From Trueperaceae bacterium (GTDB lineage Bacteria > Deinococcota > Deinococci > Deinococcales > Trueperaceae): 64,000 nucleotides of DNA. The translations under genes were made by a program, and so were the position numbers. Shown in pieces: positions 1 through 64,000 of the stretch. The stretch covers positions 544,001-608,000 of the forward strand of contig CBDCDZ010000004.1 in assembly GCA_965215565.1 (NCBI GenBank). The letters run 5' to 3'. The notes below the pieces were generated by a model. The model ran no database searches. It was not told the DNA's origin and was given only the letters and a program-made list of their open reading frames with translations. The number at the start of each line of letters is the position of its first letter. Position 1 is the first letter of the stretch.

Positions 1-1076
1 TTGCCCGTATGGACGTACACGGGTAGGTCAAAGATGAGCGTTTCACCCGCTTCAGCGGTGCCGTAGTAGAGCCTTTCGCCCTCACCTCTGGCGGGACCCG
101 CGTAGACCTCGAGCCAAGCCGGAGCGCCCACTACGAAGACCGCCGTTCCCCGCGCCGAGGTAGCTGCCGTCTCGCCCGGCGTAGACGCTGTATTTGCCGC
201 GTCCGGCGCGATCAGTCCTCCCGCAACGCCCGCCGTTTCTTCAGCAGGATTGACAGCGCCAACAGCAGGGCTCAGCGAGATATTCAGGTTGCGGCTCCGC
301 GTGAGATCAATAGTTTGCTCCACGCTCCCGTAGCCCGCCAGGCTCACCCGCACGGTGCGGCGCGCGCCTGCGCGCACGGGCGCATCTGTGACAGGGCTCA
401 CCGCGTTGAAGGGCAGGCCGTCCACGCTCACGTTCGCCCCCGGCGGCGTGGTGTTGACCGACAAGAGGATGAGACCGGCGGGGGCGCTCGCTGACGCCGC
501 GTTCGGTCTGACGGGGTCCGTGCTGGCTCCAGCGGGCGTAGTAGCCACCAACGCCTCGGACTCCGGCGCAGCCTGGGTGGAGGGCGTCGGTCCGAAGAGC
601 AGCGCGTTAAAGCCCCATAGCGCCAGCACGACGACGCCGACGACGAGCATGAGCGTCGTCGCGAAGCGCCCGAACGCGCTTATCACCGGCCCGGTGGCGC
701 GGTGGGGGGAGGAGGTGCGCTCACCCTCGTAGAACCCTTCGTCCTCAGACCCATCCTCCTCCATCTCGAACGCTGAATAAGCGGTGGACGCCGCTTTGGG
801 CGCGTCCACCTCGGTTTGCGCGGCGCGGCGCTGTTCCTGGCGGAAGATGTGGAGCATCCGCGTCACGTCTAAGCCGACGGCTTGTGCGTAGAGACGCAGG
901 GCTTTCTTGGCGTAGCTCGCCTCGGATAGTTCGGCGTGATGCCCCGACTCCAATGCGATCAGATACGAGCGCCTCACGTCGGTCAGCTCGACTAAGTCGT
1001 CTAAACTCAGCCCCTTCGCCTCTCTCGCTTCGAATAAAATATCGCCGAGTTCGTTTCCTCTTCGCTTCATGCTCAT
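1..1076 (-). CDS. RodZ-like protein (HTH, TM helix, PEGA domain, DUF4115-like C-terminus); runs off the window start
   Basis: Manual translation from ATG 1076 (RBS GAAGGTGA): MSMKRRGNELGDILFEAREAKGLSLDDLVELTDVRRSYLIALESG, then a hydrophobic helix and PEGA-like NTTPPGANVSVDG; not in the ORF track. Confidence 0.75.
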   Translation of the reverse strand, partial: MSMKRRGNELGDILFEAREAKGLSLDDLVELTDVRRSYLIALESGHHAELSEASYAKKALRLYAQAVGLDVTRMLHIFRQEQRRAAQTEVDAPKAASTAYSAFEMEEDGSEDEGFYEGERTSSPHRATGPVISAFGRFATTLMLVVGVVVLALWGFNALLFGPTPSTQAAPESEALVATTPAGASTDPVRPNAASASAPAGLILLSVNTTPPGANVSVDGLPFNAVSPVTDAPVRAGARRTVRVSLAGYGSVEQTIDLTRSRNLNISLSPAVGAVNPAEETAGVAGGLIAPDAANTASTPGETAATSARGTAVFVVGAPAWLEVYAGPARGEGERLYYGTAEAGETLIFDLPVYVHTG

Positions 1077-1214
1077 ACCGTCCATCACCTTCTATGCTGT
1101 CTGGCTATATCGTCTAGTTATACTTTCTGGCTATATTGCCCGGCCATCTCTAAAAGCGGTGAATCCAAGTTTATCACCTCTTCGGCTTCTCGGTGAGGCT
1201 CGAGTCGAAACTCT

Positions 1215-2135
1215 CTAAGCGAGGCGAACCTCGAGCGGTTGCGCCGCGAGCGCTAACGCCACCTCCGCCGCGAGCTGCGCGTTCTCCGCTAAAAGCCGCG
1301 TGTTGACCTCCGTCGTGCGCCCGCCGGAAAGCTCGCCGAGCCTAGCGAGGAGATAAGGTGTCACGTCCTTGCCGCTCAGCCCGCGCGCGTCCGCTTCGCG
1401 CTGCGCCTGCTCCAACCAAGCGTCGACCTCTTGGGAACTCAGCCCCACAGAAACAGGTTTCGCCACGAGCAGCGAGGTGCGCAAGCCGAGGTCTCGAGCC
1501 TGCCTAAAAAGCGCAGCCACCTCTTCTGGGCTGTCGCAGCGCACCGGAACTTCAAAAGAGGTCTCAGACACGTGAAAGCCTGCTAGCTTGTTCGTTTTGT
1601 AGCCTACCAGCGGCACGCCCAAGCTCTCCAAACGCTCCTTCGTCGCTGCGATGTCGAGGATAGACTTTGCGCCTGCACACACGACGATAATGGGGTAACG
1701 CGCTAACGCTGTGAGGTCGGCGGATGCGTCGAGAGGTGCGCTATTAACCTTTCTGTGAACGCCGCCGACGCCACCCGTCGCGAAGACATGGACGCCAGCT
1801 AAAGAGGCTGCGTGCAGCGTGGTCGCGACAGTTGTACCGGCATCCTTTTTCTGCGCCGAAAGTGCGGTCAGATTCCACAAGGACGCCTTGTGCGCCTGTG
1901 TGGTGGCGAGGTGCTCGAGTTCACTTTCAGCCAACCCGACGACGAGTTCGCCCGAGAGCATCCCAACCGTTGCTGGAACTGCGCCCGCCTCGCCGACAAC
2001 TTGTTCTAAGCGCCGAGCCAAGGTTAAATTATTGGGTTTTGGTAAGCCGTGGGTGATGACGGTGGACTCTAAGGCGACGACGGCCCGCCCCTCTGCTAGC
2101 GCCTTTTTGACCTCTTGACGAATGCGTAGTGACAT
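1215..2135 (-). CDS. psuG: Pseudouridine-5'-phosphate glycosidase
   Basis: VVALESTVITHGLP, FATGGVGGVHR, GAKSILDI and GKDVTPYLL motifs. Confidence 0.93.
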   Translation of the reverse strand: MSLRIRQEVKKALAEGRAVVALESTVITHGLPKPNNLTLARRLEQVVGEAGAVPATVGMLSGELVVGLAESELEHLATTQAHKASLWNLTALSAQKKDAGTTVATTLHAASLAGVHVFATGGVGGVHRKVNSAPLDASADLTALARYPIIVVCAGAKSILDIAATKERLESLGVPLVGYKTNKLAGFHVSETSFEVPVRCDSPEEVAALFRQARDLGLRTSLLVAKPVSVGLSSQEVDAWLEQAQREADARGLSGKDVTPYLLARLGELSGGRTTEVNTRLLAENAQLAAEVALALAAQPLEVRLA

Positions 2136-2323
2136 TTAGGTATCCTAGCCCATAGCGAGTGTTGGGGAGGCGGCTCGAGCGAGTCAGCAGTTCAGTGAGT
2201 CAGAAAAAGCTGAGACGCCGATGTGCTGACCCACTGCTTTTTTACCCCTGCTCTTTTACACGGTGACAAAAGCCTGCGTTCCTTGACTTACAGCCCTCAA
2301 ATTATCGCGTGATACACTCCCTC

Positions 2324-2671
2324 GTGGCTTCGTCATCATCCATTTCTATTCCCGGCATCGAGACCATCGCGCCCTACGCCAGCCAACTCACCTTCGGCGG
2401 CGTGGCGGGGTTCGCGTCCGGTTACGCGCTTAAAAAGATCGGTAAGCTCGCCGCCATCGTGCTCGGCTTACTCTTCATCGGCGTTCAGATACTCGTGTAT
2501 ATCGGCGTGGCTGAGGTGGACTGGCTGCGCATTCAAGAGAGCGTCAACCCGCTACTAAGCCCCGAAGCGCTCAACAAAGCGTGGCGCAACCTCATCAAAC
2601 TTCTGACGGGCAACGTGCCCTTTGCGGCGGCGTTCGTACCGGGCTTTTTGCTTGGCTTTCAGCGCGGCTAA
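2324..2671 (+). CDS. FUN14-family membrane protein
   Basis: QLTFGGVAGFASGYALKKIGK...GFLLGF; probable leaderless GTG at 2324 after TACACT (track start 2309). Confidence 0.8.
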   Translation: MASSSSISIPGIETIAPYASQLTFGGVAGFASGYALKKIGKLAAIVLGLLFIGVQILVYIGVAEVDWLRIQESVNPLLSPEALNKAWRNLIKLLTGNVPFAAAFVPGFLLGFQRG

Positions 2672-2816
2672 GATAGCAAGTAGCATCTGGGATAGCAGGT
2701 AGCATCTGGTTACGAACACCTCGGTAACCTTAGCGTTATCTCAGCTCAAACGCTTGTAGAGTCTACCTACATGGTTTAGCTGTCTTCGCGACTCAACCGC
2801 CTTCTAGCTCACGCAT

Positions 2817-2837
2817 CTTGAGCGAGTGTGACTCAAG
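2817..2837. promoter_or_regulatory. HAIR (HspR operator) upstream of groES
   Basis: CTTGAGC-N7-ACTCAAG versus consensus CTTGAGT-N7-ACTCAAG. Confidence 0.8.
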
Positions 2838-2841
2838 GTAC

Positions 2842-2870
2842 TTGACAAACCGCCAGATTTTTCATACTAT
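2842..2870 (+). promoter_or_regulatory. Sigma70-type promoter of groESL
   Basis: TTGACA-17 bp-TACTAT. Confidence 0.85.
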
Positions 2871-2879
2871 GTGAAGCAG

Positions 2880-2906
2880 TTGGCACTCGGTAAGTGCGAG
2901 TGCTAA
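2880..2906. promoter_or_regulatory. CIRCE element (HrcA operator)
   Basis: TTGGCACTC-N9-GAGTGCTAA versus consensus TTAGCACTC-N9-GAGTGCTAA. Confidence 0.88.
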
Positions 2907-2949
2907 AAAAATGCCAAATTACGTAAGAAGAATCAAGAGGAGGACGTGA

Positions 2950-3237
2950 ATGACACTCAAACCCTTAGGCGACAAAGTAGTAGTAGAAGTCATCGACGAG
3001 CCACAGACCACCGCGAGCGGCATCGTTTTACCCGATACGGCGAAGGAGAAAAGCCAGCGCGGTAAAGTCGTCGCAGTCGGTAGCGGCAAGCTTTTAGACA
3101 GCGGCGAGCGCATCAACTTAGAGGTCAGCGAAGGTGACACGGTTGTGTTTGCCAAGTATGGCGGCACCGAGATCAGCTTAGATGGTAAAGACCTCATGAT
3201 CTTGAGCGAGCGTGACATCCACGCAGTTGTTGCGTAA
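2950..3237 (+). CDS. groES: Co-chaperonin GroES
   Basis: [10 protein letters not shown]...[14 protein letters not shown]...KYGGTE; RBS GAGGAGG. Confidence 0.98.
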
Positions 3238-3395
3238 AGCAGGTCTCAGCCGACAGGCTAGCGGGACCTCATCTGGTCAGCTACGCTCTCATTTTAGACG
3301 AAATTTGACCAGTGCGCATGTCAAGTGATGATACTTGCGGAACACAAGATCACGCCGAATTTTCACTCAACCCCTTAAATTCAATCTTCCACTAA

Positions 3396-5075
<1,680 letters not shown>

Positions 5076-5112
5076 AGGAAGTTACGCTCAGACTAGCTAT
5101 ACAGCTAAACAG

Positions 5113-5144
5113 AGGAGAGGCGGCTTTCGGGCCGCTTCTTTTTC
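5113..5144 (+). terminator. Intrinsic terminator after groEL
   Basis: GAGGCGGC-loop-GCCGCTTC followed by a T run. Confidence 0.75.
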
Positions 5145-5240
5145 ATGCCTACCCTGGATGAAGACTCTCGATATTTACGCTGCGCGTGAAAAGCAGTAGG
5201 ATTTAGAGAGGTCAATTTTGTAGATGTGGTAGACAGATAC

Positions 5241-5495
5241 ATGGCGAGGCATGAAAAGCTAGTTCAGCGTCTACTCAGCAAACCAAAAGACTTCACATGG
5301 CGAGAGGTGCAAAGACTTATGAACGGTTTTGGCTATACTGAATCTTCTAAAGGAAAGACAAGTGGGTCGCGCATCCAGTTCTATAAAGAAGGTCGAAAGC
5401 CTATTGACCTCCACAAACCACATCCCTCACCCTATTTGAAAACTTATGCACTCAAAGATTTGATTAACCAGCTAAGACAAGAAGGCTTGGCATGA
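5241..5495 (+). CDS. hicA: HicA-family toxin
   Basis: SKPKDFTWREV...GKTSGSRIQF...LHKPHP; overlaps the hicB start (ATGA). Confidence 0.85.
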   Translation: MARHEKLVQRLLSKPKDFTWREVQRLMNGFGYTESSKGKTSGSRIQFYKEGRKPIDLHKPHPSPYLKTYALKDLINQLRQEGLA

Positions 5496-5833
5496 GCGAC
5501 TTACTTCATTATAAGGGATGCTTAGGCTCGGTAGAGTACAGCCAAGAGGACGACGTTCTACACGGCAAGTTGCAGGGTATCGGCGCTTTAGTCAACTACG
5601 AAGGCGAGGACCTGAAAACGCTAAAAGCGGCGTTTGAGGAGGCTGTAGACAGCTACTTGGAATTTTGTAAAGAGGTCGGCGAAACACCTGAGAAGCCATT
5701 TGAACAAGCTATCCAGTACCAGCCGGACCCCATCCACTATCAACGGGCCATCAACTACGCGAAAGAGCACGACCTCTCTGTTAAAGCAGTGCTTGATAGG
5801 GCGCTTGAGGAGTTTCTAAAGAAAGCCGCATAA
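5492..5833 (+). CDS. hicB: HicB-family antitoxin
   Basis: YKGCLGSVEYSQEDDVLHGKL...AFEEAVDSYLEFCKEVGETPEKPF. Confidence 0.85.
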   Translation: MSDLLHYKGCLGSVEYSQEDDVLHGKLQGIGALVNYEGEDLKTLKAAFEEAVDSYLEFCKEVGETPEKPFEQAIQYQPDPIHYQRAINYAKEHDLSVKAVLDRALEEFLKKAA

Positions 5834-5959
5834 ACCACGAGTAGCACGTTCAGAATTGGCGGTTCTTTTGAAGACAGATGGAGCGTGTAGCAGTTAGTAA
5901 CAAAGTGATTGTGCTGACCGCTAGAATTATGTACGCCTATGTACAGAACGAGGAGAATT

Positions 5960-6244
5960 ATGTCCTCCGAAAAAATCAAAGCGGTTGGCGTCAAAGAGTT
6001 CAGGGACAACCTCACGGTGCATCTCTTAGCAGACGCGCCCGTCGCGGTCACTAAACATGGGCTCACGGTGGGCTATTACATTCTGACGCATCATCCCGTA
6101 ACCTCAGACGACAAGCGCGGTTTGAGAGAGGCGGCGGAGTGGCTTAACCAACTCTTAGAGGCGCAGGGGCTCGCGCCCGAAACGCTCATCCGAGCGGCGC
6201 AAGAGCTTAGGAAGAAGGACAAGCAGGCGTTGAGCTTTTTTTGA
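5960..6244 (+). CDS. Phd/YefM-like antitoxin with no adjacent toxin
   Basis: VGVKEFRDNL...PVAVTKHGLTVGYYI; RBS AGGAGA. Confidence 0.6.
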   Translation: MSSEKIKAVGVKEFRDNLTVHLLADAPVAVTKHGLTVGYYILTHHPVTSDDKRGLREAAEWLNQLLEAQGLAPETLIRAAQELRKKDKQALSFF

Positions 6245-6318
6245 AACGCTCGAGGCGTTTCTAAAGCAAGTCGCCTAACTGTAAAAGAGGTCAAGAAAAG
6301 GTTCTCTCCCCATTCAGG

Positions 6319-6792
6319 CTAATTGGATTGCTGCTCGCCAAGCTCGAGCAACACACTTACGGCTTTATCGTAGATTGCAATGTGGTCTGCTCGAGTTGGT
6401 CTGGGGTAATAACTGATATCAATATCGTTGAGACTCACTTCATAGCCTTGCAAATCTTCTACTTCAGAAGATATGTAGATGGAAAATGTGTAAGTGGGGA
6501 ACGAACCTTGCAGTTTTTCAACGAGAGGATACGCGAGCGGAAGAGGTGCAGAACCGAGAATTCCAGCACTTCGTTTTCGCGGACCGTACAAAACACTTGT
6601 TCTCGAGTTTTCCTTCAAGTGATCTTCTAAAAAGAACCAGCGAATGATTTGCTTACCCCGGTACCTCTTGGCGATAACAGCGCCAGGCGCTGTGATGAGC
6701 GGGTCTTCTTGTTCTTTCAGCTTCGTTTCCAACCACTCGTCCAAAATCTTTTTCATCCATGCGTCATGTTTGCGGCGAGCTTTGTCGTTCAT
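6319..6792 (-). CDS. Hypothetical protein (lower GC)
   Basis: 157-aa ORF downstream of mrp with RBS-like AAGGTGG; no recognised motif. Confidence 0.5.
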   Translation of the reverse strand: MNDKARRKHDAWMKKILDEWLETKLKEQEDPLITAPGAVIAKRYRGKQIIRWFFLEDHLKENSRTSVLYGPRKRSAGILGSAPLPLAYPLVEKLQGSFPTYTFSIYISSEVEDLQGYEVSLNDIDISYYPRPTRADHIAIYDKAVSVLLELGEQQSN

Positions 6793-6848
6793 TGCCGCAA
6801 ACCACCTTGCTCGAGAATCTCAAACCTCAACTTTTAGACCATCAGCCC

Positions 6849-7907
6849 CTACACAACAGGAAACGTCATCATCGCCTGAATACTCACCTGCCCCGCTAAG
6901 GTCCGCGCCGCACTCCGCAACGCTTTCGCGTCTGGGCTCTCCGGCTCAGCAATGACTAGCGGTTGCCCCTGGTCACCACTCTCGCGCATCCGCCGGGTGA
7001 CGGGAATCTCACCAAGAAGCGCCAGCTTCTCCTCCGCTGCAAATGCAGCCGCGCCCCCTTCACCGAAGATGTAGTCGCGTGTACCGTCAGGTAGCGCGTA
7101 GTACGACATGTTCTCTACGACGCCCAAAATCGGCGTGTGCAGCTTGCGAAGCATCGTGTAGGCGCGGCGCACATCTATCAAAGCGACGTCTTGGGGTGTC
7201 GTCACGAGCACTGCGCCCGTTAAGGGTACGAGTTGCGACAGTGAAAGCTGCACGTCCCCCGTGCCGGGCGGTAAGTCTACGATGAGATAGTCGAGTTCGC
7301 CCCATACAGTCTGTTTGAGAAGCTGTGTGAGCGTGCCGTGCAGGATGGGACCGCGCCAGGTGAGCGCTTGGCCGTCCTGGACCAAATTCGCAATCGAGAT
7401 AACTTTGACGCCGTAGTTGCGGAGGGGAATGATGTTCTTTTCGTCGTCCGCCATGAGGCGTTTGCCCTCGACGGCGAACATCTTGGCCTGGCTGGGACCG
7501 TAGATGTCAGCGTCTAAAAGACCGACTTTGGCACCTTCTAACGCCAAGCTCGCCGCTAAATTCGCGGCTACCGTAGACTTACCCACACCACCCTTGCCCG
7601 AGCCCACCGCGATCACGTTTTTCACGCCGGGCAGATCGTTATTCTGCGCGCTCTTGACCTGCGAGCCGAAGGTGATGTCCACACGTTCGACGCCCAGATA
7701 TTTCAGCAGCGCCGCTTTGATGTCGGCTTCGATCTTTCCTTTGAGGGGGCACGCCGGAGTGGTGAGGTCGATCTTGAGGGCAACAGCCTCCCCCTGAATG
7801 TCGACCTCTTTGACCATGCCCAGTGAGACGAGGTCTTTATGAAGTTCGGGGTCGTCCACCGTGCGCAGGGCTCGGATAACTGCGGCTTCGTCGATTCCGT
7901 TTGTCAT
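6849..7907 (-). CDS. apbC: Mrp/NBP35 (ApbC) Fe-S carrier ATPase
   Basis: N-terminal DUF59-like VDDPEL...LTTPACP; GSGKGGVGKS, DADIYGPS, DLPPGTGD, GVVENMS. Confidence 0.93.
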   Translation of the reverse strand: MTNGIDEAAVIRALRTVDDPELHKDLVSLGMVKEVDIQGEAVALKIDLTTPACPLKGKIEADIKAALLKYLGVERVDITFGSQVKSAQNNDLPGVKNVIAVGSGKGGVGKSTVAANLAASLALEGAKVGLLDADIYGPSQAKMFAVEGKRLMADDEKNIIPLRNYGVKVISIANLVQDGQALTWRGPILHGTLTQLLKQTVWGELDYLIVDLPPGTGDVQLSLSQLVPLTGAVLVTTPQDVALIDVRRAYTMLRKLHTPILGVVENMSYYALPDGTRDYIFGEGGAAAFAAEEKLALLGEIPVTRRMRESGDQGQPLVIAEPESPDAKALRSAARTLAGQVSIQAMMTFPVV

Positions 7908-8075
7908 AGGTCAAGCGTAGCAACTTGAGAAGGGGTTCACAAGGGGTGAGGTGACACCTCTTCCAGCCGCCCGGCGCGTTTGCACCATATTAGAACAGGC
8001 GCGTCCATTAAAACCTTCACCTTTTTCCAGGTATACTCTAAGCGTGCGTAAACTTTACACTTTAGGGACGCGCCT

Positions 8076-9431
8076 ATGACTCAGGTCGCACGCTATCAAC
8101 CGCAGCGGCTCTTCGCCGAGCACGAGGCGGTGAAGACCTTTCACGGTTTGGACCCGCTGACGGGGCTGCCTGTGCTGATTTATAGGTTTGCAGGCAGACC
8201 TACGGCGAAAGTCGGCGAACTCAAGTCCGAGGCGATTCCGACAATTTTAACGTCGAAGGTGGAGGGCGGGCGTGGTCAGCTCGTCGTCGCGTACGCGAAA
8301 GGGTACGAGCCGCTCCGCGAGCGCGTCGAGCCGCAAGAGGTTAGTGGGCTGCTGCGCGACAGCGCGACGGCGCTTTACGACGCGGCTAGGACGAGCGTCG
8401 TCCACGGCGACTTACGCCCTGAGCGCCTTTTGAAGGCGAACGATCACGTGATGGTGGAGGGCTACGGCGTGCCTTGGACCACCTGGGACGCCGCCTCGGA
8501 ATTCAGCGCGCCCGAGCGTATCGGCGGCGCGTCCGCCCCGGCCGACGTCTTTTCGTGGGCGCGCACCGTGCAGTTTCTGGCGGGGCAGCACCTCCCTCGT
8601 GAACTGAGCGAGATGATCGCCGCATGTCTAAACGCTGACCCTAAATACAGACCGAACGCCGAGACGATCTACAAGCAGATTGTGCAACCTGAGCGCGTAG
8701 GGGCGGCGGCGAAGGCGTCTCCTTTCGACAACCTCAACTTCGCCGAGCCTGGCGAGGAGACGTTCGCCCACAATCCTTTCGTCACTTCTATTTCCGACGA
8801 TAAGCCCGCCCAAAGCGAGACGGAACGCCCACGCGCCGCACGAGCGTTCCCTGTACGCGAAACGTCTGAACCTCTTACCGGCGACGATGACCCCTTCGGA
8901 TTCGGCGGCGAGATCGACGAACGCCCGCTGCGCAAAGGTGCCAGAGGACGCCGCACGGTTCTACTTATCGCCCTGCTCATCGCCCTTTTGGTCCTCGGCG
9001 CGCTCGCGCTCTTCAACCGGGATACGCTCAGCGCGTCTATAAGCGAAGCGGTGAGCGGCGTCGCGGGCGCAGGGCTAAGCGAGCGCTTGACAGCGGGCGT
9101 GGGCGCGGGGCTGTCTACGTTTGCGGGCATCATTACCGGCACGGGCGCAGCCTCTCAGAGCGGCTCCTACCTCGTCCGCGTGGAGGTCATCCCGGCGAAC
9201 GTGCAAGCTGAACTGTTCGTCGTCGAGGGTCCGGCGGGGTCTTCCCTGCCCTCGGCGCGCCCCATAAGCGTCGTGCCGGGCTCCGCTGTACTAGATAGGA
9301 CAGGGCTGTGGCGGCTCCAAGCGCAGGTTGACGGGCGGCTTTCCGAGGTTCAAGAGGTGCGCGTGCCCGAAGAGCGCACCGTGACCTTTAACGTTCCCTG
9401 GCGGAGCGCGCCCGCCGCGGAGGGTGAGTGA
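8076..9431 (+). CDS. Membrane-anchored protein-kinase-like protein (probable pseudokinase)
   Basis: VHGDLRPE, APE and DVFSW subdomains; no DFG or Gly-loop; one TM helix. Confidence 0.6.
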   Translation: MTQVARYQPQRLFAEHEAVKTFHGLDPLTGLPVLIYRFAGRPTAKVGELKSEAIPTILTSKVEGGRGQLVVAYAKGYEPLRERVEPQEVSGLLRDSATALYDAARTSVVHGDLRPERLLKANDHVMVEGYGVPWTTWDAASEFSAPERIGGASAPADVFSWARTVQFLAGQHLPRELSEMIAACLNADPKYRPNAETIYKQIVQPERVGAAAKASPFDNLNFAEPGEETFAHNPFVTSISDDKPAQSETERPRAARAFPVRETSEPLTGDDDPFGFGGEIDERPLRKGARGRRTVLLIALLIALLVLGALALFNRDTLSASISEAVSGVAGAGLSERLTAGVGAGLSTFAGIITGTGAASQSGSYLVRVEVIPANVQAELFVVEGPAGSSLPSARPISVVPGSAVLDRTGLWRLQAQVDGRLSEVQEVRVPEERTVTFNVPWRSAPAAEGE

Positions 9432-9495
9432 CCTCACCCTCCCTCTAACGACGTCCTGACCGGCGGAGCATCGGCGAGACGTTATAGTGAGACGC

Positions 9496-11058
9496 ATGGC
9501 AAGCGTCCCCTCCAGTATCGTGGTCCTCGACTACGGCTCGCAGTACACGCGGCTCATCGCGCGGCGGCTACGCGAGCTGAACATCTACTCGGTGATTTTA
9601 AGCGCGCAGACCTCTTTGGAACAGATTCAGGCGCATCAGCCTGGGGGCGTCATCCTCTCCGGGGGTCCTAGTAGCGTTTACGACGAGGGCGCGCCGCGCT
9701 TACCGGCTGGGCTGTTAAAGGCAGACCTCCCGATCCTCGCCATCTGCTACGGGATGCAGCTCGTCGTGAAGGAAGCGGGCGGCGAGGTTAGGGCGAGCGC
9801 GGTGCGCGAATACGGTAAGGCGACGCTCACGCGCTATCACGGCAGTCTCTTTAGAGGTATCGAGGGTGACTTCGTCGCCTGGATGAGCCACGGCGATTCG
9901 GTGAGCACGTTGCCGACGGGCTTCGAAACGGTGGCGAGCACAAGCGACACGCCCGTCGCCGCGATGGAGAATAGAGCGCGGCGTCTTTACGGCATCCAGT
10001 TTCACCCGGAGGTGCGCCACACGCCTAAAGGGGATGTCCTCTTGGAGAACTTCGTGCGCGAAACGGGCGTCCTTAGGGACTGGACGCCCGAGAGCATCTT
10101 GGAGACGATGATTCAAGAGGTGCGCGAAACCGTCCGCAGCGAGCGCATCCTCTTAGGGATTTCGGGCGGGGTGGACTCGAGCACCCTGGGCCTCCTCCTG
10201 AATAGAGCCGTCGGCGCTCAGCTCTCCGCCGTCTTCGTCGATCACGGGCTGCTGCGCCTGGGCGAAGCGGAAGAGGTCGAGACGGCGCTACGCGGGCTGG
10301 GCGTCAACCTCACGGTGGTGGAGGCGTCGGCGCGGTTTTTGGACGCCTTAAAAGGCGTCACCGACCCCGAGCAGAAGCGCAAGATCATCGGGCGCGAGTT
10401 CATCGAGGTTTTTAACGCCGAGGCGAAAAAGCAGGCGGCGGGGGGCGAACTGACTTTTTTAGCGCAAGGGACGCTCTATCCGGACGTCATCGAGTCGGCA
10501 GGCGGACACGGCGCGGGAAGTCAAGCGGGCGGCGCAGCCAACATCAAGTCACACCACAACGTCGGCGGCTTGCCCGGAGAGCTGAACTTCAAACTCTTAG
10601 AACCTTTTCGCACGCTCTTCAAAGATGAGGTGCGCGAGTTGGCGAGTGTCCTCGGGCTGCCGCCGCACCTTTCAAGGCGTCACCCCTTCCCCGGTCCCGG
10701 TTTGGCGATTCGCTGCATCGGTGAGGTGACGCGGGGGCGCTTGGAGGTCTTGCGCCGCGTGGACGATATTTTCATCAGCGGCTTACACGAGTTCGGGCTC
10801 TACGACGAGACCTGGCAGGCCTTGGCTGTCTTGACGCCGATTCGCTCAGTCGGGGTCATGGGTGACGGGCGCACCTACGCGAACACGGTGGCGCTCCGGG
10901 CGGTCTCGAGCAGTGACGGCATGACCGCCGACTGGACACGCCTTCCGCACGACTTCTTAGCCACCATCTCTAACCGCATCGTGAACAGCGTTGCGGAGGT
11001 CAACCGAGTGGTCTTCGACATCACCAGCAAGCCGCCGGGGACGATCGAGTGGGAGTAG
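9496..11058 (+). CDS. guaA: GMP synthase (glutamine-hydrolysing)
   Basis: [45 protein letters not shown]. Confidence 0.98.
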
Positions 11059-11229
11059 CTACAAATTTGCTGAGTGCGCTATAGCCGGTAAAGCTTTAAT
11101 GATTCACAGTTCGACGCCGATTCCGTAGGGGCGGATTCCAAAACTACTCCTACGCCGTTTGCACTTCGAACACAGTTTGGTGCGCTTTCTCAAATCCCCT
11201 GTCGTGGGGATTTTTGCTTTTTCTACTCT

Positions 11230-11437
11230 TAGCACTTCCAAAACATACTGAGATAAAGGGGCGCAGATCTCTGTCCGCAAGGACTAGCGTTACGGGCAGG
11301 CCGCCCTGCCGTTGCGGGATTTCATCTCATAATGTGCGTGTTGATTACGGAGTTTTCGCAAGGCGAAACAGTGTTTTTTATAGTGAGAGTGTTGCTTCGC
11401 ATCGCTTCGCGCACTCAAACCAGATGGTACCTGCTAT
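11230..11437. repeat. Dispersed MITE-like repeat, family A
   Basis: Shares TTCCAAAACATACTGAGA and TCATCTCAnAATGTGCGT with 53284-53403; its end AACCAGATGGTACCTGCTAT matches the reverse complement of 48576-48600 and 2691-2711. Confidence 0.65.
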
Positions 11438-11761
11438 CTTTTTGTTCAGGTACGTTTGCCCCAAAGTAGAAGAGGTGGGGTGAATTTTCTTCGGGCTCGA
11501 GTCGCCCCAAAACCCGTTCACTACACCCGCTTCGGCGTTCATCCTTTGCTGAAAAACGCACAAAGTGGGCGTCTTCACCGTTATTTTTTCACAACTTGCC
11601 CACCTCTTGTGACATTTTAGACATTCGGCGTGCACCTGCACTTGACGTGTGAAAGATGCTACCGGACAGGTACGGCGGTCCTTCGTAAGCTACTTGTCAG
11701 TGCACTTTATGAGAGTTCTTTCTACACAAAATTTAACGTGCACCTGAGAAGAGGAGGCTAC

Positions 11762-12271
11762 ATGCAACACTACCGGTCCGCCCTGGGTTTCTTTTGCGTC
11801 TGCTGCGTCATTGGGATGTCCCTGAGCGCCGCCTACGCGCAAACACCGCTCGCGGTCACCTTGGAGAGCTATCTCGTGACGGAAGTGACCCTGGAGGACG
11901 GCACCACCGAGGAGCAACTCGTCCCCACCGAGACTGCCGAGCCCGGTCAGGTCTTGGAATATCACCTCACGCTCCAGAACGAGAGCGAGACGGCGCTCTC
12001 GGAGGGCGTCGCGGCGACGGGTCCAGTGCCGGAGCGGACCCAGTACCTCGCCGAGTCCGCGACGGACGGGGCGGGATCTGACCTCACCTTTAGCGCCGAC
12101 GAGGGCGAGAGCTTTAGCGCCGCGCCTACTGTCACCGTGACGGACGAGAACGGCGACGAGCAAGAGGTGGCAGCCGAGCCGGGGCAGTATGACGCCGTGC
12201 GCTGGAAGCTGCTGAGCGGGCTCGAGCCGGGTCAGACGCGCATCTTCGTCTACCGCGTGGAGGTGCTCTAA
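11762..12271 (+). CDS. Small secreted single DUF11-like domain protein (C-terminally incomplete)
   Basis: RBS GAGGAGG, signal peptide ending AYA, PGQVLEYHLTLQN...GPVP...FVYRVEVL*. Confidence 0.8.
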   Translation: MQHYRSALGFFCVCCVIGMSLSAAYAQTPLAVTLESYLVTEVTLEDGTTEEQLVPTETAEPGQVLEYHLTLQNESETALSEGVAATGPVPERTQYLAESATDGAGSDLTFSADEGESFSAAPTVTVTDENGDEQEVAAEPGQYDAVRWKLLSGLEPGQTRIFVYRVEVL

Positions 12272-12361
12272 GCCTAACCTCTTTCAGTGTGTAACTTCGC
12301 TCGTCAACCCTTAACCCTCTCTAACCGCCCCGCCCTATTTTCACGCTCTCTCGGAGGAAAG

Positions 12362-15094
12362 ATGACCCTTGTACGCTCCGTTTTCGCGGTCTTGCTCGCG
12401 CTCGCTTTAGCAGTCGCCTTCGCGCAGCAAACCCCCGCCGGAACCCAGATTCAAAACCAAGCCACCGCCCAGTATGTCGATTCATCGGGCGAAACCCAGA
12501 CCACGAACTCCAACCAAGTCGTGACCATCGTCCAGCAGGTTTACGACGTGGCAATTACACCCGACAGCACCGGCACGCCCGGTGAAACTGATTTCGTGTC
12601 AGGTCAGTCCCAAGACGCCACGCCCGGTAGCACCGTGTACTTCCCGTACACGCTCACGAACGAGGGTAACGGCGCAGACAGCTTCGACTTAACGAGCGAT
12701 GTTGCCGTAGACAGCACGGGCGCTATCGCGGACACGACGCCTATTTTCTACCTTGATGAGAATAACGACGGCAAAGTGCAATCAGGTGAAGACATCGTTA
12801 CCTCTATAGATAACGTCGCTGCAGGCGAGTCCGTCAAGTTCATCATGGCGTACCAGATTCCTACGGACGTTGACACCACCGACGCAACAGCGGACACGGT
12901 GATCGCCAGCCCTATCGGAACGAGCCAGGGTGACACCGAAGCCCCTGTCGCCAGCGACAGCAACAACTACCACCAGACCAACGTTGTGCAGGGCGCAGCT
13001 CTCCGCGCGACGAAGACCGTGGACCAGGCGAACGCCGACCCCGGCGACACGCTTACCTACACTGTGACCGTCACGAATACAGGTTCGGCAGACGCAACCA
13101 ACGTCGTCATCTCCGACGAACTGCCTGGCGGCGTGACTTACGTTTCAGCGACAGCGACCCCTGCCAACACCGTTGACTTTGATGCAGGCACGTCAACCGT
13201 GAGCACGACCTTTGCAACCATCAATTCAGGTCAGGCTGTAGAGCTAGAGATTACGGCAACTGTCAATGACGACACCCTCCCCGGCGACTTAGCGAACACC
13301 GCCACTATCACTTATGACGATGATCAAGGCAACCCCAGAACTCCTGTAGATACCAACACCACGACCACGACGGTGCTACCAGAAGCAGGTGTGGCAGTCG
13401 GTCCGAACGGCGACCCGCTCGACGGGCTAGACGGCGACGACGACACCGCCATCAGCTACACCACGAGCGAGGGCTATACCATCACAGGGGCGGACAACGC
13501 CGACACCCAGGTCTTAGCCGAAGCGAACGCAGGCACCAACGTCAGCTTTATCAACACGGTTCAGAACACCGGAACCGACACCGACACCTTCAACCTCTCG
13601 ACCACGCCCACCCTTCCTGACGGCGCGTCCGTCATCCTGACCCGTCTCGACGGCACACCCCTAACCGACACCGACAACGACGGCACGGTGGACAGCGGAC
13701 CGCTCGCACCGGGTGAAAACTTCAGCTTCATCACCAGAGTTGTTTTACCGTCAAACGTTCCGGCTGAAGGCGACGCGGCTGTTAACGCTGCTGAAGTGAC
13801 CGTGACGGCGACCTCGAGCCTCAACCCAGACGTAGACGACGACACGACCAATGTCATCCAAGACATCGCCGGACCAGGCGTCGATATTGGTAACGATAAC
13901 GGCGACACAGAGGTCGATGGCGACGACACGGCAAGCGACATCGGCGTAAACCAAACCGTCGAGCCAGGCGAGAGTGCCTCGTTCCCGCTAGATATTGTTA
14001 ATACGGGCGGCAGCGACGACAGCTTCGACCTTACGGGTACCGTGGACTTCACCGACAACGAGGGCAACACCGTCACCGTCCCAGTGACCTACTACCCGGA
14101 CACGGACGGCGACGGCGTCTTAGACCCAGACGAGCTTACGGCTGGCCCGATCACCAACACGGGCACGATCGACCCAGGCGAAGAGGTCAGCGTCATCGCA
14201 GTGGTGAACGTTCCCGCAGACGCCGTGCCAACCGATGACCCTTCAACCGTCACGCTGATCGCGGACTCACCAAATTCGGGCGCGCAAGACACCTTCACGA
14301 ACAACACCGTCACCGTAGCCGAAGACGCCACCTTCACCTTCAGCCCCGACCGCAACGGCACAGCGCCAAGCCCCGGTACGGTCATCTACCAGCACACGCT
14401 CGAGAATACGGGCAACGTCAACATCACCGATATCGACTTCTCTGAGGTCTCGAGCGGTAACGACACCGGCTTCACCTACACTTATTCGTATGACGGGACG
14501 ACGTACTACGCCGTAGACGCGCTGCCCACTCTGACGGACGCAGCCGGACCGGGTGTCATCGCACCAGGCGACAACCAGTCCTTCTTCGTACAGGTCAACG
14601 TGCCTGCAGGCGTACCACAGGGCGCGGTCAACGTCGTCGAAGTTACAGCCGCAGCGACCTTCACTGCCGGAACCGCGACTCAGATCGTTACCGACACGAC
14701 TATCGTTGTCGGCGGTGAGGTCAGGGTTGAAAAAGAGTGGAGCTTAGACGGTGCCACCTTCTACCGAGGCGACGGCACCGACACCGATAATCTCCCTGTA
14801 CCCGAAGTCGCGCCAGGTGAGGACATCACCTACCGCCTCACGGTTACGAACATCGGCACGGCGGACGTTACTGAAATCGACGTCTTCGACCCCGTTCCAA
14901 CCTTCACTGACTTCGTTGAAGACTCCACCTCGGGCGGCGACGGCGTGGAATGCTCCACCGACGGCGGCACGGGCTACGGTGCGTGCCCGACGGGTGGCGA
15001 CATTGATACGGACGTCACCACACTCCGCTTCGACATCGCGACCTTAGCGCCTGGTGCGGAAGTCGTTCTCGAGTTCGACGTGCGCGTTCAGTAA
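12362..15094 (+). CDS. Secreted acidic DUF11-repeat protein, candidate major filament subunit
   Basis: RBS GGAGG, signal peptide ending AFA, TKTVDQANADPGDTLTYTVTVTN DUF11 motif, DxDxDG loops, Thr/Asp-rich. Confidence 0.85.
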   Translation: MTLVRSVFAVLLALALAVAFAQQTPAGTQIQNQATAQYVDSSGETQTTNSNQVVTIVQQVYDVAITPDSTGTPGETDFVSGQSQDATPGSTVYFPYTLTNEGNGADSFDLTSDVAVDSTGAIADTTPIFYLDENNDGKVQSGEDIVTSIDNVAAGESVKFIMAYQIPTDVDTTDATADTVIASPIGTSQGDTEAPVASDSNNYHQTNVVQGAALRATKTVDQANADPGDTLTYTVTVTNTGSADATNVVISDELPGGVTYVSATATPANTVDFDAGTSTVSTTFATINSGQAVELEITATVNDDTLPGDLANTATITYDDDQGNPRTPVDTNTTTTTVLPEAGVAVGPNGDPLDGLDGDDDTAISYTTSEGYTITGADNADTQVLAEANAGTNVSFINTVQNTGTDTDTFNLSTTPTLPDGASVILTRLDGTPLTDTDNDGTVDSGPLAPGENFSFITRVVLPSNVPAEGDAAVNAAEVTVTATSSLNPDVDDDTTNVIQDIAGPGVDIGNDNGDTEVDGDDTASDIGVNQTVEPGESASFPLDIVNTGGSDDSFDLTGTVDFTDNEGNTVTVPVTYYPDTDGDGVLDPDELTAGPITNTGTIDPGEEVSVIAVVNVPADAVPTDDPSTVTLIADSPNSGAQDTFTNNTVTVAEDATFTFSPDRNGTAPSPGTVIYQHTLENTGNVNITDIDFSEVSSGNDTGFTYTYSYDGTTYYAVDALPTLTDAAGPGVIAPGDNQSFFVQVNVPAGVPQGAVNVVEVTAAATFTAGTATQIVTDTTIVVGGEVRVEKEWSLDGATFYRGDGTDTDNLPVPEVAPGEDITYRLTVTNIGTADVTEIDVFDPVPTFTDFVEDSTSGGDGVECSTDGGTGYGACPTGGDIDTDVTTLRFDIATLAPGAEVVLEFDVRVQ

Positions 15095-15106
15095 ACCCTC
15101 TCATCC

Positions 15107-15128
15107 TGTGGGAGCTTAGGCTCCCACA
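15107..15128 (+). terminator. Stem-loop after the major subunit gene (terminator or mRNA-stabilising hairpin)
   Basis: TGTGGGAGC-TTAG-GCTCCCACA. Confidence 0.55.
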
Positions 15129-15230
15129 CCCCTTCTTGGAGGGCTGCATAGGGCAGCCCCCACTATCTCACTAACTCTATTTTATGAACCTTATCAATCC
15201 CTTTACGAACCCTCTGGAAAGGCACCCCTT

Positions 15231-18050
15231 ATGACGCGACTATTCATCACTCTGAGCGTGCTGCTGAGCGGCTTGGTGCTTGCCATCACCCCGGCGGGGA
15301 CGGAGATTCGCAACCAGGCGAGCGCGGTCTTGAACGGCGAAACGTACCTCTCTAATGAGGTGAATACAGCGGTGCGTTCTCTCTGTATCCCCGAACTGAC
15401 GCCCAACGGCACACAAACCGCGCCGGGGCAGAGCGTCAGCGTGAGCGCGGGGGGGCGGGCGTACCTGCCCTATACGCTCACCAATGCGGGCAACGACCGC
15501 TTCACCTTCGACCTCTCGGTTGTGCAGGGCGCAGGCGACTGGACGCCCGGTGAGACTACGCTCTACCGCGACGCCAACCGCAACGGACGCTTGGACGCGG
15601 GCGAGACCGCCGCCCCGTCCGTCACGTTGGAGAGTGGCGCGGACGCTGCGCTCATCCTCGAGGTCGTGACGCCTGCGGGGGCGACGGGTGAACGAACCTT
15701 CTCACCCGTCGCGATTTGTGGAGGGACGAACGAAGCGGACGCGGAGAACTACGCGCTCGTACAAGTCGTCGAAGGTCCGGCGTTGCAACTCTTCAAGACG
15801 GTTGGAGGCTCCACCTTTGACCCCGGCGAGACCGTCCGCTTCGAGGTGCGCCTACTGAATAACGGCTCGCAGCCCGCCGAGAATCCCACCTTGACCGACG
15901 ACTTCGGATTCGCTGACTTAGATGGTCTCACCTTTGTGGGCGGTTCCGCAACAGCAACGCAGGGAACCGTTGAGTATTCAGACGGCGCGACCTGGACGCA
16001 GACGGAGCCGGGCACAGTGCGCAGCGTGCGGGTGCAACTCGCCTCTCTCGCCGTCGGTGGAGAGGTTATCCTCAGCTTCGAGATGCGCGTTTCGCCGGAC
16101 GCCGCGCCCGGCGAGCGGCAGAACCGCGCCGTCGCGACCGGACCCGGCGGACCCGCTGAAGTCACGGCGGACTTCACGGTAGGGGCGAGCTACCAGCACT
16201 TCTTGGGACCGGACGGCGACCCGAGAGCGCTTCCCGGCGGCGAAGGCAGCGCCGACGATTTACAGGTCAAAGACCGCTTGATTTACGGGCGCACGAGCTG
16301 TTTCGCACACACGCTAGAGAACGCGAGCACCGTTCAAGACCGCTACGAGATCGCCTTTAGCGGGCTTCCGGCGGGCGTCGCGGCGACGCTCAACACGGTT
16401 GACGGCGAGCCGCTGCCGCGCACCTTAGAACTACAAGCGGGCGAACGCCGCGACTTCAGGCTCTGCTTAACGGCGAGCGACGTCGTCCCGCCTTTCACCG
16501 TCACGCTCACCGCGACCTCACTCGCCACCGGTCAGATGAACCTCACCCGTGACCGCGTCGAAGAGGTCATAGCGGCAGGTCCCGAGCTAGACCTCGTCAA
16601 GAGCGCCGACCCCGTGGGTTCTATCGGCGAAGGCGAGGTGCTCACCTACACCCTCACGGTGACGAACAACCACGACTTCGATTTGAATGACGTGCGTATC
16701 ACTGACACCTTGGAAGGCTTCGAGCGTTCGGATGGACGAGCCGCCGAGATTCCCGCGTCCACGTTTGTCTCTGCCTCGGATGGCGGCGACTACGACGCGG
16801 AGACGCGCACCGTTTCATGGCGCGTGCTGAACCTACCCGCAGGCGAAAGCACCCGCTTCACCGTCCAGGTGCGGATGCCTGAAGACGTACCGGATGACAC
16901 CCTCTTCGTGCTGCGCAACCGTTTTAGCGTCGCGGCGCAGGAGTTGCCTGCGCCCAAAGCCTCCAACGAGGTCACGCACGCTTTCCCGCTCTTGTCGCTC
17001 ACCATCGAGAAGACGGTGGCGGAAGAGGTAGTACGCATCGGTGACACGCTGCGCTACACCGTGACGGTCTCCAACCCGAACGACGTGCCTTTAGACCTCA
17101 CAGTTGTGGACACGCCGCCCGAGCGCACCGCCTACGTAGCAGGAAGCGCGGTGGTGACGAGCGGCGCGAACGAAAAAGCGGTTGAACCCGAAGCGCGCGG
17201 CGACGAGTTGGTGTGGGACTTAACAGGCGACCCCGACTTCCGCTTGGAGCCTAGAGGCGCAGGCGGGCGCGACCGGGTGAGCATCTCTTACGCGCTCACC
17301 GTGCTACCCGGCGCGGAGGGTCCCCTGCAGAACACCGCCTACGCCCTCGGCACCTTTGGCGACGGCGACGGCGCGGTCTCGGGCGTCGTCATCGTGAGCG
17401 ACGAGGTGCAAGTGGACGTCACGTTAGACGAGCGTATCTTGAGCCAGCCCGACGCTCTCCTGAGCGGACGAGTCTACTTAGATGTCAACGAGAACTGCGT
17501 CTACGAGCACGGTCTCGACGTGCCGCTACCCGGCGCGAGGGTGCTCCTGCCGAACGGGTGGCAGACCTTGAGCGACGCAGAGGGCCGCTACACCTTCCGC
17601 GACTTAGAGCCCGGCGCGTGGTCCGTCACACTCGACGCGCGGTCCGCGCCCTTTGCGCCCGTGCCGCATCCCGAAGGCTTGGGGGAGGGCTACCAGCACC
17701 GCGTCGTCTTACAAGGTCTTACAGTGAGCGACTTTCCCTTGGTTGCACCCGCAGGCGCGATTCGCGCTTACCGGCAAACGACACTGCGCTTCGGTCCGCT
17801 CAACGTGGAAAAGCGCCTTATCGCCTTGCCGAGAGAGGACGGAACTGAAGGCGTGCGCGTGGTGCTCACGGTGACGAGCCCCGAACCCCTCCCCGAACTG
17901 GTCATCAGCGACCCCGTGCCCGGCGCGGAGCCGCGCACCTTTACCTTTGAGACTTTCGAGGGCGAAGAAACCCTGACCTACGACCTCGAGACCCCTGGGG
18001 ACGAGCCGCTACCCCTAACCGACCCCAACGCCCGCTGGAGATACCCATGA
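15231..18050 (+). CDS. Secreted DUF11-repeat protein with SdrD-B-like domain
   Basis: Signal peptide, TPAGTEIRNQA, three Lys/Asn DUF11 repeats, GRVYLDVNEN...GARVLL...DAEGRYTF. Confidence 0.85.
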   Translation: MTRLFITLSVLLSGLVLAITPAGTEIRNQASAVLNGETYLSNEVNTAVRSLCIPELTPNGTQTAPGQSVSVSAGGRAYLPYTLTNAGNDRFTFDLSVVQGAGDWTPGETTLYRDANRNGRLDAGETAAPSVTLESGADAALILEVVTPAGATGERTFSPVAICGGTNEADAENYALVQVVEGPALQLFKTVGGSTFDPGETVRFEVRLLNNGSQPAENPTLTDDFGFADLDGLTFVGGSATATQGTVEYSDGATWTQTEPGTVRSVRVQLASLAVGGEVILSFEMRVSPDAAPGERQNRAVATGPGGPAEVTADFTVGASYQHFLGPDGDPRALPGGEGSADDLQVKDRLIYGRTSCFAHTLENASTVQDRYEIAFSGLPAGVAATLNTVDGEPLPRTLELQAGERRDFRLCLTASDVVPPFTVTLTATSLATGQMNLTRDRVEEVIAAGPELDLVKSADPVGSIGEGEVLTYTLTVTNNHDFDLNDVRITDTLEGFERSDGRAAEIPASTFVSASDGGDYDAETRTVSWRVLNLPAGESTRFTVQVRMPEDVPDDTLFVLRNRFSVAAQELPAPKASNEVTHAFPLLSLTIEKTVAEEVVRIGDTLRYTVTVSNPNDVPLDLTVVDTPPERTAYVAGSAVVTSGANEKAVEPEARGDELVWDLTGDPDFRLEPRGAGGRDRVSISYALTVLPGAEGPLQNTAYALGTFGDGDGAVSGVVIVSDEVQVDVTLDERILSQPDALLSGRVYLDVNENCVYEHGLDVPLPGARVLLPNGWQTLSDAEGRYTFRDLEPGAWSVTLDARSAPFAPVPHPEGLGEGYQHRVVLQGLTVSDFPLVAPAGAIRAYRQTTLRFGPLNVEKRLIALPREDGTEGVRVVLTVTSPEPLPELVISDPVPGAEPRTFTFETFEGEETLTYDLETPGDEPLPLTDPNARWRYP

Positions 18051-21000
18051 AGGTCTTATTTATCATTCTGACGCTACTCTCGCCCTTCGCTTTTGCTAAC
18101 GACGACGACACGGTCAAAGGTATCGTCCCCGGCGACGCTCTGGGCTGGGAGATCGAAGAGGTCGTGATGACGCTGTCGCTCGGTCAGGACAGCCCGGTGA
18201 AGCTCGAGATTTATTCCCCCGGCTTCGATCCGGACGACTACCGCGCCGCTTTGGACGGGCGCACCGAGCTGGGCGACGAGAATTACGGCGATCTTCCCCT
18301 AGCAGGTGAATTCGTATTAGAGAGCGGCGACACCCTCGCCCAGGGGCGCTACGAAGCCCAGCCGCACGAGTGGGAGACCCTTTATGAGGGCACCTTAGAG
18401 AAGGGCGCGTACACCCTGCGCAGCCGCTTTACCGGAAGGGGCAAAAACGCCTTTGTGGTGCGCGTGACGACGCCCGACCCGAGCATCAGCTCGCTCCGCT
18501 TCGCCGAAGGCACCGAACTTTTCGACGTGCGCTCTACCGAGTGGGTTCAAGCCTTTGAGGCCAAACTGCCCCGCGCGGGCACGCCCGCGCGTTACGCGCT
18601 CTACGACGGCGACGGCGCAAGCGAGCTAGAAGCGAAAGTCGTCATGGCGGACGGCAGCGAGCGCACCCTGCCCGTCTCGGAAGATTTGGAGTGGCAGGTC
18701 TGGGAATTCACTGAAGCGGGCACGTACACCGTCTACCTCCGTCAACCCGAAAGCGCGTATCAGTATTCCAATACCGTCGCGACGAAGACGCTCTACCCCG
18801 AGCCCGTTGTCGTAGACGTCGTGGACACGGCGGGCACCGCGCTCGGTATTCCCGCCCGCATCACGGGCTACAGCGAACGCACCGTGACGCTGGACGTGCC
18901 GAGCGAGTACCGACTCGTCGAGATTCAAACCGGCGGCGCGAGAGGTGACGGAACGCGAGTCAGCTTCGGCTTTGAAGGCGGACAGGTGCGTTACGTGCTG
19001 GAACAAAGTGCCGAAGCGGAGCCGGAGCCCGTAACGCCGCAGCCTGAGCCGACGCAGCCCGAAGCGCAAGACGCCACCGTGACCTTGACCAGGGACCTCG
19101 ACTTAAAAGAGGTCTTGCCCGGTGAAGTCGTGACCGTTTCTTTGACGGTCAGCCACGACAGCGACTCGCCCGTGACCTACACCTTGGAGGACACGCCGCC
19201 CGAGTGGTTGGAGCCGCTCGAGCCCACCACGTTCGAAGGCACCTTGGCAGCGAATGGTTCCGTTACGCACACCTACGGGGCGTCGGTGCGCTTCGGCGCG
19301 GAGGCGACGGGCGAGTTTACGGCGCGGCTGACCTCGTCTATCGGCGACGCGACTGCCGTAGACACCCTTGCGCGCCACCTGCTTCTCGTCGAAAAGAACG
19401 CCGCGTCTGAGACGGTGTTAGAGGGTCAAGCCACCTCGTTCACCGTGCGCGTGACGAACCCCTTGGGGCGCACCGTCTCCTTCGAGCTGCGCGAGTCGCC
19501 GCAGAGAGGCTTAGGCCTGGAAGGCGAGCCCGTCATCGACGTGACGCTGGGGGCGAACGAGAGCGAGTCCTTCGAGTTCACGGCGACGCCGGGGCGCACC
19601 GGCTCGCTCGATAACCAAGCGTCCGTCTTCATCAACCGGACGCCCGCCGGTTTCCCCGCTGGCGCGAGCTTAAACGTCAAGCCTATCCTCGTGCCCGAGC
19701 GCACCTCCTTAGTGACGCTGCCCTTTAACGTCGAAGCGGAAGGAAGAGTCGCCGAAGTCGAGGAGACAGAGGGCGGCACGCTCCTCATCCGCCACCGCGT
19801 CCCTTCGGATGCAACCTATGAGGTGGGCTCCTCGAGGCTGAACGGAAACCCTACCCCCGAGCCCTTAACGCAAACAGTGGAAGAAAGCGGCGAAGAGGTC
19901 ACCTACCTCTACTGGCAACTCCCCTACCTGACCGAGGGAACCCTGAGCTACGCCCTCGCCCACCAGGAGAGCTTGGACGCCTTGGCGGAGCCCGCTTTAA
20001 CTTTCAAATTCGGCAAGCGCGAGCTTTTCTTAGCGGGCGAGGTGCCCTTTGGAGAGGTGCGGGGTGCGCGAGAGGTCGTCCCTGCTAGGCGCAACGGGCT
20101 CATCCGCGAGCCCTTTCCCGGTACGGTTTACCGCACGACGGACGCGGCGAAAGTCGTTTTGGAGGGTCCCATCACCGAAGAGGTCACGCTCCTCTTAAAC
20201 GGCGTGAGCGTGAATAGCGACGCGCTAGGTAAGCGCGTGATTGACGAACAGAGCGGCGTGCAGCGCCTCGAGTACTACGGCTTGCCCTTAGAGGTGGGCA
20301 GCACCCTCATCGAAGCGACGATGGGCGGCGCACGCGACCAAGTCGAGGTCTTCCGCGCGGGCAACCCGACCTCTTTGGAGATCACCCCGACGATGTTGGA
20401 GGCGGACGGCGTCACCCCCGCCCAGTTCGAGATTCGCGCCCTAGATGAGTTCGGCGTGACGAACGGCTTCGGCGCGGTGAGCGTGCAGACCGATCTGGAA
20501 CCTCTAGACGACGACGCTTTCCCCGCCGAATCCGGCTACCAAGTTCTCTTAGAAGATGGCGTCGCGACCGTTCGCCTAGAACCCGTTCTAACGCCGCAGC
20601 AAACCAACTTACAGGTCCGCTTCAACGACTTGGACACGCGAGCGTCCTTTTACCTGGGCGGTACGGACGAACCCCTTTACCTCTATCAGGGCAGCGTGAG
20701 CGTGAAGCTGAGCCAGGGCGAGTTGAGCACTACGGGCGTGGCGAGAGGGTACGTCGAGACGCCTCTCGGGAACGGCACGCTGCAAGGCGCACTCGACACG
20801 AACGGCGGCGTCGCTGAGCAGGATGACCCTTCAGGGCGCTTTCCCATCACGGGCAGCGGCAACGCCGCGCAGCCCGCGCTACGCTCCGATGACCTCGTCG
20901 CGGTGCGTTATGGCGACGACACCTTTAGCGTCGGCTACTACGCGGACAGCTTGGGCGTGCCGGGTTTAGAAGGTGTAGCCAGTGGTACGGCGTTACAGGG

Positions 21001-22707
21001 CGAAGTGCGTACCGACTTTGTAGGCGGCGAACTCGTCGGCAACGCCTACGCGAGCCTCCTACCCACCGATCAACTGAGCGAGACGATTGTTCCCGACGGC
21101 ACGCGGCGCTACACCTTGAGCGCCGCGCCCATCAGACCCGGCAGCGAGAGCGTGACGGTGCGAACGGGCGCAGAGGCGCGCGTGTTGGAGCGCTTGGAAG
21201 ACTACACCTTAAATGATGTGACGGGCACCCTTACGCTCGCTCAACCTCTTTTCCCGACTGACGTAAGCGGCCTAGAAACCCGCCTCGAGGTCTCCTACGC
21301 ACCTGCTGAGAGCCCCCGTGACACCCTTTCGGCAGGGGGCGGCGTTCAATATTCGTTCGGTGATTGGGTGCTGGGTGCGGGCATCGCTAGCGTGGGCGGT
21401 GTCCAGTTAGGCGCGTACGCGGACTATGTAGGGGCGGGCTCGAGCTTTAGCCTCACCTACCGCTACGACGAGGCGTTGCGCTCGCAGATCGGTCTTTCGG
21501 GCACCCTGACGCAAGGCTCTTTCAACGCGAGCGCGAACATCAGCTACACGGACGCGCTACAGGGACAAGCCCGCGCCGCTTACAGCTTTAGCGAAGGGCA
21601 ACGCGCCGCCCTCGAGCACAGCGCCCGCAGCACCCGCAACCAGACAAACGCCTTGTACGAACTCGATTTGGGCGACTTCACCTTAGGTTTAGGGGCGGGC
21701 TACTTGTGGGAAGCGCAGACCTTTAGCGCCGTCGCCCGCGCTGGGTATAGGACAGGCAACGCCGACTTCCGCCTCACCCACACGCAACCCTTTGGCGATA
21801 CTGCGCCGATCAGCGACTTCCGCGTGAACTACCAGATCGGCGAGAGTTTGGCGGCGGACTTAGGACTCGTCTACACCTGGGGGGGCGAACTCGTCGGGAA
21901 CGTCGCTTTAGTCCAATCTTTAGGGCGCGGCAACCTCTCGGTTTCGTATCAACTCCCCGGCGCAGACGGACGCGGCAACCGCGCCCGCTTCGGGATTGAG
22001 ACGCCCCTACCCCTTAGCGACGCCTGGAGCTTGGATCTCTCCGCGAACATAGATCAAGGGTTTAGTGACGGCACCACCTTGGCGAGCGCGGGTGCGGGCG
22101 TGCGCTACAGCAAGGGACTTCGTGGCTACTGCCTCCTCCGAAGTGAGCTACGACAGCGCGCAGGACTCTCCCTTCAAACTCACCTTTAGGGGGGGCGCAA
22201 CCGGACAGTTGGACCATCAGCAGACCTTATCCTTCGACGCGACGTATAGGCTCATCCCCGAAGCCGAGGGGGAGTTCACGGCGGCGTACGCACTTAGAAG
22301 CAGCTACCTCACCCTCTTGACCTATCACCGCTTAGAGACGGGCGGCGACGAAGGCAGCGAGTTAGAGGGCGAACTCGCCCCGACGCTGCACCCAAACAAA
22401 GGGTGGCAACTGCGCCCCGGCTTCGCCTACCGCATCCCCTTGTGGAACGACCGGAAGAGCACCTTTTTAGCCTCGTTGGGCGGACATTACTACCTTACGG
22501 ACTACGCGGGCGTGGGCGGCTCGGTCTATCACGAGTGGCAGCCTGCGACGAACAGCAGCGCCACCGCCTTTGGCGTCGAGGGCTCGGTGCGCGTGATTGA
22601 CGAGCTGTGGTTGGCGCTCGGGTACACCTTTGAGGGCTTTGACGGGCTCAGTGAAGATACGAAGAGCGGGCTACTTACGCTTTGAACTCTTAGGCGGAGG
22701 TCAGTGA
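18047..22707 (+). CDS. Large secreted protein with Ig/DUF11 domains and a probable C-terminal outer-membrane beta-barrel; frameshifted near 22113 and 22671
   Basis: ORFs 18047-22189 and 22065-22685 join as ...VRYSK/DFVATASSEVSY...; a third frame gives YLRFELLGGGQ* ending at 22707; alternating aromatic/Gly beta strands. Confidence 0.7.
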
Positions 22708-25700
22708 TGCGACCCGTAAACGCCGCTAACACCCGCATCCGCAAGAACGGCGACACCTCTTGTCTCACATAAACGAAAGACCTATTCCCATGACTCCAGA
22801 CCTCTTTTACACGCTTCACCCGGTATTTTAGGTGCGCTCATCCTCTTCGCCTCTCTGCGCCTACCGTCCACGCCGAGGGCAGTAAAGACCTCATCCGCAA
22901 CGGCGGCAACCGCGCCTTTTTAGAGCACCGCACAGGCACGAGCGGCTCCTATCAGACGGCAGGCATTCCGCGCGTCACGGTCATCAGAGTGTATGCTAAC
23001 GCGGGCGAAGTGGTGGCGCTAGGCTCCTCCGCCAACGGTGTCGGGAACGGTACGATCCGCGTGCGTGGGCCGAGCGGGTTCACACCTTTTGCGTGCCCAG
23101 CCCCGGGCACAAACAATACGGGTAAAATTCTTAACCGAGCGCAAGAGGTTGCGGGAGCCAACTATAACGGCGTTAATCCCGGCGGCTATACGCCCTGCAC
23201 CTTTCGTCGCGCTTGAGTACGGGTATCTATGAGGTGGACTTCATCCAACCCGCGACGGCGAACAGCACGAACCCCACAACGCTCGCTGTGAGCGCTAACT
23301 GGCCCGCGCAGGCCAGCGCGGACAACTGGGTCACCGCTTGGGACGTCACAGTCTTCGATGGCAACGTAGCGCAGAGCGGGCGCGTCTTCGCCCGCTACTA
23401 CGCGCTCAACCTCGGGAGCGCCAACGCGAGGGTCAACTTAGACGTCATCGTACAGACTATCGACGGCTACCGCTACGAACTCGAGCAAGACATCGAGCCC
23501 TTCGGCTTCATCTTCTTCGCCAACCGCAAGGGCTTTAGAGATGGGGAGGGCAACGCCATCTACCGCTCGATTCAGCTCAACGACGACGACACGCTTCAGC
23601 CGGGTCAGACCTTTAACGCGCCCGACCAACCCGACGACATCGACAACAACGAAGTGACGCACAAAATCTTTTTGAACGAGCCGGATGGCAGTATGCCAGC
23701 TACCGCCGCCACACCGAGCGGCACCGACACCTGGCTCTACCGCCCCGACGCCAAAGCGCCGCCCATTCCGCAGGACTTCGCCTTTACAGGCGTGGACGGA
23801 ACCCAGGACCAAGCGGGCACGGGCTTGGGGGGTACGTTCTCCTTCGTCAACCCCTTAGACGGCACCGACGACGCCCCTGCGCCCAACGCCTACAACATCA
23901 CGCTCGAGTTCTCGAGCGGCGCAACCAAGCGCGTGCTCGCAGGCACCGCCGACCCCGACGTCACCACCGAAGTCTTCTGGGATGGTCAAGACGGCGACGG
24001 CAACGACGTACCCGCAGGCAGCGGTGACTTCACCGCCACGGTCAGACTCTTCGCGGGTGAGGTTCACTTCCCCTTCCTAGACGTGGAGGACGCGCCCACC
24101 GGGATAAGCATCACGCGCCTCAACACACCTGCAGGCAGCGCCACCACTGGCATCGCCGACCCTGGACGCATCTACTACGATGACAGCATCTTTACGAATG
24201 GGCAGAAAGAGCTTGACGGTATCATCACACCCCCTGCCGCGCACACCTTTACGGGCGACTTCGGCAACCATAGAGGCATTGACACCTGGGTCTACTACCC
24301 GACCTCTGAGCCCGAACAAGCGAGCATCGTCATCCGCGAGGCGGACCTCTCGGTTGCGATGACGGACAACCCCGACCCTATCTTGGCAGGTGGTCCTACC
24401 TCCTACACCTTTACGGTGAGCAACCTTTCAGATGGCTCAGCGGGAACGGTGGACGCCGTGGACGCCGCCGTCACAGACGCCTTTCCAGCCGAGTTGACGA
24501 ACGTACAGTGGCGCTGTGAAATCACGGCGGAGGGCACGTTCGCGAATGAACCCCTAGCGGCGAGTAGCTGCGCGATCAATTCAGGTGCGGGCGACATCAG
24601 CACGACGGTGAACTTGAAGCGCGGCGCAACCGCGACCTTCACCGTCACGGCGACGGTAGCTCAAAACGCGAGCGGCATACTGACGAACACGGCTACCGTA
24701 GGACGAGGAACCGACGCCAGTGACCCTGATGCGAGCAACAACGAAGCGAGCGAAACGACGACGATAGACGCGAACCCAGGCGTCGCGGGAAGCGTCTTCG
24801 ACGACGCAAACGGCGACGGCATATTCGACGCGAGCGAGAGCGGTTTAGCGGGTGTAACGGTGGTGCTCTATGACTCAAATGCAAATAGCTGCCGCGCCGC
24901 TCAAACGAACGCAGCGGGCGACTACGTCTTTACGAACGTCGCGGACGGCTCCTATCAGCTTATCGAAGCGGCGTCCGAAACTGTACCGACCCCAGCGGCA
25001 TGTCCACCCGCCGAAGAGGACCCAGCCGGATACGGCTCGACGACAGCGAACACGTTAAATGTGAATGTGGCGGGCTCGAGCCTCTTCGCGCAGAACTTCG
25101 GCGATACGACTGGTTTTGACTACGGCGACGCCCCCGCGACCTATACCGAGGCTGAAATTGTCGCAAGTGACAACATCTACTTGGGCTCGACGCCACCCGA
25201 TATTGACGCGGGCAACTGGCACGACGGTGTCGATGACAGCCAAAACGCCACCGACGACGACACGAACGACACGCCCTCTGCGTTTACAGCGGGCAGCGGC
25301 GAGGAGGACAGCGTCATCTTCGGTCCTTTGGATTACACGATGGCGGGCGAAACCTTTAGCCAGGACGTGAGCGTCACGAATGACAGCGCCTCTCCCGCTT
25401 ACGTCCGCGGCTGGATAGACTTCGACCGTAACGGCACCTTCGATGCCGACGAGGTCTCAGACGAGGTGACGGTGGCGGCGAACGCAGGCACGACCACAGC
25501 TAACGTGACCTTCAACATTCCCGCGAATAGCGCTAATACCTACGACGGTATCAACCCCGGTCCGAGCTTCGCGCGGGTCATCGTGTCGGACACGCCCAAC
25601 ATTCCCCTCACGGGTCAGGGCGCAGGCGAGGTGGAAGATCTGCGGGTCAACATCGCCGACGTGGACTTCTGCACCTTCGCACCCGGCGAAACCTTTTCAG

Positions 25701-28700
25701 GGTTTGACTTTACCAACGTTACAGGTCTCACAAACGACGCGAGCGGCGCGAGAGACGCGGTTGCCCTGTTCGAAAACGCCGCCGTTGCACCCGACGGAAC
25801 GCCCTTAGACGTGCGGATGACGGTCAACATGCCCTCGGGCAGAATCAATTCGTTCGGTAACGGCACCCTCAACCAAAACGTCGAAGATACCGGAGCCTAT
25901 TTGAGCATCACAGGAGACAGTGACCAGGACTACGCGGCGGAGGTGCGCCTCGAGTTCCTCCTCGCCAACACCTCAGTCCCTTACGCCGTGTCCGGTCAGT
26001 TCTCCACGAATGACATCGACGGAAAGAGCAACCGCACCGAGGCGCTCCTCTTGAATATTGAGAGCTTCGACGGTTTCGCGCTCGGCGACCCGACCACGAT
26101 TCGAGCGCCCTACGTCGAGGGTGACTATACGGCGTTCACAGGCACGGGGGACCGCGACAGCGAGCCAGACAGCGCAGTTGTCTACACCTTTTCGAACCAG
26201 ACCCGCGTGGACCTGATCGTGCGAGGTACCGACATTGTAGGCGAAACAACCGCAGGTTTCGGCATCAATGGACGCCTCGCCAGCCAGCAACTCGGCTCAC
26301 CCGTCTGCAGTTCGATACCGCCGCCCGCCGATTACGGTGACGCACCCGCAAGTTACGGCGACGCGGGACACGCCGTGTCCCAAATGCCCGAGCTTTACCT
26401 AGGCGCGGTAGCCCCCGACGAGGAAAGCCAGCCTCAAAACGCAGCCAATGGCGGCGCAGACGGAACAGGCGACGACGCCAACGGGACGGACGACGAGGAC
26501 GCCTTTGACACGCTACCCCCTCTCGCTACGGACAGCAGCAGCTACACCCTAGAGGTGCCTTTGACAAATCCGAGCAGCGCCGCGACGCTTTACGGCTGGG
26601 TTGACTTCGACGGTGACGGGCGCTTCTCAGCGAGCGAGGCGGCAACCGCTAACGTGGCTGCCGGGGCGAGCACGGCGACGCTCAGTTGGAACAGCGCCAA
26701 CGGCAACGCACCCGCAAACCTCAGTGAGGGTACGACCTTTGCCCGCTTGCGCCTGACGACGGACAGCCTCACGGACGAGGCGAGCACCACCAGCCAGGAC
26801 GAACGCGCCAGCGTCGCCGCGACTGACGGTGAGGGCGAGGACTACCCCGTCGAGGTGCTCGGGCGCGTCTACACCTGCCCTACTGCTAGGGCTGACCTCT
26901 GGTTCGCCAATGACGAATCGGGCAGCGTGAGCGACGCCGAGTTCAACGACGCCCTCGACTTCCTCTACCAAATCTCTGACGAATTTATCTACGACGATGT
27001 AACGGGTGTAAAGGCCGGCGTGACCGCTTGGATTAACCTTGAGAATTCGCTCGAGGTTGTTATGCCCATCACGGAAACTTTCGGTGATCCTGGCGACTCA
27101 GGGTTGATCGGCTCAGGCGGAGTCACTACGGACGGTGACGGACGGGGGCTGCGTGAGCTTTACAGCGCTAGACAAAACCCCTCGGGTCGGGGTACGCGCT
27201 TGGATTACGCCACAAACTACCTCGCTGACCTCATCATCGCCGGCAATGGTCGCAGGGCGGACACCCCACAAGTCGCCGTTATCCTGACAGATGCTAATGA
27301 GGGTCAGTTGACCGTGGCAGATCAAGGGGGCGGCAGCGCCTGGATCGATGAAGCTAACCGCTTGAGAAATGCGGGTCCTGACGGCACGAACATCCTCGTG
27401 ATCGTTACTCAGGAAGCCGCAGCCGCCTATAGCGACCCGGACAGCGAAGCTAAGTCCGTCGTTGACGCCGTTGCAGGCGCGAACGGACTCGTTCTTGTTG
27501 TACCGACCTACGTTGAGGCTGCAGAAGCCACCAATGGGTACGTCCAGCAAACAGTAAACGCGATCTGTGAACTCACCACGCGCGAGCCCACCCCGGAGAT
27601 CGACCTCGAGCTGACCCAAGCTGCGCCAAGCGTAGCCACGCAAGGTGAAAGCGTCACCTTCACCCTGACGTTAGAAAATAAAGGGCCAGACAGCGCCACC
27701 GGGATAGAGGTCACGGACCTCTTACCGAGCGGTCTCACATTCCAGTCAGCCTCCTCTACGAACTACAACGCGAGCACGGGTGTATGGAACGTCGGCGCGT
27801 TGGCGAGCGGTGACAGCGTGGTGCTCGAGATTACAGCCACCGTCGATGAGGGCGTACCTGCGCAGATCATCAACAGCGCCGAAGTCACTGCCGCTGAGCA
27901 GACCGACACGGATTCAACGCCGGACAACCGCGCCGATGCGCCGGATGAGGACGACACAGTCTCCGCTACCCTAGATGTCTACAGTCTCTCCCCTAACGAG
28001 GGCAACATCGTTATCAATGAAGTGCTTTTCGACCAGAGCAGGAGCGGCAACGTGAGCGCCGCAAATAACGACGAGTTCATCGAACTCTATAACGCAGGGG
28101 ACATAACCGTTGACCTCTCCGGCTGGGAACTCATCGACGCTAACCTCATCGCTGGCGACTTCGACGGTCCGAATGGGAATATCAATGGCGCAGAGCCCTA
28201 TACCTTCCCCGCTACCCAGCTTGCGCCGGGCGAATACGCGATTATTTGGATCGGTCAGAGCGCCGCGAGCCGTGACGCGCCGACCGCTGCCTTTCAGACC
28301 TGGTTAGGTAGAAACATAAGGCTTAAAAACAGCGGTGACGACGTGTGGCTCTACGACAACGAAGGGCGCATTGTAGACTACATCGCGTACGGCAACGATA
28401 CGGCGGTGAACACGCCACCCCCCGCCTCGCTAGGACTGTGGGACCCTCAGTACAACGCCAACCTCGACAGCAGCGGCAATAGCAACGGTACGAACGGCAC
28501 CGTTAAGGGTCAGTCCATCAGCCTGACGCCCAATGGCGCAGATAGCAACACGAGCGCCTGCTGGGAGCCTACCGCGAGCGGTGAGGCGGACGGACGCTGC
28601 GCGAGTTATCTACCTACTATCGACAGCGACGCAAGGGAGGATAGCGGCACACAGCTCGTCACCAGCGTTGCTCAAAACAACAACGCCTTCATCTCGGGTA

Positions 28701-29788
28701 CGCTCTTCTACGACGACGGCTTAGAAAATGGAGACGCGAACAATGCTTTTCGGGAGGGCAGTGAACGGGGTGCATTCGGCATCGTCGTTACAGTCACCGA
28801 CGGCGCGGACACCGTGAGCACAACAACGGACGGCGCGGGCAACTACAGTCTTATCGTTCCTGGTTCGTTCAGCAACAAACAACTCACGCTCTCTCATTCA
28901 AGGCAGCCCACGACGGGATACAACGACGGAACAGATGAGGTACTAGCAGCAGTTTACGCAGATGCAGACGCCGCTAGCGTCACCTTCTCCTTCACGGGCA
29001 GCAGCGTCACCTACAACTTCGGCGTCGCGCGTCCCAGCACTCTGCGCCCCGATCAAAACGGACAGGTAGGTCCCGGCAGCGCGATCAGCTACACCCACCT
29101 CTTCACGCCGGGCACGTTGGGTGAGGTCAGCTTGAGCGTTTCAGGAACGTACAGCTATCAGGTCTTCAGAGATGTGGATTGCGACGGCATCGTCCAGCCG
29201 GACGAGCAGGCGGATGTGATCGCCGCAGGGTTTGACGTTGACAATACCTGGCCCCGAACAGAGGCCGGCGCTCTAGCTCCTTGCGCCCTGGAACTGCGTG
29301 TATTCGTCCCCGAAGGTGAAGCGAGCGGACGCATCGACTTGGCGACGCTGAGCGCCAACCTCGCCTACGCCGATAATTCGGCTGTGGTAGACAGCGTCAG
29401 CGTGACGGATGTGACGACAGTAACGACGGGTGGACAGCTCGAGCTAACCAAGCGCGTCGCCAACGTCACGCAAGGCGCGGACTTTGGCACCGTCGGCGAG
29501 GGTGAGCCGGGGGATGTGCTCGAGTACTGCATCAGCTACCGCAACTTAGGCACTGAAACCTTGACGCAAACCCTCTTTAGCGACCCCGTCCCCTTCTTCA
29601 CAACATTTGTAACTGGAGCTTACAACAGTCAAGACATCTTGTGGACCCACAACGGCGCGGAAAAGCCCCTGAGCGCCACCACAAACGACGACGAAGGTGA
29701 ACTGAGTAGCGGCGTCGTGCAGGTTGATATTGGCGAGGTGGCAGCGGGTGAGGCAGGCGAGGTCTGCTACAGAGTACGCATTAGATAG
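22707..29788 (+). CDS. Giant modular adhesin (DUF11, SdrD-B-like, two GEVED-type, vWA, lamin-tail-like, C-terminal incomplete DUF11); 5' end frameshifted, true start uncertain
   Basis: ORF 23213-29788 extends upstream through ORF 22989-23216 to TVHA/EGSKDL and an out-of-frame hydrophobic GILGALILFASL; motifs GEVEDL, GEGEDY, DESGSV, INEVLF...DEFIELYN. Confidence 0.75.
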
Positions 29789-29794
29789 CTTTAG

Positions 29795-29830
29795 CGCGCC
29801 CGCACTTCGGATGCTCGAAGTGCGGGCGCG
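29795..29830. terminator. 15-bp stem hairpin between convergent genes
   Basis: CGCGCCCGCACTTCG / CGAAGTGCGGGCGCG. Confidence 0.7.
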
Positions 29831-29902
29831 TGATACGAGTTTCAGTTGATTTACTGTGATAGCGGACTAAACGGAATCCGTATCACCCCTTGCAACGTCT
29901 AG

Positions 29903-30130
29903 TTACGCAGCGATGACCCTCACGTGTAAGATTTCGTCTCGAGCAAGCGGACGCACATCCTTTAGTTCTAGCGTCTCCACGCCTATGGTCGCCCCTGCAC
30001 CCGACACGAACTCCACTTCCACAGCAACCTGATCGCTATAAACGTGAACAACTGCTCCAACATCGCCTCGCTCCAGACCGAGCGTAGGCAGATCGCGCAC
30101 TAGCACTACGGTATCGTGTTCTTGAATCAT
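29903..30130 (-). CDS. DUF4926-family small protein
   Basis: EHDTVVLVRDLP..GLERGDVGAVVHVY...EVEFV. Confidence 0.8.
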   Translation of the reverse strand: MIQEHDTVVLVRDLPTLGLERGDVGAVVHVYSDQVAVEVEFVSGAGATIGVETLELKDVRPLARDEILHVRVIAA

Positions 30131-30168
30131 GCTTATCCTCTACAGGATATGCGGGAAAATCTCTGCCT

Positions 30169-31050
30169 TCAGATCAATTCATATCCCAAAGCCTTCAGTT
30201 CTTTAGTTATGCTATACGCGACCTCTTCGATGCTGTTACTGAACTTCTTATAAATCATCCCACTAATATCACTAGGAAGCTCAACTTCTCCGGTATACAA
30301 GCAGCAGGTACGGGAACGACCTAGTTTACCGACAAAATAGCCAAATTCAAAAATTACATTCGGCCTAGCACGTAAGCTTTTGGCACGCTCACCATCTGCC
30401 TTCTCCTCTTCTTTAGCAAGATAAGCAACCTCATCTGGGGTCAAAAGTATGAAGGCGTAGCCGACATCACTATGTTTTTCAAACTTCTCTATAATTGTTA
30501 AACCTTCATCTGCTTGACGATGCAATACGATAGGTTCTAAGCCAATCTCAGATAGAAATATTTCAAGATTTGTTTTAGCAACTTCATCGTGACCGTGTAC
30601 TAAAAATACGCGCTTCGATAGACTTACTGATTCATCTTCTGAAAGGTTTTCGCGTGGCTGAGCTACCACTGATGGAATTAACTCTAGTCTACCTAAGATG
30701 GATTTGAGGCTACGAATTTGCCTATCAATGTCTCTATGTAAATCCTTAATCTGCCATCCAAGCGAAGATGAGCGCCCAGGTACAGCGACTCTAACATACC
30801 CAGGACTGTACTCTTTTGAAACTTCATCGGTTGTGAATATGCGTTTAAGCATTTCTTCGTTGTAGTCATCCCACAAACGGTATTCTTCTTTAGCGCTCTC
30901 ATAGGAATCTTGAGTATTGACCAAAGCGCTTTTTAGCTCAGAACCTTTGACGATGCGGTCTTCAATTCTCGACGCTGCCTCTTCCCTTGAAATTTTAAGG
31001 CTAGCAGATTCGTTCATTTGCCTAGTTTCTTGTTTACGAGTATTGGGCAT
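30169..31050 (-). CDS. TIR-like nucleotide-binding protein (CAP12/Pycsar-effector-type TIR)
   Basis: VFLVHGHD, TIIEKFE, LLTPDE, RARPNVIFEFGYF, PSDISG; visibly low GC. Confidence 0.85.
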   Translation of the reverse strand: MPNTRKQETRQMNESASLKISREEAASRIEDRIVKGSELKSALVNTQDSYESAKEEYRLWDDYNEEMLKRIFTTDEVSKEYSPGYVRVAVPGRSSSLGWQIKDLHRDIDRQIRSLKSILGRLELIPSVVAQPRENLSEDESVSLSKRVFLVHGHDEVAKTNLEIFLSEIGLEPIVLHRQADEGLTIIEKFEKHSDVGYAFILLTPDEVAYLAKEEEKADGERAKSLRARPNVIFEFGYFVGKLGRSRTCCLYTGEVELPSDISGMIYKKFSNSIEEVAYSITKELKALGYELI

Positions 31051-31194
31051 TTGCGCTCTCCATTCGTCCTAACATTCGACCATCATCCGTAGAATGCGAA
31101 GAACTTCTGATAGCCACATATACAGCTATAGCTCAAGGCGAAGGCTACTCATCCCCTCGAGCAGCCCTCTCCTATCTCAACTCAAGACCAAACC

Positions 31195-33249
<2,055 letters not shown>

Positions 33250-33501
33250 CTAAACAGTTCATTATAACACTTTTCCAGCCTCCCGAGCAAACTAGGAGAC
33301 ACGTCTACAACGGGCATTTCTCGTTTCGCAAGCTCTTGAAAAGAGGGTGGATGAGCGAAGTTTTTTGACGTTCGAAAGAGGTCATTTCCAGCTCGAGTTT
33401 GGAGGGTTCTTGCACATCGACAAGAAGCGCGGCGGCGCAGCTAAGAAGGCTCGAGTGAAGCCTTTCACATCCTTAGCAGGTCAGCCTGTAACAATACCTT
33501 T

Positions 33502-34662
33502 ATGGCACGTCCTTTCGAACAGTTCGGAAAGCTCTTGGTCTGTCTTCTTTGGCTCGTCCCTCTCGCACAGACACACGCAAATACACGTTCAAACATCACC
33601 TTGCGCGTCGGCGCGGTGCTCTCCCTGACCGGGGCGAACGCGAGCACGGGCAGAGCCCAGGACGCAGCGCTGCGCGCGTGGCAAGCGAGTGCTCAGAATG
33701 AGGGGGTTTCTATTGAGATTCTTACGGCAGATGATGGCAGTAATCCTGAACGCGCGGCGGCGCAAGCGGCGCAGTTTGCGGATGAGGGAATACACGCACT
33801 GCTCTGCTGTTCGGAGACGGCGGCGTTAGAACGCGCTGCACCCTCTATACGCGAAGCAGAGATATTGACACTGGCGCTGACCTCGCACCCTCTCGTGACC
33901 GACGCCACTCAAAATCATTGCCTTTTTAGCGTTGTGCCAGAGCGTGCAGCGCAGCTTAGAACTATAGCGCTGCGTGAAGGTGCGAACAGTGTCGCGTTTA
34001 TGGGTTTGGAAGGAGACGCGGGCGACGCAGCCGTCCGCGTCCTCATGCAGGGGGGCGTGCGCCTCGTCGCGGAGGAGCGCTACACGCCAGAGGTAGACGC
34101 GCTGACCCCCGAAGCGCTCTGGGTGGCCACCCGGCAACCGAGCGCGGTGCTCGTCTGGGGAGGTATGAGGGATACACAGCTCGCAGTGGACGCCCTCGCG
34201 CAGCGCGGCTTCGAGGGGCGCATCTACATCGACTCACAACGCTACGAAAACGCCAGCGTGTTGGAACGAGCGGACTTGCGAGGAACGGTGACAGTGACGG
34301 ACGCGGTTAGCGTCCGTAGCACGCTACCGCCCACGCAACCGACTTACGGAGAAACGCGCCGCTTCCTCTCTGCGCTCAGCGCAACGTACGGCGCGAACCG
34401 TCCCACAGCCGAAGGCGGCTACGCCTGGGACGCTATGACGCTCCTGCAGCGCGCTTTCGAGGAGACCCTCGCGTACAACCGCTTAGAGCAGAGTGGTACA
34501 GCTACCATCCGCCAAGCTTTGCGCGATTCGTTAGTCGGGCTCGGACCCGTGACGGGCGCGGTAGGGGTGTACGACTACCTCGAGACCAATCACGTCGGCG
34601 TTGCGCCAGATTCGCTCGTCGTCGCGACGCTCGAGCGGGGGCGGTTGCGGGCGGTGCGCTGA
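33502..34662 (+). CDS. ABC transporter substrate-binding protein (branched-chain amino acid type)
   Basis: Signal peptide, VGAVLSLTG, DDGSNP, YAWDA. Confidence 0.75.
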   Translation: MARPFEQFGKLLVCLLWLVPLAQTHANTRSNITLRVGAVLSLTGANASTGRAQDAALRAWQASAQNEGVSIEILTADDGSNPERAAAQAAQFADEGIHALLCCSETAALERAAPSIREAEILTLALTSHPLVTDATQNHCLFSVVPERAAQLRTIALREGANSVAFMGLEGDAGDAAVRVLMQGGVRLVAEERYTPEVDALTPEALWVATRQPSAVLVWGGMRDTQLAVDALAQRGFEGRIYIDSQRYENASVLERADLRGTVTVTDAVSVRSTLPPTQPTYGETRRFLSALSATYGANRPTAEGGYAWDAMTLLQRAFEETLAYNRLEQSGTATIRQALRDSLVGLGPVTGAVGVYDYLETNHVGVAPDSLVVATLERGRLRAVR

Positions 34663-34697
34663 GCGAAGCATAGACCCTCGGCGTGCTAAATTGAGAT

Positions 34698-35906
34698 GTG
34701 GCACTACTAGGACGTAAAGCGCAGACCTTGAAAGAGTCGATGCAAAACCTAGACCCTGTTCACTCCTTGGAGGTGAACGAACTGGACAAGTATTTCGTCG
34801 AGCGCGAACAGACGCCTATCTTTGAGATGGCGGTTTCCTTGGAGGACACCGAGCAGCAGAAATTCCTCTTCACAGGTCACCGGGGCAACGGTAAGAGTAC
34901 AGAGCTTGCCAAGCTCGAGGCACACCTTCAAGATAGCTTCTTCGTGGTTCGCTATGCGCTCAGAAACGTGCTCGACCTCTACGACATCAGCTACGTTGAC
35001 GTGCTCCTCTCTCTCGCGATTCAGATTATTGAAAGGGTACAAGCGCAAGGCGTCGTGCTCGAGAAAACAACGAGGGACTTACTCGAGCTTCGCTGGTCTT
35101 TTGGTAGAGAAATTGAGCAGGAGATTGAACATGGCAAGGCGCGAAGTGGTGAAGCGTCGTTTAGCATAGGTGACATTTTCACGCGCCTTAGCACGCGCAT
35201 CAGCAGTGAGTCCAGCACCCGTGAGGTGATGAGGAACAAGGTTACGCCCAATATCTCTAGGCTGTTTGAAGGGATTGACGTCCTTGCACAGGACGTGAAG
35301 CAAAAGACAGGCAGACCGCTTCTTTGCATCGTTGAAGACTTGGATAAAATCGACATTGACAAAGCAGAAGAAATTTTTTACAAGAAAACAAAATCAATCA
35401 CCGACCCCAACGTCGCTATCATCTACACTTTCCCCGTAGCCCTTCACCACAGCAACGAATTTACGCAGATAGCGCAGTCCTTCAAAGTTCAGACGCTGCC
35501 GAACTTTAGAATTGAAAATAAAGACAAGGTTGCAAGTATTCTGTTGCAGCGGTTAGAAGAACGGCTCATTAGCGATGATGCGATGGGTTTGCTCATCGAC
35601 TATGGCGGCGGCGTCCCGCGTAACTTGATTCGGCTTGCGCAAGCAGCGTGCACAAAAGCTCGAGTCGCAGCGACCACGCAGATTACAGCCGAGCATGTAC
35701 AAGACGCCATCAACAAGGAACGCAACGAATTTGACCGGATGCTTACCCGCGAGCAGCGTGAAGCGCTCAAGAGGGTGATGGAAACTCAAACCATCGACCA
35801 GACGGAGGTCTACCGCGACCTTCTTCACAACTTGAGCATCTTAGAGTACGAGAACGGCAGCTTATGGTACGAGGTTAATCCGGTTGTGCGGGGTCTCTTG
35901 GAGTAA
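34698..35906 (+). CDS. P-loop (STAND/KAP-like) ATPase
   Basis: Walker A GHRGNGKS, Walker B CIVEDLDK, GGVPR, LSILEYENGSLWYEVNP. Confidence 0.8.
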   Translation: MALLGRKAQTLKESMQNLDPVHSLEVNELDKYFVEREQTPIFEMAVSLEDTEQQKFLFTGHRGNGKSTELAKLEAHLQDSFFVVRYALRNVLDLYDISYVDVLLSLAIQIIERVQAQGVVLEKTTRDLLELRWSFGREIEQEIEHGKARSGEASFSIGDIFTRLSTRISSESSTREVMRNKVTPNISRLFEGIDVLAQDVKQKTGRPLLCIVEDLDKIDIDKAEEIFYKKTKSITDPNVAIIYTFPVALHHSNEFTQIAQSFKVQTLPNFRIENKDKVASILLQRLEERLISDDAMGLLIDYGGGVPRNLIRLAQAACTKARVAATTQITAEHVQDAINKERNEFDRMLTREQREALKRVMETQTIDQTEVYRDLLHNLSILEYENGSLWYEVNPVVRGLLE

Positions 35907-35907
35907 C

Positions 35908-37440
35908 ATGCCTACCCAAGTCGAAATAGACCACGACTATAAGAGGTTGAAGGTATTGCTCGAGGATACCAACTCCTTCGTTCTCGCTTTTGTTTTGTAC
36001 CGCGATATCGAAGAGCAGCGCGAAAATGCTACAAAGCTAAGAGGTTTACTAGACCTTCCTGTCACTGAGAGGGGTCTTGAAGGCGATAACCTCAACCCCG
36101 TCTATACCTTTTTAGATTTGCCTAGAGAACCCCGCCAAGCTATTTTCTACACCTTTTTGGGCAGCAGCTTACCCGAAGGCAAAAGCGACTTCGACAAGTT
36201 CGCAGGTTACGTCAACATCCAGCGCGAAGCCTTTACCGACGCGCCTCACGCCGTTGTGCTATGGCTGCGCGAAGAGCAGCTTGTGCGTTTGATGCGGCGT
36301 GCGCCGGACTTTTGGGCGTGGCGCAGTGGAGTGTTTGATGTAAGAGGTGAATTGCAACTGGAATCGCCAGCGTACCGCGAACCTGATATTGAAGCGTTCT
36401 ATAGAGTTGAACTGGAACATTCGGCAGCACTGTACCGAGAGATTCTCAAGGAGCAATTGGCGCGTGAGCTGCCAGATTTAGCGTACATAGCGCGAACTCG
36501 GTTTCGTTTATCAGTGGTGCTTCGTAGGTTGGGTTTATACAACGAGATGGCGGTTGAAGCGCAAGAGGTTATGAAGATTGCCGAAGTGCTCGAGGACGAT
36601 ATAATACGCACTGCCGGTCTTCACGAATTAGGCGCAGCATATCAAGCGTTAGGTCATTTCAGTGAGGCTGAAGCGCTTTACCGTGAGGTCATTGATTTGA
36701 GCACGAGAGTATTAGGCAAAGAGCATCGCCTCTACACCTCTGGAGTGAGTGACTTGGCGAGCCTACTTTATGAGACAGGACGCTATAGCGAAGCCGAGCT
36801 GATGTACCGTGAGGTTATTGCATTAGGGACGCAAGGATTAGACGAAGAACACCCCGATTACACATCTTGGCTCAACGGCTTAGCAATGTTACTTGAAACT
36901 ACGAACCGTTTTGACGAAGCTGAAACGCTTTACCGTAAAGCGCTAAAGATCAACGAGGATACCGTAGGTAGAGAGCATCCCCACTACGCCTCTGAGCTAA
37001 ACAACCTAGCAGTTTTACTTGAACGCACAAATCGTTATGACGAAGCTGAACTACTCTACCGTGAGGCAGTTGAACTAACGGCTAAGACTCTAGGTAAAGA
37101 GCACCCCAACTACGCGAATAGGTTGAGTAATTTTGCGAATTTACTTGCACATATGGGGCGTTATGACGAAGCCGAGATACTTTACCGCGAAGTAGTGAAA
37201 AGGGATGAAGAGAGGCTAGGCAAAACGCATCCTACCTATGCAAAAACCTTGTACAACCTAGCAGGTCTCTTACAAAAGATGAAGCGCTATAGCGAAGCTC
37301 TTACGTCGTACCATGAGGCGTTGCGTATTCTCGTAGATATTTTTGGAGAAGGTCATCCGAACACACGCCTCGTTGCCGACAACTACAAGCTTCTCCTCCA
37401 ACAACTCGAGCAACCCTCCACCCCATCCACTTCAGGTTAA
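35908..37440 (+). CDS. Tetratricopeptide-repeat protein with a degenerate NTPase-like N-terminal domain
   Basis: RRAPDFWAWRSGVF, then about six 42-aa repeats G.EHP.YA..LNNLA...GRY.EAE.LYR. Confidence 0.85.
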   Translation: MPTQVEIDHDYKRLKVLLEDTNSFVLAFVLYRDIEEQRENATKLRGLLDLPVTERGLEGDNLNPVYTFLDLPREPRQAIFYTFLGSSLPEGKSDFDKFAGYVNIQREAFTDAPHAVVLWLREEQLVRLMRRAPDFWAWRSGVFDVRGELQLESPAYREPDIEAFYRVELEHSAALYREILKEQLARELPDLAYIARTRFRLSVVLRRLGLYNEMAVEAQEVMKIAEVLEDDIIRTAGLHELGAAYQALGHFSEAEALYREVIDLSTRVLGKEHRLYTSGVSDLASLLYETGRYSEAELMYREVIALGTQGLDEEHPDYTSWLNGLAMLLETTNRFDEAETLYRKALKINEDTVGREHPHYASELNNLAVLLERTNRYDEAELLYREAVELTAKTLGKEHPNYANRLSNFANLLAHMGRYDEAEILYREVVKRDEERLGKTHPTYAKTLYNLAGLLQKMKRYSEALTSYHEALRILVDIFGEGHPNTRLVADNYKLLLQQLEQPSTPSTSG

Positions 37441-37451
37441 ACTAAAGCCTC

Positions 37452-38396
37452 ATGAACACCGGCATCGAGCGGATTCAGGCTGACTTAGAGGCGAACGGCT
37501 ACGTCGCAGATAGAGAAATCGCCACCGCGATTCACCTCTCTGCTAGGCTCGGACGACCTCTTCTCATCGAGGGTCCGGCGGGCGTGGGCAAAACCGCCAT
37601 CGCCAAGGTGATGGCGAGGGTTTTAGAAACCGAACTCATCCGCTTGCAGTGTTATGAGGGGTTGGACTCGAGCACCGCCATCTACGAGTGGAACTATCAG
37701 AAACAGCTCCTCCACATCCGCATGACCGAGGGAACAGGGCAGGCATTGAGCGCAAGGGAAGCCGAAATTTTCAGCCCTGACTTTTTACTCCAGCGCCCCC
37801 TCCTTAAAGCCATCCGCTCTCCTGTAGCGCCCGTTTTGCTCATCGACGAAATTGACCGCGCCGACGAGGAGTTCGAGGCGTTTCTCCTCGAGCTTCTCTC
37901 CGACTGGCAGGTCAGCATCCCCGAACTCGGCACGCTCTCAGCGAAAGAGGTCCCCCACACGATTTTAACGAGCAACCGCGTCCGCGAGCTTTCGGACGCG
38001 CTTAGGCGGCGTTGTCTGTACCTCTGGATAGACTATCCACCCTTTGATAAAGAGCTTCAAATCGTGCGGGTCAGCGTGCCGGGGCTGAGTGAGCAGATGA
38101 GCGCTCAGCTTGTGTCGGTGGTGCAGCTTCTGCGCCGTTTGACGCTGGACAAACCGCCCGGCGTAGCGGAGAGTCTGGATTGGGCGGCGGCGTTAGCGGT
38201 CATGAACATCGAACGACTCGACCGCGACGCGCTGCAAACAACCGTGAGTGCGCTCCTCAAACACAGCGAAGACCAGAGGCGCTTTCGCTCGAGCTGGCTG
38301 GATGCACTTTTGGCGGCTTTGGTGGTGCTCGAGCCCGGCAACGAAGCGCTCACCCTAGAGCAAGCCTACCGGCAGCTTCAACTTGCCCTAAAGTAG
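37452..38396 (+). CDS. MoxR-family AAA+ ATPase (CoxD-like)
   Basis: EGPAGVGKT, LIRLQCYEGLD, LIDEIDRADEEFEAFLLE, DALRRRC. Confidence 0.9.
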   Translation: MNTGIERIQADLEANGYVADREIATAIHLSARLGRPLLIEGPAGVGKTAIAKVMARVLETELIRLQCYEGLDSSTAIYEWNYQKQLLHIRMTEGTGQALSAREAEIFSPDFLLQRPLLKAIRSPVAPVLLIDEIDRADEEFEAFLLELLSDWQVSIPELGTLSAKEVPHTILTSNRVRELSDALRRRCLYLWIDYPPFDKELQIVRVSVPGLSEQMSAQLVSVVQLLRRLTLDKPPGVAESLDWAAALAVMNIERLDRDALQTTVSALLKHSEDQRRFRSSWLDALLAALVVLEPGNEALTLEQAYRQLQLALK

Positions 38397-38438
38397 AATG
38401 TTTTCCCTCAAGCTGTTAGATGAGAGCGAGGCTTCTAA

Positions 38439-38876
38439 ATGAAAATTGCACTAGGTACAGATCATGCAGGTTATGACCTCAAAGAGGTAGTAAAGTCGCA
38501 CCTTGGTAGAAGAGGAATCACCACAATCGACTTCGGAACTGACTCAGATGCTCCCGTTGATTATCCAGATTTCGTCCGGCCTGCTGCGACAGCCGTTGCG
38601 GACGGCGCTGCAGATTTCGCCATTGTTTTTGGAGGAAGCGGCAATGGTGAAGCGATGGTTGCGAACAAAATACCAGGCGTACGTTGTGGGCTATGTTGGA
38701 ACGTATGGAGCGCACAAATGACAAAGGAACACAACGACGCGAACGTTATCGCCCTGGGCGGACGAGTGGTGTCAACCGACGAAGTCACGGAGATCGTTGA
38801 CACCTGGCTCCATGCGAAATTCGAGGGGGGGCGTCATCAGAAGCGTATCGATAAGATCGAAATACCACCAGCCTAA
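38439..38876 (+). CDS. rpiB: Ribose-5-phosphate isomerase B
   Basis: DHAG, DYPD, GSGNG, ANKIPGVRC, HNDAN, FEGGRHQKRI. Confidence 0.92.
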   Translation: MKIALGTDHAGYDLKEVVKSHLGRRGITTIDFGTDSDAPVDYPDFVRPAATAVADGAADFAIVFGGSGNGEAMVANKIPGVRCGLCWNVWSAQMTKEHNDANVIALGGRVVSTDEVTEIVDTWLHAKFEGGRHQKRIDKIEIPPA

Positions 38877-39009
38877 CAAGGCGTTGCAGCGTGACTTGAG
38901 TCGGTATCCGTGGGAGAAAATGCAACTAGAGGCTTTAAGCCAAAGGCTAATCGCTAACAGCTAAAAGCCAAACAGGGACAATTCTGCGCCTCGAGAGGAC
39001 CGCAACTCC

Positions 39010-40128
39010 ATGACCTACCCCGAAACCCTAGAAGCCAACCTCTTGACCTTCGCCCACCTCTTGCGCGGTCAAGGTTTTAAGGCGGGCGCGGCGGAGGTTG
39101 CGTTGGCGTTGCAGACGCTGGAGACTATCAACCCGGCGGATAAGCGCGAAGTTCAGACCTCTTTGCGCCTTCTCTTCGCGCGTAGCCCTAAGGAACGCGC
39201 TCAATTTGACGAAACCTTCGACCTCTATTTCAGCGGCTCGCTCGATATTGCGAGGACGGAAATACCGCCGCCTCAACCTCCCAAACAGAAGACGCAGAGC
39301 AACGCGGTGTCGGGTTGGGCGGAGGATGAAGAGGGCGATGAGGTATTGGAAACGATGCGCTACAGCCCTACCGAGGCTAAGCTGACGGGCGGGAGCACAC
39401 CCCCTACGAGCGAGGTAGGCGCGCTCAACCGAGCGGCGGCGCGGCTCGCGAAGAGGTTGGCAACAAAGCGCTCGAGGCGCACCGTCTCCACTTCGAAGGG
39501 TAGACGCGCCGACCTGCGCCGTTCCGTGCGGCGGAATCTCCCTCACGGCGAGATGCTCAACCTTATCTATAAGCACTACGCCCAGGGAAAAACGCGCTTA
39601 ATTTTCGCCTTCGACGTGAGCGGCTCGATGCTCGCGCATAACGCCTTTTTGCTCCAACTCGCCTACGCCTTTATGCAGCAGCGGCGACTCGGGCAGATAG
39701 AAGTGTTCGGCTTTAGCACGGAGCTTTACCGCCTCACGCCTTTTTTACGTCACAGCGGTCCTGATGAGGCTTTAAGGAGCGCAGCCCAAGCGATGCCGGG
39801 GCGCAGTGGCGGCACGAAGATTGGAAAGTGTTTGCAAAGTTTAGTCGAGCGCTACGGCGCGCTTTTAGGTCCTAAAACCGCCGTGATTATCGTCAGCGAC
39901 GGGTGGGATACGGGCGACTTAGAGACGCTGCGCGGCGCGATGCGCACCCTCCAAGCGCGGAGTCAGCGGCTCGTGTGGCTCAATCCGCTCGCGGCTGCGC
40001 CGGGATATGAGCCCACGGTTGCGGGGATGCAAACGGCGCTGCCTTACGTGGATGTATTCGCGCCGGGGCACAACCTGGAGAGTTTAGAGAGGCTCGAGCG
40101 TCACCTCAGCAGATTCGGCAAACTTTAA
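39010..40128 (+). CDS. CoxE-like vWA-domain protein
   Basis: DVSGSM, GGTKIG, IVSDGWD, WLNPL. Confidence 0.88.
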   Translation: MTYPETLEANLLTFAHLLRGQGFKAGAAEVALALQTLETINPADKREVQTSLRLLFARSPKERAQFDETFDLYFSGSLDIARTEIPPPQPPKQKTQSNAVSGWAEDEEGDEVLETMRYSPTEAKLTGGSTPPTSEVGALNRAAARLAKRLATKRSRRTVSTSKGRRADLRRSVRRNLPHGEMLNLIYKHYAQGKTRLIFAFDVSGSMLAHNAFLLQLAYAFMQQRRLGQIEVFGFSTELYRLTPFLRHSGPDEALRSAAQAMPGRSGGTKIGKCLQSLVERYGALLGPKTAVIIVSDGWDTGDLETLRGAMRTLQARSQRLVWLNPLAAAPGYEPTVAGMQTALPYVDVFAPGHNLESLERLERHLSRFGKL

Positions 40129-40179
40129 TCAGGTACTGCACTTGACCGAGTTTAGCCGCGCAGCACGTTAAAAAGAGGG

Positions 40180-40935
40180 ATGAAAGTTTTTCTTATCGCG
40201 CTCCTTTTCGGCGCGCTTCCCTTTGCATTTGCTTACGACGAAGCCCAGCTAGACACCTTGCTTGACAAATACGTCAACAGTGAAGGGCTCGTAGACTACA
40301 CTGCCTGGAAAAATAACGACGCTGACCTCTCCGCGCTCCGCACGCTGACGGATAATCTGGCGTCCTTTGACCCCTCGAGCCTAACTGAGCAGGCACGCTT
40401 AGCCTTTTGGATCAACGCCTACAACGCCTTTGCACTCCGAGAGGTGTTGGAGCGCTACCCCGTTGAGACCATTCGTCCCGCCGACTTTTTAGGCATCCCC
40501 GAACGCTCCTTTTTCACTGAAGAGAAACACGACGTGAACGGTACCGCTTACAGCTTGGATCAGATCGAGAATGAGGTGCTCCGCGCCGAGTTTGCAGAGC
40601 CGCGTATCCACTTCGCGATCGTCTGCGCCTCGACGAGTTGCCCTGAGCTTCGTGCGGAGGCGTACACAGCGGAGAGGTTGGACGCGCAACTGAACGAGCA
40701 AACTCGGTCTTTTGTGAACGACCCCTCGAGGAACCGCTACAACGCAGAGACAGACACCGCCAGCATCAGCAAGATTTTCGACTGGTTCGAAGGCGACTTC
40801 ACCGACGTCGCCGCATCCGTTCCAGCTTATTTGACCTCTTATGCAGATGAAGAGGCGACGGCGGTTTTAGAAAGCCCCGAGCTAGACATTGAATATATGT
40901 CTTATGATTGGGGACTCAACGACCAGGCACAGTAG
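40180..40935 (+). CDS. DUF547-domain secreted protein
   Basis: LAFWINAYN, EPRIHFAIVCASTSCP, SKIFDWF, YDWGLN. Confidence 0.9.
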   Translation: MKVFLIALLFGALPFAFAYDEAQLDTLLDKYVNSEGLVDYTAWKNNDADLSALRTLTDNLASFDPSSLTEQARLAFWINAYNAFALREVLERYPVETIRPADFLGIPERSFFTEEKHDVNGTAYSLDQIENEVLRAEFAEPRIHFAIVCASTSCPELRAEAYTAERLDAQLNEQTRSFVNDPSRNRYNAETDTASISKIFDWFEGDFTDVAASVPAYLTSYADEEATAVLESPELDIEYMSYDWGLNDQAQ

Positions 40936-40963
40936 GAACGCTGCGCCTTGCTATACTGCTCCT

Positions 40964-41461
40964 ATGAGCATCCCGCCCGAAGACCTCATCTTACAAGCCG
41001 ACCTGCTCAACGTGCGGCTGGAAATCGTGCGCGGGTTGCCTATTTGGGAGGCGAGCCCGATTCTGGCGCACCAGCTTCAAGTTGACCGCATTCGCGCTAG
41101 TATCACCCCTAAGAATTCCGAGAGTTGCGGGTGCGTTCACATCGCTGACGTTCTCTTCAAGTTCCCTGACAGCTCTTTGAAACGCCCTGATATCGCTGTT
41201 CTTTGTGAGTTACCCGAGGAGACCGAGCAGTATAAAGCCCTACCTGCCGTACCGGAAGCCGTCATCGAAATCGTCAGTGAAGGCTACGAGCGCAAAGACT
41301 TAGAACTCGCGCCGAGCTTTTATTTAGCTTTCGGCGTCAAGGACGTCGTTATCTTTGAACCGCAAACGAAGATTGTCTACCATCACCGCAGGGATGGGGT
41401 GAAGCGGCTCGAGTCTCCCGTTAAGATAGATTTTGAATGCGGCTGCGCGTGCGAAGTGTAA
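40964..41461 (+). CDS. Uma2-family (PD-(D/E)xK) endonuclease
   Basis: RPDIAV...PEAVIEIVS...KD...Y..FGV; leaderless ATG after TATACT. Confidence 0.8.
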   Translation: MSIPPEDLILQADLLNVRLEIVRGLPIWEASPILAHQLQVDRIRASITPKNSESCGCVHIADVLFKFPDSSLKRPDIAVLCELPEETEQYKALPAVPEAVIEIVSEGYERKDLELAPSFYLAFGVKDVVIFEPQTKIVYHHRRDGVKRLESPVKIDFECGCACEV

Positions 41462-41474
41462 TCCCGCGTAACCT

Positions 41475-41891
41475 TTAGACCTCTTGCGCCCGCTTCTCCG
41501 GCACGGTCTCCTGCAAATATTTCACCACCTCTTGCGTGCTCGCCCCCGGCGTGAAAATCTCCGCTACACCCATCTCTTTGAGTTTAGGCAAGTCCTGATC
41601 GGGGACGATGCCGCCGCCGAAGACGATGATGTCTCCCGCGCCTCTCTCTTTAAGCCCTTCTAAAATCTCTTTGAAGTAGTGCATGTGCGCCCCCGAAAGG
41701 ATGGAGAGCCCCACCACGTCTACATCCTCTTGCACGGCGGCGTTGACGATCATCTCGCTCGTCTGCCGGAGTCCGGTGTAGATGACTTCCATGCCTGCAT
41801 CACGCAGGGCGCGGGCGATGACCTTAGCTCCTCTGTCGTGACCATCTAAGCCAGGTTTGGCGATAAGTACGCGAATATTGCGCTGTTCCAT
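41475..41891 (-). CDS. Cobalamin-binding subunit of methylmalonyl-CoA mutase
   Basis: [25 protein letters not shown]. Confidence 0.93.
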
Positions 41892-42093
41892 AACGTCATC
41901 ATAGCGCAGGTGTGAGGAAGGTGGGTTGCCATTCGTCGCTCAGGGGTGCACAGATGGCTAACACCCGCGCCCGCTGGCACACGCTGTAGCAGGTTACTTC
42001 GTTCCGTCTCCTCCCTAAGGGAGCAGCCTACGGAAGGCTTCGCTTCGCAGAGATAGCTTCGCTCAATCAAAGTCTGTCTCACTATGTTCGGAG

Positions 42094-42257
42094 CTGGTTT
42101 GAGCCAATCTCACGAGATAGAACATCGTTTCACTACGTGAAAACTTCGCCCCTACAGGCTTTCAGAAAGCAGCACGCACTTGATTGTGATGAGGTTCCGT
42201 TACAGCAAGCTGCGAAATCTGCGTGATTCGCTTCTCAGTACTTCTGATACCGCTATA
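42094..42257. repeat. MITE-like repeat family A copy
   Basis: CTGGTTTGAGCCAATCTCA is identical to 48591-48609; TACTTCTGATACCGCTATA resembles 48671-48690. Confidence 0.6.
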
Positions 42258-42303
42258 GCAGGGTAAGCCGAACGAGCGTCCCGCTACAAAGCGGGCGTTG
42301 CCG

Positions 42304-44013
42304 TCACTTAGGCGCTGCTCTGCTTGTTTGGGTGTCAACGGCAGGAGGTATCACTCCAATATGCACTAAGGCGTCTTCGAGCTTCAAGTAGGTGACGCGC
42401 TCGCCGTAGCGCTCGAACCAGCCCGCTTTTTCAGCGAGGTCACGTACGGGCCCCTTCATCTCGGCGATGTGTACGGTGATGTTCTGCTCGGCGAGCGTCT
42501 CCATTTCGTTCTCTAGGGTCTCGAGCGCCACCGCGTCCATGTCGTTCACGGGCGAAAAGTCGAGGATAATGTGGTCTAAGCCGGGGCGATCCGCGACGGC
42601 GTCATTGATAAGGGTCTCAAAGTACGACATGTTGGCGAAGTAGAGCGAGGCGTCCATGCGCGCCATGAACACCTTTTCAAAGGTCTGCGCTTCGGGGTAG
42701 CGGTCGAGTTCTAGGTAGACCCCCTCCTTCTCCAAGCGCCCCAGCTCGGCGGTGTGCGGGTAGGCGCTGCGCCCCACGAAGACGAGCAGGCTAAAGCCCA
42801 CCCCAATGAGAAGCCCCGGCACGACGCCCAGCACGAGCGTCGCGGTAAAGGTAGTCACCAGCGTCCAGCCGTCTATAGGTTTGAGCTGAAAGAGGTGAAC
42901 CGGCTCCCCGATGTCGACCAGACCCAAGACCGCGACCATGACGATAGCCGCTAAAACCGCGTTGGGCAAGTAGTAAAAGAGCGGCGTTAAAAAGAGCAGC
43001 GTGATGATGATGAGCAGCGCCGTAATCACCGAGGCGAGTTGCGTCTTCGCACCTGCTTGGTGGTTGACCGCGGTCCTCGAGAACGCCCCTGCAACCGGAT
43101 AAGCGCGAAAAAATCCGCCGACGATGTTGGCAAGCCCCAACCCGATGAGTTCCCGGTTCGCGTCGATCTTGTACTTCTCTTTGCTGGCAATCGCTTTGGC
43201 GACGGCGATCGATTCCATAAAGTTCACGAACGAAACGGTCAGCGCAATCGGCACGAGCGCGCCGAGCGCTTGGGTACTAAACGCGGGCAGCGCGAAGCTC
43301 GGCAGACCACTCGGCACCTCCGCTACGATGTTCACGCCGTATGTGTCTAGCCGAAAGAGGTAGACCGCCAAGGTGCTTAAAACGACGACTAAAATCGCCG
43401 CTGGGAAGCGCTTAGCGAAGCGCCCGAGCAGATACAGGGTCGCGATGCTTACCCCGCCGATGGCCAAAGTCACCAGGTTTGTTTCGCCGAGGCGGTTCAG
43501 CGCTTCCCAAAGGGTCTGGAAGACGTTGCCCCCTGCCAGACCGATGCCGAGCAGGTGCTGAAGCTGACTCAGCGCGATGATAATCGCCGCCGCCGAGGTG
43601 AAGCCGCTAATGACCGCGTGCGAGATGAAGTTGGTCAAAAAGCCCGCCCGCACCACACCTAGCAAGAGTTGAATGCCTCCGACCATGAGCGCCAAGAGCG
43701 CCGCCAGTCCGATAAACTCCGCACTGCCTTGCTGCGCGAGCGCTGACACGCCTGAGAGCGTGATCAGCGACGAGATTGCCACAGGTCCGACCGCCAACTG
43801 CCTCGAGCTGCCAAAGAGCGCGTAGGCGAAAAGGGGAATCGTCGAGGCGTAAAGACCGACCACCGGCGGCAACCCAGCGAGCAGGGCGTACGCCATGCCC
43901 TGTGGCACCAGCATCACCGCGATGATGAGCCCTGCCATGAGGTCAGAGGTTAGATAGCGCGGCTTGTAAGAGCCTATCCACTCGAGCGCAGGAAGCCAAG
44001 TTTTTAAGCTCAT
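42304..44013 (-). CDS. SulP-family anion transporter with STAS domain
   Basis: PQGMAYALLAG, GSSRQL, AFSRTAVN, LYFAN. Confidence 0.93.
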   Translation of the reverse strand: MSLKTWLPALEWIGSYKPRYLTSDLMAGLIIAVMLVPQGMAYALLAGLPPVVGLYASTIPLFAYALFGSSRQLAVGPVAISSLITLSGVSALAQQGSAEFIGLAALLALMVGGIQLLLGVVRAGFLTNFISHAVISGFTSAAAIIIALSQLQHLLGIGLAGGNVFQTLWEALNRLGETNLVTLAIGGVSIATLYLLGRFAKRFPAAILVVVLSTLAVYLFRLDTYGVNIVAEVPSGLPSFALPAFSTQALGALVPIALTVSFVNFMESIAVAKAIASKEKYKIDANRELIGLGLANIVGGFFRAYPVAGAFSRTAVNHQAGAKTQLASVITALLIIITLLFLTPLFYYLPNAVLAAIVMVAVLGLVDIGEPVHLFQLKPIDGWTLVTTFTATLVLGVVPGLLIGVGFSLLVFVGRSAYPHTAELGRLEKEGVYLELDRYPEAQTFEKVFMARMDASLYFANMSYFETLINDAVADRPGLDHIILDFSPVNDMDAVALETLENEMETLAEQNITVHIAEMKGPVRDLAEKAGWFERYGERVTYLKLEDALVHIGVIPPAVDTQTSRAAPK

Positions 44014-44360
44014 ATGGCGTTCGTCAGGTGAGCAAAAGCGTAAAGAAGGAACATCATGGGCTCGAGCCGCCCGGATATCTGTGAAGGCTTTGGGCGTCGC
44101 TCAGGGACAGTGTGAACTGTGGCATAGGTATGGTTATGACGTAGCAATGTGACGTTTGTCAATAGATAGCCGTACAAAAGCAAAGACTACGAAAGTAGTG
44201 CGCACGTTCAGGAGTCAAGTTTCATTAGCTCGCAACTTGAATCCACGCTGTTATTCACGAATTTAGCTTCCTAACGTTCTCGTGTGCAACGCTTTCTAAC
44301 TGAACATAAAGAGGTCTGAAATCGAATTTTTTAGGAAACTCGTACTTTTTTGTGTCCAGA

Positions 44361-44627
44361 CTAATGTTGTGAGCTTTTCGGTAAGGAGACTTGATATATG
44401 TACGTGAGCGCAAAGATACCTGCAACCACTAAAAAGGCGGTCTGATTCGGTCCGGTCATTAGCCAGAAAAGAAGCTCTTGACCAAACGCCTGCCCGTTGT
44501 CCGAGTTTGCAAACATCATAAAGCCCCAATCCTTGCCCGTATCAAGTGCGAGAAAAGCGTCAAAGCCGGTGTTATCGCCGCCGTGCATGTAAAGATTGCC
44601 GAAAGGGAAACCGATCGTTTGGAAACC
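44361..44627 (-). pseudogene. C-terminal remnant of a beta-lactamase-like serine hydrolase
   Basis: YMHGGDNTGFDAFLALD...MFANS; 5' part absent and bounded by a MITE-like element. Confidence 0.55.
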
Positions 44628-44746
44628 TAGAGGGTGTTTGAGAAATCCCCCCACCTAAACACAGGTGGGGGGTGAATGGTACAGCAAAAGCAGTAAATGG
44701 CGGACTCAAAAGGGGAAGAGGTGAACCTGTTTCCCAATACCCTCTA
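44628..44746. mobile_element. MITE-like element, family B
   Basis: Imperfect terminal inverted repeats TAGAGGGTGTTTGAGAAA / TTTCCCAATACCCTCTA; internal hairpin CCCCCACCT...AGGTGGGGG. Confidence 0.55.
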
Positions 44747-44919
44747 AGTTTCACCGACCTGAGTGCTTAAGCCGCTATTCTGGTCTCAGGCGGTTTAGAG
44801 AAGTAATATAAGGTTACACGGCTTAGCTTGCGAGCTAAGCCGTACCCATCTGTGATGATGAGCTCTAACCCTCTCAGTTGGGGTAAGCATGTCACGCAAT
44901 TCCGTACAGCGCGCATATA

Positions 44920-45110
44920 ATACTAAAGTGAAGTTTAGATGTCGTACTTTTGACATCTAAACCGCGCGGAAAAGAGCCTTTAGCTGGGCGTATTATGCCG
45001 TTATCGACGCGTGTTGATTCAAAGATGCAGTCGCGTGGTCCCGCTCCCGCTAGACCTCTGGCTAAGGGCTTCTCAGCGCGTACCCTCAGACGCTCTCAAT
45101 TTACGACATC
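44920..45110 (+). repeat. 191-bp structured repeat, copy 1 (candidate ncRNA)
   Basis: Reverse complement of 49085-49275 with two visible mismatches. Confidence 0.9.
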
Positions 45111-45128
45111 CTTGAATCAGGTTAGTAT

Positions 45129-45162
45129 AGGAAGCGCTCGAGCCTCAACTCGAGCGCTTCCT
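45129..45162. terminator. 14-bp stem hairpin, probably a bidirectional terminator
   Basis: AGGAAGCGCTCGAG / CTCGAGCGCTTCCT. Confidence 0.7.
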
Positions 45163-45174
45163 CTTTCACAGTTT

Positions 45175-48165
45175 TTAGTTTGCTTGAGCTGTGCTCGCGC
45201 CGCCCGTAATCTGGTAAAGCGTGCCACTGAAGTCTGCGAGGTAGATATTGCCCGCCCCGTCCTCGCCAAATGCTACGATGTTACCGTCCGTCTCCAGGAG
45301 GATCTCGCTCGACCACGCGCCGTCTGCGCCCTGCACCGCGCCCCACACGTTTCCGCTCGCGAAGTCACCGTAGAAGTACACGCCTACAAGCCCCGGCAAC
45401 GCGCTTCCGTCGTAGCGGTAGCCGCCTGTGATTGAGCGGCCTACCCCCGAGGAGTGGCTATACTCCAAGATGGGCAGCGTGTAGCGACTTGTATCACAGC
45501 CCGAGAGGTAGCACTGCGTTCCCTCGGTCTGGTTCCAACCGTAGTTCTCGCCGCCCGCGCTACTTGCGGGTTGAAAGTTGATCTCCTCGAACGCGTTCTG
45601 CCCTACATCGCCAATGAAGAGGTTGCCCTCGCGGTCGAACGAGAAGCGCCAGGGGTTGCGCAGGCCGTAGACCCAGATTTCAGGCCGCACACCTGCTGTG
45701 TTCACAAAGGGGTTATCCGCCGGGACGCTGTAGGGAGCGCCGCTATTGATATCGATGCGCAAAATTGCGCCCAAGAGGTTGCTCAAATCCTGAGCGTTCT
45801 CCTCTGGGCCACCGTCACCTAGAGCGATATAGAGGTAGCCGTCCGGCCCAAAGGCCAGCTCGCCACCATTGTGATTCGAGTCAGGTTGAGAGGCGGTGAG
45901 GAGCACGCGCTCCGAGCCCGCATCTGCTGCATTTGGGTTGCCCGAGACGCTGTACTCGGCAACGACGGTATCGCCCTGAAGGTCCGAGTAGTGGACGAAT
46001 AGGCGGCCGTTCTCAGCGTAGTTCGGGTGGAAGGCAACATCCAGAAGCCCGCGCTCACTGTTCGTGGCTACTTGGTCGCTGAGGTCTAGAAAGGGCTCGC
46101 CTAACACCTGGCCGTTCTGGATGATGACCAACTCGCCGCCCTTCTGTGTCACGAAGAGCCGCCCGGAGCCGTCGCCTGCATGGGTGATGGAGGTTGGCTC
46201 AGCAAGGTTGGAGGTGAGGGATGTGAGACTGATTGCGCCCGGTCCCGGTTGGGTAGGCATTGGGTCTGGTTCGGGATTTGGGTCTGGTTCGGGGTCTGGA
46301 TCTGGATTTGGCTGGGTAGGCGCTGAGCTGCGAAGGTAGTTCTCGACGTCGCTCGGATCGCCGTTCTCGTCGCCCGTCAGTACGTAGTACATCATACCCG
46401 CGTCCGACACATCACCGCTGGTATCAACCTCGTCAATTCTTGTACCCACCCATTCAGTCGCCGGGTCGCCCGCAGTTTTCATCCAGGCCCACGCTTCTTC
46501 ACCAACTCGGGTGCCCAGGTTACTGTTCTGGTCTGAAATAGCCTGAAAGTTGAGTTCGGGAAAGTCGCGCTTGATATCGTCCAGGTTGTAGATGTTGTCG
46601 GCGGCGTCATGACTGTTGTTCCACTCAGAGTGCGAAATCATCGTGACGTAGGGAAGCTTGTCGCGCTGCGCCTTGGCGATGCCCCGGTAGGCCACACCGT
46701 GCGGCCCGGCGACGACGAAGCAGAGGCGGTCCTGAGCGCTCGAGGCGTTGATCGCTCTAGCGACGCTGTCAGTCGAGCCCTCCAAGTCGCGCTGGTCGTT
46801 GTAGATATTGGACATGTCGAAGCCGCCGATGACGCGGGCCGCCTCTTCGACCGACCAAATCATTTGCTCTTCCATTGCGGGATTGTTGTCACCCAGGTTC
46901 GAGCTGTGGTCGAAGTGCACGAGCCGCTGCTGCTGACCTCTCGCGGCGAGTAGCAGAAGAGCTAAAGGGGACGCGCTCAGGTCGTCGGGGTCGTACTGGT
47001 TACCGTCCGCGCTCCAAGCGAGGCGGCTACAGCCGTAGCTGAAGGCAGGACCGAGGTTGCCGCTGGGTGCGGGCTCTGGGTCGGGCGTAGGATCCGTGGG
47101 CTCTGGGTTGGTCGGCACGCTACCTTGGCAAGCGTCGCCCTGAATGGCCTCCTCCTGGCTTACGGAGTCGCGGTAGAGGACGACGCGGTCGATCTGATGG
47201 CCGTGCGAGCGACCTGCAAGTTGCATCGTGTAGGTACCTGGCGCGCTGAAGTCGATAGCGAGCTCGCTCTTCTGCTCGCCTTGGTCAGCAGTCGCGCCAT
47301 AGGCGAAGCTGCCCTTGCCGTTCCCGTAGACCTTGACGAAGCCGCCGTAGCTGTCGCCACCGGTGGAGCCGAAGCGCGCCGCGTCAGGGAAATTGAGCCA
47401 CGAGTCGTTCGCTTTATCGCCCGCCACGTCGTCTGGTTGACGCATCGCCCAGGTAAAGCGGTACGACCCGACCTCAGTAATCTCGAGAGGTACGGTGATA
47501 ACGTCGTCTGGTTCGTTGTTGTTCTGCTCAGGGCTCAAGCCTAGCCAAGTAATGTACGCGCCGCCACTCGCACCGGCGTCACTCTGCACTTGCCACGCAC
47601 CGGAGAGGGGTAGGTCTTCCGCTTCCAGGGCGATAACGGCGCACGCGTCGGGTGACGGCTGTGGGTCGGTTGGCTGCGGGTCGGGGGTAAAGTCATCGCC
47701 GGGCTGCGGATTAGGCTGAGGCGCATTCGCTGTCTCAACCACAGTGAAGTCAAGCGTGAGAGGTGATCGCGCCTCTCCCCCAGCGTCTGATGAACTATAG
47801 GGAATCGCTGTCAGCGTGTAAGCACCAGGTCCTGGTGTCCAAGCGAGATAGTCGCCGCTGTGGTCGCCTGCTAGGGCGTACGGCGTGAAGTTCTCGGTGC
47901 GGACGACCTTGCCGTTGAGCTTGAAGACTACGCTGCCTGCCGAAACATTGGCGACGATGTTGAGCTGCCGCGATGGGAGTTCTTCCAGCACGAGTTCCGC
48001 GCCGTGACGGATCGGGTCGTGGCCTTTAATGGGCTTGTTCGTCTCCGCGTCCACAAGTGTAAAACTCGAGGCGGTGCTCGGGTCGAGCGCTTCCGTTGGC
48101 GACTGCTGGCAGGCGGCCAAAACCAGTACGAGCAGAAGCCAGCAAAGAGACGAGAGCCTGCTCAT
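45175..48165 (-). CDS. Modular lipoprotein with C-terminal PQQ-dependent sugar dehydrogenase (GSDH) domain
   Basis: ATG 48165 after GGAGG; lipobox LAAC; Pro-rich linkers; ERGLL, NHNGG.L.FGPDGYLY, GLRNPWRFSFD. Confidence 0.85.
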   Translation of the reverse strand: MSRLSSLCWLLLVLVLAACQQSPTEALDPSTASSFTLVDAETNKPIKGHDPIRHGAELVLEELPSRQLNIVANVSAGSVVFKLNGKVVRTENFTPYALAGDHSGDYLAWTPGPGAYTLTAIPYSSSDAGGEARSPLTLDFTVVETANAPQPNPQPGDDFTPDPQPTDPQPSPDACAVIALEAEDLPLSGAWQVQSDAGASGGAYITWLGLSPEQNNNEPDDVITVPLEITEVGSYRFTWAMRQPDDVAGDKANDSWLNFPDAARFGSTGGDSYGGFVKVYGNGKGSFAYGATADQGEQKSELAIDFSAPGTYTMQLAGRSHGHQIDRVVLYRDSVSQEEAIQGDACQGSVPTNPEPTDPTPDPEPAPSGNLGPAFSYGCSRLAWSADGNQYDPDDLSASPLALLLLAARGQQQRLVHFDHSSNLGDNNPAMEEQMIWSVEEAARVIGGFDMSNIYNDQRDLEGSTDSVARAINASSAQDRLCFVVAGPHGVAYRGIAKAQRDKLPYVTMISHSEWNNSHDAADNIYNLDDIKRDFPELNFQAISDQNSNLGTRVGEEAWAWMKTAGDPATEWVGTRIDEVDTSGDVSDAGMMYYVLTGDENGDPSDVENYLRSSAPTQPNPDPDPEPDPNPEPDPMPTQPGPGAISLTSLTSNLAEPTSITHAGDGSGRLFVTQKGGELVIIQNGQVLGEPFLDLSDQVATNSERGLLDVAFHPNYAENGRLFVHYSDLQGDTVVAEYSVSGNPNAADAGSERVLLTASQPDSNHNGGELAFGPDGYLYIALGDGGPEENAQDLSNLLGAILRIDINSGAPYSVPADNPFVNTAGVRPEIWVYGLRNPWRFSFDREGNLFIGDVGQNAFEEINFQPASSAGGENYGWNQTEGTQCYLSGCDTSRYTLPILEYSHSSGVGRSITGGYRYDGSALPGLVGVYFYGDFASGNVWGAVQGADGAWSSEILLETDGNIVAFGEDGAGNIYLADFSGTLYQITGGASTAQAN

Positions 48166-48575
48166 GAGCACGCCTCCGCCGGGATGATGGGTCGAGTAAC
48201 GACGTAATGGATAGGTTTCATCATGAATTCCTCCGCGTGAATTTCTTGCCAAACTTTGCCAATGATGTGCTTGAGGACCTTGACTTGGAGCGAAACTGAG
48301 GTTCGGTTGTCGCGTTACCTCAGCGGTTTAGTTCACAGAGTCCCTCTTGTCAGCGTAGCAGCGCGTAGCCTTTTAGGGAGACGTTAAGGTGAGCTAGCTT
48401 CGCCGTATTGAAAGGCGAGATCGCACCTAACGAAGACCTTGCTCGTCTACATCTACCCTTCATTTGTCGCGGTTGGGAGCAGTATGGTCGTGCTCACGCG
48501 AATCCGTTAAGTACAAATCAGCCCATAGCGCGCGCGTTGACTTAAGAGAAAGCCGCACGTCTAAGGTTGAGCAAA

Positions 48576-48690
48576 TATAGCAGGTATCATCTGGTTTGAG
48601 CCAATCTCATATAATAGAACAACGACTAGCACGCACATTGTCGGATGATATCTGCGCTATTTCAGTCCAATACTTCTGATAACCGCTATA
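48576..48690. mobile_element. MITE-like element, family A, with both ends
   Basis: Imperfect terminal inverted repeats TATAGCAGGTATCA / TGATAACCGCTATA. Confidence 0.6.
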
Positions 48691-49084
48691 CTGGCACCGC
48701 GCATTGACATCGCTCTGCAAAAAGAGGCTTGACCAACGCCTATGTTCGTGTACAACGTTAAACTATCCCAATTTAGGAAAGGGAGATTCAAAATTCAAAT
48801 ACCCCTGAATGGCTGAGCTGATAGGCAAGAAGAGTGATATGGATGTGAAGCAAATAACCAACAGTTGAACGATAGGGTCTCTCAGAAAGACCAAGGCTGT
48901 CGAGCGAAGAGAACACGGTTTCTACGGTGCGATGTCCTTATGTAGGGGTTTTATTCAAGCTTAGGTGGAGGCGATCGGTTGCTACGGCGCGGGGTAACTA
49001 AGGTCAACGGCTTGAGGTGCAACGTCAGCTTTGAAGTCTTAGCTAGCGTAGCCCTTATCGGCAGTAACACTGAACTGAAAGAAT

Positions 49085-49275
49085 GACGTCGTAAATTGAG
49101 AGCGTCTGAGGGTACGCGCTGAGAAGCCCTTAGCCAGAGGTCTAGCGGGAGCGGGACCACGCGACTGCATCTTTGAATCAACGCGCGTCGATAACGGCAT
49201 AATACGCCCAGCTAAAGGCTCTTTTCCGCGCGGTTTAGATGTCAAAAGTACGACATCTAAACTTCACTTTAGTAT
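49085..49275 (-). repeat. 191-bp structured repeat, copy 2 (candidate ncRNA)
   Basis: Inverted copy of 44920-45110; its 5' edge lies within TATACT on the minus strand. Confidence 0.9.
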
Positions 49276-49765
49276 AACAATGCGGCAAGCAAACTTGTCT
49301 AACAGACGAGGGGCACCCTTGACCCCGTGTTCATTCGCGCCTCGCAGGAGTAGTCTACTCATCAGGTTGCCAACATCGTCTAAGCCGGCACGGAGCCGAA
49401 AGCCTTGAAACGTGCTGTTATGGCTGTGGTCATATTCATAACTGCCCGCAAGTTGGATCCTGTTCGGACGGGCAAAGCCCACCACTTCTACCTTCTTGGA
49501 GTCAAGGTGAGGTTAAAAAACTGAAGTTGTAGGCTGTGCTCATTCTTTGAATCGCCTGAGTACCCACTGCGCCAGAAATTCGAGCACCGTGTTGGCAAAA
49601 GCGTCCTCTCCCAACACGGTGAGCTTTGCTAAGTGAGTAAGTCCTGGATTGGCTGTGTCAAAAAAGCAAGTTTCAAAACGTTTACAATGACCACATTTGA
49701 TAGATCTTCTATAAGAAGACGAGTGTTGCTATGAACTATTCAAAAGAAGCTTTTCCCCTTCCTAG

Positions 49766-51412
49766 TTAGATCAGCACCGGCTCCTCATACACCCCGTACA
49801 CCTCCCGCAGCACGTCCATTTGCTCACCCAACGTGCAGTAAGTATGGGCGCACTTCATAAACGCGGGCATGGTGTTTTCGCCGTTTTTAGCGGCGTTTCG
49901 CAGAGCGTTCATCGCGTCTTCAGCCGCTTGCGGATCGCGCTCTCTGCGGATACGCGCCAAACTTTCCTGTTGCGCTCGCTCGACCTCTTCGTCGAAAGGC
50001 AGTAGCGGCGTTTCGGGGCTGTCGTTGACGAAAGCGTTCATGCCGACGACGAGCCGCTCTTTGCTGTCCATCTCGCGCTGCTGCTGATACGAGGCGTCGC
50101 CGATCTCTTTCGCGAAGAAGCCCGCGTCAATAGCGCCTTCGACGCCGCCCAGCGCGTCGATTTGGTCGAAGTAGGCTAAGCACTGCCGCTCCATCTCATC
50201 GGTCAAGGTTTCCAAATAGTACGAGCCCGCGAGCGGGTCTACCGTGTTCGTCACGCCCGTTTCATACGCGATAACCTGCTGCGTGCGCAGGGCGATTCGC
50301 GCCGCCTCTTCGGTGGGGAGCGCTAACGCTTCGTCGTAAGAATCGGTGTGGAGGCTGTTCGTGCCGCCTAAAACGCCTGCTAAAGCCTGAACCGCAACGC
50401 GGGCGATGTTCACTAGCGGTTGCTGCGCGGTCAATGATACGCCCGCCGTTTGCGCGTGCGTGCGGAGCATCCACGACTTGGGATTTTTTGCGCCGTAGAC
50501 CTCGCGCATCTGCTTCGCCCAGATGCGCCTCGCGGCGCGGAACTTGGCAATCTCTTCAAAGAAGTCGTTGTGAACGTTGAAGAAGAATGAGATGCGCGGG
50601 GCGAACTCGTCGATGTCTAAGCCGCGCTCCAGTGCCTTGCGAACGTAGTGAATCCCGTCTGCGAGCGTGAAGGCAAGCTCTTGCACGGAGGTCGAGCCCG
50701 CCTCGCGGATGTGGTAGCCCGAAACCGAGATGAAGTTCCATTTAGGCACGTTCTTAGGTCCCCACTCAAAGGTGTCGATAACGAGCTTCACCGAGGGTGC
50801 GGGGGGGAAGATGTACTCCTTTTGCGCGGTGAACTCTTTCAAGATGTCGTTCTGAATCGTGCCGCCTACCTTGGAGAGGTCTGCGCCCTTCTTCTGTGCC
50901 ATCGCCAAGTACATCGCCCAGATTGCGTTCGCGGGGCTGTTGATGGTCATCGAGGTGGTGATGGCTTCGGGGTCGATGCCCTCAAAGAGCGTTTCCATAT
51001 CCGCCAAAGATGACACCGCCACGCCCATCTTGCCGACTTCGCCCCGGCTGAAGGGGTGGTCGGCGTCGTAGCCCATCAGCGTCGGCAGGTCAAAGGCGGT
51101 GGAGAGCCCTGTTTGTCCTGCATCTAAGAGGTTCTTAAAGCGTTCGTTCGTCTGCTTAGCCGAGCCGAAGCCCGCGAACTGCCGCATGGTCCAGAGCTTG
51201 CCCCGGTACATGGAGGCTTGGACGCCCCGCGTATACGGGTATTCGCCGGGATAGCCGAGTTTCTCTTCCGGGTCAAAGTCCGCTAAATCATCATGTGTAT
51301 AGAGAGGTTCCGCTTCGATGTCCGAAAGGGTGCGGAAGGGGTACTTACGCTCAGGGAACTTGGAGGTTGCCTCCTTATAGTTCTCGCTGAGCCAGGCTTT
51401 TTTAGGTTTCAT
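49766..51412 (-). CDS. Methylmalonyl-CoA mutase-family large subunit
   Basis: PGEYPYTRG, WTMRQFAGF, GYHIREAG, HAQTAG, SLHTDSYDEAL. Confidence 0.95.
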   Translation of the reverse strand: MKPKKAWLSENYKEATSKFPERKYPFRTLSDIEAEPLYTHDDLADFDPEEKLGYPGEYPYTRGVQASMYRGKLWTMRQFAGFGSAKQTNERFKNLLDAGQTGLSTAFDLPTLMGYDADHPFSRGEVGKMGVAVSSLADMETLFEGIDPEAITTSMTINSPANAIWAMYLAMAQKKGADLSKVGGTIQNDILKEFTAQKEYIFPPAPSVKLVIDTFEWGPKNVPKWNFISVSGYHIREAGSTSVQELAFTLADGIHYVRKALERGLDIDEFAPRISFFFNVHNDFFEEIAKFRAARRIWAKQMREVYGAKNPKSWMLRTHAQTAGVSLTAQQPLVNIARVAVQALAGVLGGTNSLHTDSYDEALALPTEEAARIALRTQQVIAYETGVTNTVDPLAGSYYLETLTDEMERQCLAYFDQIDALGGVEGAIDAGFFAKEIGDASYQQQREMDSKERLVVGMNAFVNDSPETPLLPFDEEVERAQQESLARIRRERDPQAAEDAMNALRNAAKNGENTMPAFMKCAHTYCTLGEQMDVLREVYGVYEEPVLI

Positions 51413-51554
51413 GCTTTAATTATAGAGGTTTTGTGAGGACGAACACGGTAGACGGTCGTGTGTACCGCGCGTTTTGGTACCTCTGTCGATCAACACCCCT
51501 TAGTCTCTCCGCATTCGTTGCGCCTCGCTTGCCGGTTCTGTAACCCCGTCATAT

Positions 51555-51602
51555 CAAAAAGCGCCGACGTTCATGTACGTATCCTTATGAACGTCGGCGC
51601 TT
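51555..51602 (-). terminator. Intrinsic terminator after glpD
   Basis: GCGCCGACGTTCAT / ATGAACGTCGGCGC with an A-run (U-tail on the minus strand). Confidence 0.75.
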
Positions 51603-51619
51603 CACCAAAACCATATTCG

Positions 51620-53221
51620 TTATGCGAAGTAGCGCTGCGCCGCCTCCTGGTCTCCCTGCGTTCTACTACTGTCCCACTCGAGCGTCTGAGCTAACAGTTC
51701 GGACACACGGGAAATCGAGTTTCTCGTCGCCTCTTCGTCGAGAAAGCCGATGCGCGTGCGGCGGGCTAGAAAGTCCGTTGCGCTCCGCGCGCCTTCGTGC
51801 TTGGCGGAGTAGACGACTTCCGCCTCCAGGAAGGGCTCCCCGTGGACGAGCCGCTCGCCGAGTCCGTTCGTCGCGAGCGCGGCGACGTTGCGCGCTCTGT
51901 CGCCGTAGGCACGGTTGAGGTACTCGGCGATGTCGGCGGCGAGACCAAACTCCTGCTGGAGCTTGCCGATATCCGAGTCGGTGAACTTCTCTGCGCCCAC
52001 GAGTTTGAGCGTCTCGGTTTGTGATCCGCGCGCAGGCTTCAAGCTGCCGAGTTTTACCGCTTCGTTCACGGCGTCGAGCGCCATCTTGCGGTACGAAGTC
52101 CACTTGCCACCTGCAATCGTGAGGAGTCCCGAGTCGCTGATATTCACCACGTGGTCACGCGAGAGCCCCGCCGTATCGGACGCTTCTGGATCAGAAACTA
52201 GGGGGCGCAAGCCGGACCAGCTCGAGAGCACGTCCTCGCGCTTAACGGGTACGTCGAAGTAGCGCTCGATGTGGTTGAGGATGTACTGAATGTCCTCTTC
52301 GCTAGGCTTGGGGTTATCCTCGATATCGGCGGGCTTGTCCGTCGTACCCACCAAGGTGTGGTTCAGCCAAGGCAGCAAGAAGAGCACCCGCCCATCGTCT
52401 GTTTCGGGGATCAGGAGCCCTGTTTCGGGAGGCGAAAAGCGCTGGTCTAAGACGATGTGCACGCCTGAACTCGCCTCCAACATCCCCTTAGCGTCCGGGT
52501 CGTCCATGTAGCGAATCTTATCGGTGAAGGGTCCGGTAGCGTTGATAACGACTTTCGCCGACACCTCCCACTCATCCTCGCTGAGCCTGTCGCGCAGCTT
52601 GACGCCGCCCAGCTTGCCGTTCTCTTTAGTGAGCCCCGTCACCTCGACGTGGTTGACGGCTGCCGCGCCCTGCTCGGCGGCGGTCAAGACGATCGCCAAA
52701 TTCATGCGGGCGTCGTCGAACTGCCCGTCGTAGTAGACGACTGCGCCGCGCAAACCCTCTTTTTTAAGCATCGGAAACTGCTCTTTAGCAGCCGTGGGTC
52801 CTAAAAAGCGGCTCGGCTGCAAGTTGGCTTTACCGGCTAAGCGGTCGTAGATTTTGAGTCCAGTGGTGATGTAGGGGACCTCGAGCAGGTTGTAAATAGG
52901 CGTCAGGATAGGCATCGGCCGCGCCAAATGCGGCGCAATTTTAAGCAGCACCGCGCGTTCTTTGAGCCCGTCACGCACCAGATTCCACTGGGTACGGTCG
53001 AGGTGCTTAATGGCTTTTTCTAGGTAGCGCACGCCGCCGTGGATGAGCTTGGTGGAGCGGCTGGACGTACCCGCTGCAAAGTCGTCACGTTCAACTAACG
53101 CCACGTTCAAACCACGCGTCGCCGCGTCTAGAGCTACACCCGCGCCCGTCGCTCCGCCGCCAATCACCAGCACGTCAAACGTCTCGTTCTTCAGTCTTTC
53201 TAAGTGCGCTTCGCGGTCCAT
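51620..53221 (-). CDS. glpD: FAD-dependent glycerol-3-phosphate dehydrogenase
   Basis: IGGGATG, TSSRSTKLIHGGVRYL, GGKWTSYR. Confidence 0.95.
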   Translation of the reverse strand: MDREAHLERLKNETFDVLVIGGGATGAGVALDAATRGLNVALVERDDFAAGTSSRSTKLIHGGVRYLEKAIKHLDRTQWNLVRDGLKERAVLLKIAPHLARPMPILTPIYNLLEVPYITTGLKIYDRLAGKANLQPSRFLGPTAAKEQFPMLKKEGLRGAVVYYDGQFDDARMNLAIVLTAAEQGAAAVNHVEVTGLTKENGKLGGVKLRDRLSEDEWEVSAKVVINATGPFTDKIRYMDDPDAKGMLEASSGVHIVLDQRFSPPETGLLIPETDDGRVLFLLPWLNHTLVGTTDKPADIEDNPKPSEEDIQYILNHIERYFDVPVKREDVLSSWSGLRPLVSDPEASDTAGLSRDHVVNISDSGLLTIAGGKWTSYRKMALDAVNEAVKLGSLKPARGSQTETLKLVGAEKFTDSDIGKLQQEFGLAADIAEYLNRAYGDRARNVAALATNGLGERLVHGEPFLEAEVVYSAKHEGARSATDFLARRTRIGFLDEEATRNSISRVSELLAQTLEWDSSRTQGDQEAAQRYFA

Positions 53222-53283
53222 AAAGCTCCTTTATAGAGGTGGCTCGAATAGAACTTCTCGGAGGAAAAACAAATTATATTATG

Positions 53284-53403
53284 TAGCAGTTCCAAAACAT
53301 ACTGAGACAGTTGAGCGCAGCTCAACGGAACCTCATCTCAGAATGTGCGTCCTACATGAGGTTCTCAAGAGTGAAAGTGTTTCTAACCAAATGATAGCTG
53401 TTA
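53284..53403. repeat. MITE-like repeat family A copy
   Basis: TAGCAGTTCCAAAACATACTGAGA and TCATCTCAGAATGTGCGT shared with 11230-11437. Confidence 0.6.
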
Positions 53404-53498
53404 ATAGTTACAGTATTGCAAAAAACGCGGCGCAGCGCCGTAGGCAGCGCTACGCTCACCGCAACGCTGCCCAACACGCCCATACCTCTGTCAGGCGC

Positions 53499-54992
53499 TC
53501 ACTTGTCGTCCCACGACTTGGCGCGTTCCAAGGCTTCGTGCCAGCGCCCTGTCAGTTCTTCGCGCCGGCCCTCCTCCATCTGCGGCTCGAAGCGCTTCTC
53601 CTCCTCCCAGAGCGACTCTAGTTCATCCTTGCCGCTCCAGAAATCCACGGCGAGCCCGGCGGCGTACGCTGCGCCTAACGCCGTCGTTTCCGTGATTTTT
53701 GGACGCACCACCTCGACGCCTAACGTATCCGCTTGGAACTGCATCAAGAGGTCGTTTTTCGCCGCGCCCCCGTCCACGCGGAGTTCTTTTAGGGGCGTGC
53801 CGCTGTCCGCCTCCATCGCCTTCGCCACGTCGTTGACCTGATAGACGATGCCTTCTAGCGCCGCTCTCGCAATGTGCCCCGCTGTGCTGCCCCGCGTCAG
53901 ACCGACGATGGTGCCGCGTGCGTACTGGTCCCAGTGGGGCGCACCTAACCCGGCAAAAGCAGGTACGAGGTAGACGCCGCCGTTGTCCTCTTCGCTCTGC
54001 GCGAGCTTCTCCACGTCTTCTGAGTTGCGGATAATGCCCAAACCGTCGCGGAGCCACTGAACCACTGCGCCTGCGATGAAAATCGCACCTTCGAGCGCGT
54101 AGTCGGTGGTGCCCTCCATCTCCCAAGCGATGGTGGACAGGAGCTTGTTCTCGGACTTAACGGCCTCTTGACCCATATTCATGAGAAAGAAGCAGCCCGT
54201 CCCGTAGGTGTTTTTCCCCTGCCCCTTCTCGAAGCAGACCTGCCCGAAAGAGGCTGCTTGCTGGTCCCCTAAAATGCCCGCGATAGGCACTTCAGACCGG
54301 AGTTGCCCCTGCGTCGCGTGACCGTACACTTCGGAGGACGACTTGACCTCGGGGAACATCTCACGGGGGATATTAAGAATGTCTAAAATCTCCTCGTCCC
54401 ACTTTTTCTCATGGATATTAAACATCAGCGTGCGGCAGGCGTTGGATACGTCCGTGATGTGGACCTCGCCGCCCGTGAGTTTATAGATGAGCCAACTATC
54501 GACGGTGCCGAAGAGCAGCTCGCCCGCCTCGGCCCTTTTGCGTACCCCGTCCACGTTGTCCAAAATCCAAGCGAGCTTGCTGCCTGAAAAGTAGGCGTCT
54601 AAAATGAGCCCGGTCTTCTCCTGAAAGGTATCCTCGAGCCCGTCCGCCTTGAGCTTGTCGATAAACTTAGAGGTGCGCCGGTCCTGCCAAACAACGGCGT
54701 TGTAGACGGGCTCGCCCGTCTTTTTGTCCCAGACGATCGTCGTCTCGCGCTGATTGGTGATGCCGATAGCTTCGATGTCCGACGAGGCGATATTCGCGTT
54801 CGCGATCGCTTCGGAGATGACACCTGACTGCGTGGACCAGATTTCGTTCGGTTTATGCTCGACCCAGCCTGGCTCTGGGAAGATCTGCTCGAACTCCTTC
54901 TGCCCGGTTCCTACGATTTCTCCGTCGTGGTTGAAGACGATGGCTCTCGAGCTGGTCGTTCCTTGATCGAGTGCGATGATATAGCTTGCCAC
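53499..54992 (-). CDS. glpK: Glycerol kinase
   Basis: [36 protein letters not shown]. Confidence 0.97.
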
Positions 54993-55061
54993 TTTCTACC
55001 TCCTAGTGAATTTGCGGATGAACCGGTATAGCTAAACCCGGCACAAAATGCGCCGCTCGCC

Positions 55062-55784
55062 TTAGCCTGGGAAGAGTAGCGCGTAGCTTACACCGCCCAA
55101 TGCCCCCCCTACGATGGGCGCGACGATAGGCACCCAAGCGTAGCTCCAGTTCGAGTCACGCTTGCCCGGTATCGGCAACAGCGCGTGCGCTAAGCGCGGC
55201 GAGAAGTCCCTTGCTGGGTTGATGGCGTAGCCCGTCGGTCCTCCTACGGAGAGCCCGATTGCCCACACTAGAAAGCCGATAAGGAGCGGTTGAATCCCTG
55301 ATCTGTCAGGCAACTCGCCCCCGTAAAAGCCGATGGCCAATACGCCGAAGACGAGCAGAAACGTCCCTATCACCTCGGTGACAAAGTTGGAGGGCAAATC
55401 GCGGATTGCGGGCGTGGTGCAGAACACGTCGAGCTTGGCTTGCGGGTCTTCGGTCCTTTCCCAGTGCGGTCTATAGGCCGCCCACACCACCACCGCACCG
55501 ATGAAACCGCCGATAAGCTGCGCGAGGATGTAAGCGGGTACCTGAGCCCATTCGAACGCGCCACTCGCGGCGAGCCCCACAGTGACCGCCGGGTTGATAT
55601 GCGCGCTGCTAAATTCGAACACGCTGTATACTGCGACGGCGACGCCTAGTCCCCACCCCGTCGTGATCACAATCCAACCTGAGCCCTCCCCTTTCGAGCC
55701 CGCCAAACTCGCCGTCGCTACCACGCCGCACCCAAAAATCATCAGCAGTGCGGTGCCTATAATCTCAGCCACAAAGAAGTTCAC
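55062..55784 (-). CDS. glpF: Glycerol uptake facilitator (MIP family)
   Basis: HINPAVT and AINPARD motifs; upstream of glpK. Confidence 0.95.
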   Translation of the reverse strand: MNFFVAEIIGTALLMIFGCGVVATASLAGSKGEGSGWIVITTGWGLGVAVAVYSVFEFSSAHINPAVTVGLAASGAFEWAQVPAYILAQLIGGFIGAVVVWAAYRPHWERTEDPQAKLDVFCTTPAIRDLPSNFVTEVIGTFLLVFGVLAIGFYGGELPDRSGIQPLLIGFLVWAIGLSVGGPTGYAINPARDFSPRLAHALLPIPGKRDSNWSYAWVPIVAPIVGGALGGVSYALLFPG

Positions 55785-56112
55785 TCATACTCCCCTTTGA
55801 ACGTTGTTCGCCTCACTTCACTTAGCGTTGCTCACAAGCGAGTTTCTGACACCACCCCCAACGCAACTATGGATAAAAGATAAAGCGCAACTACGCCTCT
55901 TTAGACACAGCTTTATCCATCTGTTAGCTCTCAAAGTTTCAGCGAGCATACATTTCGCTGACGGGGTCTGTCAACGCCGCAGCGGATGAGAGCGTTTTTA
56001 CTGCACGCTCATCACCGAGAGCAGAGTGACTGCTTTACGCTTATAATTTCGGAACGCGAAACTTGGTGAGGTGACGCATCAGCCGTAAGAGGTTGCTCGG
56101 CTCCGCTATACT

Positions 56113-56595
56113 TTGGTTATCATGCTTTCGTCACCTTGTCAGAAAACACTGAAACGTAAACTTTTGAGCGGCGCTATTTTCGGTGTGACGAGTAGCGTTT
56201 TTTTCGCTTGCTTTTTCGTGTTGTTCGGTTCGGGTAGCCCTTCAAGTTTCGACCTCTACGCTCTCATACTGACTGCGCTTCCTGCTGCCACTATTGCTTT
56301 TTTAGTTACTCCAGGAGCTGATAAGCATATCGAGGACTGTTCGAAAGAGGATTCACTTTTAGCCGGTGCAGGCATTACAGCACTGACTTACCTCTCGAGC
56401 CTCGCTCTGTTGTTTTTTCACAGTGTCACCGAAACGCCGCCCAATAACTTTATAGGTTTCATTGAGCTACTCAATGACGGACTTGCTTTAGCCTGGATTG
56501 GCGCTTGGTTGATGCTCTTGCCCGCGCTACCTTTCAGCATGTTCGGCGGTTGGCTCTACAGACGCTTAGCGAAACGGACGCTCAGCACAAACTAA
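56113..56595 (+). CDS. Hypothetical membrane protein
   Basis: Four hydrophobic segments; start uncertain. Confidence 0.5.
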   Translation: MVIMLSSPCQKTLKRKLLSGAIFGVTSSVFFACFFVLFGSGSPSSFDLYALILTALPAATIAFLVTPGADKHIEDCSKEDSLLAGAGITALTYLSSLALLFFHSVTETPPNNFIGFIELLNDGLALAWIGAWLMLLPALPFSMFGGWLYRRLAKRTLSTN

Positions 56596-56608
56596 AGCGT
56601 CTCACCTC

Positions 56609-57247
56609 TTATTTGCTCTTCCCCCCACCACTCAGCGCCGCCCCCACACCAAGCAACACATAGATACTCCCGCTCACGTAGTGCTGAACGCTAAGAAACC
56701 GTCGGCTCTGCTTGAGCCAGGTGCCAAATGAGCCTGCCAAGAGCGCGTAAAGTCCGTCACTCAAGAGACCGATGACGATAAACAGCGCACCGAGCACGAG
56801 AATCTGCACCTCGATATTGCTTTTTGAGACGGCGACGAACTGCGGCAGAAAGGCGAGGAAGAAGATAGCCGACTTGGGGTTGAGCACGTTGATGACGACG
56901 CCCTCGAGGAAAATCTTACGAAGCGGTTGCAGAGTTATCTCACCTGCTTGGGGGGCGGCAGGTCGACTCAGGAGTTTATGCACACCCAGATAGATGAGGT
57001 ACGCCGCGCCTAAATATTTAACGAGGCTAAACGCAACGGCTGAGGACGCGAGCAGCGCGGAGATGCCTAATGCCGCCGCAAAGATGTGGACGAGCGCGCC
57101 GACAGCCGCGCCTAAAACAGAGACCAAGCCCGCCGTGCGCCCCTGCTCCAAGCTGCGGGCGACGACGTAGAGCACGACGGGACCAGGTGTAACAACCAGA
57201 GCGAACGCCGCGCCTGCAAAGAGAAGGAGGGTGGGGATGTCGGGCAT
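56609..57247 (-). CDS. LysE/RhtB-family translocator
   Basis: TPGP, KYLGAAYLIYLG, NVLNPKSAIFFLAFLPQF. Confidence 0.93.
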   Translation of the reverse strand: MPDIPTLLLFAGAAFALVVTPGPVVLYVVARSLEQGRTAGLVSVLGAAVGALVHIFAAALGISALLASSAVAFSLVKYLGAAYLIYLGVHKLLSRPAAPQAGEITLQPLRKIFLEGVVINVLNPKSAIFFLAFLPQFVAVSKSNIEVQILVLGALFIVIGLLSDGLYALLAGSFGTWLKQSRRFLSVQHYVSGSIYVLLGVGAALSGGGKSK

Positions 57248-57280
57248 GATTGGACCTCTTTCTGAAAACAGTTAAAAGCA

Positions 57281-57362
57281 ACGAGCAATGAGTGACGAGT
57301 AAAAACTTTTTAGACTCATTGCTCATTGCTCGGAACTCATTGCTTCTCTTTCCTCATTGCTC
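57281..57362. repeat. Short CTCATTG-type heptamer repeats with an inverted copy
   Basis: GAGCAATGAG followed by several CTCATTGCT units. Confidence 0.6.
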
Positions 57363-57495
57363 GGTAGGTGAAGGCACAGGTGATCGCTGAACAGGTGAAG
57401 GCTAAGAGCCTATAGAGCTTTGCTCTAACCTGTGCGACCGGCTTTACGCCGTAACCTGTAAAGCCTTTGAGCTTCGCTCTAACCTGTACTCATTG

Positions 57496-58581
57496 CTATA
57501 CTTTTAGCCGCTCGTACTCGTTTTCAGACGGCAAACCCCACACCGCCCAAAACTCGCCCGTCGCAGGTCTCATGATCGCTGCGCCGCACGACTCGACGTG
57601 GTGGGGTGGCTTGGAGGTGACGCAGATGGCGTCGGGGTCTCTCGTCACGGCTTTTAAGTCCTCTTCGGTGATGTCGCCTTTCGCTAAGAGGTTATGACCT
57701 CTTTGCAGTCGCGCTTCAGAACTCGCTTGTGAGGTCTCTTCGCGGGTGCGTTCGACGCCGCGTGTCGAAGAGGTCAGGCAGTGGTTCGTGTGAACGAGTG
57801 GTTCGTCCCCTAACTCGGTGATATGTGTACGCGTCGGCATCGCTTCGACGTTGTAGCCTCTGCCCGTTTTATCCATCAAGAGATAGTTGTGTGCGCCTGC
57901 GAGTTTGACGTCGGTGATGCAGGCTAAAGCGTCATCTGCGGTGGACTGCTCGAGCGCTTTGCGAATCACAAAAGGCCACGTCACGCCGACTTGCCCGTCC
58001 GCGCCGCCCAAGTTGTTGATGCCGATGGCGACGCCCTCGCTGTTCATGCCGATCATCCCGACGCAACCTACCGTTGTAAAGGCTAAAAACTCGGGCTTAC
58101 CTTCCAGTTTGCCGCGCAGCATGACGACGTGCGGCGTGGCGCTGTCGTGCATGTCCCAGGTTTGTCCGTAGAAACCTCTTTGATTTGCGGACGCGCTATT
58201 CGGAACGAGAAACGAGGTGCAGTTGTCCGCGCCTGCGTGAGCGGGGACTTTCGAGGAATGCGCGTTATACACCAAGTCCACGAAGTCGGTAAAACCGCCC
58301 ACGATGACCAGTTCCGCTAGGCTCAAGCCCGTCGCCTCACCGACACCTCTTAGCTCGTCCAGCAAATGCGGCGCGTAGCGCTCGTGTTCGTCCACGCACG
58401 CCTCAGCTAGCGCTAGGACCTCTTGCCTGGACAAATCTTGCCCGGACCACTTAGCGTCGCCGCTCAGCTTCACGCGCTCGCGGGTGAATTCTACGATGTC
58501 CTCCTTGAACGCCTGCCCGTGCTTGTAGCCCATCTCAAAAGAGGTGCCGGAAAGCTCCAACACCCGTAGCTTCTTCGTCAT
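57496..58581 (-). CDS. C45-family Ntn hydrolase/acyltransferase
   Basis: NCTSF catalytic Cys, GQTWD, GMNSEG, HTNH. Confidence 0.85.
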   Translation of the reverse strand: MTKKLRVLELSGTSFEMGYKHGQAFKEDIVEFTRERVKLSGDAKWSGQDLSRQEVLALAEACVDEHERYAPHLLDELRGVGEATGLSLAELVIVGGFTDFVDLVYNAHSSKVPAHAGADNCTSFLVPNSASANQRGFYGQTWDMHDSATPHVVMLRGKLEGKPEFLAFTTVGCVGMIGMNSEGVAIGINNLGGADGQVGVTWPFVIRKALEQSTADDALACITDVKLAGAHNYLLMDKTGRGYNVEAMPTRTHITELGDEPLVHTNHCLTSSTRGVERTREETSQASSEARLQRGHNLLAKGDITEEDLKAVTRDPDAICVTSKPPHHVESCGAAIMRPATGEFWAVWGLPSENEYERLKV

Positions 58582-58650
58582 AAAGGACAGTTTAACAGAT
58601 GAGGCGACGCCTCTTCGCTCATCATTTAAGGACGTGTTAGGTTAGGACGG

Positions 58651-59118
58651 ATGGACTTCGACAAGGTAGATAGAAAGATTTTGAGCATCTTGCGCGAGAA
58701 TGGGCGGGCAAGCCATGCGATGATCGCCAAAGAGGTCGGATTGAGCGCACCTGCAGTGGGCGAAAGGGTGCGCAAGCTCGAGTCGAGTGGCGTCATCGCT
58801 GGATACCAGGCGGTCTTGAACCCGGACGCATTAGGCTTGGGCATCTGCGCGTTCGTCTCCATCGCGCCGCAGCCGCGCAACCCCGGCGCAAGCCTCGTTG
58901 ACAACCTCATGACGCTGCCCGAAATCGAGGAGTTACACGCTGTCGCGGGTCAGTACAGCTACGTCGCGAAGGTGCGCGTGCCGACGACGCAGGATTTGGA
59001 CGAGTTTTTGGACCGGCTCTGGATTTTAGAGGGCGTGGAGCGGGCGCAGACGACGATGGTCTTGCGCACGAGCTTGGAGCGCCCCGTCCACCTCCCTTTC
59101 GAATTTGAAGAGGTCTAA
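58651..59118 (+). CDS. Lrp/AsnC-family transcriptional regulator
   Basis: DRKILSILRENGRAS...VGLSAPAVGERVRKLE. Confidence 0.93.
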   Translation: MDFDKVDRKILSILRENGRASHAMIAKEVGLSAPAVGERVRKLESSGVIAGYQAVLNPDALGLGICAFVSIAPQPRNPGASLVDNLMTLPEIEELHAVAGQYSYVAKVRVPTTQDLDEFLDRLWILEGVERAQTTMVLRTSLERPVHLPFEFEEV

Positions 59119-60297
59119 ATGACCGTCCCTAAAACGGTTCGCGCGTTAGGCGAAGACGACTTGGAGCAGATGTTCGCGGTGCGTGAGGTGGCGTTTTTAG
59201 AGTCCTCAGACCTCAGCGACCCCAAGACGCTGCAACGCTACCGAGACCGGCTCCCCTATACAAGAGGTTATTTCGACGAGGGCACGCTCACGAGCGTCTA
59301 CACCCTCTTTCCCTTCGAGATGTACCTGGCGGGTAGGCGCGTGAAGATGGGCGGTCTGGCGGGCGTGGCGAGCAAACCCGAATACCGGCGGCGCGGTCAC
59401 ATCGCTAAGTTGTTAAAGGACGCCTTGGAGCAACTGCGCGCGGCGGGCGTCGGCTGGTGCTTGGAGTACCCCTTTGACCCGCGCTTTTATGCGCGCTACG
59501 GTTGGCAGAGCGTGAAGAGCGGTGCGCTGGTTGAAGTTCCGAGTGAGAGGTTATTGAGGGGGCGTGCGCCAGACGCCGTAAGGCTCGAGCGAGGCGACGC
59601 CCCACAGCTCGAGTCGATCTACAAGAGGTGGGCGCAGGGCTACAACTTCACGCTCTCGAGAGACGACGGCGCACGCCCCGACTGGACCTGGCACGTCAGG
59701 CGTCCTTGGGAGGCGCGCGACAGGTTGATCTACAAACTAGGGGACGCCTACTGCCTCTTGGATTTCCGCGAAGATGAAACAGGGCGGAGCGTGCTGAACG
59801 TTCACGACTACGCCTTCCTTTCACCCGAAGGACGCCACAACCTCTTTGCATTTCTCGGCTCTTTTCATGGACAAGTTGACGTCGTTAGTTTGCACCTGCC
59901 GAGTGGCGAGCCGCACCTCTTGGACTGGCAAGCGTACGTTCACAAAAATGACGAGGCGTTGCAGGCTCGAGTCGTGGACGTAAAAATAGCGTTGGAATCC
60001 CTCTCGAGCACTAGAGAAACCTCTTTCACCTTGCGCGTGGCGGACGATTTCTGTGAACGGAACAACCAAACGTTCGCCGTCACGTTAGGCGAAAAAACCG
60101 AGATGGCGCTTGCCCAGACCTCTTCACCGGACCTCTCGCTCGACGTTAAAACGCTTGCACTTCTACTGTCGGGCAGCCTAAATGCGACGGAGGCGCGGCG
60201 TGCCGGGCTCCTCGAGGGAGATGTCGAAGTGGCGAGGGCGCTAGCGTCTCTCGCAGGCGAGCGAACCTCATTTATGCCCCTTTCAGATTATTTCTAA
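59119..60297 (+). CDS. Eis-like GNAT acetyltransferase with C-terminal SCP2-like domain
   Basis: VASKPEYRRRG, YPF..FYARYGW, ARVVDV. Confidence 0.85.
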   Translation: MTVPKTVRALGEDDLEQMFAVREVAFLESSDLSDPKTLQRYRDRLPYTRGYFDEGTLTSVYTLFPFEMYLAGRRVKMGGLAGVASKPEYRRRGHIAKLLKDALEQLRAAGVGWCLEYPFDPRFYARYGWQSVKSGALVEVPSERLLRGRAPDAVRLERGDAPQLESIYKRWAQGYNFTLSRDDGARPDWTWHVRRPWEARDRLIYKLGDAYCLLDFREDETGRSVLNVHDYAFLSPEGRHNLFAFLGSFHGQVDVVSLHLPSGEPHLLDWQAYVHKNDEALQARVVDVKIALESLSSTRETSFTLRVADDFCERNNQTFAVTLGEKTEMALAQTSSPDLSLDVKTLALLLSGSLNATEARRAGLLEGDVEVARALASLAGERTSFMPLSDYF

Positions 60298-60439
60298 TTT
60301 TCTGTACTTTCTCTCGGTTCAGACAGCTTCAGTCAGTATTCGAAACCCACGTGACTTAGCTTCGTAGCGAGAATCTGCGCCGAGATTCTCGAATTCTAAA
60401 ACTATTGACAAATTATCTAAATGCTTGTACTATTCGCTC

Positions 60440-61627
60440 ATGAAAATCTTTTTTGGTAGGACCTTACGTAAACTTCTCTACGTCCTTCCTCTCACCTCAC
60501 TCCTCCTCTCGAGCTGCTCCTCTGCACAAGCGCCCAGCGACTTGAGCAGCCCTGAAGGGGTAGAAGCTTATCTAAAAAATCAGATAAATGAGGGAAGTCG
60601 AGATGTCGCCCTCGCCGTTTACAGCGTCAATGAGGACGGCACACTCAGCTCGGACAACGCGCTCACGTATAACGAAAACGCGCCGCTGCCGCTCGCTTCG
60701 ACGGTAAAAATCGTGGTTTTAGCCGCTTACGCGCAGGCGGTGGCGGAAGGAACTTTGAACCCGGACGAAGAGGTCAGCGTGAGGGATTGGGAGGCGTACT
60801 ATCTGCCTTTTACCGATGGCGGCGTACACCCCTTGGTACTCGAGTCCTTGGGTATCGCGACGGACGAACTCGGGTTCGCAGAGGAAGATGTAAGCGTCCG
60901 CTTGGACGACATCGCGAGCGCCATGATCGTTCCGAGCGATAACGCGGCGACGGATTACCTCATGAACCGCCTTGGCGACGCGGCGTTGGCGCGCGTGATC
61001 GAGGAGAATGATCTGTCCCAGCAAGAGGTCCCGCTGAGCATCCTCGGCATGTTCCTCGCATGGCAAAATGCCGACAGTCCGCAATTCACGCAGTATCCAG
61101 AAGGTGAGTTTAGAGCCGCCGCCGAGCGCTACGAGGCACGCTACCTCACCGACGCCGCTTGGCGCGAGGCGCAGCTAGAGTGGCTACAGTCTCCCACCTC
61201 TTCTCCGAGCAGTTACGAGGAGCAAGTCGAGACGTTCCAGGCGTTTGCCAGCGGCAGCGCCGAGGACTACGCCCGCATCATGGCGGGTGTGGTGAGCGAG
61301 ACCTTTATGGGTGCCGAGGCAAGTCAGGTGATGCGGCGTCACTTGGAATGGCCCATGCAGATTCCGGGCAACGAAGAGGTCTTTCAGACATTTGGAGCAA
61401 AGGGGGGCAGTTTACCGGGCATCGTCACTGAGGCGTCGTATCTCGTCCCGAAAGAGGGCGACTTCGCGGGCGAGCCGCGCGTCGCCGTGCTCTTTCTCAA
61501 CCGTCTGAGTGAGGCGGCTTCGGGAGGTCTCACAGAGAGCTTCGCGCAGCAAACCGTCTTAATTCAACTTGCGGCAGACCGCACTACCGTAGAAAGTTTC
61601 GCTGATACAATGCGGCTTAGTGAGTGA
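60440..61627 (+). CDS. Class-A beta-lactamase-like serine hydrolase lipoprotein
   Basis: Lipobox LSSC; ASTVK, SDNAATD, KGGS; promoter TTGACA-17-TACTAT just before the ATG. Confidence 0.85.
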   Translation: MKIFFGRTLRKLLYVLPLTSLLLSSCSSAQAPSDLSSPEGVEAYLKNQINEGSRDVALAVYSVNEDGTLSSDNALTYNENAPLPLASTVKIVVLAAYAQAVAEGTLNPDEEVSVRDWEAYYLPFTDGGVHPLVLESLGIATDELGFAEEDVSVRLDDIASAMIVPSDNAATDYLMNRLGDAALARVIEENDLSQQEVPLSILGMFLAWQNADSPQFTQYPEGEFRAAAERYEARYLTDAAWREAQLEWLQSPTSSPSSYEEQVETFQAFASGSAEDYARIMAGVVSETFMGAEASQVMRRHLEWPMQIPGNEEVFQTFGAKGGSLPGIVTEASYLVPKEGDFAGEPRVAVLFLNRLSEAASGGLTESFAQQTVLIQLAADRTTVESFADTMRLSE

Positions 61628-62219
61628 CACACGCGAAAATAGCAACGTACGTAAAGATGAGGTAGGAGAACTTAGGCGGCGTTTAGCAGAGGTCGAGAAG
61701 CGGGTGGGGAGGCTCGAGAACCCTACGCTCGCTCGAGCTAAGGATGAGTCCTCACCCGACGAGGTTGACTACGCGCTCCTGGACCGGCTGAGCCGCCGCG
61801 CCGCGCCCGAATACCGCAGCGAGCACGCAAAAGGCGCGGTGACCTATGCGGGCGCGTACCGCTCACCCAACGGCGAGTTCATCTGGCAGAGCGAACGCCC
61901 CGCTCCGCTCCTTTTACACGCCTCGGCGGACGAACTAAGTGTGACGCTCGCCGCCCTCGCTCACGGCGCACGCCTCACCATCGTGCAGTACCTCTTGGAG
62001 CACGGTCCGAGCGAACGCGGCACGCTGCAAGACCTCATCGGGACCGCCTCATCGGGGCAGCTCTACCATCACCTCAATACGCTTTTGGACGCGGGCGTGA
62101 TCGTGCTGCTGAGGCGCGGTGTATACAGCGTACCGGCGGAGAACCTCATCAAGCTGCTCGCGCTGCTGAGCGCGGCGTACGACTTGGGGGAGAATGCGCC
62201 CGCGAGAGGTGGCGAGTAG
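61620..62219 (+). CDS. ArsR-like winged-helix regulator
   Basis: LAALAHGARLTIV...SSGQLYHHL...RRGVY. Confidence 0.8.
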   Translation: MSDTRENSNVRKDEVGELRRRLAEVEKRVGRLENPTLARAKDESSPDEVDYALLDRLSRRAAPEYRSEHAKGAVTYAGAYRSPNGEFIWQSERPAPLLLHASADELSVTLAALAHGARLTIVQYLLEHGPSERGTLQDLIGTASSGQLYHHLNTLLDAGVIVLLRRGVYSVPAENLIKLLALLSAAYDLGENAPARGGE

Positions 62220-62236
62220 CGCGCTATGCGAAATCC

Positions 62237-63559
62237 TCAGTCCGTGCCGACGACGGGCATCTCGAGCGCGTTCTTGACCGCCGACTCCAACTTGCTCAAG
62301 CCTTCGTCTAGTTCGTCATCACTCATATTGATGGGTGGGAGTAGCCGGATAACGTTGCTGTAGGTGCCGGTTGGCAAGAGGATGAGCCCGTTGTCTCTCG
62401 CGTGGGTGACGATCGCTTCGGCGGCGGCTGGGTTGGGCGTTTTGCCGTCTTCGAAGGCGAACTCGAGCCCCACCATCGCCCCCACGCCCCGCACGTCGCC
62501 GAGTTGCGCGTGGTCTTCTTGCAGCGTGCTGAGGCGCTCCCTTATCACTGCGCCGATCTCTTGTGCCCGCCCTAAAAGTCCCTCCTCTTCGATGACCTCC
62601 AAGGTGGCTAGAGCGGCGGCGCACGCGGTGGGGTTGCCACCGAAGGTCGAGCCGAGCTGACCGGGCTGAACCTGGTCCATGACCTCTTCCTTGCCGACGA
62701 CTGCCGAGACGGGGAAGCCCGAGGAGAGCGCCTTGGCGCTCGTCACCAGGTCCGGCTCTAAAGCGTGGTGGTCCACTGCCCACCACGCGCCCGTGCGCCC
62801 GATGCCCGACTGAATCTCGTCGTCGATCCACAGTGCGCCGATCTCGTCACAGTATTCGCGCAGGGCGCGTAAGAATTCGGGGGGCGCAGGGATGAAGCCG
62901 CCCTCGCCCGCGACGGGCTCCAACAAAAATGCCGCCACCTCGCCCTCGCCGACGGTGTACTTGACCATATTGCGAAGCTGCGTGAGGTCACTTTGGCAGC
63001 AGCTTCCGTCGTTGTTGCGCCCGGTGTAGGGGCAGCGGTAGCAGTACGGGTACTGGGCGCGGTAGATTTCGGCGGCGCGGGGCGCGAAGCCCGCCTTGTA
63101 GGGGTTCGCTTTACCCGTCAGCGAGAGTGCCATGTGCGTGCGCCCGTGAAAGGCGTGCGTAAAAGCGACGACGCCGGGGCGACCGGTGGCGACGCGGGCA
63201 ATCTTCACCGCGTTCTCGACGGCTTCCGCGCCCGAATTGATCAAGAAGGTCTTTTTGGGTGAGGGTCCCGGCGCGATCTCACCCAACTTCTCGCAGAGCT
63301 GGATGTAGCTTTCGTGCATCCCCACCGCGAAGCAGAGGTGCTGGAAGGTCTCGCTCTGCTTGCGCACCGCCTCCACGACTTTGGGATGCGAATGTCCGAT
63401 GTTCATGACCGCGATACCCGTGGACCAGTCGAGGTACTTGTTGCCCTCCGTATCCCACAGATACGAGCCTTCCGCCCGCTGCGGGTAGAACGGGTGGATG
63501 GAGTAGACGGCGTCTGCCACCGCTCGGGCACGCCGCGCCGCAAGTTTTTCACTGCTCAC
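62237..63559 (-). CDS. gabT: 4-aminobutyrate aminotransferase (class III PLP enzyme)
   Basis: SGAEAVENAVK, FHGRT, EPVAGEGG, DEIQSG, STFGGNP; GTG after AGGAGG. Confidence 0.85.
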   Translation of the reverse strand: MSSEKLAARRARAVADAVYSIHPFYPQRAEGSYLWDTEGNKYLDWSTGIAVMNIGHSHPKVVEAVRKQSETFQHLCFAVGMHESYIQLCEKLGEIAPGPSPKKTFLINSGAEAVENAVKIARVATGRPGVVAFTHAFHGRTHMALSLTGKANPYKAGFAPRAAEIYRAQYPYCYRCPYTGRNNDGSCCQSDLTQLRNMVKYTVGEGEVAAFLLEPVAGEGGFIPAPPEFLRALREYCDEIGALWIDDEIQSGIGRTGAWWAVDHHALEPDLVTSAKALSSGFPVSAVVGKEEVMDQVQPGQLGSTFGGNPTACAAALATLEVIEEEGLLGRAQEIGAVIRERLSTLQEDHAQLGDVRGVGAMVGLEFAFEDGKTPNPAAAEAIVTHARDNGLILLPTGTYSNVIRLLPPINMSDDELDEGLSKLESAVKNALEMPVVGTD

Positions 63560-63735
63560 ACTCAACCTCCTTTGTATTTTTACTTAATAAAGTTAAAGAG
63601 AAAGTAATTTTTCCCTTCGGTATAAAGGTAGTTTAGCCCGTTGACGACGCAATCGTAAAATTCATTATTATCTTATCACGTTCTTTGTGCGTCTCGGCGA
63701 GGTGTGAAGCGGCGCACTTTCCTATAAACTAACCT

Positions 63736-64000
63736 ATGACCTTTGATGCGATCATTTTTGACATGGACGGTACGCTTATCGACACCGACGACCTCCACTT
63801 CCGCGCCTACCAAGAGGTGCTCTTTAAGAGAGACAAGGAGATCGACCGTGACTTCTACAACGCCGAGATGAGCGGGCGCTCCAACATGGAGATTCTGCGC
63901 GACCTGTTCCCCAGTCTCTCAGACGAGGAGCGGCGCGAGATCGAGGAGGAGAAAGAGGCGAAGTTTCGCTCGTTCGCTGGAGACTTAGAGCCTAAGCCTG
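63736..64000 (+). CDS. HAD-family phosphatase (partial)
   Basis: Manual translation MTFDAIIFDMDGTLIDTD (DxDGT motif); leaderless after TAAACT. Confidence 0.85.
   Translation, partial: MTFDAIIFDMDGTLIDTDDLHFRAYQEVLFKRDKEIDRDFYNAEMSGRSNMEILRDLFPSLSDEERREIEEEKEAKFRSFAGDLEPKP

Follow-up and report, generated by a model that had tools for sequence, protein, structure and literature searches.

The gene at 12362-15094, within a 64,000-nucleotide window (the whole stretch of DNA analysed) from a Trueperaceae bacterium, encodes a large protein whose last domain stops short and whose first strands resemble the piece that this domain lacks. The question is whether one domain has been divided between the two ends of the chain and, if so, what such chains would build. 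The reading that we favour, at a probability of about two in three, is a donor-strand, isopeptide-locked surface fibre that is assembled without sortase or usher, with this protein as its repeating unit. The features of the locus are collected in Table 1.

Table 1. Features of the subunit gene and its neighbours; positions are counted from the first nucleotide of the window.
Feature	Position	Strand	Details
Small secreted catcher-like protein, 169 aa from ATG	11762..12271	+	Catcher profile E-value 4.5e-9; neither final hairpin nor catalytic Asp present
Putative major subunit, 910 aa	12362..15094	+	Five complete Ig-like domains between tag and open catcher, after a signal peptide
Signal peptide, residues 1-21, ends AFA	12362..12424	+	Read by eye
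N-terminal donor hairpin (tag), residues 22-58; reactive Asn32 at 12455-12457	12425..12535	+	Conservation; match to internal strands 306-338
Whole internal CLIPPER/DUF11 domain with Lys218, Asp252 and Asn312	12992..13378	+	Fold match to 9IFR; covariation
C-terminal open CLIPPER domain (catcher), residues 783-910	14708..15091	+	Lys and Asp conserved; stops before the Asn strand
Catcher reactive residues	Lys791 14732-14734; Asp843 14888-14890	+	
Stem-loop directly 3′ of the subunit gene	15107..15128	+	9-bp stem, TTAG loop, no U-tract; second stem 15140-15158
Adaptor, 939 aa	15231..18050	+	N-terminal tag with Asn28 (15312-15314), three DUF11 stretches, SdrD_B
Large protein, probable barrel	18047..22707	+	Gly/aromatic-rich C-terminal half; frame broken near 22116 and 22673
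Adhesin-like protein	22791..29788	+	GEVED, SdrD_B, VWA-like, LTD, DUF11; terminal open catcher at about 29435-29785

Subunit architecture and the split domain

The open reading frame starts with ATG, preceded by GGAGG, and its product is called the major subunit here on presumptive grounds, read from the sequence. The signal peptide appears as a helix over residues 5-16 at low pLDDT in the single-chain AlphaFold model. An earlier sequence-only reading had placed the mature N-terminus at TPAG; the motif lies at 12431 as claimed, but the mature chain probably begins two residues earlier, at Q22 (12425). The subunit contains only four lysines, two of which are the triad residues Lys791 and Lys218, and the mature chain has a net charge of -130. 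Its non-DUF11 domains carry the Asp-rich motifs DENNDG (12755-12772), DTDNDG (13667-13684) and DTDGDG (14099-14116), which we take to resemble calcium-binding loops.

Pfam detects two DUF11 stretches in the subunit. The internal one scores 94.6 bits against PF01345 (cut-off 24.6), and its model (residues 209-339) aligns to residues 18-140 of 9IFR with a Z of 13.9 and an rmsd of 2.4 over 121 residues. In the solved CLIPPER/DUF11 domain, as given in the available part of PMC12617251, a bond joins Lys715 to Asn806 and Asp748 is the presumed catalyst. The internal copy likewise carries Lys, Asp and Asn in one contiguous domain (Lys218 in 88/92 loci, Asp252 in 90/92, Asn312 in 89/92).

The C-terminal copy is built differently. 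The sequence-only reading held that its DUF11 domain is split, with the last strands at the N-terminus and the rest at the C-terminus, and this is borne out: the catcher with Lys791 and Asp843 ends the chain, the Asn strand is absent from it in 92/92 loci, and the missing hairpin with Asn32 sits at the mature N-terminus. It was also right that the C-terminal domain keeps Lys and Asp while lacking the Asn strand, but the absent piece is a two-strand hairpin and not a single strand. In all 92 loci the catcher ends 1-4 residues past the column where the internal domain continues for another 37-51 residues. Moreover, the resemblance of the N-terminus to the end of the internal repeat, previously seen by eye, is recovered by a profile of residues 306-338, which scores residues 22-62 at 27.6 bits, compared to a maximum of 12.7 bits among shuffles (1998 of 2000 reported); the N-terminus is the second-best match of this internal-strand profile in 117 of 120 proteins. 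Asn32 aligns with Asn312, and Lys791 and Asp843 align with Lys218 and Asp252. The ungapped identity between tag and internal strands (6/34) is out of register and was excluded from the evidence.

Modelled alone, the catcher has a pLDDT of 79.9 and aligns to RrgB 187-307 (reactive Asn318), Cnm 172-282 (Asn291) and 9IFR 19-109 (Asn at about 118, by our reading of its numbering), each alignment ending 9-11 residues before the reactive Asn. Only these end points were used, because the Z values are middling: 7.7-8.4 for CnaA-type domains, which is not above unrelated beta-sandwiches (AP mu subunits, 9.6). Sequence searches of the PDB with the subunit, the catcher profile and two small proteins found no relatives, and a Foldseek search with the whole model matched only generic multi-Ig chains.

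Proposed assembly of the subunit

The favoured reading predicts the following steps. After export and removal of the signal peptide, the N-terminal hairpin with Asn32 would insert into the open CLIPPER domain at the C-terminus of the subunit before it and complete its fold. Asp843 would then catalyse an isopeptide bond between Lys791 and Asn32, with loss of ammonia, locking the chain covalently with no need for a sortase. A catcher-only adhesin would form the tip of the fibre, followed by n subunits, and at the base a tag-only adaptor would connect to the barrel-like protein of the outer membrane. The small catcher without the Asp is probably a reversible holder of tags, and the stem-loop probably keeps the level of the subunit mRNA above that of the downstream genes.

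Gene polarity in the surrounding locus

The arrangement was followed through 101 annotated loci. An alignment of relatives from outside the Deinococcota gave 296 genome matches, of which the best 80 were taken; 20 picked Deinococcota hits and the window itself complete the set. These loci are kin and not independent samples. A full-length subunit is present in 92 of them, with an open catcher end in 92/92, a profile-detected tag near the called start in 89/92 and the catcher Asp kept in 91/92.

The next gene has the opposite polarity. It begins with a tag in 58 of 90 cases by a first profile and in 80 of 90 by a widened profile, which found 22 of 32 next genes outside its seed; among 79 complete cases, a terminal open catcher occurs once, in what is half of a broken subunit gene. 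The adaptor in the window fits this pattern, as no open catcher was detected at its end. In Deinococcota, an adaptor of about 900 residues is followed by a separate barrel-like gene; in other phyla, adaptor and barrel-like parts are fused into one protein of about 1800-2200 residues.

The barrel-like product is probably an outer-membrane beta-barrel, judging from its composition and a weak atlas lead ('outer membrane protein', 0.87), and barrel-like proteins have no usher-type family match in Pfam or NCBIfam. The gene is continuous in two other loci, L101 (1568 aa) and L108 (1847 aa), and the window copy shows 2-base gaps relative to L101. About four small frame-changing indels fall within 22116-23216, where the barrel-like gene finishes and the adhesin gene begins and where the depth of the X1 short reads is lowest; they may be assembly errors or decay. 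With both genes frame-broken, the operon copy in this assembly may be inactive. The adhesin gene in L101 (L101 5560-6441 and 2553-5687), from a genome of the same genus, is also split by a frame change, at another place than in the window copy.

At the other end of the predicted chain, the adhesin-like protein, whose 5′ end is frame-broken near 22860 and 23210, has Lys and Asp in its catcher and no tag. A catcher-only gene of variable length occurs in 55 of 101 loci, many other loci being cut by the locus edge and two of the rows being short fragments; it has Lys and Asp in 55/55 and a tag in 0/55. Sequence and gene polarity thus supply an incomplete Ig fold with an N-terminal donor, an acceptor-only tip and a donor-only base.

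The small upstream protein differs from these catchers. Across the 89 loci with similarity evidence (of 97 candidates), its relatives lack the Asp in 89/89 and the tag in 89/89; it is a candidate reversible chaperone or cap for tags. TTHA1873 (7WRK), the top Foldseek match of the catcher, was considered as the counterpart of the small protein and rejected; its alignment (17-176) is that of a complete domain, and no match was found at the sequence level. In seven Deinococcota loci (L102-L106, L116 and L118), the small gene is not recognisable just upstream of the subunit gene, and it may lie elsewhere in those genomes. A second stand-alone, small, Asp-less catcher-like protein is encoded by a 202-codon frame on the minus strand near 4353425 of contig C4 in genome G000, far from the operon.

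Components of other pilus systems were also sought. In the genome of the window, which is 99.99% complete, the usher family PF00577 has 0 matches (the E. coli control was positive) and the sortase family PF04203 has none; the subunit has no LPxTG sorting signal. No PapD-like periplasmic chaperone family matches within the operon, where the only small secreted protein is DUF11-like, and no TasA-family subunit or SipW peptidase occurs among the 12 proteins scanned in and around it. Between the operon and gyrB stands a lone protein with a CAP12/Pycsar-type TIR effector domain (PF10137; 30169-31050, minus strand).

Natural fusions, the stem-loop and the probable fibre length

A profile search of all representatives plus one follow-up search (13 hits) identified six natural proteins in which a catcher runs directly into a tag, across 11 junctions. 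They form two lineages, with identities of 51-79% and 66-69% within and 39-43% between them. In the first type (P0122, P0123 and P0264), units of tag-D1-D2-D3-D4-D5-catcher repeat head to tail and terminate in a duplicated motif that we label dockerin-like; at 42-51% identity, the units of P0122 and P0123 are too different to be assembly duplicates. In the second type (P0265-P0267), one whole unit is joined to adaptor and barrel-like parts. At 11/11 junctions the triad is restored within one domain, as Lys-Asp-Asn in 9 and Lys-Glu-Asn in 2. For example, P0123 is a single open frame in locus L121, where the gene immediately before it encodes a subunit with an open catcher end and is followed by a stem-loop. 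Since both types are known, the subunit-subunit and subunit-anchor junctions of the fibre model occur as continuous chains. The fusions show that the in-line geometry works, and not that free protein polymerises.

Most long hits of the profile search were set aside as plain DUF11 arrays, concatemers making up 2 of 53 long proteins among the matches listed. Two other very long, DUF11-rich proteins have an open catcher end: P0157 from Cetobacterium ceti (3376 aa), which also starts with a weak tag, and P0126 (1831 aa). Giant subunits with both tag and catcher may therefore exist.

The hairpin that the sequence-only reading had reported after the subunit gene is real, with a perfect stem, and none of 200 shuffles folds as well as its region (z -2.7). 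Further, strong stem-loops (z below -2) come after the subunit gene in 46/92 loci, compared to 9/89, 6/79 and 8/55 for the other three genes, although the first two of these controls are often coding sequence and hence not equivalent. The two stems in the window were discarded as an intrinsic terminator, as they have no U-tract and are absent from the terminator scan list. Their placement fits an mRNA-protecting element that favours the subunit, an arrangement with precedents in papA and fimA. Higher subunit expression is predicted solely from this conserved position.

These observations bear on length. The same lock might instead build a short stalk or a surface mesh, in which the adhesin, one or a few subunits and the anchor make up the whole structure. 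A single subunit already spans six domains, no more than two to three whole units occur in the natural concatemers, and P0265-P0267 place a single unit on the anchor. However, the recurring stem-loop fits an excess of subunit, and subunits that carry both halves set no limit to chain growth; a short structure is thus unlikely, and a long fibre remains the preferred reading.

Conservation of the triad and the predicted inter-chain bond

A total of 310 relatives were found, and the best 120 were aligned with the query; two of them have only one end, hence 120 rows for each end. Named members of this set come from Trueperaceae, Thermus, Meiothermus, Deinococcus, Latescibacterota, Polaromonas and Armatimonadetes. 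Among these best 120 of 310, the split triad is retained almost without exception (Asn32 120/120, Lys791 120/120 and Asp843 119/120) and is more conserved than the internal triad, in which Lys218 is kept in 99/120.

Conservation could also reflect folding. If so, complementation by the donor hairpin would by itself hold a non-covalent polymer together, with Lys, Asp and Asn kept for folding and no bond between chains. Some DUF11 domains do not carry the bond, according to the available text of PMC12617251; in addition, among the best 120 of 310 relatives, Asn51 and Asn830 are equally conserved though outside the triad, and internal Lys218 is lost in 21/120. Against this stands the better conservation of the split triad over the internal one, together with the contrast between the small protein of the same fold, which has lost its Asp in every relative, and the true catchers of the subunits (91/92) and the catcher-only genes (55/55), which keep it. 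A polymer without the bond is accordingly quite improbable, and a covalently locked fibre is still favoured.

Covariation, structure models and possible closure in cis

Covariation was calculated over 300 full-length relatives (effective depth 201). Within the top 50 pairs, 9 join the two parts of the internal domain, including Lys218-Asn312 (rank 9) and Asp252-Asn312 (rank 27); 5 join tag and catcher, 0 join tag and internal domain, and 0 join internal hairpin and catcher. In the top 100, the last three of these counts are 9, 2 and 2. In particular, the tag-catcher pair Gln46-Ile892 mirrors Arg326-Phe284 of the internal domain. The signal is weak, with z at most 5.8 and cross-repeat noise of similar size (Glu296-Ile822, z 5.6), and it does not distinguish cis from trans.

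The single-chain AlphaFold model has a pLDDT of 90.2 and a pTM of 0.56. Its tag is confident (pLDDT 94/88/91 over residues 31-60), and catcher residues 841-890 reach 95-96 versus 60-87 when the catcher is modelled alone, the two models using different alignments; the gain in the full chain, along with the confident tag, suggests that in the model the tag is docked in the catcher of the same chain. Yet a tag that closes on its own catcher to form a covalently cyclised six-domain ring, which would explain the tag's high confidence and would always find its partner at high local concentration, is very doubtful, as it would make the adjoining tag-only and catcher-only partners useless despite their intact reactive residues, in the natural fusions the catcher leads straight into the next unit or the anchor, the inter-domain linkers are short, and the pTM is low.

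Overall, triad conservation, the catcher's end point, the in-line fusions, the polar neighbours and weak covariation support the natural tag/catcher pair that had been proposed from the sequence, and a covalent adduct between the chains of the fibre is predicted.

Significance of the proposed split CLIPPER fibre

A broader proposal, to which we give an even chance, is that the locus represents an undescribed and widespread class of covalent pili in two-membrane bacteria. This class would combine a split CLIPPER tag and catcher, an Asp-less decoy chaperone that covers the donor and not the acceptor, and a giant, unrelated barrel that both exports the fibre and roots it covalently, the concatemers being pre-assembled pieces. 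If the proposal is true, covalent pili extend beyond the Gram-positive bacteria that bear sortases, and Deinococcota, Acidobacteriota, Proteobacteria, Verrucomicrobiota and others build enzyme-free, cross-linked fibres by a new outer-membrane route. A large set of 'DUF11' genes and an uncharacterised barrel family would gain a function, and the loci would be a source of many natural tag/catcher pairs, possibly orthogonal and heat-stable.

The open literature, including the main text of PMC12617251 and few subscription papers, contains no description of a split CLIPPER fibre that we could find. A lead on programmed frameshifting (PMC3711429) was dismissed as it concerns DUF111 and not DUF11, and the available parts of PMC13297417 and PMC12357932 mention DUF11 in unrelated contexts.

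Comparison with known systems

Every ingredient of the proposed fibre has a precedent. The CLIPPER/DUF11 domain (PF01345; PDB 9IFR) has the same fold and the same Lys-Asp-Asn triad, and the subunit's internal domain is a complete member. The CLIPPER domains described in the available part of PMC12617251 are intramolecular and form the stalks of single-chain adhesins, whereas in the present system its parts are divided over the two chain ends and over separate genes; the term 'donor strand' occurs 0 times in that paper's main text.

Chaperone-usher pili (type 1 and P), as outlined in part in PMC9715654 and otherwise from general knowledge, also have an incomplete Ig fold completed by the N-terminal extension of the next subunit, an acceptor-only tip, a donor-only terminator and an outer-membrane barrel in the operon. 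Unlike them, the present system has no usher or chaperone family match, a two-strand donor, a predicted covalent lock and an 890-residue subunit.

SpyTag/SpyCatcher and SnoopTag/Catcher are engineered split isopeptide pairs. The subunit would be a natural counterpart of such protein glues: these pairs are man-made, while the split here is natural and conserved in many phyla. Jo/In from RrgA (PDB 5MKC), a weak match here (Foldseek E-value 0.007), is another engineered pair in which a peptide cut from a cross-linking domain reacts in trans with the remaining catcher.

Two further donor-strand systems differ in their chemistry or their chaperones. According to the accessible text of PMC9715654, the archaeal thread Saci_0406 is likewise a head-to-tail donor-strand filament with an apparent inter-subunit isopeptide bond, but this bond links Asn57 to the N-terminal amine of subunit n+2 in a single-domain archaeal protein with no Lys-Asp-Asn triad. 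The Pam pili of CPR bacteria, as far as the available text of PMC13278184 describes them, share multi-domain subunits, a C-terminal truncated Ig domain, donor-strand exchange and an acceptor-only tip, but they use membrane-anchored PapD-like chaperones and have no outer membrane; their description there nowhere uses the terms 'isopeptide', 'covalent' or 'DUF'.

The closest lock is that of BsaA from Clostridium perfringens, a TasA-family protein with 'donor-strand exchange and lock' (10.1101/2024.11.04.621531, available part). Both systems have a donor Asn and an acceptor Lys with a catalytic acid, which is Asp here and Glu in BsaA, and BsaA is likewise a sortase-free covalent polymer, a property that is predicted from sequence for the present fibre. 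BsaA, as described there, has a single TasA-like domain, an Asn-Glu-Lys triad, a SipW peptidase and a Gram-positive host, whereas the present system has a six-domain CLIPPER subunit, two-membrane bacteria as hosts and its own barrel-like protein, adhesin and small catcher. The locus thus resembles chaperone-usher pili in its polarity and BsaA in its predicted lock, and it is a member of neither family.
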